From Piromyces finnis finn (Eukaryota > Fungi > Neocallimastigomycota), in contig MCFH01000029.1 in the NCBI GenBank assembly GCA_002104945.1, positions 124,001-188,000 of the forward strand: DNA of 64,000 nucleotides. Direction: 5' to 3'. Position 1 is the first letter of the stretch; each line of letters begins with the position of its first letter. The notes under the pieces were generated by a model. That model was not told where the DNA came from. It made no database searches and saw nothing but the letters and a program-made list of their open reading frames with translations. The translations under genes were made by a program, and so were the position numbers. Shown piece after piece: positions 1 through 64,000 of the stretch.

Positions 1-260
1 GACTTTTTTTTTAAAAAAAAATAAACTAAAATAAAATAAGCTAGAATAAATATAAATTCTTTTTTTATGAAATGGATATAATAAATAGGTTTGATTTAAT
101 ATGAAAGTTTAATTAATTTTTGATATTTTAAAGTATTAATATATTAAAAAAGTGGTTTTGTTTATTATAAAATAATTTAAGACTTTTGTTAATGTAAATT
201 TTAATTATTAGTTTATTAATTGATTAAAGCATTAAGAATAATAAAATTCAAAAAAAAAAA

Positions 261-303
<43 letters not shown>

Positions 304-1099
304 TAATGGTCATAAGATTAATTAAATTAACCACATTAAAACATCATGATGGTTTATATGATATTTTCCCTTTTATTATCTTTATAAAAATGTTTAAAAA
401 TACATAACACTTAATAAGGTTTTTAATTGTTATAACTATTTTGAATAAACAATGTCTATTTTTTATATATGGGTTAATAAACTTTGATTTATATGTTCAT
501 TAAAACATTACTTAATAAATAGTTTAATAAACTCAAGTTAATATGAATTAAAAATTAGATAAAGAATTAAAACACTTTTTTATTTAAACAACAATATCAA
601 TTTAAAATATATGATGCATTAAAAAAATAAAAAACATATATCAGTATTTTAATAATTAAAATGAATCTTTTATTATTATATCTTTAATACTATAAAATAA
701 AAATTAATACTACATGACCTTGGCTCATAGATCAAAAAAAAATTTTTTTTTTTTTTTTTTGATTTTTTAAAATTGTATAATATCATTTTGTCATATTGGT
801 ATTCTTTTTTTTTTTTTTTTTTTTTTGTGATATTAAAGTAATCTATTCTATTACATTATAATTAGCAATATGTAATATTACTTGGATTAATTAATCAAAA
901 TATCCTTTTATATATATTTATATATATATATATTTTTTTTTTTAATTGAATAACCAAAAAAATTAAAGTTTAATAAAAGCAATCTAACATATTATAATGA
1001 ATTCATAAATAAATTATCCTTTGATGACCATATTTAAATTAATTAAAAAATTTTTTTAATTATTTTTCTCTTTTAATTATTTTATTAATAATAATGATG

Positions 1100-1435
1100 A
1101 TAATAATTATAGGATTGGACATACAGTTACTATAAAATATTACCAAAAAGAAAAAGGGGAATGCTAATTAAATTGAGTTAGAATAAGAATATTGTTTTAT
1201 GATGTGGTATATATTGGAATGAATATTAACATACTGAGATCTTGCAACTGATTTTACTGTCTTTGCTATTTTGGATAATGCATTAGTGGCATTAGTAGTT
1301 GTAACAGCTGTAGTAGAAGAAGAAAAAGCAGCTGCTTTAGTTGTAGCTTCAGCATCAACAGATGTATCAAGGGTTACTGAAATTTCAGGAGTTGCTGTAT
1401 TGGAAACCTCAATAGTTTTTTTGCCAATTACGAGA
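1100..1435 (-). pseudogene. Orphan 3' fragment encoding a Thr/Ala/Ser-rich linker-like peptide
   Basis: Minus-strand frame reads VIGKKTIEVSNTATPEISVTLDTSVDAEATTKAAAFSSSTTAVTTTNATNALSKIAKTVKSVARS, followed by a GTATGT donor. An in-frame stop lies just upstream and no start codon or acceptor was found. It abuts the Miro remnant. Confidence 0.4.
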
Positions 1436-1469
1436 GAGATATTAAAATAAATTTATAGTAATAAAAAAT

Positions 1470-2828
1470 TTTAAACCTTAAAAAGAGCTGTCTATAATAA
1501 TTTAATAATAAAAAGTATTAAAATGAAACTATAAATACAAACTAGAAAAAAATAAAGTAATTAAAAAGATTGTTTATAAAAAAAAATACCTTTCCTTTTC
1601 CATAAAAGGCAAATGCATAGCATGAAAAAAAATTCTTTTGAATCTTTCCAATTTTTTAACAGCTTTTTTTTTTGAAGAAGAATAATTTTTAATAGTAAAG
1701 TTGTACCGTCATTATAACCTAAATATGCTAAATATACTAATGTTTTCATATATGATAATATAATAGCCATGCAGATAAAATAATGATATACAGGTTATGC
1801 AGGTTATACAGGTTATACAGGTTATGGTATATGATTTGATACATAAAATATCTTAGAATTATTATATACCTCTACTGAGGCCAAGAAACCCTGGAGTGGG
1901 ATTGAATTCATGCTATTCGTTAATGTAGATTCTGTGTTTTTATTTTTCCATGAATTTCTAGGTGAGGTACTAAATAGATTACACAATTCATGGTTATTTA
2001 AAGATCTATCTTTATTCTAAATTTATTTAACCTTAAAAGTATATATATATAACAATATTATAAGTATTTAAATATTAAGGGTAATGTTTATGTAGTATAT
2101 GTATATAAAATTTCTATTATTAAAAGAATAAATATATATATACATATAATGATAGTTACTTTAACAAAAGCTTGAAAAGTTTCTATAAAGAATTTATATC
2201 CATTACTACTTAATTTAAATGTACCATCAGGGAATGCATCAATTCTAATAGTTTGAATTAAATATTTAAGTATTATTAAATTAATGTATATAATTAAATT
2301 ATAGAAATTAGAAAAAAAAACAATTAACTATAAGTTAATTTATCAATATTTACACTATGGATATAAAAAAATCTCCTCTAAGAGACAAATTGTTGTCATA
2401 ACAAAATTTTCTTAAAGTGGACCATGTTATTTCTAATCAACCTCTCTGAACAAATAATTTATGTAAAAATAAAATTTTCTTTATATATAAAATAGTATAT
2501 ATATATTCATTTTCATAATTTAGTTATTGTTTATTATGATTAAAATAATCATAGTTTAAGAAATATAGTTTTTTATAAAAAGGAAGAATATTAATTTTGA
2601 ACATTCTAAAATATTTTTTAATGTATTATTTCAATTAATTTATCTGATTCAGTTAAACTATTTTTATTGACATCATCGAAACTGTTTTCTCTAACATCTT
2701 TTTTTTCTTTTTTTTTTACACCTTCAAATTCTTGTTGTTGAAGTGAGGAATTAAAGCATTTTCTCCATAATAATTATTACATATAAAGATATTCATAATT
2801 ATTTTAAAACTTGAGGTATTCATTTTCA
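1470..2828 (-). pseudogene. GEM1: Mitochondrial Rho GTPase (Miro/Gem1) pseudogene fragment covering the EF-hand region and start of the second GTPase domain, introns retained
   Basis: Successive minus-strand exons translate to RKCFNSSLQQQEFEGVK..VRENSFDDVNKNSLTES / LFLHKLFVQRG*LEITWSTLRKFCYDNNLSLRGDFLYP / IDAFPDGTFKLSSNGYKFFIETFQAF / NKDRSLNNHELCNLFSTSPRNSWKNK..TLTNSMNSIPLQGFLA / MAIILSYMKTLVYLAYLGY...(frameshift)NFFSCYAFAFYGKGK. These are collinear with Miro motifs (LFIQRGRxETTWxxLRxFGY; ELSxxGYxF; ITLQGxLAQW; YLAYLG). Disabling lesions: TGA at 2437-2439, GT>AT donor at 2643, frameshifts. Confidence 0.88.
1791..1826 (+). repeat. 9-bp tandem repeat (CAGGTTATR)x4 in a Miro-pseudogene intron
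   Basis: caggttatg caggttata caggttata caggttatg read directly. Confidence 0.9.
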
Positions 2829-2844
2829 CTATTGAAAATAAAGT

Positions 2845-5524
2845 AGTTTTCTGGCCAAACTTCTGCCTGAGGTCAAATTTCTTCTGGCTGGAAAGTCTGG
2901 CTAAAACAGCCCAAAAATTAAGATATATACTAAATCATCTATATATATATATATTAACAAAAAAAGAAAAAGAAAAACTATTAAAATAAAACAAAACAAA
3001 TGAATAATTTAAAATAAATTTAAACTATTTCTTTTTTTTTCTCGTCCATGTAAATTCTTATCTTTTTAAATAGTAATATTTATTGAATTTATTTTTTTTT
3101 TTTTTTTTGAAATTAATATTTTTAATATATAAGAAAAAATTAAATAGGAATAATAGATACAATAGAAACATTAAACTATATATATATATATATATATTTT
3201 TTTATTAAATAAATGTTACTAGAAAAATAGTAATACTTAAAAGTAAAAGTAAAAAAAAATCATTAAATTTACTAACAAACAAAATTTAAAAGTCTTTGTT
3301 GATTTTTTACAAACCATATTTTGTTTTTTTAAACGAAAAAAAAAAAAAAAATTATTTTATGAAATATTTCTCATTTGTTAGTTAGTTTTACTTTTATCTT
3401 TCTGACTATGAAGTTTAACATAATTTAATAGATAGTTTAAAGCCTTAGCATTATCCGAACGAATTGCCCTTGAAATGAGAGAATCCCCTCCTTCAAACCC
3501 GCAATCATATTCCGCTCCTTTTTCTAATAAAAATTTTATTAATAATAAATTATCATCATCTATATTTTTTATTAAGGATAAAGCGGAATAACCATCATTT
3601 TCTCCTCTTTCACCAATATAATTAATGTCTTTGCCGTAGGCAAATAAAATTTTTATAATATCTATTTTATCATGAACATTGAATAATTTACTGGAAATAA
3701 CATCAAAGTGAAGTTCACAAAGATCATCATCGGTAATCCAATCTCCAAATTTTTTATAATGCCTAAATAAAGTTATTAAAGTGGCTTTATTTCCTAATTC
3801 AACCATAGAAAAAAGGATTTCACTATCAATGGCATAACCAGAAAATTTATCATTACTCAAAATATAATCTAATGTTTTAATATCTTTTTTCGCAACAATA
3901 TAATGAAAAAGGTTTTTGTGGAATTCATCAATATGATTAAGCTTTGTATTTTTTAATAGATACCAAAATATTTGGTGGAATATTTTTTAATGATTCATAA
4001 ACAACAACAATTGGACTTTGTCCATTGTCGTCTTCATCATTGACATCAAATAGTCCATTTTTAAAGTAATTTTCAACTATTTGTTTTATTAAAGGTTTAT
4101 TATTTAATTTTAAAGCTAAATTAAATTTTGCTAATAAACTTTTTGAGCCATCATATTTTCCTGAGGTAGAATGTGGATCTCCCTTTATACCGTTTAGTAA
4201 TGTTTCAATATACAGATTGATAGTATCATGATTCATTTTAGTTTCATGGTATTCCTTAGAAATTAGTAATATTACGTCTTTTAAATTTAATTCTTTAGCA
4301 TCAGAAGTTTCTTCATCATGTTCAAGAGTATACAAAAAAAATTTAATAATTTCAGTATAATCTTTATCTAAACCAAAAACGACGAGGAATAATAAATTGT
4401 TTATCTCAGTTGATGTTACATCAATAAAGGAAGATTCTTTATTTCTATTACTTATAGCGTTGTCCTTGAATAACGCATTACTTTTTTTTATTTTTTCGAA
4501 AATAATACTCATATCATCAGTACTATAATTCTCTTTTTCTGACATTTTTTCTTAACAATATTATTTAATAATGCTATTTAATATCATTATTTAGTAATAA
4601 TTGTTAACAGGGTTATTTAAATTTTTTTTTAACTTTCTTAATAATATTATAATTATATCAAAAAAAAAAAAAAAAAAAAAAGGTCTTTTGTAAAAGTATT
4701 TATAGTAATATTAAATTTCTAAATTCTAAAACAAAGTAATAAAATGTATTTAGAACAAAATATAACATAAACTTTATTTAATAATTTTTTTTATTATTTT
4801 TTCTTTTTTCTTTTCCTAAAGCAATCAATTTTTTAATTTTAAGAAAAAAGTTTTTTTGTAATGAATGTAATAGTCATAAAAGTATTTGAAAAATAGACAA
4901 GCTATTTATTTATTATTATGTATTCATTTTATCTTTTTTTTTTGATTTAATAATACTGAAATAAAGCAATAATATCTAACTAAACCTATTTTTTTTTTTA
5001 TAAAAAAAGTATAATTTCAAAAAAAAAAAAAATGAATATTAAATTTTTATTCCTATAATTATAATTTATTTTCATTGTTATACCACTACCATACTTTTTT
5101 ATTTTTTTAAAAAAACTAACTAAATAATCTAATACAAACACAAACACACATACACATATGATATTAGCATAGCAAACATTTAACATAATTACTAAAATAA
5201 TCTCAATGATGCCCTTAATTCACTTTTTCTAAAGTGTTTTTTTTTTTAAAAAAAAAACTTCGATTTTAAACCCATCAGTATACAATGTAATATATTGAAT
5301 TTTTTATTATATCTATTGAATAACCATATAATACATTTATTTTAATCTATTATTTAATTGATTTAAAGTGATTTGGATAATCCATAAAATAACCAATAAA
5401 TTTAATATATTATATAAAATTAATATTATTTATCTTAGAATGTAGCCAAAAATCAAAGATAAATATTAAAATTCTACCAGAGTTTTTACCGGAGAATTTT
5501 AAGATGTTGGCTAGAAAAACAGCA
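2845..5524. mobile_element. Possible degenerate TIR element (Pack-type) enclosing the ankyrin gene
   Basis: The GC-rich patch at 2845-2913 (gttttctggccaaac...aaatttcttctggctggaaagtctggcta) is an imperfect reverse complement of 5475-5520 (taccagagtttttaccggagaatttt...ttggctagaaaaac). No transposase and no clear target-site duplication seen. Confidence 0.25.
3378..4545 (-). CDS. Ankyrin-repeat protein, intronless, split by a 1-nt frameshift (about 388 aa if repaired)
   Basis: ORFs 3937..4545 and 3378..3860 join if one base is removed from the 6-nt homopolymer at 3983-3988, giving ...DVNDEDDNGQSPIVVVYESLKIFHQIFWYLLKNTKLNHIDEFHKNLFHYIV... Ankyrin-like units: IIKILFAYGKDINY, LIKFLLEKGAEYD, GDSLISRAIRSDNAKALNYLL. 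Confidence 0.75.
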
Positions 5525-5600
5525 ATATATATTATAAAATATGATATGATAATTATATTAATAAATATAATTTATATTTATTATCTATATAATAATTATA

Positions 5601-5905
5601 TTTGACTTTTAATGGAACTAAATTATGATCTTCGTTGGTTGCATTGGCCCTCCTGGCCTGGCTTACTACTTCTTCAGCATTGACGCTCTTGGCTGTTGCT
5701 TTACACCTTTTGAACATTGACTACTGCTGATCAATAACAAAAGGCATGATTTTGGTTAGAAGTTCCGTTGTTACCGCCGTTAAGAATGGTGATGTTCCTT
5801 CGACAGTGCCCGATCAAATCTGATACTTGCAAAGTTCTTTCCATTCCCTTGAATTGGAATTGAAAATGTTAAAACTTCCTCCTCCTCCCCAAGAAGGAAT
5901 TTAAA
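5601..5905 (-). mobile_element. GC-rich degenerate coding remnant, probably transposon (gag/ORF1-like) derived
   Basis: Markedly higher GC than flanks. One minus frame reads FNIFNSNSREWKELCKYQI*SGTVEGTSPFLTAVTTELLTKIMPFVIDQQ*SMFKRCKATAKSVNAEEVVSQARRANA with only two stops. Family not firmly recognisable. Confidence 0.35.
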
Positions 5906-5973
5906 TATTTTATTGCATATACTAGAATAATCATACATACACATTAATATTCACCGGGATTATTAAAACGGTT

Positions 5974-6125
5974 ACTATTATTAACTAAATAACTATCTAA
6001 ATTAAAACTATTATCCTCACTATTACTATTACTACTATTATTACTACTATTATTAACTAAATAACTATCTAAATTAAAACTATTATCCTCACTATTACTA
6101 TTACTACTATTATTACTACTATTAT
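5974..6125 (+). repeat. 72-bp tandem duplication (2 copies)
   Basis: ttaactaaataactatctaaattaaaactattatcctcactattactatt... begins at 5981 and again at 6053. Confidence 0.9.
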
Positions 6126-7372
6126 TAAAATTATTATTAAAATTATGATCATTACTAATGTCCCTATTACTATTAGTATATCAACATTTTTTTTTCGCAT
6201 TTATAAAAATTATTTTACAGAATTTTCCCATTCTAAAAAATCATTATTATTATTATTATTGCTATTAACATTTTCATTATTATTAATAGGATTGTTGGAA
6301 TTACAGTTGACTGAAAAAATTTAATAACTCCACTATGGAATTAAAATGTTTAATAATAATGAAAATGTTAATATTCAACATTACAATCTAATAAATAACC
6401 AATATTGAATACTTTGATAATACGCAGTAATAGACTACTTCTTCAATTATATATTAATTTCAAAAATTTTTTTGTAACATGTTTCATAAATATAATTAAA
6501 TTATGACTCATCGGTACACACACAATATAAACTTTTTTTTTTTGTTTTTATATATATAATGATCTCTTTTTTTTTATTTTTATTTTCTTTAGATTTTTTT
6601 TAAAAAATTATAAAATCTTTATAAACATAAAATATTGTTAAAAAAAATGATAAATTTATGAAAAAAAAAAAAAACTATGAATATTATAATATGTTTTAAT
6701 TAAAAGAATATTTAGAAATAAAAATAAAAAAAACAGTTTTAAATGTTATTATTTAAATAATAGATTTTTTTTTTTTAAGTTTTAAATATTAATAAATGAT
6801 TTTTTTTTTTTTTTTTGGATTTTTAACATATATATAAAAATTTTATAAAAAAAAAAAAAAAAAAAAAAATAATCAAAGGATTACTTTTTTTATATGATTA
6901 AAATATAAACATAATCATATATATATTACTTTCTATCTACACATATTGTTTCATAATATATATATCGAATTATTGCGTTTTCTTAATGATAATTTGCGTA
7001 TTGTATTATGTGTAATTTGCGTGAATATACATCTTTTTTTTTCTTTTTTTTTGAATCTTTTCTTTTCTTCAATATTGATTATATTTATATTTTATACGTT
7101 AATCTTTTTATTTTAAACTGATTTTAAATTTATGTAATATAATATATAAAATGAAAAAAAGAATAACTGAAAATCAAAAAATTAAAAAAAATTATAAAAA
7201 AAAAAACTTAGATATTAATAAAACTATTAATCTTTTAATTTATTATATATTTAAACTTTATTAAATATATATTTAATAATAAATCTAAAAAAATATTAAT
7301 TTTCCCATTTTATTTTCTCTTCATTATTAATTTGATCTTATTTGATTCATTTTTTAGATACTGTTAGTTGCT

Positions 7373-9335
7373 TTATAATATAAATTCTTTTGTCTTAACT
7401 TGTCTTGCTTTTTTTTGTCTATATTTATCTTTAATTGATCTTCCTTGAAATTTATTATATAAATAGTTTTTTGAATTGTACTTAAGACTTTTATTATAAC
7501 CATTTGAAATATAATCATTTGAGGATGAGTTGTATAAACTTTCGTTATTGTTGGTATTATCCCCAATGCTTAATTCCTTTTGTGACACTGGTGATGCCAT
7601 GGGTGATGAATATACATTAGTAGAATTGATAGTATGTGGTTGTGGTTGCTTAAAATTTTCAGCAACTTCTTGTGACAATGGGCTTTTCATATAAGTTCTT
7701 GCAGGTGGACTATACATCTTTTTATTATAATAATAAATTATACATAATTTATTTATTTAATAAAAGTGTTTAATTCTAAAATGATATTTTAAACCATTTT
7801 AGGGTAAAACAATATTTACAATTATTTTACATCTATAATAATAATTTATTTCTATTGCTAAATTATTTCTATCCTTTTACATCTTGTTTTTTGGTAAAAA
7901 AAATCGCTCTACGATTTTATTTACAATTTCTGTAAAATATTTTAATAATATTTTTAACCAATATTATTATCTCTAAACTTTTTGCTTTTCTTTCTTCCAC
8001 CTTATCTAATTACTGAAATTTCTCCGCCAAATATATCTTTATATTTAACCTCTTTTTTACCCATATATAATAATATTATTTATATAACATACTTTAGAGT
8101 ATCCATTTTTTGTAGAAGCATGGGTATTATGTTTTATTTCATTAGAATGTACTGGACTATTACTTTCGTCCATTTTTAATATCATGCTTTTTAGTATATT
8201 TGCTACAGCTATTATATCAATTATAAATTATATTTATTAGTTTCTTTTTTAATAAACTTTTATAATATACAATTAAAAATTACCTTTAACATCCATTAAT
8301 GGAATATGATTTTCTCTGAAAAGTCTCAAAGTTTCATGCTTTAAGGATTCAGAAAAATTATCTTGAAACAATGATAATAATAATGAACCGGCTGCTATTG
8401 TCTTAGCAGAATATTGAAGACAAAGAGTAGTTCGTATATAACTACATATCCGAATCGTATTATATAATAAAACAATTCCAATTTAATAAAAATCACAAAA
8501 TAAAATAAAATTCTATCATCGATTTCTACCTTTCATCTATAAGATAACAAGAAATTGCTTTAACTTCCTTAGATGCTATTTTCATAATATTTAATAATAT
8601 TTATAAATAATAACATTAATGTTATGTCGATATTATCACTTATTATCATTTTATTATGTATTATTACCATTTATCTTTTCGCAGTAAGTAGAACAATAAC
8701 TATATGGTTCTTGGAAAGTTAAATCATAACTAACTATTCTTAAAATTTCCATTTCATAATAGTTCATATTATTTTTCCAGTATCCATATTCCTATTAAGA
8801 TTTAATACATATTTAATTTCAAATCTTAATAAGTTATCTATTTTATTCTATCATATCTTTTAAATAAAATCTATTTACTTTTTCATTTGGATTTAATTCA
8901 TATTTTGGATCGTGAATTTTCTTAGCAACCCTAGCACATTCATGAATTAAATATTTTGAAATTCTTGAAGAATATTCAGAAACTAATTTTGATGCTAAAA
9001 ATATAGCGCCAATTGAAACATCCCATGGGTTATTATCACTAAAAGATTTGCGCATATAATATCTATGTAATAACATTTGGGCTGTTATTATACCAGTTCT
9101 AGATCTGTTTCATAATAAAATAAAAGATATTAATAATTTCATTTTTAATAATAAGTATTATCATTAAAAAATAAATTAATATTTACAAATTAATTCTTGG
9201 AGCTCTTGCAACATGTTGAATAAATTTGCATGCAATTCTTCTTGTATCATTTTCTTTAGAAAGACTCATGAAATTTCTTGAAGGAGAATTTTCAATTTCT
9301 TCCTTTGTAAATAACCAATTATTTTCTCTTTGCAT
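7373..9335 (-). CDS. Transcriptional cyclin (cyclin K/T/L; Pch1/Ctk2-like), about 7 exons
   Basis: ATG at 9335: MQRENNWLFTKEEIENSPSR...; cyclin box TAQMLLHRYYMRKSF...GAIFLASK; YEMEILRIVSYDLTFQEPY; TTLCLQYSAKTIAAGSL. Phase-compatible GT-AG introns lead to the Ser/Pro-rich last exon 7717-7373. Confidence 0.85.
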
Positions 9336-11149
9336 TTTTTATTTATTTTTATATAATTATATTATTAAAAATATTATATTTATAATATTATTTCCTTTAT
9401 ATTATAATTGGTATAAATAAAAATTTCTTTTTTGTTTTTTTATTAAAAAATTATTTCTATTGATAATATTTATCAAATAATAAAATAATATAAAAATTTC
9501 TTATTAAATTTAAAGAAAAAATAATTTCTTATTTTTTAAACTAATTTATAATAATTTTATTCTTTAATGAATATTTGAATTATTATTTGTTAGTTCAACA
9601 AATATTATCTATTAATATATTAATTGTAATTATTAATATGCCTAATAACACATTTATTTTTCCGTATATATAATTTAAAAATTAAATTGTATTTTTTTAT
9701 AATTAAATTTTATATACAATTTTTATTAGCAAAATTAATGTAATAATTTCACTAATTAATAATGTTCAAAAAAAAAGGTCTTTTATAACAATTTTTTTAT
9801 TATTATTTTTAATTTCTTTGAAATTTTCCTTTTATAAAAAAAATATAATAACTATTTTAATATTTAAAACTTTTTTATTATTATTAAATATTTAAAATAC
9901 CAATTTTATCAATTGTTATATAATATTTTAATAATAAAAATTATTAAAGTTTTTTATTAAAAAATTATTAAGTTCTTTATTATATAGAAAATTTTCAAAA
10001 AGAAAAAAAATTGTTTAAATTCAAAGGAAATTCGACTTATTATATAACAAAAAAAAATTTTCTAAAATTTTATATATTTTTTATTTAATTTTTATTATTT
10101 TATCATTAAAAAAAAAAATTACATATAAAAAAATTTATTCAAACATTTAATGTTAATATTAACAATATAAAAATTAAATTAAATATTAAATATAAACAAA
10201 ATTCATTATATATTACAATATTATTATATAATATATTAAAATGATCGTCCAAATATGATTTATAAAAAAGAAATAAAATAGTCTAGGCTAGTTATTAATT
10301 ATACATATATATTAATATATTATATTTAATAAATTCAATTTAAACAATCCCAAAATATATTTATTTATAAATAAAATTTTATTTTAAAAATAGAACATTA
10401 TATTAACAATATATTCATATTATATATAGCACATTTATTTTACAATAAATTATTGAATTATATTAAAGTATAAAAACCTTATATTATATGGACAAATCAT
10501 TACACGCCATATATATTTTAATTAACCACTTAAAAACTTTATATCTATGTATTAAAGTTGATTATAACATATATTATACATTTTTATTAATTATTTTGGC
10601 TAAAATAAGCTTTTTATGAATGAAAATTATTCTACTATAATAATTTAATATATTACTGCCATTTATAAATAGTATTAACAATATTAAAAATTGATGATTA
10701 TTGATAAGCCTAGACTTTTTAAAGTTTTTAAAAATCAATCTTTCTCCTATTTCATATTTTGAAAAAAATATTCTTAAGCCTTCCTTTTTCTATTATTTTC
10801 ATATTCTCATAAAATTTATTGGTTAAATAGTAAACCAATCACATACCTACTTGTGACTTATTCCTTAATAAACCTTATTATCATTAAATATTAACCAATT
10901 GTAATATATAGTATTTTAATGACAGTCATATTTATATAACTATTTTTTATCATGATGGTCTATAAAATTTTGATAGATTTATGTTAATTTACATTAATTT
11001 ATTTTTAACCACGTGATTATCACTTTAAAAATAAATTAAATATTTTTAATTTGATAATTATACAATTTAATTAATGATATTTAATTAATATATATATGAA
11101 AATCATCATTGAAATTATACATAAAATATTAATATAATAGCAAAACTTG

Positions 11150-11820
11150 GTAAAATTAATAAATAAAACTTTAGCATATTTTTAACCTTCTTTTACCACC
11201 ATATATGCTAAAATATTTCACCTTATTTTACAGTAAATACTGATATTTTATGTTCATTCTTTAGTTTTCATATCTTTGTAGTATCAAGTTACTTAAATTT
11301 TACTGTTTATACTTGCATTTGTGTATTACATACTTACTATCATCTATTTAAATTTATTTCCTAAAGATATGTTAATATTTATATTTTTTTTAGATTATGT
11401 TTTATTCTATGGACTATTTTTTATTTTTCTATTATCATTTTTTAATATTACTTGAATTTATTTTACTTTATTTTTCTATACTATTTATACTATAATACTC
11501 TTATATTAATCTATTTTCTCTTTTTCGTTGTATACCATTTTACTCTATATTCTTAAAGATGTAAAAAAAAATATATTAAAATCCTCTTTTGTTTTTATTT
11601 AAACATCTTTATATTCTATTTATATTCTAGTTTATTATGAATATTCTTAATTATCATCTATTATTATTCACTCTTTTATACTGATCTAATATATTTTTCT
11701 TCTTATCATCTTTATACTAATAAATATTTATTTATTTTTTATTTATTGTATATATATATGATATCCTTTTTTGTCTTTTGCTACATCTTTTCTCTACTCC
11801 TTTCTCTCTTTTTTTTTTTT
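11150..11820 (-). other. Heavily degenerated, strand-asymmetric sequence, possibly an eroded transposon or gene
   Basis: Plus strand is C/T-rich and almost G-free over about 650 bp. Minus strand gives Lys/Glu/Arg-like codon runs broken by stops. No identifiable domain. Confidence 0.2.
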
Positions 11821-13206
11821 TTTAATAAATCTAGATTTATTTTACAAAATATAATTTTGTAAAAAATTGAAAGAATAAAAATTTATAAATAAAAAAATAA
11901 TTAATTTTAAATAACCAGAAAAAAGAATAATCGTAATTTAAAATTAATAATACAAAAATAATTGGCTATTTAAATTAAACTTTTTTTAATCTTTTTATAA
12001 TATAATAATAATACATTTTAGTATTAAAGCCAATAATCTTATTAAATATATATTTTTATAATTGAATGTAAGAATAAAAAAAAAAAAAGAAATATACATC
12101 CATATATATATATTTATACTGTTATAAAGCGTTAGTAATAATATTCAATATTATGTAATAATAAGAAAAAGTAAAAAAAAAAAACGTTTATCATATTATA
12201 AATAAATGGAAATTAAATTAATTATATAAATAAATTTACATTTATTTACTATAAATATTCATAAAGTTTCTTATATATTATTAATAATAATTTATTATAT
12301 TTTTTACAAACTTTAAATCTAAAAAAAAAAAAAAATACATCTTAATATTTAAATAAAAAAAAGTTTTTTAATCATTATGATTTTGTATGGACTATCAATT
12401 CCAATAGTATACTATTTCAAAAAGTAATTAAGCTTATTTAAAAAAAATGAAGATAAGGAAAAATTCAATATTTAATATGTTTGATTAGATTATAATTTAA
12501 TAAAGAATAAATAATAATTAAAATAATTAACTCAAAAAACTTTTATAGCAATATATGTTATTGTTATTCCTTAAATGGTGTTTCAAAAAAAAAAAAAAAA
12601 AAAAAAAAAAAGTATTAGTTTGTACTATTAGATTGTTACAAGGATGATGTATTTGATTTTTTTAGTTAATTTTTTCTTTAGTAATAATTATATAAAAAAA
12701 TAAATACCCAATTCAAAGTTAGTTTTATTCAATTAGTGTGAATATAATTTAATTTTAATTTAATCTTATATCCTATACCTTTTTTTTTTTTTTTCAAAAT
12801 ACTACTATAATTATAAACAGTAATAAATCTTAATTTAATAAAAGGATTTATCTAATGTTTAAAAATTAATTAATTAAAAATTATTTATATTTTTCAAAAT
12901 AAAAAAAATATACATATATACATATAATGTATTATTAAGAATTTTATGATCTATTATAACATTATAGTAGTATAATCATATTAAAATTCTCTTGATACCA
13001 CCTTTTCATTCTTATGATTTTAAATTGATTATTTAGCCTATATTCTTTATTTCATTGATATATCAATAATACTATCACTCTTTTATAATCATATTGGTTA
13101 TCAAAAAATTTTAATAGTATTTTTCATTTTATTTATAAATTTATTAAATTAATTTACATTTAAATTAATATTTGGTTTAATAACAATTTATATAATTTAT
13201 ATAATG

Positions 13207-13237
<31 letters not shown>

Positions 13238-14424
13238 AAACATTTACACTTGTGATAAAAAAAAATAGTTCTTAACAATAAATATTCACTTAGGATCATA
13301 TAGATAAATGAATAGGGTTAGAATAAATATAATTTAATAGTTTTTAATTAACTAATAAATAAAAATTATCAATGTGTAAGATTTTAATTAGAAAGTTTTT
13401 CCTAATATACTTTTCTTTTTTTTTTTTTTTTTTGTTGTTGTTGTTGTTATCTTTTTAAATGGATTGATAGGTAAAACGTAATAACTAACATTTTTTAATA
13501 GATGATTAGCATAACATTATTAATATATTTAATAGTATTAAGAGTTAGTACAACAATTTAAGCATACAAAAAGACACTCTACAAGAAGCATTTGTTATAG
13601 TAATTTAATAATACTTATTCTATTCTTGAAATAAATAAATCTTAACTTGTTAAGTTATTGGTTTCTTTAGAGATAAAAATTATAAAATTATATAACATTT
13701 GTTTTTTTTTTTTGTTTTTTTTTTTTTTTGTGATTTTTTGTATCAAACATTCCAATAGCTTTCACTTTTTTTTTTATATATATATACTTTCTAACAAAAA
13801 ATAAGATATTAAATCGTTGTAAAAAAAAAAAATTAAAAAAAAAAAAATGATAATAATAATAAAATAAAAAGTTAACCATTTATATATAAAGCAGTACTTT
13901 TAATTTTTTTAATTTTTTTCTCATTTTTATTTTTAAAAAATTATTTATAATAATTTATATTATATATAAAAAAAATAAAAAAAATAAAAAAAAATTCAAA
14001 AATATATAATATTCCTTTAAAAAATGATGAATTTTAGTTAAGAATAAGATAATTGGTATCAGCCAAATTAAGAAAACATAATAGATTATATTTAATATAG
14101 ATATTATCAAAATTTGGCAATATCATTATTTCTTTACAAAATCAACTTTTGGAACATATAATTCTTTTTTTTTTAAAAAAAAAAAAAATAGTTATTAGGT
14201 ACATCTTTTGATTTTAATTTGGTTGCTTTTTTTTTGTTTGTTTGTTTGGTTGGTTGGTTTGTGTTTGACTTTTGCTTTTTGTTTTAACGGTTTTATAATT
14301 CTTTGTAAAATTAATAGTTATTATAGATTATTATTATTATTAAATATTGTATTTTTTTTTTTTTTTTTTTTACAATTGTTATTTTTTTGTTTTAAACAAA
14401 AAAAAAAGGGGGGGTTAGTAAATT

Positions 14425-17400
14425 TTAAAGTAAAATACCATCTACATTGTTCTTGGTAATTTTAATTTTATTAAGGTCTTTTTCGTTAAATTTATTTAAA
14501 TTAATTCTTAAGCTACTATCTTCACTATTTTCATAAGTGACGAATGTTTTTTTGGGTGAAGGAATATTAATGTGAACTTGTTTAGGACTTCTTAATAAAC
14601 CATCCTTAGAAACTCCTGGATTAACAGTAGCTGAAGGTCTTGTATTAGATACACTAAGATAAAGTGGACTCATTCGTTTTAACCCAAATTTATTACGCGT
14701 AGTACTAGAAGTAAACTTTGGCGATGATATAACTTGACCAACTAAAGATGGACTACTAATTAATCCACTACTAGTTTTACTGGATCGAGCATTATTCTTT
14801 ACTTCAAAATTAAAACTAGCTTCAACTATATTACTAACTTCTGTTACAATTTCCTCATTTTTACCAACACTACTTACGCTTATGTCCATATCTTGCATGG
14901 CTTGACTTCCACCTACATTACTAATATTTGGGACAGCTGAAATTCTATCTATTGATTCATTTGCGTCATCAATACTTGTTAAACTAATATCTGGTTCTTC
15001 GATCTTAGAAAGATAGGATAATCCCATCTTTTTATTTATATCATCCTTAGAAACAATCATACCAGAAGCGGCAGTAATTGAATTAATTTCACCACTTTCT
15101 TCATCAATACCACCTAAACTCATACTTAATGGTTGACCTGATTCTGTACTAATTTCAGTAGGATTCACGGTTGGTGATCTAGAAAGAGGACTGCCAAGTA
15201 ATCCAGTTGTTTGAACATCAAAAGACTTTGATGGATGCGTAGCATAAGATTTTGATGGCTGTTGAGCATCAAAAGAACGACGACCACATTGATTATTCTT
15301 CGATTTAGAAAGTTGGACATCAAATGATCTTGAATATGATTTGTCATTTAATTGAGAATCGCATGTTGTGGTTAAGGAGGATAGATTATGATCTGGAACT
15401 TCATTTTGATTAGCATAACCTACAAATTGATTATTTCTTAAATTATTTAGAGTCCTAAGGTATAAATCTTTATTTAATTCAACATTGCCGCCTGCATCAA
15501 AGAAATTTTTTTGTCGTGATGAGGAAAAAGAATGGATTGTTGATAAAGTGTCATTTTTTGAATCTAAACTTTTAAAGCTGGTATTTTGTAGTAAAGACGA
15601 CTCATTATGATTATTGTCTTTGTTTTGTGATGGATGGCCCAAATATAAATTTTGTGGGGAAGAAAATGGTGGTACATGGTCAAAATCATCTCTTTGATCA
15701 TGATTATAATCTGATGATTGCGAATGGCTCAATGAAGAACGATGAAGATAGGTTCTGGAACCACGATCTAAATTAACATTCTCATAATTATTATAATAAT
15801 CAATTTTATAATTAGTATTTAAATAGGTAGCAGAATTTGCCATATCAGATGACATTCTTATTCTTTTGGTATTACTTTCCTTTCTTCTTTTTACTATACA
15901 ATAAATTAAAAATGAAATCAAAAGTAAAAGTAGCAATATAATGATAATTAATATAACGGTCCATTTATTAGACTTTTTTGAAGATTTTTCAAAAATATAC
16001 GGATCATCGACTTCTTTTTGAGTTTCTACTTCATAGGTAGTAACGGATAATCTAAGTTTTCCATTTTCTTTTTTAAAATCTAATACCCCAAAGGTTGCGG
16101 TGAAAGTTTGATTATAGTATTGTATATAGTCTGGAGTATCTTCAATAAATCCAAAAAATTTACTACCTGTCGAACAATTTGCAGTGATGTAAAGTGTTCC
16201 TTTTGGATCATTATAAACTTTATTCTTTTCAATCTCATTAATTTTATAAGGATCATAATACTTTTGTGAATATGAAATAAAATGAGATGTAGAGTAAACA
16301 TGATCATGCCCATTAATAACCAAATCAAATGCATTCTCATAAAATAATTCAGTTAAACACGGACGTAAAGTATTTGTGATATATTCTTCCTTGGAATGTG
16401 TATTACCATTTCCATAAATATCATGATGAAACATTGCAATCCGCCAATCTGCTTCAGGATATTTATTTACAGCATCATTGATAACCTTTTCAAAATCTTC
16501 ACAATTATTATAATTGGTCTCTAATACAATAACTAATACATTATTATATTTAAAAAAATAACTATAACCAGGAATAATGCCACCAAAATCACGTTGTTGG
16601 GTGTACTTTGGTGTAGTAAATGCATTAGGGGGATTGAAATGATATCTATGATTATTTGTGTAAGACTCGTGATTTCCTACAGCAACAGCGGAGGGAATAG
16701 TTTTTAACAATTCCGGAAGAAGAAATGCAGAATATTGAGTTTCTTGATTAAAATGATTTTCATCATTCATTTCATAACAATCAGTATCTGCTTGATCACC
16801 AGCAGATAAAAATACACTTGGTTCCTTTGTATAGACAAAAGAATTAGTAACAGTCAAGTTCCAATTGAAAGCATCATTTCTTGTACCTTCTGAAACTGTT
16901 AATGGTTTGGTTTTATTTGAAACAGAAAGACGACCATTGGAACCACCGATTTGTGGATCACCAACAAAAATGAAGTTAAAATTATCAGGATCATAAGTAG
17001 AAAACTTAACTGGATCTTCCCATTCACCATTCAAATTTCTTTGGTAATAATATGTTGACTTACGATTTAATCCAGTAATAGTAACTTTATTAGAATAATA
17101 TGGTGTACCCACTAATTCTTTAAAATATGTATTAACTCCTGAAAATTCTTTTGCGTCAGACATATCTTCATTTAAACTATAACGAATTAATGGTAAGATA
17201 GCGGTTGTAGAGTACCAACCAAAATTAAGCATAGATTCATCTTCACCAACAAAAACAGAAAGACGTTCAAAATTATTTTTATATTCATTATCCCATTTTT
17301 GTTTAAAAGCGTTCCATTCATTTCTTGTTGCATCAACTTTTTCACGATCATTCCATCTTGATGTACTATTCCTAAATCCACACCAATTATCATTTTCTAA

Positions 17401-18050
17401 ACCCCTATTAAACGTCATATAGTATTAAAAGATATACATTATTTAATACATAAAAAACTATTACATTATAAGAAAATATATTATTACCATTCTCCATCCA
17501 TATTTATTATTTCTCTTTTTCCATTATCATTTAGACAACATCCATAGCCTTGGTCTATTTAATTAAATTTAAAAGAAAAAAAAAAAAAAAAACATTAATA
17601 TCAATATATTATAAATATTTATTAATAAATTTATAAAAATTTATTTTTTTTAAACCTATATAATTTGCCCAACAATATTCATTAGAATCGGCATTCGAGG
17701 TGTTTATATTACTTTCAGATATAATACCACACCAGCTATAATTTTCTAAACCCCTGAATATTATAATATATTATAAAAGTTAACTACTTGAATTTTTATG
17801 CTTTATTATTAGCTGTATATAAATACTATACCAAGAACCTCTATTATCAGTAAAGTCAATCTTTACTCCTGGCGAACAGCTAATATATAAAATTATAATG
17901 TTAATTTATTTATCTTTTTTAGAACAATAATATAATTATTTCACAACTATAAAATGATTATTACCAAGGAAAATTATATTGTTCTGACCAACATTCATCT
18001 GACTTGGCATATGAAATTAGCAGTAATATCCCAAGAATTATATTTTTCAT
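14425..18050 (-). CDS. Signal peptide + 2 fungal dockerin domains + FN3/purple-acid-phosphatase-like metallophosphoesterase + TM helix + long Ser-rich cytoplasmic tail (1092 aa, 5 exons)
   Basis: Exons 18050-17965, 17879-17832, 17753-17656, 17554-17488 and 17404-14425 splice in frame (3279 nt). N-terminus MKNIILGILLLISYAKS; dockerins CWSEQYNFPCCSPGVKIDFTDNRGSWGLENYSWCG and CWANYIDQGYGCCLNDNGKREIINMDGEWGLENDNWCG. Calcineurin-like motifs GDPQ, GDQAD, GNHES, FHHD, GHDH. TM WTVILIIIILLLLLLISFLIYCIV followed by KRRK. Confidence 0.92.
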
Positions 18051-18563
18051 TTTTATTATTATTATTATTATTTATATTATTTTCATAAAAATGAATTATT
18101 TGTTTTTTTATTGTTTTTTTTTTTTATATAAATTTTATTATATTTTTTTTAATAAAAAAAAACTTTATATCTTTTTCTATTATTTAATAATTACAGAGTT
18201 TTCGAGATTTTTTAATTTATTTATTTAAATAAAAAAAAAAAGTGTGTTTAACTCAATTAAACAATACTATAAAAAATAATTATTTTACAATTTTAATATA
18301 ATTGTCATTTAAAATAAAATAACTATGTACAAATAAATTTTTAAATTTTAAATTTCTGATTGATTCTTAAATATTTTGAAAAAGCATAATAGATGATTAA
18401 TTTATCTAAAAAAATAAAATCTTGCTTTTTAAATAATTGAATAAAATATTTATTTGTTTTATTTTATCTTGTATTATTCCTTCTTTTTTTTTTTTTTAAT
18501 AGAATAAATAAATTATTTTTATATATTTAAAAATTATTATAAAACCAGTTTACTTTTATTTTC

Positions 18564-18720
<157 letters not shown>

Positions 18721-19338
18721 AAATCATATAATGGTTATACAACTAGGTATACTATCATTAAGTCAAATGCACAATATAAAATTTGAAATTTAAATTTTAG
18801 AATTTTTTGTCTTCAATTTTAAATTTGTTTCTTTTTCTTTAAAGAATAATTATTTGTTTTCCTTTCTTTTACAATTTCTGTTTTAATTTACTTTTTTAAT
18901 TATTTTATTTTATTTTTTAGTTTCTTTAAATTTTATTTAAAATACTAATATTTGTGTGTGCGTGTGTTTTTGGTGTGTGTCTTTTACGCAAATTTTGTTC
19001 ATTATTTTTTTTATTATCATAAAATAAAAAAAAAATGTTTAAAAAATTAGAATAAAAAAAAATGATAAAATTATAAAACTATAATAATTATTATTTTAAA
19101 AAAACATTATAATATAAAATTTAGCAATGTAATATGATAATAATCTAATATTATGATGGATATATTATATTATTTAAATTAAAACCAATATTACTATTAA
19201 ATTTAGAAGTGTAACACCACCAATAAAATATATAAAAAAACTGTATTTACTATTATTTTAAATTTCATTCTACTTTTTTAAAATTTATAAATATGATTGG
19301 TTAAAATATATTAAGAAAATTTGTTCATAATTTTTTGT

Positions 19339-19528
19339 TAATGGTTACACAAATTTAAGATCTTCAATATTCATATTGAAAGGATTAGGCTAAAGAGGTA
19401 TTGAAGATAAGAATTTTACCTCACATTACGCATACCATACTACTTCATCTTTAACTATATTATCTAGTGTCATTGTAGATAAATCAAAAATTGCTATTTA
19501 TAAAGAATGTGAAAATGGATTTAGTTAA
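19339..19528 (+). pseudogene. Unidentified degenerate coding fragment
   Basis: NGYTNLRSSIFILKGLG*RGIEDKNFTSHYAYHTTSSLTILSSVIVDKSKIAIYKECENGFS*: coding-like GC content with a single internal TAA at 19391. Confidence 0.3.
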
Positions 19529-20459
19529 AGCTATTATTCATATTATTTTTATATAATAATATTAAAAAAGTATAAACTCCTTTTATATTAAATGTTTAAA
19601 ATGTTTTAACAACAATCTTTTATATAGAAGTTAAACTTACATATATATAAGTCTTTTAATTCGAATATTCAACAATAAAAAAACTTTTATAACTAAAAAT
19701 CAGAAAAAAAATAAAAATAAGCACAATTATTATGAATTAGAAATCGTTTTTCTTTTTTATATAAGCATTCTAATTAATTATAATTAAATGTTTAACCAAC
19801 TTTAAAAGAAAAGTAATTATTATAATTAAATGTTTAGCTTATTTTAAAATAATTATTATAATTAATATAGATCACACTAATTCTTATATTTAATATCTAA
19901 TTATTACATAGTCACATTTCATATGCTCACAATCATACAAAATTTAATTATCTTTTCTTTTTATATCGAGTGTTATAAGATACTATTTAAAAGTGTATTA
20001 TAAATGCATTATTATATAAATAATAGTAACTTAACCTAAATTTTTTTTTAATTCATTAACCTAACCATCATAGATATATTTTTATTCTTATTCTAATAGA
20101 ATATAACAGAGTTTTTCATTATTAAATATAATATAATTGTTTTTTATCTTAATAGAATATAACAGAGTTTTTCTTTATTAAAAAATATAACTATTTTTAA
20201 GAATTAGTAATGCAAAAGTGAGAAATATTATTATTTCCAATAATTTTTTCAAATAAATCATTTTGTTATTTTATAATTATTTTATATTTAAAATAATAAT
20301 TTATTTATAAATATATATATTATATTTTTTTAAATTTTATTAAATATATATTTTTTAAATGTTATTTCGTATAGTTTTGTTATAAAATAATATTATATAT
20401 TATTTTATTATTTATATTTTAAAATAATAATTACAAATAAAAATTTTATTGCCTTCTTT

Positions 20460-20510
20460 CAACAACAACAACAACAACAACAACGATAACAACAACAAAG
20501 ATAACAACAG
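20460..20510 (+). repeat. (CAA)n microsatellite, degenerate
   Basis: caacaacaa...cgataacaacaacaaagataacaacag read directly. Confidence 0.85.
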
Positions 20511-22371
20511 AATTAAGTATTCGATTTTATGTAGCACAAAAAATTAATAATTTAGGAGAATAAAGTAAAAATTCGGAATATTAAAAGAAAATCGGAAAAT
20601 AATCTAAATGAATATTTAAATATTTATAAATAATTTTTATATCAAATTAATCATAGTTAATAATTACTATAGATTTAAAGTATATAATTAATAAAGTATT
20701 TGTATTAATTATTTGTAAAAAGGAAAAGATAATTATTTATTTTTAGAGACAAATAAAATGGATTATATCTTGTTTAATTCAAATTTATAAAGTAAATCAG
20801 AAGGACATTGACGATTTTTATGTTAATAAAGTCCAAATTAAAATATTAGAGCAACATTTTTATAATTAGATATTTATTTTATTATTCAATTATATTTTAT
20901 ATTATATATATATTATATATATATTTTTTTTCATAAATATAAGTTACAGAAAAAAAAAACAAAAAAAAAACAAAAAAAAAAAAAAAAACATAATAAGCTT
21001 GAGTAAAAAAGAAGTTATTATTTTAAAGAGATTTATAATTTTTTTTAAATATAAAGGAATATATATAATATATATATATATTTATAATATTTTATATTAA
21101 TGTCATTGTATTATTGTACAATTAACAATTATTCTAAAAAAAGACTTATTCTAAAAAATTATAATCTATTTGTTAGAAAAAAAATCATGTCATAAATAAT
21201 TTATATTAACTATAAACTTTGTTAATTAATTAGAGTTTAATATTAGTTTGCTTGCTGTGAATAATCATTACAAATTTTATATTTTCATTTTTCATTGTAC
21301 TATTAAAGAACTTTAAAAAAAAAATAAATTAACTGCATTTTTAATTAAAAAATTTCTATTTAATTACTAGATTTAAAAATTTAAAAATCATTTCATTTTA
21401 TTCTTAATTTTATAATTATCTGTATTTATATTTTTAAATAATATATATTATTATTATTATATATGTATATATGTATAAATGCTAGTATTTTCAAAGCTTT
21501 AAATATTTAACATTTCTATTGATAATATATATATATTTAACGTTTTATGTTAGAATTATTAAGAATACAATATCGTAATACTATGAATATAAAAATAATT
21601 TTAATTTTTTTTTTAAAAAATTTTAAAATTATATTGTTACTATTATTTTAGAGTTGTTTTCTTTCAACAACAATTAAAGTTTTTTGGTATTGATTATTTT
21701 CAATACTTTAACTATATTGTGTATATTTTTTTATTTTTATATTATTTATCAATTATAATTATTGATAATAATGTCAAAACATAATATATATAAAATTGTA
21801 TTTTATATTTTATTAATATAAGCTTTTTTTTTATTTTTATTTTTAATTTTTTTTTTTTTTTTTATTTTTATTTTTTTTTATTTTTTTTTTAAATACTTGT
21901 AGTTTTTTTAATGATAGTAAAATAGCATAATATTTAGTGTATTAAATAAATACTATTTCTTTTTAAACGGCAATAAAACTTTCAATATAATGAATTTTTA
22001 AAAAATTCATTATATATAAAAAAAAAATAAAATTATTTTCTTTCTTTTTATATACCAATTAACACGGATAAAACATAAAAATATATTAATATTATATACC
22101 ATATTTAATATTTACCTATTTGTTCGAATAATAAAAATTTTTAAAATATAAATATTGCTTATATTTATAACATTAGCAGATAGAGCGTAAAATAATTCCT
22201 TATTATTAATATTTCAACGATTTTACTATATAAGAATACATTCCATTATTTTAAATATTATTTTTATATTCAATTGGTGTAAACATTTTTCATTTATTGA
22301 TATACCTTTCAATATATATTTCAAAAAATCTCGGGATTACTTATAATATAATAGTTATATATATTAGAAAA

Positions 22372-23603
22372 ATGGAGAACGAAAATAATACTAATAGCCA
22401 TAATAATAATAGCAATAATAATAATGATATTAATATACCGATATCAAAATCAAATCTAATAACTAATGAAACCATAAATATACCTAATAAAAATAGTAAG
22501 ATTAATATATAACTATTTTTTAAAAATTTTTGTTATTAAATATAATGAATTCAAAGTAGAAATGATAAAATAAAAATTTGAAAATTAAATAATATTATAA
22601 ATAAAAAAGTATACACTTTTAAAATTACTTTTTTTTTTTTTTTTCAACATAATATACTTTATTTATAAATGTATAATTTAATTATTTTTAAAATTTTATT
22701 AGAATCTTTACATATAAGAGTAGATAGTTCAAAGTCTTTTCATTACGCAAAGACAGAAAGTAATATTTCTTTAAATGATGATTCCAATAAGGAAATTAGA
22801 GAAATAAGATACCCAATACCGTTATCTCAAATAAAGAAATTATCAAATTATGTAAAAACAACTAAATATACTTTATTTACTTTTCTTCCACTAAATTTAT
22901 GGCAACAGGTAATGACATATATAATATAAAATTATTAATAAAATTTAACTAGTTTATTAACTATTTTATATGAATGACAATTAATATAAATTTATGTAAT
23001 AATTATGGCTATGATAATATAGTTTCATAGATTATCAAATTGTTATTTTTTATTAGGTATATTAGCAACCATGACTGGATATAGTTCTATTAATCCTGCA
23101 TCACAATCTATTCCTTTAATATTTGTTTTAGGCGTAACTGCAATAAAAGACGCATTCAGTGATTATGTATATAGATATAGATACAAATTATTATTTTTAT
23201 TTTACTATTTAGCATTTTAATAATAAAATGTATAAACTTTCTTATTTATTGGATTATTACTTTATTATTCTCATAAAATGATAGAATCGACATGTACAAG
23301 ATAAAAAGGCAAATCTAGAATATTATACAATTTGTAGAAATGGAAAAATACAAAAAATATATTGTCAAGATATAAATCCGGGGGATATTGTAAATATATA
23401 TTAATAAGGATAAAAATATTAATTATCATTAGTGTAAATACTAATGTATTTTAATTGTTATTTAATAGTTAATATTAGAAAAAGATGATAAGATACCAGC
23501 AGATAGTTTATTGATAGCATCCTCAAATGAAGAAAATGAATGTTATATTGAAACTTCTGATCTTGATGGGTATTTTTTTCAATAATTTCTTTTATTTAAG
23601 AAT

Positions 23604-23634
<31 letters not shown>

Positions 23635-26600
23635 GTTATTATAAGGAATTCTCTTTTTCTAAGTTTTATTATTTATCAAATTATTATTACTTTTTTTTTA
23701 TTATCTTCGATAGTGAAACAAATTTAAAACATTGCGTCTCTCTACCTCAACTATCTTTTTTACGTGGTATAGACGAATTTAATAATATAGAGTGTATTGT
23801 TCGATGTGAACCACCTAATGATAGTTTTTCATCATTTGATGGAACTATTTCTCTTCATAAATTAAATTCTTCAACATCTTCATCACAGGAATCAAGCTCA
23901 ACTGAACTCATACCTTCTGGTGATAGTAGTTATAATGATTCTAATAATAATAGTTGTACAACTGTTGATGTATCTGAAGAGAGTAGTTCCACTAACAGTC
24001 ATCGTCTTCATACACCACTAAAATATATTGAACGATATAATTCATTTAAAGCGAAAGCTTTTGATAAAGAGCTACCTATTTCTTCTGATCAAATTTTATT
24101 TAGAGGATCTGTTTTAAGAAATACTAATTGTATATATGCCTTATCACTTTATACTGGTAAAAACACCAGAATATTTTTAAATTCTAAACAAACTGGACTA
24201 AAGTTTAGTAGTACAGAACATAGAATAAATATGTTCCTAGTTATAATTATTATATTCAATATTATACTATTGGCTATATCCATAACTATTGATGTTAAGT
24301 TCAAAAGACGATTAAGAAAGAATCGTTCAAGATATGGTTCAAGAAATTATCATTGGTATTTAGATAAATATGAAAATCAATCAATTTTTGAGGACAGTAT
24401 TAAAAGTTTTTTTTCCTTTTTCGGATTGTATTCTTATCTTGTTCCAATAAGTATATTTGTTACTTTAGAAGGGGTTCGTGTCCTTCAAACAAAAATTATG
24501 GAATGGGATCATCGATTAATGGGAAAACGAATTGTTACTGTTCATCCAAATTCTGGTTCAAAAAATATTAATAATACTGTTATGAATCTTGATAATGATC
24601 CAAATCTACCTGAAAAATGTGACTCTAAAAGATCCACTTCTTCTACCGAATTACGATCAATCGAATCATTACAAGGTCGAAAAAATAATAAAAGTACAAG
24701 AAAGACAAAAAAAAATAATGAAAAAAAAATAAAAGCAGCTCATAATGATGAAAAATCCAATGAAGATATAAATAATGATAGTTCAAAAACATTGGAAACA
24801 CAATCCTTACTATCTGAATCCACTTCACTTCAATTAAAAGAAAAACATCTTACTGTACAAAATAATGGTAAACAACGTCAAGTGGAGCAACCATGTCAAG
24901 GTCAATTTAAAACAACAAAACAAATTGAATGGGTACCAATGAAAGCAAATAGTTTTAACCTTGGTGATGATTTAGGTCAAGTAGAATATATTTTTAGTGA
25001 TAAAACCGGTACATTAACACAAAATTTTATGAAACTTTCTAAATGGTGTATTAATGGGGTAGTTTTTGATGGATCTAATGATAATGAATGCTTTTCAAAG
25101 ATTATTCACAATAAAACTGAGATGGCTAATGATTCTGAAATGAATGACTATATATATGAATACTGTCGTGCTATTACTACATGTAATATGGTTATTCCAA
25201 CGCAAAATCATCAAAATAATCATATTGACTATGAAAGTCAATCACCAGATGAAGTAGCTCTTATCCAAGGATTAACTCGATGTGGTGTTCAACTTTTAAC
25301 CCATACCAAACATGATATTTCTATTCAAATTTTTGATGCTTATGAAGAATTTACGATCGAGATGTTAACTGAATTTTCTAGTGATCGTAAACGCATGAGT
25401 ATTATAGTAAAGGATAAAAATAACCAGTATACTCTTTATTGTAAGGGAGCTGATGATGTTATTATGGAAAGACTTTCTACCGATCCTAACGTAAATACAA
25501 AAAATTTGATAGCATCAACAAGATCTTCATTGAAAGAATTTAGTCAAAACGGTCTTAGATGTTTAGTAGTGGCAATGAGAAAATTTGATCAAGATGAAAT
25601 TGAACAATTTTTAGAACAATATAGAGTAGCCGAAAATAGTATTGGAAATCGTAATCAAAATGTTAATAAAGTTGTAAATTCTATTGAAAAAAATTTAAAA
25701 TTGCTGGGGGTCACAGCAATTGAAGATCAATTACAGGATGAAGTTCCAGAAACTATTGATTATTTGATTCATGTAACATTTAATATTTATATATATTTAT
25801 TATATTTTTATAATATATTCCTTAATTTAATCTTTTTTTTTTTTTTTTTTTTTATAATACTACTATTACTACTGTTACTATTACTAATACTATTCTTCTT
25901 CTTCTTCTTCTTCTTATTATATTTTTTTTTAAAATATTGCATAATTAAATCAATTAATATTTATTGCTATGATCATGTTTCATTATCCTAATAGTGTGGA
26001 ATAAAATTTTGGCTTTTAACAGGAGATAACCAAGATACAGCAATTAATATTGGATCTTCATCTAAATTAATTTCAAAAGATACAAATTTAATTGTTATTA
26101 ATGCTCATTCTGCTTCTCATTGTGGAAGACTTTTAGATAAACAAATTGCGAGAATGAAAGAAAGAGGAGAATGGGGTAGACTTTTTCTTGGTAAGCCTAA
26201 TTGTAATGATACTTCATTATGCGATCAAGAAAACTTTAAACCAAAAGATAATAAGTGTATTGAACATCTATGGAAAAAAAATGCTTTAGTTGTTTCTGGT
26301 ACAACACTTAAATTTATATTTGATCAAGATGTATTACCACCTTCAAATAATCAAGTTAATAGGAGTAAATTAAATGCCACTTTACCTAAACTAGATGATG
26401 ATGGCAATGTCATTGAAAACGGTCGAACGATAACAAAATTTAATCAATCCATGGAAAAAATATCTTTTATTCGCTGGATTAAAAATTTGTCTCATCGTAA
26501 ACGTTCAAGAACAATATATCCGGATGAGGATAATCAAGAAAATGAACCTAATGATGGTACAAAAAGTTTATTTTCGACAATTTCCAGTCGTTCCACAGCT

Positions 26601-28106
26601 TCATCCAACGATAAAAAGTCAAACAAGGAATCAATGTCCCTTTTACAGAAAAAGTTTGTTGAATTGGGTGTACGATGTCATTCTGTTATTTGTTGTCGTG
26701 CAACTCCATCTCAAAAAGCTAAAGTTGTTAATATTATCAAGACAAGTTTAAATAAAATGACTCTAGCCATTGGTGATGGTGCAAATGATGTTGCAATGAT
26801 TCAAAAGGCACATATTGGTATTGGTATTATTGGAAGAGAAGGAACACAAGCAATGCGTGCCAGTGATTATGCTATTTTAGAATTTAAATTTTTAAAAACT
26901 TTATTATGTATTCATGGTAGATATTCTTTTCTTAGAGTATCAAAAATGGTTTATCATTCATTTTATAAAAATTTCGTTTTATCTTTAATTCAATTTTTAT
27001 ATATGACAGTATCTTATTGGAGTGGATCTGTAAGTATCCTTACTAATATGTAAACTTTAAAATATCCATATATCAATATTGGTAGAGCTAATAAATCTAT
27101 ATTCCTTTATTTTTACTACTATTACCATAAACAGCTCGCGTATGAGTCTTATTTTAGAATGTCTTTTAATACTTTTTATACATCTGTATTTATATATATA
27201 TTATCTTGTTCAGATAAAGATGTCAGTTCAAAAACAATTAATGAAAATCCTGAATTGTATAAACAAATAATTAATAAAAAAAAAGGTTATTGGACTTCAA
27301 TAAAAACATTAGGTTGGTTAGCGGATGGAGTATGGCATTCATTTTGTATGTATTAGAGAAAAATTCATAAAAATAAGAATAATATTTAATAAAGATACTA
27401 ATTCTATTTTCATATACGACAGCTTGTTTTATCGGTACATATTTACTTTATTCTGATATTACTCTTAAAAATGATGAAATTGTCACTACAAGTTATGTAG
27501 GAATATGTTACTTTTTTGGAAATATTTTACTTTTTGTTACAATGATTAAAAATTTCTTAATTACTAGTTCATTTAATTACTTTTCATTATTTGGAATTAT
27601 TTTCACTTTCACCTTTTATTTATTTGATAAATATATTGTTGATTTTCACATCAATAAAGATTATTTAATTACACCAGAATATCGAACAATATCATTTTAC
27701 TTATCGTCATTATTAATTGTTATCACAAGTCTTTTACCAGATCTTGCTATTTTATAGTAAGTATAATTTTATAATAATAATAATAATAATTACTCTATGG
27801 ACTACGAAATTAATCGCTTTTATTTTTTTTAATAGCATCAAAGAAATATTTTACCCTTCAGACAACACAATTTTCCAAGAAATTGAATACTTAGAAAAAC
27901 AAAAATTAAAAAAACAGAAAAAAAGCAAAAAAATTTCAGACTTTAATTATTCTAATAATCTATTAAAATCTAATAATTCTAAGGAAAAAATACTATCAAA
28001 TGAACACACTCAAAATAATAATCTATATTCTGACAGTAAAAATGAAGACAATTATAACAATAATTTATTAAATCAGTTAGAATATGAAGATTATAAAAAT
28101 GTTTAA
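22372..28106 (+). CDS. P4-type ATPase (phospholipid flippase), multi-exon
   Basis: NYVKTTKYTLFTFLP; ETSDLDGETNLK; LVPISIFVTLE; YIFSDKTGTLTQN (phosphorylation site); YESQSPDEVAL; FSSDRKRMS; CKGAD; GVTAIEDQLQD; VICCRATPSQKA; LAIGDGANDVAMIQKAHIGIGIIGREGTQA; SDYAI..F..L..LLCIHGRYSF. Confidence 0.95.
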
Positions 28107-28207
28107 ATAATAATATTTTTTAAAAATTAATAAAATATATATCTTAAAATATAACAATTTTCAATTTCATTTTTTATACATTATAAAGAAATTTATATAG
28201 TAATTAT

Positions 28208-28284
28208 TCAGCAAAGTAGACATTCAACATGGATTATGGGTTTGTACGACCCTTTCTGTCCGCCCGTCTACATATTTTCATCAT
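28208..28284 (-). ncRNA. snR70: Box C/D snoRNA, snR70/U43(SNORD43)-like, guide for 18S Cm1639-equivalent
   Basis: Minus strand: box C ATGATGA (28284-28278), guide GACGGGCGG complementary to conserved 18S CCGCCCGUC, D' CAGA with the +5 base pairing to the C of ACCGCmCCGUC, box D CTGA (28211-28208), flanking GTAAT/ATTAC stem. Confidence 0.85.
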
Positions 28285-28374
28285 TAGATTACTTTTATAA
28301 TTTCTTTATTTTATAATTATATTAAATTATTAATAAAATAAAATCATTATTTTATTAAGAAGATAATATAACTT

Positions 28375-28469
28375 TTAATTGATCAGACAAGGCTGAAACT
28401 TATATAAAGACTTTCGTCGACATAGGGTGTTCCGAAAGTAAATAAGGTCAACTTTTCCTCACATCAATT
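28375..28469 (-). ncRNA. snR41: Box C/D snoRNA, snR41-like, guide for 18S Gm1126-equivalent
   Basis: Minus strand: terminal stem AATTGA/TCAATT, box C variant GTGAGGA, 15-nt guide TAAGTTTCAGCCTTG perfectly complementary to 18S CAAGGCUGAAACUUA, one base, then box D CTGA. The +5 rule selects the first G of CAAGG. Confidence 0.85.
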
Positions 28470-28620
28470 TTTTTAAATTTATAATTCAAACAACGATATT
28501 TAAAATTCTTAAACACCGTAATTAAATTATAACTTTTTTCTTTATTTTATTTTTTTTTTTTGAAGAAAGATAAAGTTGAAAATTCAATTTTTTTATTCTT
28601 ATACAGCTTAAAATTATAAT

Positions 28621-28666
28621 AACCAATCATATAAATATGTTAATAATTACAATATTATGATTGGTC
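28621..28666. promoter_or_regulatory. Two CCAAT boxes upstream of the snoRNA pair
   Basis: AACCAATCA at 28621-28629 and TGATTGGTC at 28658-28666, 150-200 bp 5' of the snR41-like gene. Confidence 0.4.
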
Positions 28667-29069
28667 ATTAATAATTACTTTTGTATATTACGAAATATGA
28701 TGATAATATGAAATATTTGAAGCATTGGAACATTTAAAAAATTTAAATATCTGTCGATATATGAATTTGTATTTATTTTTTTTTATTTTTAATGATATGA
28801 ATTAATTTTTTAAAGTTTTTATGGGTTAAATATGTAAAAGTTATTTATGAGAGTTAATAATAGAATAATAATTAAGGTTTAATTATTTATTAAAAAAAAT
28901 TATAGTTTAAAAAATTCGTTACTATATGTTCAATTTTCTATGAAATTAATTATGAAGATAGAATAAAAAAATATAATAAAAATATTTAAATCAAAATAAT
29001 AACATTACTACTTTATATAAATATCTATATATATTTAATTTTTTTTAAAAAATGTAATATATTTTATGA

Positions 29070-29688
29070 TCATAATAATGAAGTATTTGGTGATGGAATA
29101 AAAACTGGTTGTGGTATCATAATTTCACCTGCAGGATCAATGACACTAAAAGACATTTCAGCATTATTCATGTTGCTAGGGGTGTTTTCTATAAATGATA
29201 ATTCATCATCTGAAGATGATTGGGAAGGACTACTATTATAGTTGTTAAGTAATTTATGCTCTACAGTAGTTTGACTGTTTAAAGAATTATGATGACTCAT
29301 ACAATTGAAAATTGATATTGAATTATTATTATTCTCATCAAAAGTCATTGCGTTAGTATTATTAGTGTTATTTGTCTTTGAATAGAAAATAGAAGCTTCC
29401 GTACGACTATTATTTAAATTTTCTTCATATAATGTTGTTCCTTTATAAATATTCTTTTCCTTTTCTCTAGTCTTCTTTCTACTAAAGTGTGAGATGAAGC
29501 AGACAATAATTAATATAAATATAAGAAGACAAATTATTGATAAAGTCATAATTAAAACAGCAAATGATCTTTTACTTTTTTTTGTATTTTCAATATGTCC
29601 ATTTGTATTTGTAATATTACTTTCATTATTTAAATTATTATTATTATTACTGTCATTACTATTGCTACTATTTATATTATCATCATTA

Positions 29689-29720
<32 letters not shown>

Positions 29721-30833
29721 GTTGTTGTTGTTATTTAATTTTTGATGTGCTGCATTTCTATCTTCTTGGGCATCGTCTAATATTTAAAAAATATATATTT
29801 TTTAAAGAAATGAAAATTAATTTAAAATTTAAAAATATTATAAGTATTTGTTATTTTATTATTTAATTATTTGAAAAATATTTTTTAACTTACTTTGACA
29901 TTGTCCAATTTTGATGTTTTTGTCAGAATTTGAAAAGCATTGTATTGAACTCTTTCTTGGGGTGCAAATGTTATTTGGTAAAATACAATCTTTTATTGTG
30001 CTTACACTATCCCATTCAACAGGAATAGAATCATTTATTTGATTATTTCCACTAAATATACTATATATATATTTTTTTAAAGAAAAATGTATTATTAATA
30101 TTAAAATTTTATTTTTTATTTTATTAAAAAAATTTCTTTACATACATAGTTTCGATATTTTGTGGAAGATATGTTGGTAAATATCCTGATAATTTATTAT
30201 TTTGAATACGCCTATAATAATATAATAATATTTATTAGAATATTATTATATATATTATTTCATAATCACATTACTAAATATATAACTTACAATTGTTTTA
30301 AATTTGGAAATATATCTCTCAAGTCTCCTTTTATTTCGCCTTTTAATTGATTATTATATAAGTGTAATACTTCTAAATTATCTAGCTTTTTAAATAATTC
30401 CCAAGGAATGTCCGTTGCTATATTTTTTTCTTTTAATATACTATTATAAAATTTTCATTAAAAATTTTTGAATTAAATATTTTATACCTTTAAAAATTAT
30501 TATACTTTTAATAACACAGTACAAATAAATATTTTATGTTACATACATTGAATTTATTCTTGTATTAGTAGAATCACATATCCAATCAGTTGTGGCATAA
30601 TTACCGTTAGAAGCAGCAAGACGGGCATGATAATCACAACAATTTGCATTTTCATCTTTTGCAAAAGGTGGAAGATTTAGATTAAAATGTTTATATATTT
30701 CAATTAGGGTTTGACAATCTTGTTTAGTTTGTGAATTAACATTATTGTAATTATTTTGGGGAAGAGATTTACAAAAGGATAGATATCCTAATCCAAAAAA
30801 TAGTATTTTACCTTTATTTATTGAAAAAAACAT
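29070..30833 (-). CDS. LRR receptor-like membrane protein (signal peptide, Cys-rich cap, plant-type LRRs, Asn-rich stalk, TM, short tail; no kinase)
   Basis: Spliced exons: MFFSINKGKILFFGLGYLSFCKS; DCQTL...NCCDY...WICDSTNTRINS; IPWELFKKLDNLEVLHLYNNQLKGEI; RIQNNKLSGYLP; YISGNNQINDSIPVEW...CILPNNIC...C...C; poly-Asn; TM FAVLIMTLSIICLLIFILIIVCFI followed by SRKK; C-terminal IMIPQPVFIPSPNTSLL. Confidence 0.8.
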
Positions 30834-33191
30834 TTCTTTTTATATATATCTATTTCTATTTCTATCTATTTCTACTTAATTTTATTTTTATATACTGATT
30901 TAATTAGAGAAAAAAGGTTGTAGTATAGATTATAGTAAAATGAATATTTCTTTATTATATTCAAAACTATTTTTATAAAATTAATAAAAATATTTAACTA
31001 TATTTATTGATTCTATTGAAATAATATTTGTTTATTTTATTACATTGAATTAATATTTTACTCCTAATAAATTATTGAATTATTTTTAGGTATTCAAAAT
31101 TTTATTTAAATTGAAACTCTTTTTTTTTTTTTTTTCCACTACAAAATTAATGACTATTTATTTGTAATTGAATTGAAAAATACTTTCTCTATTATATTTA
31201 ACTATGTTAATAATATTGTAAAATTTACTGATTTTTTTTAACTTTGAATGAATTTAATAATTACTTTATTCTAGTCTATTTTTATTTTATTAATTTTTGT
31301 TTCTTTTTTTTTATTTATAGATTTCTTTTTTAAAATATTTAATAATAAAATATTTTATTATAAATAATTTTTATTTATTAATATTTTTTTATAATATATA
31401 TTTTAATAAAAAAATTATTAAAATAATAATAATAACAATAAAAAACCAAAATTATTATAATAATAATTATAATAAATATGATTTTTACTAGTTTTTCAAA
31501 AAAAAAAAAAAAAAAAAAGAAAAAAAGAAAACAAAAAAATATTTTTTTTTAATATTTATTTAATATTTAATAATAGTTTTGATCTAGGTTTGACTACATT
31601 CATTTGTTTTAATAAAAATTCCATACTAATGATTAAAATATTATTATTCAATTAAATTTTAATATACAAGCAATTTACAAGAACCAATTTTCAAAAGAGA
31701 GAATTAAACTTTAAATAAGTAAAATGCTAAAAAAAATTAAAACATTAATACATCTTTTACCAGTCGTCTTTGTTTGACCACACTCCAGAATAATGGCATC
31801 AATTATATTAACATACAAATGAAATGAAATTAAAGGATTATTCAAAAAATTAAAAAAAAAATAAACAATAAATTAATCCTAATCATATTTAATTTACTAG
31901 TCATTAATTATTGAAATTTTTTAATATAAAACAATATATAAAATTTAATATTAAATATTAGAATTGAAAACAAAAATTATATTAATTTAATATTGAAAAA
32001 GTATAATGATTTTAAGGGTAAATAAATAAATATCATTGGCTGAATGTATCACATCGTCAAATAATAATAATTTTAATTTTTATTATTTTGTATTTCGTGT
32101 AACACTAAAAAATAAAAAATTATATTAAAAAAAATAAAACTCTGATGATGTTTGAATACTATATAATAAAGTTTATTTATTAATATTATAAATTAATTAA
32201 ATAATATAATATACTATTTTATATTATTATATATATTAAATAATAATTAATTAATTTAATTGTAGTTAATAATGAATGTGAAGGGTTAATAAAATATTAC
32301 TTTGCCTTTCAATGTGATATTTAATAATAATAATAATGTATTATTATATTATACTAAAACACAGTCTTTAACTTTTTAGTTATCACATTTTGTACATAAT
32401 ATCGTTCTATATATTATATGATATATGATAATAATATGGTAATAATAGTATTAATATTTTAATATAAAAACACAACAAAAAAATAATACATTTGATTAAT
32501 CAACTTTTCTATTTAATCTAAACCATGAATCTTTTATTGGAGCCATATGATGTTATTTTTTTTTAAAACAAAAGTAAAGATAAGTATATTTAATATCATT
32601 TCGCTTTTAAATTTATTCATTTTTAAATTTTTCATTTTTCAAGTAGTATTTGAAAGTAAAGTAAAAATAGTTTTTTAAAAATTTCTTTAATTTTATCTTT
32701 AAAATCAAGTAAATTACATAGTTTTTTTTATAGACTTTTGAAAATTAAAAAACAATATTATATATTATTATTTATATATAAATGCTTTTTTTTTTCTTTT
32801 TTAGTTGAATAAAAAAATAGACTAGAATGTCATAAATTAATTTTTAAATTTGAAAAATAAAACATAAGCTAGAAAAAGATATTTTATTTATTTTATTATT
32901 TTGATCAAGGTTAATTAAAAAAAAACTATTTTATTAGTTAGGGGTGAATAAACATATAGATTTTTAAAAGTTTTATATATTTAAGAAAGATGAATGAATA
33001 TAAGAAAATTATTAGAAAAGATATTTCATTTCTTTTAGTTTATAATATATTTAAAAAAATAAAATATATTATATTAAAATAACATTATTATTTTTCAAGG
33101 AATAATAATATTATTCGTAAAGTTTTTATTTATTTTTTATTGAAAAAAAAAAAAAGATAATACATTGATTGAGTTAGTAAACAAACAAAAA

Positions 33192-33214
33192 AAATAAATA
33201 AATAAATAAATAAA

Positions 33215-33283
<69 letters not shown>
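33192..33283 (+). repeat. Compound tetranucleotide microsatellite (AAAT)n(AACT)9(AAAT)n
   Basis: Read directly. Confidence 0.95.
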
Positions 33284-33285
<2 letters not shown>

Positions 33286-34059
33286 AAATTTTAATAATTA
33301 AATATCATTTTTTATAAAATAATAAATAAATAAATTAAATAAATGTTATTTAGGAACGCCATCACCATTTGATAATATTTAATATTAGGAAAGAAAAAAA
33401 AAGAATTTACTATTAATTTTATTTTTAATGGCAAGAATTAATTAATTATAAAATTGTTATACGTTACATATATTTTATGTATAAATAATTATATAAAATT
33501 GTGTGATTTTGTAATTTGTAATATATTTAATTAATAATAATTTTTTGATAGTTTATATATTGATTAAATTTAAATAATTAATTTTTTTTTATTAAATTAA
33601 ATTTTATAATAAATTTAAGAAAGAAAAAAAGGGTTTTTTTTTTTTTTTTTTTTACTTTGCTTCATTAATTAAAGAAAACAAACTAACTGAAGTAAATTAT
33701 TAAATAGGATAATCGATTATCAATATATTATTGAATTGTAAGCAAATGAATTTATTTATATACTTTATATAATAATATGTTATAATAGTAATATTTTAAA
33801 GATAAATTAATAATAATCTATCCAATTTATTACATTTGATTTAATATATAACATCCATTTTTGTTTATATTATGTAAATATATATATATATATATATATA
33901 TACTAGTAAATAAAGTAAAGTTTATTATACCTATTTATTTTATTTCTATTTTTTAAGTTGCATTACACTAAAATATACCAAAAATAATAAAACCACATTT
34001 AAAACTTTCAATAAATCAAAACAATCTTTATAAAAAGTAAAAATAAAATAAAAATTAAA

Positions 34060-36251
34060 ATGTCTGGATTACAAAAAACTGTAAGTTTTTTTTTTCTTTT
34101 TTGAAATTGATTTAATTAATCTCATTGTGTATTGCGCTTTTATTTTATTATTTAATATTGTTTGAAATTATTTTTTAATAATACTTAAAAGTATAAAAAT
34201 AAAAATTAAATTAATATTATAAATGTAACAATTTCATATACATTATAATAAATATTTATATTTATTAGCTTGCTCCTTGTGAATACAAGACTGGTAAAAT
34301 TTTAGGTCAAGGTAGTTATGCTATTGTCAAGGAAGCTATTCATGTAAATTTATTTATTATTATTTTTTTTTCCGTTATAATATATGAAACATAAAATATA
34401 TATAAAATTTTAATTTATTGAACTAAGTTATTAATGAGAATGATTTTCTATGTATATATTTTTAATGATGTAATATTTTTATCTCGAAAATTTGTATACT
34501 TTATTTATAACAATAATAATAAAGACCAAAACTGGAAAGACTTATGCCGTTAAAGTTATTAACAAGAAATTAATGCGTGGTAAAGAATTTATGATTCTTA
34601 ATGAAATTGAAATTCTTAAGCGTGTTTCCAAGGGTCATCCAAATATCACTACTTTATATGATTATTTTGAAACTCCAAACAACCGTACGAAATACTCTTT
34701 AAATAATATAATATAAATAGTGTATTAAAATATAAAATATTTTATCTAATGATTTCTTTATATTTTTTAAATAATAGTTTATCTTGTTATGGATTTGTAA
34801 GCAAAAAATTTAAAACTATAATTAAACATTATAAAGTAAGTTGATTATTAATTTTTTTTTTTTACAATAACTTATTATAAATAGATGTACTGGTGGTGAA
34901 CTTTTTGATCGTATTTACAACCGTGGACACTACTATGAAGCTGATGCTGCTGATATCGTTCGTACCGTTTGTAGTGCTGTAGCTTATCTTCACGATAAGA
35001 ATATTGTTCATAGAGATATTAAGGTAAAGTATTAAAATTTATAAGTTATTTTTAAATATTAATATATATGAAGTGGGTAGTGTGTGAAGAGTTTATTAAT
35101 AATAATTTTAAAAAATTTATTAGGCTGAAAACATGCTTTTTAAGAGCAAAGAAGAAAATGCACCATTATTAATTGCTGATTTCGGTTTATCAAAAATAAT
35201 TGATAATCAAATTAATGTTTTGATGACTACTTGTGGTACTCCAGGATATATGGCTCCTGGTTAGTAATCATATATAATTATTGATTTTTAATGTATTAAC
35301 AACATTACAACATCTTAAATTATTAAAATAATAATCCATTTTGTTCAATATATAATTATAGAGGTTATTGCTAGAACTGGTCATGGTAAGCCAGTTGATA
35401 TGTGGTCTATTGGTGTCTTAACTTACTTCTTGTAAGTAATCAATAATGTATAAATAATTTATAAAAGTATTATTAATTTTATTTTTATATATTTTTTTTA
35501 ATAATATATTGTATATGATTATTATTTCTATTTTTTTATTGCTTTCGATAGATTATGTGGTTATACACCATTTGATGGTCAAAGAATGGATGAAGAAGTT
35601 AAAAATATTTTAGCTGGTAATTACAAATTTGAACCAGTTCAATATTGGTTTGCTGTTTCTGAAACTGGTAAATAATTTTGAAAATTTCTATCGATGTTTT
35701 TTTTATCCATTATTTTTGCTAATAATGATTTTATTATAAAATATTATAAAATAAAAAAAAAAAATAAACAATTCTTTTCTTACACTATATGTGTATATTA
35801 TATTTCTTAATTTAATTTTCAATAAACAGCAAGAGATTTCATTAGAAAATTATTAGTTGTTAACCCAACTCTTCGTATGACTGCCAAACAAGCTTTACAA
35901 CATCCATGGCTTCAACCATCTCAAATGAATGTTCGTTCCGTTGATCCACCACAAAACTTAATGCCAATTATTAAGAGTAACTTTGATGCTAAGCGTAAGT
36001 GGAAGAAGGCTATGGAGTCTGTTCTTTTCACTCAACGTATGAAAATTGCAGCTGCTACTTCTGAAGCTATGAAGGCTGCTGCTGATGAAGAAATTAATGG
36101 TGAAACTGTTGTCGGTTCCGCTTATGTTCGTAATGATAAGGGTATTGATTCTTCTGATAATATTGATAAGTTAGAAAAGTATAACAGTACTGATTTCAAT
36201 GAATTAGAAAATGGTGAAAAAACTGATAATGCCGTTGAAAAGAACAATTAA
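34060..36251 (+). CDS. CMK1: Calcium/calmodulin-dependent protein kinase (CaMKI/Cmk family), multi-exon
   Basis: [10 protein letters not shown]; YAVKVI; [16 protein letters not shown]; GGELFDRI; HRDIKAEN; IADFGLSK; [12 protein letters not shown]; DMWSIGV; [12 protein letters not shown]; calmodulin-binding [14 protein letters not shown]. Confidence 0.93.
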
Positions 36252-39200
36252 ATTGAATAATTATTATATATTTATATTTATAAATATAATATCATTTAAA
36301 ATAATGATACAAGGTGAATAAAAAAAAAATTTTTTTTTCTATTATTTACACTAGCAAAGTAATTATTTATTATAAAAAAAAATAAAATATTTTTAATTTT
36401 TCTTAATACTTCAACATAACAGCACAATATATATATATATATTATATTTTATTGAATATAATGAAATATTTAAATAACAACTATCCTTTTTTTTTTTTTT
36501 TTTTCATTATTTAATTTTAATAATTTAAAATAAATAAGCATGACCTTTCAATTCGAAAAAATAAAAAATAAAAAACAAAAAACAAACATTATATATTTAA
36601 ATTTTACAACAAGAGTAATAGTAATATAAAAATAAAACAAAACAAACAAACAAAAAAAATACCAACAAAACATAACAATAACAATAAAAAAAAGTAAATT
36701 ATAAAATAAAAAATAAAAAATAAAAAATAAAAAAAAAGAAATAAAAAAAAAAAAAGAAATAATAAAAAAAGAAATATAAGAAAAAATATTTTTATTTTCA
36801 TTTTTTCCTTTTCTTTTTCTTTCATTTTTATTCGTTTGATACATTATTATTATTTTGATGCTTCTATACCGTTGATTTATATAATTTGTGAGTTTTTTTT
36901 TTTTTTTTTTTTTTTTTAATTTTATATATAACCATCTATTAAGTAGTTATTTTATAACATTTTTATGTAGCTATTATTAGTAGTAATACAATAAAGGAAT
37001 TATTAAGTATTCAATATTTCAATATAAATAATAAATTTATTAAAAACTAAAAAAAAAAAAAAAAACTATATTGGAAATACAATTATTTAACAATGTAGCA
37101 TACACTGAATGATGATATATACAACATTGTATTTATGAAATAATTATATATTTTATTTATTATTAAAAAGATTAAATGAAAAATAATATTTATAATTTAT
37201 GATTTTACAAAAAGAATATTTATATACTTTGACAAAAGCAATATAAATAAAAAAAAATATATTTAATGGGCTGGTATTGTACATTATTTCTTTTCTTCTC
37301 CTATTTCATTATTATAGGGTATATATTAATTATTTTTATATTCTATGGAGGTCTATTGTTACATAAAAAAAAAAAAAAAAACAATAAACCCCTTATTGAT
37401 GATGAAAAATCTTATTTGTACATCTATACACATGATGATGAATAATTATATAAGACTTTATTTCAATATTTAAATATAATTCAATCTTATAAACAAAAAC
37501 AATTAATGTTATGATTTTAATAATAAGCGGTGATACTACCTATTAAAAGATAAATATATTAATGATTTTAATTTTATTAGAGTAATTATTGTAAAAGTTA
37601 ATAGAAAGAACGGATAAAAAAAGTGAAAAATATTATATACCCAAAAAAATATAATATTAACATTAAAATTCTTGTCTATTATATATTTCATTTCCTTATT
37701 TTAATATAAAAAGTAATAGAGAAAAATTTGTTGATTATTCATAATTTTATTATATGTGATAATATTAATGATTAAATTAAATTAATATAATAGTTTTTAA
37801 TAAATATATAAATATTTATTATTATCATCATTCTATAATTATCATTTAATAACATTGTTTATTAAACTATAATAAAATAAGGATAAAATCTAAATGAAAT
37901 AAAAGAAAAAAAAAAAAGAAATTTGAAAATAGGATAGATTGGTAAAGAAATAACATTATTTGGAATATATACATATATAAGAAAAAATATCTATTTTACT
38001 TTTAAAAACAATAAACTATTATTATTGTCATTATATTTTGTAAAAAAAAAAAAAAAAATAAAAAATAGATTATGTATATTGTATATTGTATATATATATA
38101 TATTTATCTATAAGAATATATAATGTTATTTTAATAATTATAATAACATTTTTTTTTTTTTTTTTTTTTTTTTGATAATAACTTGAGAAAATAATATTAT
38201 TATCTTCTTTTTAATATTATATTAATGTGTTATTATCATGGTTTGATTTATTTTGTAAAGTTTTTAAAATACTTTTTTTTTTTTTTTAAAATGAAAATTC
38301 ATAAAATGTTCATTATTTTGGCTCTATTCATTCATTTTCATTTCTAGTAAATTTCTTCTTCTTCTTCTTCTTCTTCTTTTAATTTAGGTATAAACTTTTT
38401 GGTTAAAATTTGGTTAAACTAATTCTCTTGTGTATTTTTTTTTTTTATTCTTCATTAAGGAATATGGCTAACTTTATACCTATATATTTTTTTTTTAATA
38501 TCAATAATAATAAGAATAACAAAAAATTAATTTAAAAAATTAATTTAAAAGGTTAATAACTTTGGATGGTAAAGGAATTTAATATATTATATTGTGTAAG
38601 AATTATTATTTTTTTTTTTTTATTAATTTTATATATTCTATAAAAGATTAAAGTATTTTTCAAAAATACTTTTTTTTTTTTTTAAAGGAAAACATGATTA
38701 AATTAGATATAATTATTTTAATAAAACCTATATAAACTTAAAACAAATAATAAAAAAAAAAAATAGTTTATAACAAAACTTATTATTCTATAGGCTAACA
38801 TATAAAATATTAACGAATATTTATACATTAGTAATAATCCTTTTTTTTTTTATAAAGCTAAACATTATTTATAATTATATATTATTATAAATAAATATTT
38901 TATTACTTTAAAAAGGAATAATTATTATTATTATTTTTTTTTTAAATAAAAATAAATAAATAAAAAAAAAAATTAAAATTTTAAAATTATTTTTTTTTTC
39001 TTTTCTTTTTCTTTTTTTTTTTTTTTTTGGTTTTAATTTAGTTAGAAAAATACGAATACTAGAAAATTAATGTATAAAATATATTGCTTTTTTTTTAACT
39101 ATATATTTTTTTTCTTTTAATTTAAAAAAAGTTTCAATGTGTATTGGGTGGTGGTGGGTAAAATTTATAATTTTTTTTCTTTAAAAAAAAGGAATTTTTT

Positions 39201-39330
39201 TTATCTTTATATTAATAAATATACAATAATAAAATTAAAAAATAATAGTTTTAAAATGTCGGTTTACCTTTTATATATATAAATATATATAGGTTATTTT
39301 TTTTTAAAGATAATTTCCACTTCCTCTTTT

Positions 39331-41193
39331 TTATTGAATTGATTTTTTTTGTTTTTCTTTAGGCTTTTTATACATTCTATAAGGAATTAGGTATTGTGGT
39401 CTATATAAAAAAATTATATTTTTGTGATTATTATTATTTTTTTTTTTGATTTACATATATTTATAGGTGGTTAAACGGGTACGAGAACTTTCTCTTGGCA
39501 TCCAATAATTAAAGTTTTGTTGTTGTTGAACTTTTGATTTCCAATTTTCGATTTCTTTTTCTAAACGGAAACAACGATTTTCTAAAGCAATCTTGGAATC
39601 TTCAGCTGAAGAAAGCTGAGTACGTAAATCAATATAATCTTGATTAGAAACAATGGTAGTTGGATCAGATATAGTAGATAATGGTGAATTAAGGGAAGCA
39701 TTACTATTATTTAATGTGGCATTACTGTCAGATGAAATGATTTTTTTGTTCAACTTTAATTCACTAAGTTGCTTTTCAAGTTGTTGAATTTTCTTTTCTT
39801 TCATTTCAAGAAGAGCACGGGTAGCGGGATACATTTTTGTATTGTCATTACGCTCATATTCGGTAACCTTAGCTTCAGCTTTTTTACAACGATCTTTTAA
39901 TTCTTGCATTTCCTTTAATAAAAGTGAAACATTTTCTTTATTGACAGTTTTCTTAATACCATTTTCGTCCTTTTCTTCTTCATCAACGGATCCCATTTCA
40001 GCAACAGCAGCAACAGTAGCGGTTGTTTCTTTTGAAAAGTTTTCAAATTCATTAACTAATATTTCATAGTCTTGTAATAATTCTTTGTATTGTTCCTTAC
40101 TCTTCTGAAATTCTTCTTGAATGGTTTCCTTTTCTTTTTTCAAATCTTGAGTTTCTTGACGTGATTCTTTTAATTGTTCTTCCAATTTTTCGCATTGCTT
40201 TCTTGCTATTTCAGTACGTTTAGATGCACTTTTAGCATCATCAACAATACATTGAACTTCACGAAGTTTTCTTTCCTTTTCTGCTAATTCACGTTGTAAT
40301 TCCTGAATAATTTTTGATTGTTCATTTACTATACTACTAGCTTGATCATTTGTAGCAGCAACCAATGAAGCATGTGCTGAAGTTGGCATTCCCATTGTAG
40401 CTGGTAAATTATTTGGCATTGTATTGATTGTTAATGGTTCTTTTACAGGTTCTAAAGTCATATTCGTATTACGATTATTATTCCAAGAGCGTAATGAAGT
40501 ATTGGACATTATTGATTCACGTTTATTAGCAATTACAGTACGATTAGAAGAAATACTTGAAAGTACAGATTCTCGCTTATTTCGAGAACCTGAAGAAAGA
40601 CTACTTGAGGAAAGAACACTTTCTCTTTTATTAACTGAACCATTAGATTTTAAACCTTTATTTTTTAAAATTATCAAATATATAATTAGTTTAGATATTT
40701 TTTATTCTATCAAAATTTTTATAATTCTTCTATTAATAATTTATTTCTAAACATTTTCCAATTTAAATTAATATAAAATATTATGTTATACCATATGGTG
40801 ATTGTGGTGGTGTAAATTGATTTACAACAGGTGCTGGATTATATGCTTCAATCAATTCAATATTTTTTCTTAAAACAAAAACACCTATTAATGTATATAT
40901 TGTATATTAATGAGTTTGTTATATTTTGAATATTATTTTATTAATTATATCATACCAGAATTTGGTGGACAGTCAAAGTAATAAACACCATTAACTGAGC
41001 CATTATTTTTTCCTTGACCTTCATTGAATAGTCTTATACCATACCAAATACCATCTTTGAAATCTGTTTTACCAGCATATAAAAGTATTCCTTCTAAACC
41101 AGTAGACTTTACTTTTACAATTGAATTAATTGGTATTTCTTCATTGTTTGATGATGTGCTTGACATACTGGATAATCTTTTTCTTGAAGCCAT
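39331..41193 (-). CDS. CAP-Gly domain coiled-coil microtubule-binding protein (Bik1/CLIP-170/p150-like)
   Basis: N-terminal CAP-Gly (YAGKTDFKDGIWYGIRL...GKNNGSVNGVYYFDCPPNSGVFV), Ser-rich linker and long heptad-rich region. The last exon (to TAA at 39331) is less certain. Confidence 0.82.
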
Positions 41194-43401
41194 AATTAAT
41201 TATTCAAATAAATGTCGTAAAATAATCAATAATAATTAATATTTTATTTGAATTTTTTATTATTATATTCAATGGAATATAAATTATTAATTTATATGAA
41301 TGGGGTATTATTATTATTTTTTTAAAAAGAAATTCTTTCACTATATATATCTTATTGATTAAGATATTATGTTTATGATTTAGGAAATTCACTATTTTAA
41401 ATGAGTGTTTATAGCGATTTCCAATTGATTATATATTTTGAATACTCTAAATAACTGTGATTAAATAATTACCTTTATATATAAATATTATATTAAAAAT
41501 GCGTTTGACGAAAAATATTAAATATAATTGAGTTTGAATAATAAATTATAATAATTATTCTATTTACAAAAAAAAAAAAAAGATTTTTGTTGTGTTGAAA
41601 TTAGTGGATATTGAGAATAATATGAAATTATTGTGACTATTATGATTAAAATATATGTAATATTATTTCAAATAATGAATAAATTGCGAATATCACAATG
41701 TTTGATTATTATTTATTTTTATATTTATTTTTGTCTTTTAGATTTAAAAATAGAACTTGTAATAATAATAATTCAAAGAACAAGATAATCTAAATTTGAA
41801 TGTATATTGATTTATATATTTGAATGTAGATTTTAAATTTTCTTCTTTATTTGAATTTTTATTTATTCTAAAGTGTATTAAAAATAATATACAATATTTG
41901 TGTTAATTTATTAAATATAATAGTATAATTGTATTATGTTATTTTAATTAAGTTTTACAAATCTTACTATAAAATTAATTCCTTTTTAATTATTTAATTG
42001 TTTTTTTTTTTTTTATATTTTAAAATAGCATTTTTCTATTTTATTTTAAATATTTTTAAATATTTTTTTTTTTTTTTTTTCATTAAGATAAAATTTTATT
42101 TTAATTTCTTAATATTATTTTTATTAAGAAAGTAAAAAAAAAAAAGTATCTTAATTTTTTTAGAAATTTTTAAATTCTTTTAAAAAACCTAAAATATTAT
42201 TAATTCTTAATCCTAAAAAAATTTCATATTTTTTTTATTAATCTATGTGGGAATAATCTTTTGTATTACATTTATTAATAAATTATTTATGATATATTAT
42301 ATAAAATATTATTGTATTTTTATTTGTTGAAGGACAATTTATATTGAAAGTTATTTATATATTTAATATATACAAATATATAAACATATTAAATATAAAG
42401 TATATTATAAGAATTATTAGAAACAAATATATTAAAAATGAAATATAATAAATGGTTTTTTTTAAAGTAAATAATATTGAATAAAATTAATTATTTATTT
42501 AAGTTTATTTTTATTTAAATAAAAACATTTAATATTTTTTTAATATATTAGTGGATTCACAATATTATATGATTTTTTATATAAAAAATTAAAAATAAAT
42601 TAAAAATATTATTCTATAATAAATAAAGTTTACTATAATTAAAAAAAAATCATTTAAAGGCTTTGATGAAATAAATATATGCCACTGTACAACCTTAAAA
42701 ATAATATATAATCAATTATTAATAAATATTATAATACATATTAATTTAATATATATTAATAAATATTGTCAACATTGGTAGTTAAATTAAAATGAAATAT
42801 ATAAAAAATATTTATTTTATATAAATGATCTCTCATATACAATAAACCTTTTTATTTATTGAAATATATTGATAATATATTTAACAGTTTAATATAATAT
42901 TACATAAACCTTTAAATGTACATTTACATTAAATATACATGCTTATTTTAATTTTAAATTAATTGTTTATAAATAACTTATGTAAAAATAATTGAAATAA
43001 AAAAAGTTGAAGTCCAGCTATTTTAAGGGCATTAATAACGTTTATTTGAATAAAAATAATAAAAATAATAAAAATAATAGACTCTAAACCATTTTATAAT
43101 TAACACTATTTAAATATTTATCTTTATTATTTTCACTTTTTCAGAAAAATTTATGTTAGGTTATATTAATATAAATTAATTTCAAATAGGAGACTTTAAA
43201 AATTATATATATATTTACAGATAGTAAAAATTATTATTATATATAATAATAGTAATAGAAGAAAAAATATATAGATTTTTTTTTTTTTTTTTAATAAAAA
43301 GTAAAGGAATGTTTTATTGTTGGGAATAATTAGGTAATTGTAATATTTGCAACAAAAATTAATTAAATTATATATTAGAAGTTAAAAAATAAACTTCTTT
43401 T

Positions 43402-43758
43402 AATAGTTTTTACCATTACTGTGTTATTACTGAACATTAATAATATTATTTTTATTTTTATGCGAATATTATAATAAATTGATTTCTAGATTCTTTGAAT
43501 AGTTTTTACCATTACTGTTATTACTGAACATTAATAATACTTTTATTTTTATGCAGATACTATAATTGATTTATAGATTTTTGAATAGTTTTTACCATTA
43601 TTGTTATTACTGAACATTGATAATATTATTTTTATTTTTATGCAGATACTATAATTGATTTATAGATTCTTTGAATAGTTTTTACCATTATTGTTATTAC
43701 TGAACATTGATAATATTATTTTTATTTTTATGCAGATACTATAATTGATTTATAGATT
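43402..43758 (+). repeat. Four tandem copies of a ~90-bp unit overlapping the phosphatase stop codon and 3' UTR
   Basis: Units start (aatagtttttaccatta..) at 43402, 43498, 43584 and 43674, with lengths 96, 86, 90 and about 85 bp. Confidence 0.93.
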
Positions 43759-44827
43759 AAGTTTTTTTGCAATTTCATCTTTTGATATCTTTGAAGAGTT
43801 ACTATCTACCTGTGATGTGCTTTTCTTTTTTGATAAAAATTTATATTTTAAATCGTTATATTTTGAAATGGAGTATATCTTAAGATAGTCTATTGAATTT
43901 GATAAACGCTTATCATCTTTTTTTATTGGCAATGTTTGGGAACCAGGACAAGATTTATAACCTTTATCATTTTTTATTTTATTTTTTAATACTTTTTCAA
44001 TTTTTTTATTATAATTATATTCTAATTTGGATTGCCAGAGTTGAAGCTGTTTTTGGAAACCTTCATTTGGTTTAATAGTTGGTCTTTTACGTTGTAAATA
44101 TTTTAAAACCGATGATACACAATCAAATGGAACATTCAATTCTGAGTTTCCAACTTTACTACTATTATTTTCATTTAATAAGGGTTTACTTTCAAGAATA
44201 TAATGTAGAATTCTCCTTGTATCAATATTATTCTCATCTTCTTGACCATTGTATTCATAATATTTATATAATAAATAAGCAGATACAATAGTTGCTGAAC
44301 GAGAAATACCCAACTGACAATGAACTAAAATATTATCATGACTTTCTATGGTTAAACAATCTTTTGTGAATTCTTTTAAAATCAAGATTTAATATACATT
44401 TTTTTATGTTAGCTATTTATTATTTTATACAATATTCATATTTAAATATTGTGTTATATTACTATATTCTAAAAAATAACATACCATTATTAATAATTTC
44501 ATTTTTTGCTTTCTCAAAACGACTATTAAGTGCTTTATCAATAAACTCACAAGTTTTTGGAAAAAATTTCATAGCATTAAAATTAATTTCATCTCTCATA
44601 GGTATGCTTAAACTCTTAATATTATTATTACTATTGAAATTAACATTAGTGTGACTATTCTCAGTAACATTAAGAATGTACTTTATATTTTTATCTTTTA
44701 GAAAATCTTCATCTGTAGCAGCATACATTGAACCAATGTATAATCCTGGAAAAACATTGGTTGCATCTAAAAGCGAAAACTTTTCATGAGTTTTTTTAGC
44801 AATTTCTTTAAAATTACTTGATGCCAT
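43750..44827 (-). CDS. Atypical dual-specificity protein phosphatase, 2 exons
   Basis: Exon 44827-44485 (VFPGLYIGS, IKYILNVT, IPMRDE..FNAMKFFPKTCEFIDKAL) splices to 44360-43750 with the catalytic loop ILVHCQLGISRSAT and RPTIKPNEGFQKQL. Confidence 0.92.
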
Positions 44828-45143
44828 TTTTTTTTTTATATAAAATAATTAAATATTAAATAAATGAGACTTTTAAATTTATATACTTTGTTAAAACTAT
44901 ATAATATATAGTTTTTTTTTATTTATTTTGTTTTCACTTTTTTTTATTGAGTTTTTATATATATATCTTTTTTTATTTTTTATTTTTAATAATAATAACA
45001 ATAATGGTAATTACAAATTTAAATTTGTATTTTTTTTATTTAAAATTCTTTTTAATAATTGTTTTTTTTTTGAAAGCTATTTAAAAAAAAAAATAAAGTT
45101 AGAGAAATCTATAAATAATATTAATTTATTTTTCTCAAATTTT

Positions 45144-45534
45144 AGCCAATAGATTAAGCTAACTTAATTAGTTTATAAATTAAAATTAATCTTTTTTAAT
45201 ATTGATTGCTACCTATATTCAATTTATTACTTTAATAGAATATACCAAGCAAGGCATTATTTTGTTATACACCAATATAAATATCCATTCATTATACCAT
45301 ATTAAAAGCTTTAACTAAATATTGGTATATTTTTATTTTTTTGTGATATTTAGGTTTTTTCCTTTTCTTTCTTTCTTTCTTTCTTTCTTTATAATATTAA
45401 TAATAAAAAAGCAAAAAAAAAAAAATCAATATATAATAAAATTATAAAAAAAAATTATAGATTATTAATATTTAAAAATTTAAATAAAATAATGAAAGTT
45501 TATTTTTAGAAAAATATAGATTGGATTGACCAAT
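45144..45534. promoter_or_regulatory. CCAAT boxes in the divergent phosphatase/DML1 promoter
   Basis: AGCCAATAG at 45144, GATTGG at 45519, GACCAAT at 45528. Confidence 0.4.
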
Positions 45535-45742
45535 AATAGTAGGGTTTTTGATATAGATTATACATTATACAATACTTCAATATAATTTATCTTTGTTGTC
45601 AAATTTTTATATTAATAAATAAATATTCATTTAAACCTTTTTTTTTTTCCCCTTAGAAAACAAGAAAATATATATTATTATTCAAGAAAATAGGAAAAAC
45701 AATTATAAATTTAATTTAATTATTGTAAATAGATAAAGTATA

Positions 45743-47146
45743 ATGAGAGAAATTATTACTATCCAGCTTGGTTCAACAGCAAATTTTGTTGGGACTCATT
45801 TCTGGAATTCATTAGAAAATTCAGTAAATAGAATTAAGGAAACAAGTAAAGGAAATTCAGATAATGATGATGATTATCAAGATATTAATATATTTTATAA
45901 AACAGGAATTTCAGAAAAGGTAAAATAATAAAATAAAATAAAATAAAGCGAGTTAAAAAAACTAAAAATAATTAATAATATATTTTAAATACTTTTTAAT
46001 TACATAATTACATATAATTATATACTAAAAATATCATTGAATTATTTATTACTATAATTTTATTTTATTATATTAATATGTAATTTGGCTGAATTCATTA
46101 TTATAAATTTATTAATTGGACATTAAACAATAATCTAATTGGAATATGAAATATCTTTTAATTTAATATCATTTTTAAAATATAAATAATTCATTAAAGA
46201 GAGAAGAAACATATAGTCCAAGATTACTTATTATGGAATTAAAAGTTAAATGTTTTAATTGATACTAATATTTTTTCATTATATAATCATTTTATAATTG
46301 TTTATATAATGTTAAGTAAAAAACATTTTTTAAATTTTTATTGCTATTATAAGAATAATATATAGCATTTTTAAACTTTAGATCTTTAAGAAAATAATAT
46401 TTAAAAACTAAATATTTGTCCATTAATATAATTTATTTTGTCATTTTAAAAAAAGGAATATTATATGTTATTTTTATATAAAATTAATAATACTTTTTAT
46501 TTTTTAAATTTATAAACAATTAATTAAAATATATAGGTGGTTTAAACACAATAAAAAATTCTAATCCATTTTATCAGCCTTCTTATGATGTTGATGCATT
46601 AAAGAATGATGCTTCACAATTATGGTAAAACAATTTTCTTTCTTTTAGATATATAGATTGATTAACAAGTTAATAATTAAGAATTAAGAAAATAATATAT
46701 ATTTAAATATATGATATAATATCAAAGGCCTGGTAAAATTGAAACTTATAAAAATGAAATAGACGAAAAATCTTTGTTTCAAAAAACTATTGAAAACCCA
46801 AATTTCGAGTATCAAAAGGTTACTATTATAATAATTAAAAATTGGATTTATTAAAGTTTAAATTCTAATTTTCTTTTCTTTTTCATTTTTAATCCGAAAA
46901 TTGGTTGTTGAATAATATCAATAACAATCTAGCTCTTTAATTCTGGCTATAGTTCAAAGTCTTTAGAATTAAATGAAAATACTATAAAACATTGGTCTGA
47001 TTTTAATATATCATATTATCATCCAAAAACGATAATTGAACTCTCAGAATATAGTGTTAATGATGAAACTACTCCTTTTGGTAGTTTTAGTTGTGGTGAA
47101 GAATTATATACTACTGGTTATTATGTAAGCTGATTATTAAATTTCT

Positions 47147-47177
<31 letters not shown>

Positions 47178-48860
47178 CATTATTATTATTAAATCTAATA
47201 ATATAATATAATATAATATAATATAAAATATAATATAATATAATTAATGTATAAATAGGGGGAAAAGATATTTGATGATAATTTGAGATTCTTTTTAGAG
47301 GATTGTGATCAGCTTCAAGTAATTTTTTAATACTTATTTATTAAAATAAAAAATTTAATTATCTTTTTTTTAAAAAAAAAATTAATAACAATATAACATA
47401 TAAAGGGATTTCAAATATTTTGTGAAACAAATAGTGCTTTCAGTGGTTTTGCATCAAAATTAGTTGAAGAAATAAATGATGAATTTGGTCATCATACTGT
47501 ATTAATTTATGGTGTTGACAACAAAGAAGATAATACAGTGAGTACAATAATGAAATAACGATGAAACCCCCCCCCTTTTTTTTTTTTTTTTTTTTTTCTA
47601 TATACATATGCTAAATTATATTTAATAATTGGATTTAATAGATTTTATCAAGAATAAATAAATCAATATCTATGAAAGCATTCAATGAATCTAGTCTTTT
47701 ATACATACCATTGGACATTACTAATACAACTGTCAATAATTTCTGGTCCAAATTTTATTCATCAAATGTAAATTTTAATTTTTTTTTTTATTATTTATTT
47801 TGATAATTATTATTTAAAATATATACTTTTTGATATGTATATATTAATAGGTCAATTCACTATATCATTCTACTGCTTTGTATTCTTCAGCTATCGAATC
47901 AAGTATATTTATTAATATATATATATTTGAAAATATTATTAATGGACTTATTAATGATAATGTAATTTTTCATATTTTATTTAAGTATCTTTACCATTTA
48001 GCTCAGCTAAGAATTACCAATCAATAGTAGATATATGTTCTTCAATAACCACAGAATCTGTAAAACTTGGTGGTGTATCTTATAAATATCCATGTAAAGG
48101 AATACAAAAATGTGATTTACTTCATTTATACTATTATGAATCAATGGAAAATATGGTAAATTATTAGCAAAAATATAACAAAAAATATGAACAATTAATA
48201 TTCTAAATCATATTAATTTTTGAATAGGAAAATATATTTGGACAACAATATATATATCAAGGAATGAATGAAATGTAAGTTATAAGATATATATTAGATT
48301 TAATTACGTTCTAATAAAAAAAAATATTAAATATTATTTTTTAATATTTGTGTTATTTTAAAAATTTTAATAATAGTGAAGAATTTAATGATAAATATAG
48401 ATGTTACAGAACTTCAAGGTAATTTTTTTTTTTTTAATATACATAATATATATTACAATAAAATAAAAATATATTTTATTAATATATTTATTTATATATT
48501 ATTACTTTATTTTTTTTATTTTTGAAAAATTATAGCTGGAAGACCAAAAATAAATATGCTATTTCTCCAACATTCCCACAATTATTTAATACAAATGAAT
48601 TAAATGATATTGATTATTTCAAATTTAATGATGAAGATATTAATAAAGAACAAATTTTAACTGATGTTGTTACAGATGTTCCAATGGTAACTCGTTTAGC
48701 TAGTGATTCAAGTCTCAACTTTATTGTTAATCAATCATATCAATGCTTAGATGTTTATAGAAGCCTTGTTAATAAAGAAACAGGTTATGAAGAAGACGAT
48801 ATATTTGAAATTAGAGAAGATTTAAAGCGTCTTAGAGACACTATTGGTGCTGAAAACTAG
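45743..48860 (+). CDS. DML1: Misato/Dml1 tubulin-like protein, many short exons
   Basis: MREIITIQLGSTANFVGTHFWN; TYSPRLLIMELK; GGLNT; TIKHWSDFNISYYHPKT; LRFFLEDCDQLQGFQIF; SAFSGFA; WYHSTAL-like and C-terminal helix. Confidence 0.9.
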
Positions 48861-49077
48861 ATTTATTTTTTTTTAAAGAAAAAAATTAAGAAATAACAAT
48901 ACTATATAAATTCAATTAAAATAATTATAAGAAGAATTAATAAAAAATTAAATATAAAAATAACTATTTTTTATTATTTTGAGTATTCTCCCTTTCAAAA
49001 ATGTTATGCATATATAAAATTAAAAAATGAAACAAAATAATGCTAAAAAAATAAAAATGAAACAAAACAAAACATAA

Positions 49078-49109
<32 letters not shown>

Positions 49110-49685
49110 ATTTTTAATATTATTTTTATTATTTTAATATTTATTTAACATTAATTATTTATAATTGTAAATGTTTTATGGATTGTTATTTAAATAATAT
49201 CTATTTTTCTTTGTATTTATATTATTATATATTATTATATATTATTTTATATTATTATTATTATTATTTTAAATTTTTACGTAGATTAATAGGTACTTTA
49301 ATTTTTTTTTTTTTTTTATAATTTTTTATATCAATTTTCATTTTCTTTGGTTTTTTATTATTAAGAATTTTTTTTTTTTTAATTTTAATTTATTATGGAT
49401 AAATTATGAATATCGATGATATTAGAAAAAAGTGTTGAATTGATAGGTTGGTGTTTTTTTTTTCTTTCTTTTTTTTTTTTTTTTACTACTTCATTTCAAT
49501 AGTGTTAGGTTATAATTTTTTTAGTAATTAATTATCTATATATAAATTATGAATTTTAACTATTAAGAAAGTATTAAAAAAAAAAAAATTATTCACATTA
49601 AATCATTAAAATTGAATTGTAAAAAAAAAAAAAAAAAATAAGGCATAGAAATTTGATTTTTTTTTTTGATATACATATCTATCTT

Positions 49686-51461
<1,776 letters not shown>

Positions 51462-52140
51462 TTAAATATTATTATTATTTTTTTTTTTTGTAAATTTGAA
51501 ATAATGTTGTAAAAATATAATTTATTAAATAAACAATCTATAAAACTGGGGCTTTCTACTTCTTTGAAGTTAAAGTATATATATGTCGAATTTTTGTTTT
51601 AGTATTATCAATAAATTAATGTTTTAAAAAAATATAATATACATAATAATTGGATATATTGTTAGTATTATTTAATTAAACTAATTATTAGTATATGCTT
51701 ATATTTCTTTTCTTCTCTTATATTACTTTATACTTGTATATTATTTATTTATTTATTTATTTATTATTTTTTTTTTTTGCTTTTTATTCAAATTATACAA
51801 AGCGTTATTTAAAAAAAAAATAAATATATAAACAAAATTTTCATAACAATAAAAATTAATAATAAAAATTAATAATAAATATATTTATTAGTTATAGATA
51901 CATTATAATATTATAAATTTAATTTCACCAATCATATTTAATATATTCATAATAATTGTGATAAAATGTATACACATAATTAGTGATGGTTTATAAACCA
52001 TTTAAAAATTAATAAATTAAAAGAAAAATTAATTATGTGTAACTTTACATAACAAATGAAGTTAAATTTTTACTATTTATTTTATTGTGTTGAATTTATA
52101 AAATAACAATTATTTATATTCATATATTTTTTTTTTTTTT

Positions 52141-55021
52141 TTATTTCAAACAAATTTTAGAATAATCTTCCTCAGCATTTTGCATTAATAAATATAAAAA
52201 TTCGATATTTAAAAAATTCAAATACTCTTGATTTCTTTTTTTAATTTTTTCATTATTATTCATCATACTTATTTTTAAGTTTAAGTCATTTACATTTTCA
52301 TAATCAATTTTTCTGTCAATACAATAAGGAACTATAAAAAGCATATCTTGGTCAATATTAAATTCTGTTGAATATTTTTGTTTTATTGATTGTATATATT
52401 CTTTTATATTATTATATTCATTGTTGATAATGTTACAATCATCAATAAAAATGCATATATTTAACTTCTTTTTCATCTTTAATAATTTATTAATATTTTG
52501 ATTAATATTTTTCTTATAATTATAATCCATATTTTCAATTTGACTATATGAAAAAAGATATATTATATTATGAATAGGATTCTTCTTAAAGGATTCATTA
52601 TAAAAATCTTCTTCTATATCACTGTAATATATTTTTTCACCAAGTATTTTTTTACCTAATGGTAATTCACCTTTTGATATTAATTCCGCTTCATCACCAT
52701 CTAACCAGCAACAATAATTATCTTTAAAAGCATCTTCTGATGAATTCATAATTTCCGTTTTCTTATTTAAGAAATTAATATTTGATTCAGTATTATTTGA
52801 TGATATTGATGTTAACCCATTTAATTTATTTTTAATTAATGTGTTCATATTTGAAAAAACTTTATTTCGTTTAGATGGGGAACAATTCTCTATTGAATTA
52901 TTTTCTTTAAGGGTATTGCTAATGCCATCATTACATGGACAATCATAAAATTTTATATTCTTAGGAAAATGATTAGCCATCTTAATTTCCTGATAATTTT
53001 CTTTATTATTATTCCAATAAAATTTTGAATTGGTATCATTATAATAATCAAATTTTATATAGTTATCAATTAGTAAATCTCTAAATTCTCTTACAGAATT
53101 TTTAGATAATAATTGTTTCTCAACAAAAAGAGCATATTCGAGAGAATGTATAAATTTATTTTTAGCTTCAATGGAAGAATTAACTAATAATATGTTTATG
53201 GAGTAATTTTTACTTTTTCTATATTTTTTATATTTAGTTGATTTACTGATACATGTTTCATTTTCATTAAGCTTGAAATATTGTCCTAGTAAGTAAAAAT
53301 CCTGAGTAAAGTATTCAGATTTTAATGTGAATTCAGAATTATTACATAATAGCAATTTACTATTTTCATCATATACATTAACTTTTATAGATGATGGTAA
53401 ATTATATAACATAGTTTTAGCCTCTTTTGGTATGACTCTTAAAGCATTATAATTAACTTCGCTATTTTCTTTATATTCATTGTAACCATCTTTATCTGCT
53501 GCTATACCAAGGTCAAAAATATTTGTTAAACTGTTCATACTTTTATTTAAATTATTTATTGCTAATACTATTTATTATAGTTCATAAAATAAATGAGATA
53601 AAATAAAATATGAATTTATTATTATGGTATATATATGTAGATAACTATTAAATAAATATATTATTAATGTTGCTAAAAAATTAATTTGTACCTTTCTCTT
53701 GGTTCTTACTGTATTTATTTCTTGTATACAATTTTGAATAATAATAATATGATGAAAAGTTTTTATTGGTGATGATATTTGATTTTGTATTAGAAAGGTT
53801 ATTTGTAGAATATAAAGTATTACTTCCTAAATTCATATTTGTATTTAGCTTTAAATTTTTTACATCATCATAAAAACTATCTTCTTCATTATTCCATAAA
53901 TATGGTTCTAATGAAAACTTTTTAATGCACTTTTTTCCTGGTTCTAAATAATATGCAAACATTATTTTGTCACCACAAAAAGAATCATCTTTTTTTTCAT
54001 TTTTTATGGCATTAACAACAATTTTTAAATATGGAATTAAATTAGAGCTTTTGTTAATTATTTCCAACTCTACTGGAATAGGTTTACCTAAACGTATTCT
54101 ACTATTTAATAATTTACATGATATTTCAATATAATTTTTGATATTTGAATTAATTTCTTGAGATAATGTTTCATTCATATTGTCAACATTTAATTTTTCA
54201 CTAAAACTTTCATCACTAAATCGTAACATTTTAAACTTTTTCTGTTTATTGTCTGTTAGAGTATCTATTTCATCATTAATTACTAGCGCATCACAACTAT
54301 CTTGATTTTCTGAATTAATTTTCAAATCACTATCAGTTTTATATAAAGGTGTAACTTTATTTAAAAGATGATATAAACGATTTATATTTTTTGTTCTATA
54401 ATTTGGAGATGAAATAAATTTTTGTTGTCCTCTTCGAAATATATTATTATCACAAATTTCATTTTCATTAGTTTTATCACAAAGAATATCTTGATTATAA
54501 ACATCTTCAATGTCATAAGGTTCTTCATCACTTTCATTCATATTTAAATTATTATTTTCAATAATTAATTTTTTTTTTATCTTACTATGTGAATTAATGG
54601 ATTTTTTACTATTTGAAAACATATTTACTTCAGCTTTTTCATCATCACTTTTATTATTTGCATTTTTTTTACTGGGACATCCATCGAGCCTATTAAGATT
54701 TTCAATATATGCATTATTAATATTATTATTAGTGTTATTATTATACTTATTGTTATTTTCCTCAAAATCGTTTTGAGATGATTTATTAATTTTATCATAA
54801 CCATTGTTGTTAAATTCATATTCCGAAGTTTTTAACTCTTTATATAACAATGTATCATCATTTATTAAGGGTTGCAATTTTATTTTTTTATTAATATTAA
54901 ACTCATCTGTGTTTAATTCATTTAATGTAGATCTTCTACTTAGCGGTCCAATTTCATTTTTTAATGCTAGTTCTTGAATTATATAATTATAATTTAATTT
55001 TTCAAATTCAGTTATATGCAT
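52141..55021 (-). CDS. Hypothetical ~916-aa protein with an arrestin-C-like Ig domain and a degenerate IFI44-like GTPase-fold domain, 2 exons
   Basis: ORFs 53681..55021 and 52141..53538 join in frame through a 130-bp GT-AG intron (53691-53562), total 2751 nt. Domain resemblance is by eye from sequence patterns. Confidence 0.7.
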
Positions 55022-55631
55022 CTTTTTTTTTATATATTAAAAATTTTATTAGTTTTTTTTTTAATATTTTAGAATATAATAATTTTTTTTTTTTTTTTTT
55101 TTTTTGATGACAATCAAAAAATTAAAGAAATATTTATTAAATTTTATTTATACATAATTTATATTGATTATTAACACATATAAACAAGTCTCATAATAAC
55201 CCAAAATTTAAATAGTGTTATATTTTATAGGTAATACATTTATAATTATTATAAATTGATTAAGTAAATCTTTAAAAATATACCATATTTCTTTTTATTT
55301 TTTACTATTAATGATCTCCCATTTTTTAGAAAATTTTAAACTTTATTATATACTTTATTTTTTGATTAAAATTATGAAGCTTAAATTTTTGAAAATTATT
55401 GGATGTACATATTTGAATTAATTATAAAAAAAAAAAAGAGAAAATATGGTTTATAGGATAAAATATGAAAAATAAACTAATATTTTAATTATAATGCAAA
55501 AACTTTTCATGTTTTTTAAGGAAAAAATAAATACTTAAATAAATATACAAAATAACAATATTAAATTGATAAAACTTTCATTATTTTGATGTTGTTTTTT
55601 TATTACATATTGGGATATATTATTGAAATCT

Positions 55632-56303
55632 TTATCTTCTATCTCTATTTCTATTATTATAGTCATCTCTTGATCTTCTTGATGAACTTTTGTGATAATG
55701 TTCATGGTGACTGCCACTACTTCGTGATGAATGGTGTTTACTTCTACTTCTTTCTTTTTCTCTATAACTTCTGTGATGGCTAGTTTCGGATTGTCTTCTT
55801 CTTTTACTTTCTGATCTATCACGACTATTGCTTTCTGATCTATTACTACGATTTCTTTTTTCTTTTTCATGTTGTGAATATTTACTTTCTAATTTTATTT
55901 TTTTTTCTGTGTTTAATTTATCAGATTCTTCTTCAAACACATAATCATATTTATATTCCTCATTATTGTCACCTTCACGATAATGAGTTTTCATTTTTAA
56001 TTTATCTGATTTTGAATCCTTCACTATTTAATTAAAATTATATTTATAATAATTTTATTTAAACATTAGAAATTTAAATAATATTTTAAATATATTATTA
56101 TTATTATTGCTATATACTGACTCATCCAAGATTGATTTAATTTACTAACACTTTGTGAAAAATCAACATGGATTCTATGGTCATCAATTAAAACATTGTC
56201 CATCTAATTAATAAGTAAATAAATAATTATAAATAACTTTAATATTTAAAACAGCTTTAATTCATATATTGAAAAATTACTATTATTATTATTATTATTA
56301 TTA

Positions 56304-56335
<32 letters not shown>

Positions 56336-57575
56336 AATTCGGTAGTGATGATGTACCTTAAAATATGCTTCTTCACAATCCTCTTTATTTTCAAATTCAA
56401 TAAAAGCAAAACATAAAGATTCATTTGTTTGTTTATCTCTAACTATTTCACAACTTATAATTTATAATGTGATATTTGTTAATATATTATCATTGAATAC
56501 AGTTATTTTTAAATTTCTAAAAAAAATGATGTTTTAATAAAATACCTTCTTAATTCTCCAAATCGTGAAAATAATAACTCCAAATCTTCATCACGAGTAA
56601 TAGGATTTAATTTACATACAAAAAGAACATTTTCTGGTGGTTTAATTTCAGCAAATGGTAAATCACCCACCATTTCAAGTGTCAATTTTCTTGCATCAGC
56701 TTCTTCCTTTCTTTGTATTTTTTCTAATTCTTCTGGGTCTATATCAGGAAATATTTCTTCGTCTTCACCAATTCTAGAATTTTTAAGCATTTCTGCAGTA
56801 GGCTCTGGTGATTTATCTGGAACAACTAAATCCTCTGGATCATCAAATGGATCATCAAGAATAATAGTATGTTTAATTCTTATATATTTAGTAAGATTAT
56901 ATAGTTATTAAATAAAATAATTATAATATATGTAATATTTATATAAATATTAAAAACTCTTGAAAAATATTTTACCTTATATCTCTATAGGGTCTTCCTG
57001 TATCATCACACATAGAATTATTAATTTTTTCTACAACATCAAGTCCTTCTGCGACCATTCCAAATACTGCATGTTTATTATTTAAATATTCTAAATTTTC
57101 TCCTGTTGTAATAAAAAATTGTGAAGCACACACAGCCATTCCTGTATTATCTGATGATATTGTAGCCATTGACACAGTACCTTTTTCTTTATGTTTTAAT
57201 TTTGGATGAAATTCTGCTGGTATATAATTGTATTTTTCACCTTTAATTACACTGAATAAATGTTAAAATTATATTATATAATTATATTAGAGAAATTTAA
57301 ATATTTTCTAGTAATATTCAAATAATTATATAATTTAAAATTTTTTATTTAATAATATAATAATATAAATACCCATATATAGATTGACCTCCATTTCCTG
57401 TTCCTGTTGGATCTCCAGTTTGAATCATAAAATTCTTTTGAACATTGTGAAATAGAGCAAAGTTATAGTATTTTATTTTACAAAGTTTTAAAAAGTTTTT
57501 ACAAAGTTCAGGGCATAATTTAACTTCTAAATCAATAACAATATCTCCTAATGAAGTTTCTAACAATACTGACAT
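55632..57575 (-). CDS. PPIL4: Cyclophilin-RRM protein PPIL4/Cyp6/Rct1, multi-exon
   Basis: [16 protein letters not shown]; [12 protein letters not shown]; [16 protein letters not shown]; SQFFIT; [10 protein letters not shown]; PYRDIRIKHT; [31 protein letters not shown]; HVDFSQS; RS-rich C-terminus. Confidence 0.96.
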
Positions 57576-57616
57576 GTTCTTTTATTACTAAAATGCATTT
57601 AAAATATATATATATT

Positions 57617-57710
57617 AGCCAATTATATATAAAATATATATAAATAATTTTGTCAACTTTACATTTTAACTTTTTTAATTATTTATAATAAAACATCTAA
57701 TAGCCAATCA
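57617..57710. promoter_or_regulatory. CCAAT boxes in the 245-bp bidirectional promoter between PPIL4 and the small coiled-coil gene
   Basis: AGCCAAT at 57617-57623 and AGCCAATCA at 57702-57710. Confidence 0.45.
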
Positions 57711-57820
57711 AAATAAATTAAAAAATTGTACTATCCACTTCACTTAAAATATTATTAATTATAAATAATTTTTATTTTTATTTTTTTTTTATTTATTAAG
57801 AAAGTATAATAATATATAAG

Positions 57821-58029
57821 ATGACAATATCAAACGAAGAATTAAGTATCTATGTTGAAGGAATTCAAAAACAAATAGATGAACTTAATAAGGTTATTAA
57901 AAATGAAAATGAAAATAATCAAAATTCGAATTCTAGTAATGTCAATTCCGAAGGTAAAAAAGATAAAAGATTATAATTTATCATTTTTATTGTATCTAAA
58001 TAAAATAATAACCATATAAATTTTATCCT

Positions 58030-58077
<48 letters not shown>

Positions 58078-58277
58078 GAATTAGATAAAATAATTGAGGA
58101 AAAAGAATATTATAAAAAACAATACGAAAAGTCTGAATACAGGTTTGTAAAAATTATTAAATTATAATAATTATTAAAATAATATTATTAATTATCTCTT
58201 TTATATTATTATTATTTTAAAGAATTATCTTCTTACTTCGTAAAATAAATGAATTAGAATCACAAATAAAGAATTAA
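57821..58277 (+). CDS. Small (83 aa) coiled-coil protein, 3 exons, not in the ORF track
   Basis: Exons 57821-57953, 58079-58142 and 58223-58277 splice in frame (252 nt): MTISNEELSIYVEGIQKQIDELNKVIK...ELDKIIEEKEYYKKQYEKSEYRIIFLLRKINELESQIKN*. Confidence 0.75.
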
Positions 58278-59494
58278 ATCTCCTTTCAAAAAATATTAAA
58301 TTTGAATAATTTTTTTGTATAATGATTAGCATAAGCGTAGTAATTATGTGTTTATACCTTTTCACTTATTTCAATATATAATATATTAATTTAAAAAATA
58401 ATAATAATTATTATTGCAATATAAATTTTATTTTCAAAAATGTAGTAAATTAAAAATTAATTAATTTAATATATTATTCTTATTTATTTCCGGCCGGTTA
58501 GTTTTGTTTTCATATTTGTATTTATTTTTTATTTCTGGATTTTCAATTATATCGCTACTTTACTTACTTATTTATTGCATTATTTTGAAAATTTAACTAA
58601 TTTTTTATCGACAAATATTTAAAGTAGAAGATACATATTATAAAAAAATAAATAAATAAATAAATAAAAATAAATTATGTGTAAAAAGATTAATCATTTT
58701 AAAGTAATTTCTTTTATGTAAATTACTTTAAAAATATTAAAAAATCTAAAAATGAATATAGATTATTATAAATATTATATATACAATATTAATTTCCTAC
58801 ATTATTAATATAAAGAAGATAAGCATTTAAATTTCTTATTAAAATATAAAAATATCAATAATAATATTCAATAATATATTAGTACTTTTTTTTTTTTTTT
58901 TGGTAATAATAATATAGCCGTATAGAATAGTTGTATTTTTATTTTTTTATGCAATTTAATAATTAATAAAAATAATATATATAAGTCATAAATAAATATA
59001 TATAAAGGTATCCCTGCTGATACCTTCCTAAATAATACTTTATTCAAACATCATTCCTCAAGCAAATCTCCAATATACAAAATTTCATAATTAAAAGAAA
59101 ATATAATTTTTTTTTTTTTACTTTAATTACTATTTATTTTTTAAATTTTTTATTTATATTAAAAAAAAATTGCAGTTTCTTTGATAAAAAAATATATAAA
59201 ATAAAAATTTTTACTTAAAATTAAATATTAATAAAATTAAATGAAAGAATAGTTGTTATAGTTATTATTTGTGTGATATATTGTATATTTAAATTATATA
59301 ATTTTATAAAATACACAATAAAATATATTTATAATTTAGCATGCCATTTTTTTTTCTTTATATTATAAATTTTTAATATAATAATTCTATGAAGGTTAAA
59401 TTAATTCGTTGCGTTTTATAAAGTTATAAATTAAATCTCTAAAATAATAAATAAAGATGTATGATTTGAATATATAATTAATGATATGAATTGC

Positions 59495-62233
59495 TTATCT
59501 ACGGTCTGTTTTTCCAACACCACGTTTACCAGTAAATAAGTGCTTTGGCATTTTAACAGCAATAGAACGATCAGCTTCACCTCTACGTGATTTAAGACCA
59601 ATATCTTTAGTAGTTTTCTTCATTAATGATATAGCTTCCATCTTTTGTTTCTTGTTCTTTAAACCGGCCATTGATGGATCTCTTACCATACTAACACCTC
59701 TCATTGCAGAAGCTGAACGCATAGCTTCATCTCCTTCACGAGTGGTAGATCTAGCACGCTTACGGTTAGTTAATGGTGCATCATCAACACCTAATTCCTT
59801 GAATTTTTCTTCAATATTCTTTTCAGCAGGCTATTTTATATTTATTTTAAAAAAATTGATTAACATATATAAAAACTAATAAAAATGATATATTAACGAT
59901 AATTACTCTAGCAAAAGTAGCGGTTCTTGGAACAACAAGTCTATTCTTTGACTTATTTGTTCTATGTTTTTGAATAATAATGGATTTCTTTTCATTAATT
60001 TCATTAGCAGCTTCCTTAATAGCTTCTTCTTCAGAGTCATACTATAATAAATATAAATTACACATCAGATACAAAACTATGATTATAATAATAAAATCAT
60101 TATATATAAATTATAAACACTTACCATTTCTTCTTCAGATTCGTAATAACCTTCAGCGATTAAACGTTCTTCTTCTCTTTCTAATTCATCTAATTTTTCT
60201 TCAATTTCTGGATCAACGAAGTCAGCAACATTCTTACCATCCATAATTTCTGGAATAATATCATATTTCCATTCATCATTCTTAAGAATGTAATTCTCTG
60301 TAAATATTAAAAAAATGAGTAATTAATATATTTTTGGCTAAAGATATTACTATAATTACTATATTATAGTTTTGAAATTTACTTTTAAGGTCAACTTTAT
60401 AAACACCAGGTCCACCATTTTCAAGTTCAATATCTCTTTCCAACTTTCTACGATTTGGATCATTTGGATCATAAGGAATGCGATTCTTAACAGCATCTGG
60501 AATAAATGGTTTACGTTCCTATTTAAGGAGATTTACATAATTTTGTTAAATTAATTTATTTTATATTTTAATACTTCTTATATTAACTGTTATACAAAAA
60601 TTACTTTATTATCTCTTTTGACTGGAACAGCAAGATGTAACTTATTCATAACATCATTAACTCTAGTAGATTTCATTTTAACTTCAACTCTAGATGCTAA
60701 TAATTTTTCACAAGCAGTACTTTTTACATCCATGACACCTTCTTCAGTATAACAACTAGATAAAACAATAGTTGCACCTGAATTTTCAATTTCATCAATT
60801 AAAGCTCTATCTTCTGGATTTAAGTCCTCTGGTCTCATAACATCAATTTTATTAATGACTAAAACACATGGTTTATTGGAGAATAATGGCTTAATACTAT
60901 GGAATAAATTACTCTTAATAATTATAAAATTAAATTAAATCAGTACTCGATAAATTTATTATATAATTATATATACTTAAATTTATATTACTTGTTCTTT
61001 AATACTATAACCACATTGACCGGATAAATCCATAAAGAATAAAATACAAGCCTTTAAGTGAGCTAAGGCTGTAATAGATTGCATTTCAATAGTATTACGT
61101 TGTTCAAGAGCATGATCTAAAATACCTGGAGTATCAATAACTTGCCATCTGAGATACTTGTAATCCATATGACCAACGAATAATGATTTTGTAGTAAAAG
61201 CATATGGTTGAACTTCAACTTCAGTTCTTGTAACTTTGTTCATAAAGCTAGACCTTTAATGTATAATTTATTTAAAATATTTTTTGATAATTTAGTTTTT
61301 ATTCTTTCTCAAATAATTTGTTCAATTATTAACTTACTTTCCGACATTTGGAGTACCACAGATTAATAATGTACGTGTGTTTGGATCGATAGATGGTAAA
61401 CGAGCTAAATGTTGTCTTACTTGTTCTAAATAAGCTAAACTATCCTTTTGTCTTTTCATAACAGTAGCCATTCTATTATTTATAATTTTTAACAATTAAA
61501 ATCTGATTATTTTCGAATAACTTTTGTATTATTATTCATTGATATTTTTAAAATTTACCTTCCAAGTGCAGCTTTCTTTAATTGCTTACAACGATAAAGA
61601 GAATCAGCAAATTTTAATAATCTAACATAATCTTTAGCAATTTGTTCAATTAAATGTCTAGCAGTATTAATTTGAGCTAAAGCTAATTTATAGTGATCTC
61701 TATCATATAATACATTCATTAAATCAGCATAAAAAGGATGAATTTCCTAATAATTCAAAAAAAATATAAATTATTTCAATTTAATTTATAAAATTTGATA
61801 ATTTAGTATTATTTTAATTGGTAATAAAATTTATTTGTATTATATTAACAATTTTTCAATTAATATATTATTTTCTAAAATACTTACATCAAGTTTTGGA
61901 AATTCGGTTAAAATTAAATTTAATTTTTCATTGAAAGCCTTTATTAATTATATATAGATTATTATTAATATTATTATTATCTCTTTTATATTTTATTCAC
62001 ATTAATCATTGTATTTTTTAAAAAAAAGTTAATGAATAAAGAGCATATCAATAACATACATCTTGTGCAAATTTAACTTTTCTCATATAAAATTGTCTAA
62101 TACGAGTAATTTTATAGTTTGGGTGAACGACTGTTGGTGTTTTTCTTTGGGTTTTTGATAAAACAATATCAATAAAGTCGGTTACTGTTGGAACAACAGT
62201 AATCTTTTTGAAATTATAAAAGGATGATGCCAT
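59495..62233 (-). CDS. NOG1: Nucleolar GTP-binding protein 1, multi-exon
   Basis: [29 protein letters not shown]; [22 protein letters not shown]; PYAFTTKSL; DTPGILD; C-terminal [18 protein letters not shown]. Confidence 0.98.
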
Positions 62234-62431
62234 TTTTAATATTAATTTTTATATGAAATTAAAAAAAAAAATAAATTATTTTATATAAATATATATATAT
62301 TATTTGAATAAATTAAAATCTTCGAAAGTAAATTTCTTATATTTAATAATACTATTTTTGAACAAAGATTTTAAATTTTATATTCAAAAATAATATTAGA
62401 GTTTCTTTACTTTTAAAGAAAATATTAAAGT

Positions 62432-62490
<59 letters not shown>

Positions 62491-63062
62491 TTAATTATAT
62501 TATATTAAAACAAAAATCAAAATATATTTGTTAAAAAAAAAATAATATTACATATATTATAATTGATTTTATAATATATTGTTTAATTAAATGTTCTATA
62601 TTTAAAATTATTGAAAAAATAATTTTAAATTTTGATTTTTTGAGAAATTTAACCAATAATATATAAATCTATATATTTCTATAATCTGATTGGTTAATGG
62701 TTTCATTCTTTATATGAAGGAAATATGTAAATTATTATGTAAAGAATATATTTATACATACACGTGATAAAAAAGCAGTATATACATATGATTTTAAACT
62801 TTGTTATGTAAAATTTTAATTACTAATATTAATATCAAATTAATATAATTTAATTTAATATTATTTGGTCTACAGTAGAAATTGAAAAAAAAATATATTA
62901 ACATATTAACTCAGAAATGTTTTAATGAAAATTAATTTATATTAAAAGAATTAATATTACTTATAATAATATTTTTGGTTTAACATAAAATTTATAAATT
63001 GATTAAATATTGTTATAAGAGAATTAAAAGAATTATTAAAAACAAATACAAAAAAAATTAAA

Positions 63063-64000
63063 ATGAAAGTTACTAAATTAAAGCATAAATTATATATATA
63101 TGTAATAATACTAATATCAGTATGTTTTTGCTTAAAATCTAGTTACAAATGGTATATACTACATAAAACCATCATATATTATAATTAATTAATACTAATA
63201 TATTATATTTAATAGGGAAGGTGATATAATAAATTATCGTCAAGACATTGAGAATATAAAGCAAAATGAAGAATCTTTAAAATACGCAGAACTATCGGAT
63301 TCAAAAATATATTATTTAAGAATTAGAATTATAAATAAAAGTGTAAAGTATTAAGGAAATCCTTACTACATTTTTATACTCGTAATATAAATTATAATAC
63401 CCTTTCGCTCATTTAAAATTTTAATAAATAAATTATAAAGACAGGAAAGATATGTAAATTATGCAATAAACAATTAATGCGTGCAGGAGGAAAGCCAAAT
63501 GTAGTTAATAATTTAAAAAAACCAGATACTCTAAATGGTTTAATGACTTTTGGAAACGTAATTAGAGGAAAATATGAATGGTATTATCCTTTTATCACAA
63601 ATGAAATTGGGATTGATTTTTTAATTATTGAATCAAATGACTTATTACCATATGATCTAGTCAGAGAAGGTGTTGAATCACATTATTTGGCATTAGTTGT
63701 ATATTGGGATATTTATAAAACATTGCGTGTAATCATTTCACTATAATTTATTTAATTATTATTTTAATAATCTAATTATTTTAATATATATCTATATATC
63801 ATATTTAGCTTGTTCAAAAATATGATATTAGTAATTCAGTAATTCAACTAAAAGATTTAGATGTATTACATGTTGATGATATTGAATTCTTTATCAATCA
63901 CAGTTATTCACCATTTGCCTTTGGTATATTAAAAAATTATAAAACGCCTACTGCTTTAATATTATCATTAAATAGAAAAACTCTAGAAGTGGTGGAATTT
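63063..64000 (+). CDS. Hypothetical secreted or membrane protein, runs off the window
   Basis: MKVTKLKHKLYIYVIILISVCFC (signal-like), then spliced exons WEGDIINYRQD..., TGKICKLCNKQLMRAGGKPNVV...YLALVVYWDIYKTLR, LVQKYDIS...LEVVEF, open at the window end. Confidence 0.65.

Follow-up and report, generated by a model that had tools for sequence, protein, structure and literature searches.

The gene at positions 14425-18050 on the minus strand of the window, i.e. the whole 64,000-nt stretch of Piromyces finnis DNA that was analysed, encodes a membrane-bound representative of a widespread family of secreted gut-fungal enzymes. Its product of 1092 aa begins with a signal peptide and two fungal dockerins, continues with a purple-acid-phosphatase-like metallophosphoesterase and a single transmembrane helix, and ends in a 492-aa tail; we have very little doubt about this architecture. 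Distinctive are the membrane helix and the tail; the gene model and the family of dockerin-bearing phosphoesterases are already public.

The coding sequence extends from the ATG at 18050-18048 to the stop codon at 14427-14425 and is divided into five exons by four introns of 85, 78, 101 and 83 nt, which all show GT..AG borders (4/4) and have a GC content of 5-17%; the codons split at the exon borders are C29, W45, D78 and W100. Exon 1 (17965-18050; contig pieces stop at 17965) carries the start codon, the signal peptide and the beginning of dockerin 1 (CWSEQYNFP), followed by intron 1 (17880-17964, within the C29 codon) and exon 2 (17832-17879), which encodes the middle of dockerin 1 (CSPGVKIDFTDNRGS). 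After intron 2 (17754-17831, within the Trp codon of WG(L)EN), exon 3 (17656-17753) supplies the end of dockerin 1 (GLENYSWCGI), a linker and the start of dockerin 2 (CWANYI). Intron 3 (17555-17655) leads to exon 4 (17488-17554) with the middle of dockerin 2 (QGYGCCLNDNGKREIINMDGE), and intron 4 (17405-17487) again lies within the Trp codon of WG(L)EN, a position homologous to that of intron 2 in dockerin 1. Finally, exon 5 (14425-17404) contains the end of dockerin 2, the whole ectodomain, the transmembrane helix, the tail and the stop codon. Exons 2, 3 and 4 are documented by translation and contigs, exon 5 by the list of open reading frames and a 2880-nt contig. The in-frame translation of each exon, compared separately, is found as an exact substring and in the right order in the public 1092-aa protein P0001, so that the spliced model is identical to an existing record, Piromyces finnis "Metallo-dependent phosphatase". 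The four small 5' exons postulated in the preliminary description do exist and occur in spliced transcripts, but they had been missed just by the raw list of open reading frames.

All four introns are removed in spliced contigs from four sequencing runs (X1-X4) belonging to three studies, as the preliminary description had anticipated. The RNA label of these runs is a guess; they derive from cDNA, because spliced joints are present. Three joints are listed directly, namely 17879/17965 (intron 1) and 17752/17831 (intron 2) in X1-X4 and 17403/17487 (intron 4) in X1-X3. The joint of intron 3 has no row of its own because of a repeat at 17557-17608, and is represented by the adjacent coordinates of the pieces 17487-17554 and 17656-17752 in the contig records of three of the four runs. 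It may be asked whether the tail or the dockerin exons come from another gene or are untranslated, so that the product would be an ordinary secreted phosphoesterase. In favour of such a gene-model artefact, the X1 assembly breaks near the AT-rich helix region, where pieces end at 15925 and resume at 15957, and one X1 contig departs from the genome at 16057. However, the coding strand offers no GT donor at 16057, and for this reason an alternative secreted isoform was rejected. Furthermore, exon 5 is an open frame of 992 codons in AT-rich DNA, the 2880-nt contig (X2) runs over 14423-17287 without a break from the catalytic domain through helix and tail to the stop, one 433-nt contig connects all five exons including those of the dockerins, and four other species have conserved both helix and tail, with dN/dS below 1. 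The artefact is highly improbable and close to refuted. Depth spikes at 15113 and 17381 were also considered as signs of an isoform and rejected; they reflect abundant dockerin transcripts with common short stretches coding for WG(V/L)EN..WCGI.

The N-terminus MKNIILGILLLISYAKS (residues 1-17, 18000-18050) has the features of a signal peptide, and we infer cleavage after AKS, in front of DEC. Residues 582-600 (15904-15960), TVILIIIILLLLLLISFLI, form the sole strongly hydrophobic segment of the protein (Kyte-Doolittle value 3.55) and are followed by the positively charged stretch KRRKESNTKRIR. With an N-terminal signal, one helix and a positive-inside flank, calls that were made by hydropathy and the positive-inside rule as heuristics and not by a dedicated predictor, the protein is predicted to be a type-I single-pass protein of the plasma membrane. 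A strongly hydrophobic segment was seen in none of 19 other dockerin ORFs of the genome, which is weak evidence because the sample is small, with 20 of approximately 95 dockerin loci covered, and only helices in the same ORF would count.

The dockerins, scored on the public full-length P0001, differ in quality. Dockerin 1 (residues 19-55, 17723-17996, cut by introns 1 and 2) passes the curated cut-off of CBM_10 (PF02013; 23 bits) with 46.8 bits in the whole protein (E 4e-12) and 45.1 bits alone, whereas the diverged dockerin 2 (residues 72-109, 17377-17674, cut by introns 3 and 4) alone matches profile positions 2-35 of 36 with 19.3 bits (E 0.0016), which is below the cut-off. Hence, the Pfam matches foreseen in the preliminary description were obtained for dockerin 1, Pur_ac_phosph_N and Metallophos, and for dockerin 2 by itself only below the cut-off. 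Single exons gave no Pfam dockerin match, because each module is interrupted by two introns. The Cys and Trp pattern of dockerin 2 is kept in the orthologues, and in the Anaeromyces robustus orthologue two stretches pass CBM_10 (66 bits). Dockerin 1 has Phe in place of the Tyr of the orthologues (GYxCC). Canonical dockerins in the P. finnis genome reach 55-69 bits compared with 19-47 bits here, and the gene was not among the best 150 of 561 candidates in a genome-wide CBM_10 search. Given the low score of dockerin 2 and the Phe for Tyr exchange in dockerin 1, scaffoldin binding may be weakened.

The ectodomain combines an N-terminal beta-sandwich of the purple-acid-phosphatase type (residues 152-236, 16996-17250, with strands in the structure model; Pur_ac_phosph_N, PF16656, 31.4 bits at a cut-off of 30 bits) with a binuclear metallophosphoesterase catalytic domain (residues 244-470, 16294-16974; Metallophos, PF00149, 51.7 bits at a cut-off of 21.5 bits). 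All five metal-binding motifs of the calcineurin-like metallophosphoesterase superfamily are intact, i.e. GD249, GD303QAD306, GN344H345E, FH426H427 and GH466DH468, and none of the seven proteins of the membrane clade deviates at D249, D303, N344/H345, H426 and H466/H468 or at the phosphate-binding residues. The structure model of the ectodomain has a pLDDT of 87.7 and, over model positions 20-478, matches kidney bean purple acid phosphatase with Z 33 across approximately 380 residues (rmsd 3.1, 19% identity); the fold matches at Z 33 are 4DHL, 6HWR and 1KBP, and Foldseek gave E 1e-20. When the PDB was searched by sequence, the single protein gave a weak match (E 0.007) and a profile a clearer one (E 2.5e-10); the profile alignment to the plant enzyme matches H286 and the GHxH motifs. 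NCBIfam returned no family model for the ectodomain and two bacterial relatives.

The comparison with plant two-domain purple acid phosphatases (kidney bean 4DHL/1KBP, sweet potato 1XZW and wheat phytase 6GIT; Z 28-33 over approximately 380 residues) shows a shared beta-sandwich and binuclear domain, shared motifs I, III, IV and V and a His matching the phosphate-binding His. Nevertheless, identity is only 16-21%, and the plant enzymes lack dockerins, helix and tail, all three of which the fungal protein has. In purple acid phosphatases, a Tyr-to-Fe(III) ligand is responsible for both colour and name. Motif II reads GDxxY in the plant enzymes but G302-D303-Q-A-D306 here, with Asp at the place of the Tyr ligand; no member of the clade deviates from D306, and more widely the consensus reads GDQID. 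By this motif reading, which relies on motif order and spacing and not on residue-level superposition, the enzyme appears to be without the defining ligand of purple acid phosphatases. It shares the fold and PF16656 with them, but apparently not the tyrosine ligand. Another structural match is Plasmodium GAP50 (3TGH), a purple-acid-phosphatase fold on a single-pass anchor with Z 23.6 to the ectodomain model. GAP50 has lost the metal ligands, acts as a structural anchor and has a very short tail; in contrast, the fungal protein has intact ligands and a 492-aa tail.

The searches yielded 61 fungal members of the family, nearly all of them carrying CBM_10, and ten copies are present in the P. finnis genome. 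Dockerins on a phosphoesterase, which the preliminary description regarded as unusual, are thus routine in gut fungi, where dockerin-bearing 'phosphatases' were noted already in 2015 (PMC4672494). The helix is found in only seven of the 61 members (P0001-P0006 and P0010) and is absent from the other 54; the nine further P. finnis copies lack it as well, and no paper on a transmembrane dockerin phosphoesterase was found in the literature. The 'trifunctional nucleotide phosphoesterase' of a paper on horizontal transfer was not equated with this family. The closest known relatives are secreted dockerin (DOC2)/CBM1 metallophosphoesterases of the Neocallimastigomycota, such as P0012, P0013, P0017, P0021 and P0023 of P. 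finnis, which belong to the same catalytic family (53-62% identity), share the N-terminal tandem dockerins and form a single fungal clade with the membrane copy. Their annotation reads 'Metallo-dependent phosphatase / Purple acid phosphatase / Non-catalytic module family DOC2'; they lack helix and tail and often possess extra C-terminal dockerins and CBM1, both missing from the membrane copy.

In the tree, the fungal copies form one clade with a support of 100, and the membrane-bound proteins are compatible with a single origin nested inside it, at a low support of 55. The nearest non-fungal relatives are clostridial, separated from the fungal clade by a long branch of 1.25, and the gut-fungal family most probably came from Clostridia. 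These clostridial metallophosphoesterases (P0062-P0120; Lachnospiraceae, Niameybacter, Clostridium) share 30-39% identity over the whole ectodomain and the Pur_ac_phosph_N plus Metallophos core. They have modules of their own (SLH, Dockerin_1, FN3, FIVAR, choice-of-anchor I), which are unrelated to the fungal anchoring; the SLH, Dockerin_1, FN3 and choice-of-anchor domains indicate surface- or cellulosome-bound extracellular enzymes, some of them being cellulosomal through a bacterial dockerin or wall-anchored through SLH. Orthologues of the membrane copy exist in Piromyces sp. E2, A. robustus, Neocallimastix californiae and N. lanati. Intron positions including that of intron 4 are conserved in orthologues; the position of intron 1 is shared with A. 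robustus, and the partial E2 model begins just past it. Moreover, a P4-ATPase gene is a common neighbour in P. finnis and Piromyces sp. E2.

The cytoplasmic tail (residues 601-1092, 14428-15903), expected at approximately 490 aa, is 492 aa long, of which Ser makes up 16.7% and Asn 10.6%. With it, the proposed sequence of signal peptide, dockerins, ectodomain, single helix and Ser-rich tail is borne out by Pfam, hydropathy and transcripts. Within the P. finnis genome the tail occurs in this copy alone. It is predicted to be disordered, for which its low pLDDT is weak evidence since the tail model was built from five sequences only, and the orthologues from Piromyces sp. E2, Anaeromyces and Neocallimastix retain the helix and 14 short tail blocks. 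Among these are RQKNFFDAGxNVExNKDLYLRTLN at residues 730-758, three [RK]SFDxQ repeats, KIEEPDISL, TTEVGNIVExSFNFEVK, FGLKRMSPLYL and the C-terminal NVDxILL; eight Ser/Thr-Pro sites also occur in the tail, and its hydrophobic C-terminus is invariant. With a dN/dS of 0.375, compared to 0.21 in the ectodomain, the tail is under purifying selection and is kept in at least three genera. The conservation of helix and tail across genera and the selection on the tail argue for a functional part and not junk. No relative of the tail exists among 1.84 billion protein representatives, and an exhaustive profile search, Pfam, a tail-restricted word search and the ESM Atlas gave no match outside the orthogroup. 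The sister subclade P0006 and P0010 keeps the helix in a complete ORF with only approximately 36 residues after it; a downstream ORF in the short-tail contig was considered as a frame-shifted tail and rejected, as it encodes profilin.

The best overall explanation, which we moderately favour, is a cell-surface phosphoesterase that remains docked to scaffoldin and whose tail serves regulation or trafficking. The copy would have arisen within the gut-fungal radiation of secreted dockerin/CBM1 phosphoesterases and then gained the helix and a new tail. The enzyme may free phosphate from extracellular organophosphates at the membrane, and the dockerins could hold the protein on scaffoldin or, equally, scaffoldin at the cell surface. 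The disordered tail, with its short motifs, Ser/Thr-Pro sites and C-terminus, would govern trafficking, turnover or phospho-regulation and would not be a folded enzyme domain. The functional reading of the protein as such has about even chances of being right. The protein could instead be mainly structural, with two dockerins on a membrane stalk holding free scaffoldin, and with it the whole cellulosome, on the surface of rhizoids or zoospores and the phosphoesterase fold acting mostly as a spacer, in parallel to GAP50. The ScaA-family scaffoldins are likewise a cellulosome component held in the membrane via a C-terminal helix (PMC8262932), but they carry the cohesin-like repeats which receive dockerins, while the protein here carries dockerins and an enzyme. 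Fungal scaffoldins occur with and without a transmembrane anchor (PMC8262932), and those without would need a tether. The Cys and Trp pattern of the dockerins in all membrane-clade orthologues and the GAP50 match also fit such a role. On the other hand, the invariant metal-ligand and phosphate-binding residues and the low dN/dS of the ectodomain argue for a working enzyme and not a spacer, the dockerin scores stay below those of canonical dockerins, and anchoring and catalysis do not exclude each other. A mainly structural function is hence unlikely in our view.

A receptor-like sensor is quite unlikely; here, hydrolysis or scaffoldin contact outside would be relayed via the helix to partners of the tail, and plant-wall or phosphate status would act on expression or growth. 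In its favour are the length of the tail, its block-wise conservation across genera, the purifying selection on it and its restriction to the orthogroup, and its many Ser/Thr-Pro sites and [RK]SFDxQ repeats could be phosphorylated. However, besides the ectodomain Pfam finds no kinase, phosphatase, GAF, cyclase or other signalling domain in the protein, the tail is predicted to be disordered, and sorting or endocytosis would explain its conserved short motifs just as well. Moreover, the subclade with helix and short tail suggests that anchoring is useful without a long tail. We give only a small chance to a transmembrane bridge, in which the dockerins sit on scaffoldin at the plant fibre, the enzyme is active and the tail recruits endocytic, cytoskeletal or kinase partners. 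If true, anaerobic fungi would possess a specialised system for holding, recycling or sensing their cellulosomes, and its cytoplasmic module would be without counterpart among known proteins. Scaffoldin and dockerin signals could not be co-localised in published localisation work (PMC8262932).

Generally, the family would place phosphoester hydrolysis on the surface of plant fibres; it counts ten copies here and dozens across the gut fungi, and cellulosomal Clostridia have related copies. Its substrates could be phytate, nucleic acids or biofilm DNA, or phospholipids. If the tail is a sorting signal only, the gene is an unusual paralogue of an annotated family. In any case, it represents a conserved, transcribed and testable candidate for the retention of cellulosomes at the cell surface and for signal reception in anaerobic fungi.

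The 997-codon open reading frame at 14425-17418 on the minus strand is the sole large one between 6 and 24 kb of the window, and four short coding pieces lie upstream of it, linked via GT..AG introns of 85, 78, 101 and 83 nt with a GC content of 5-17%. On this strand, exons 1 to 4 (18050-17965, 17879-17832, 17753-17656 and 17554-17488) translate in frame as MKNIILGILLLISYAKSDECWSEQYNFP, CSPGVKIDFTDNRGS, GLENYSWCGIISESNINTSNADSNEYCWANYI and QGYGCCLNDNGKREIINMDGE, respectively, and exon 5 (17404-14425) as the long ORF. We studied the joined product via the public record P0001, a 1092-aa protein that was 100% identical to the exon 5 query in the word search; it is named 'Metallo-dependent phosphatase [Piromyces finnis]' or, in UniRef, 'Purple acid phosphatase', and the record lists CBM_10 (the dockerin), Metallophos and Pur_ac_phosph_N as precomputed Pfam domains. 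All exon translations are exact substrings of P0001 in unchanged order and the split codons at the four introns read C29, W45, D78 and W100, so the five-exon model of the preliminary description is the deposited annotation. Its remark that the exons had been missed applies to the raw ORF list only, since the spliced model was already public. The gene and its family are already annotated, and no missed gene was discovered here. Some 500 nt upstream of the gene start, a minus-strand 71-codon ORF (18527-18742) contains hardly anything but Asn codons (a run of AAT); this low-complexity DNA is probably non-coding.

Contigs from four sequencing runs of three studies (X1-X4), which contain 56-81% of the sampled words of the gene stretch, were compared with 14200-18300. 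X1, X2 and X4 each hold a spliced contig of 323-464 nt in which 17487-17554, 17656-17752, 17831-17879 and 17965-18035 occupy adjacent record coordinates, and the X1 and X2 contigs also extend over 17269-17403; the X3 contig has the same pieces except 17831-17879, which its piece table does not list. Three of the four intron joints are present in the joint table, and that of intron 3, omitted there at a T-run repeat, is visible in the piece table, which bears out all four proposed splice junctions. The RNA label of the runs is a guess; it is the joints without introns that show the cDNA origin of the gene contigs. In X2, one 2880-nt contig spans 14423-17287 without gaps or differences, from the catalytic domain through the helix and the entire tail to the stop. 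That the gene model is an artefact is all but excluded. The contigs are uninformative on expression level and transcript ends; across 14200-18300 they gave no sign of a helix-less isoform. One 149-letter loose end of X1 departs from the gene at 16057, some 30 codons ahead of the helix; this position lacks a GT donor, so the loose end was rejected as a splice variant, and a paralogue or chimeric contig is its probable source. At 15113 and 17381, depth spikes and loose ends arise from abundant dockerin transcripts, which have short stretches coding for WG(V/L)EN..WCGI in common. Very deep X2 contigs (word depth 1400-1900) touch the gene briefly at 15022-15158 and 17351-17487 and continue as other dockerin-coding sequence (…WGVENDQWCGI…, …WCGIQETSAAE…); this coverage was rejected as expression of the gene and attributed to cross-matches from abundant cellulosomal transcripts. 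Inside the gene, X4 (a 2022 study) shows six differences from the window (14543-16004), all transitions, which points to another strain of the species.

In P0001, Pfam places CBM_10 at residues 19-55 (46.8 bits, cut-off 23), Pur_ac_phosph_N at 152-236 (31.4 bits, cut-off 30) and Metallophos at 244-470 (51.7 bits, cut-off 21.5). The second dockerin (72-109) covers CBM_10 profile positions 2-35 of 36 and, scored alone, reaches 19.3 bits, below the cut-off of 23. Canonical dockerins of the genome score 55-69 bits (best 150 of 561 candidates), hence both dockerins are diverged, yet their Cys and Trp skeleton is retained across all orthologues. Introns 2 (17753-17832) and 4 (17404-17488) interrupt the two repeats at homologous sites, within the Trp codon of WG-x-EN. 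Among the best 150 of 561 candidates, the dockerin matches are uninterrupted, each in one open frame, which makes this exon structure unusual; it is conserved across genera. Hydropathy revealed a single segment at 582-600, TVILIIIILLLLLLISFLI, followed by KRRKESNTKRIR, and together with the signal-like N-terminus it heuristically predicts a type-I topology with dockerins and enzyme outside and the tail inside. The originally described order of signal peptide, two dockerins, phosphoesterase, helix and tail is confirmed and backed by the contigs, and the original interpretation is partly supported.

The AlphaFold model of residues 100-580 (mean pLDDT 87.7) superposes on the purple acid phosphatases of kidney bean, sweet potato and wheat with Z of 28-33 over about 380 residues (rmsd about 3.1, 15-21% identity), a match that takes in the beta-sandwich as well as the catalytic domain, and Foldseek gave an E of about 1e-20. 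The residues of motifs I-V (GD249, GD303, GN344H345, FH426 and GH466xH468) and H436 are invariant in all seven helix-bearing proteins, and motifs IV and V of the family profile align to the plant enzyme. However, purple acid phosphatases have GDxxY as motif II, whereas this protein has GDQAD; by motif reading, the defining tyrosinate ligand appears to be replaced by Asp throughout the fungal and bacterial family. We therefore file the protein as a binuclear metallophosphoesterase of purple-acid-phosphatase fold rather than a true purple acid phosphatase. It is covered by no curated bacterial family.

The word search with exon 5 listed 61 gut-fungal relatives from Piromyces finnis, Piromyces sp. 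E2, Anaeromyces robustus, Neocallimastix californiae, Orpinomyces and metatranscriptomes. CBM_10 occurs in nearly all of them and CBM1 additionally in many; dockerin-bearing 'serine and threonine protein phosphatases' were already listed in a 2015 Orpinomyces transcriptome (PMC4672494). Of the ten copies in the P. finnis genome, one contig carries five in tandem and a second contig three. The next-nearest relatives are bacterial (27-39% identity; Lachnospiraceae, Niameybacter, Clostridium, metagenomes), some bearing SLH, bacterial Dockerin_1, FN3, FIVAR or choice-of-anchor I domains. In an unrooted maximum-likelihood tree of 113 catalytic regions, with gut-fungal copies as its fungal sample, these copies group together in a single clade (support 100), which a long branch separates from the bacterial ones. 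The tree fits a single ancient acquisition from Bacillota with subsequent expansion, which we consider probable.

A hydrophobic helix after the enzyme was found by hydropathy in seven of the 61 fungal proteins. These are the closest relatives of the query, nested among secreted paralogues, and one change of state suffices for the helix on the tree, with weak support (55). The long tail occurs in five of them, P0001, P0002 (Piromyces sp. E2), P0003, P0004 (cluster mate ORY66872.1 of Neocallimastix californiae and N. lanati) and P0005 (A. robustus), and also in the fragment P0121. In P0006 and P0010 only about 36 residues follow the helix. At the short-tail locus (L024:153-2093) all exons read as one complete ORF, with a profilin gene (L024:2419-2781) 300 nt downstream, so some proteins are anchored with the long tail and others without it. 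P. finnis, Piromyces sp. E2 and A. robustus share their intron positions. Two adjoining plus-strand ORFs at 24231-27053 with Cation_ATPase and PhoLip_ATPase_C domains are pieces of a phospholipid-flipping P4-ATPase gene; a gene of this type also flanks the Piromyces sp. E2 orthologue (L002:1-97), hence local gene order is conserved. In A. robustus, a secreted paralogue (687 aa, dockerins and CBM1) is found about 3.6 kb upstream of the orthologue (L003:1-2404) on the same strand, which suggests tandem duplication as the origin of the membrane form.

Only one copy of the tail exists in the P. finnis genome. It is Ser-rich as originally described (16.7% Ser, 10.6% Asn), and the 2880-nt contig covers it without a break. 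It has no Pfam match, the word search found no relatives outside the orthogroup, and among 1.84 billion representatives an exhaustive profile search found three orthogroup members and nothing else. Its AlphaFold model, built on a shallow alignment, has a mean pLDDT of 39.6; it shows short helices near 741-756 and 886-892, and its C-terminus scores better. One third of the alignment columns are identical in at least four of five sequences and form 14 blocks; the tail contains eight Ser/Thr-Pro sites and three [RK]SFDxQ repeats, and its final V-D-x-I-L-L is invariant. Compared with Piromyces sp. E2, the tail has a Nei-Gojobori dN/dS of 0.375 and the ectodomain one of 0.21; for A. robustus, where dS is near saturation, the values are 0.54 and 0.30. 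Taken together, dN/dS, the absence of outside relatives, low pLDDT and the blocks mark the tail as a selected, lineage-specific and probably disordered region with short linear motifs.

Hence, we have a transcribed gene for a signal-peptide protein with two dockerins, a phosphoesterase fold catalytically intact by its motif residues, a helix and a conserved tail. The protein would reside in the plasma membrane with the enzyme facing outside, where it could cleave extracellular organophosphates close to uptake systems; the dockerins may keep it on scaffoldin, or scaffoldin at the cell surface, and the tail may serve sorting, turnover or phospho-regulation. Rival readings, which we consider less probable, see the protein as an anchor only or as a sensor; each is compatible with catalysis. 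None of 19 canonical dockerin ORFs examined had a strongly hydrophobic segment, a weak test of whether dockerins with a membrane anchor are routine, and our literature search turned up no report of a long-tailed transmembrane dockerin enzyme. The new part is the membrane helix and the orphan conserved tail on a known family, and the gene that combines them represents a reasonable experimental lead on how the cellulosome is coupled to the cell.
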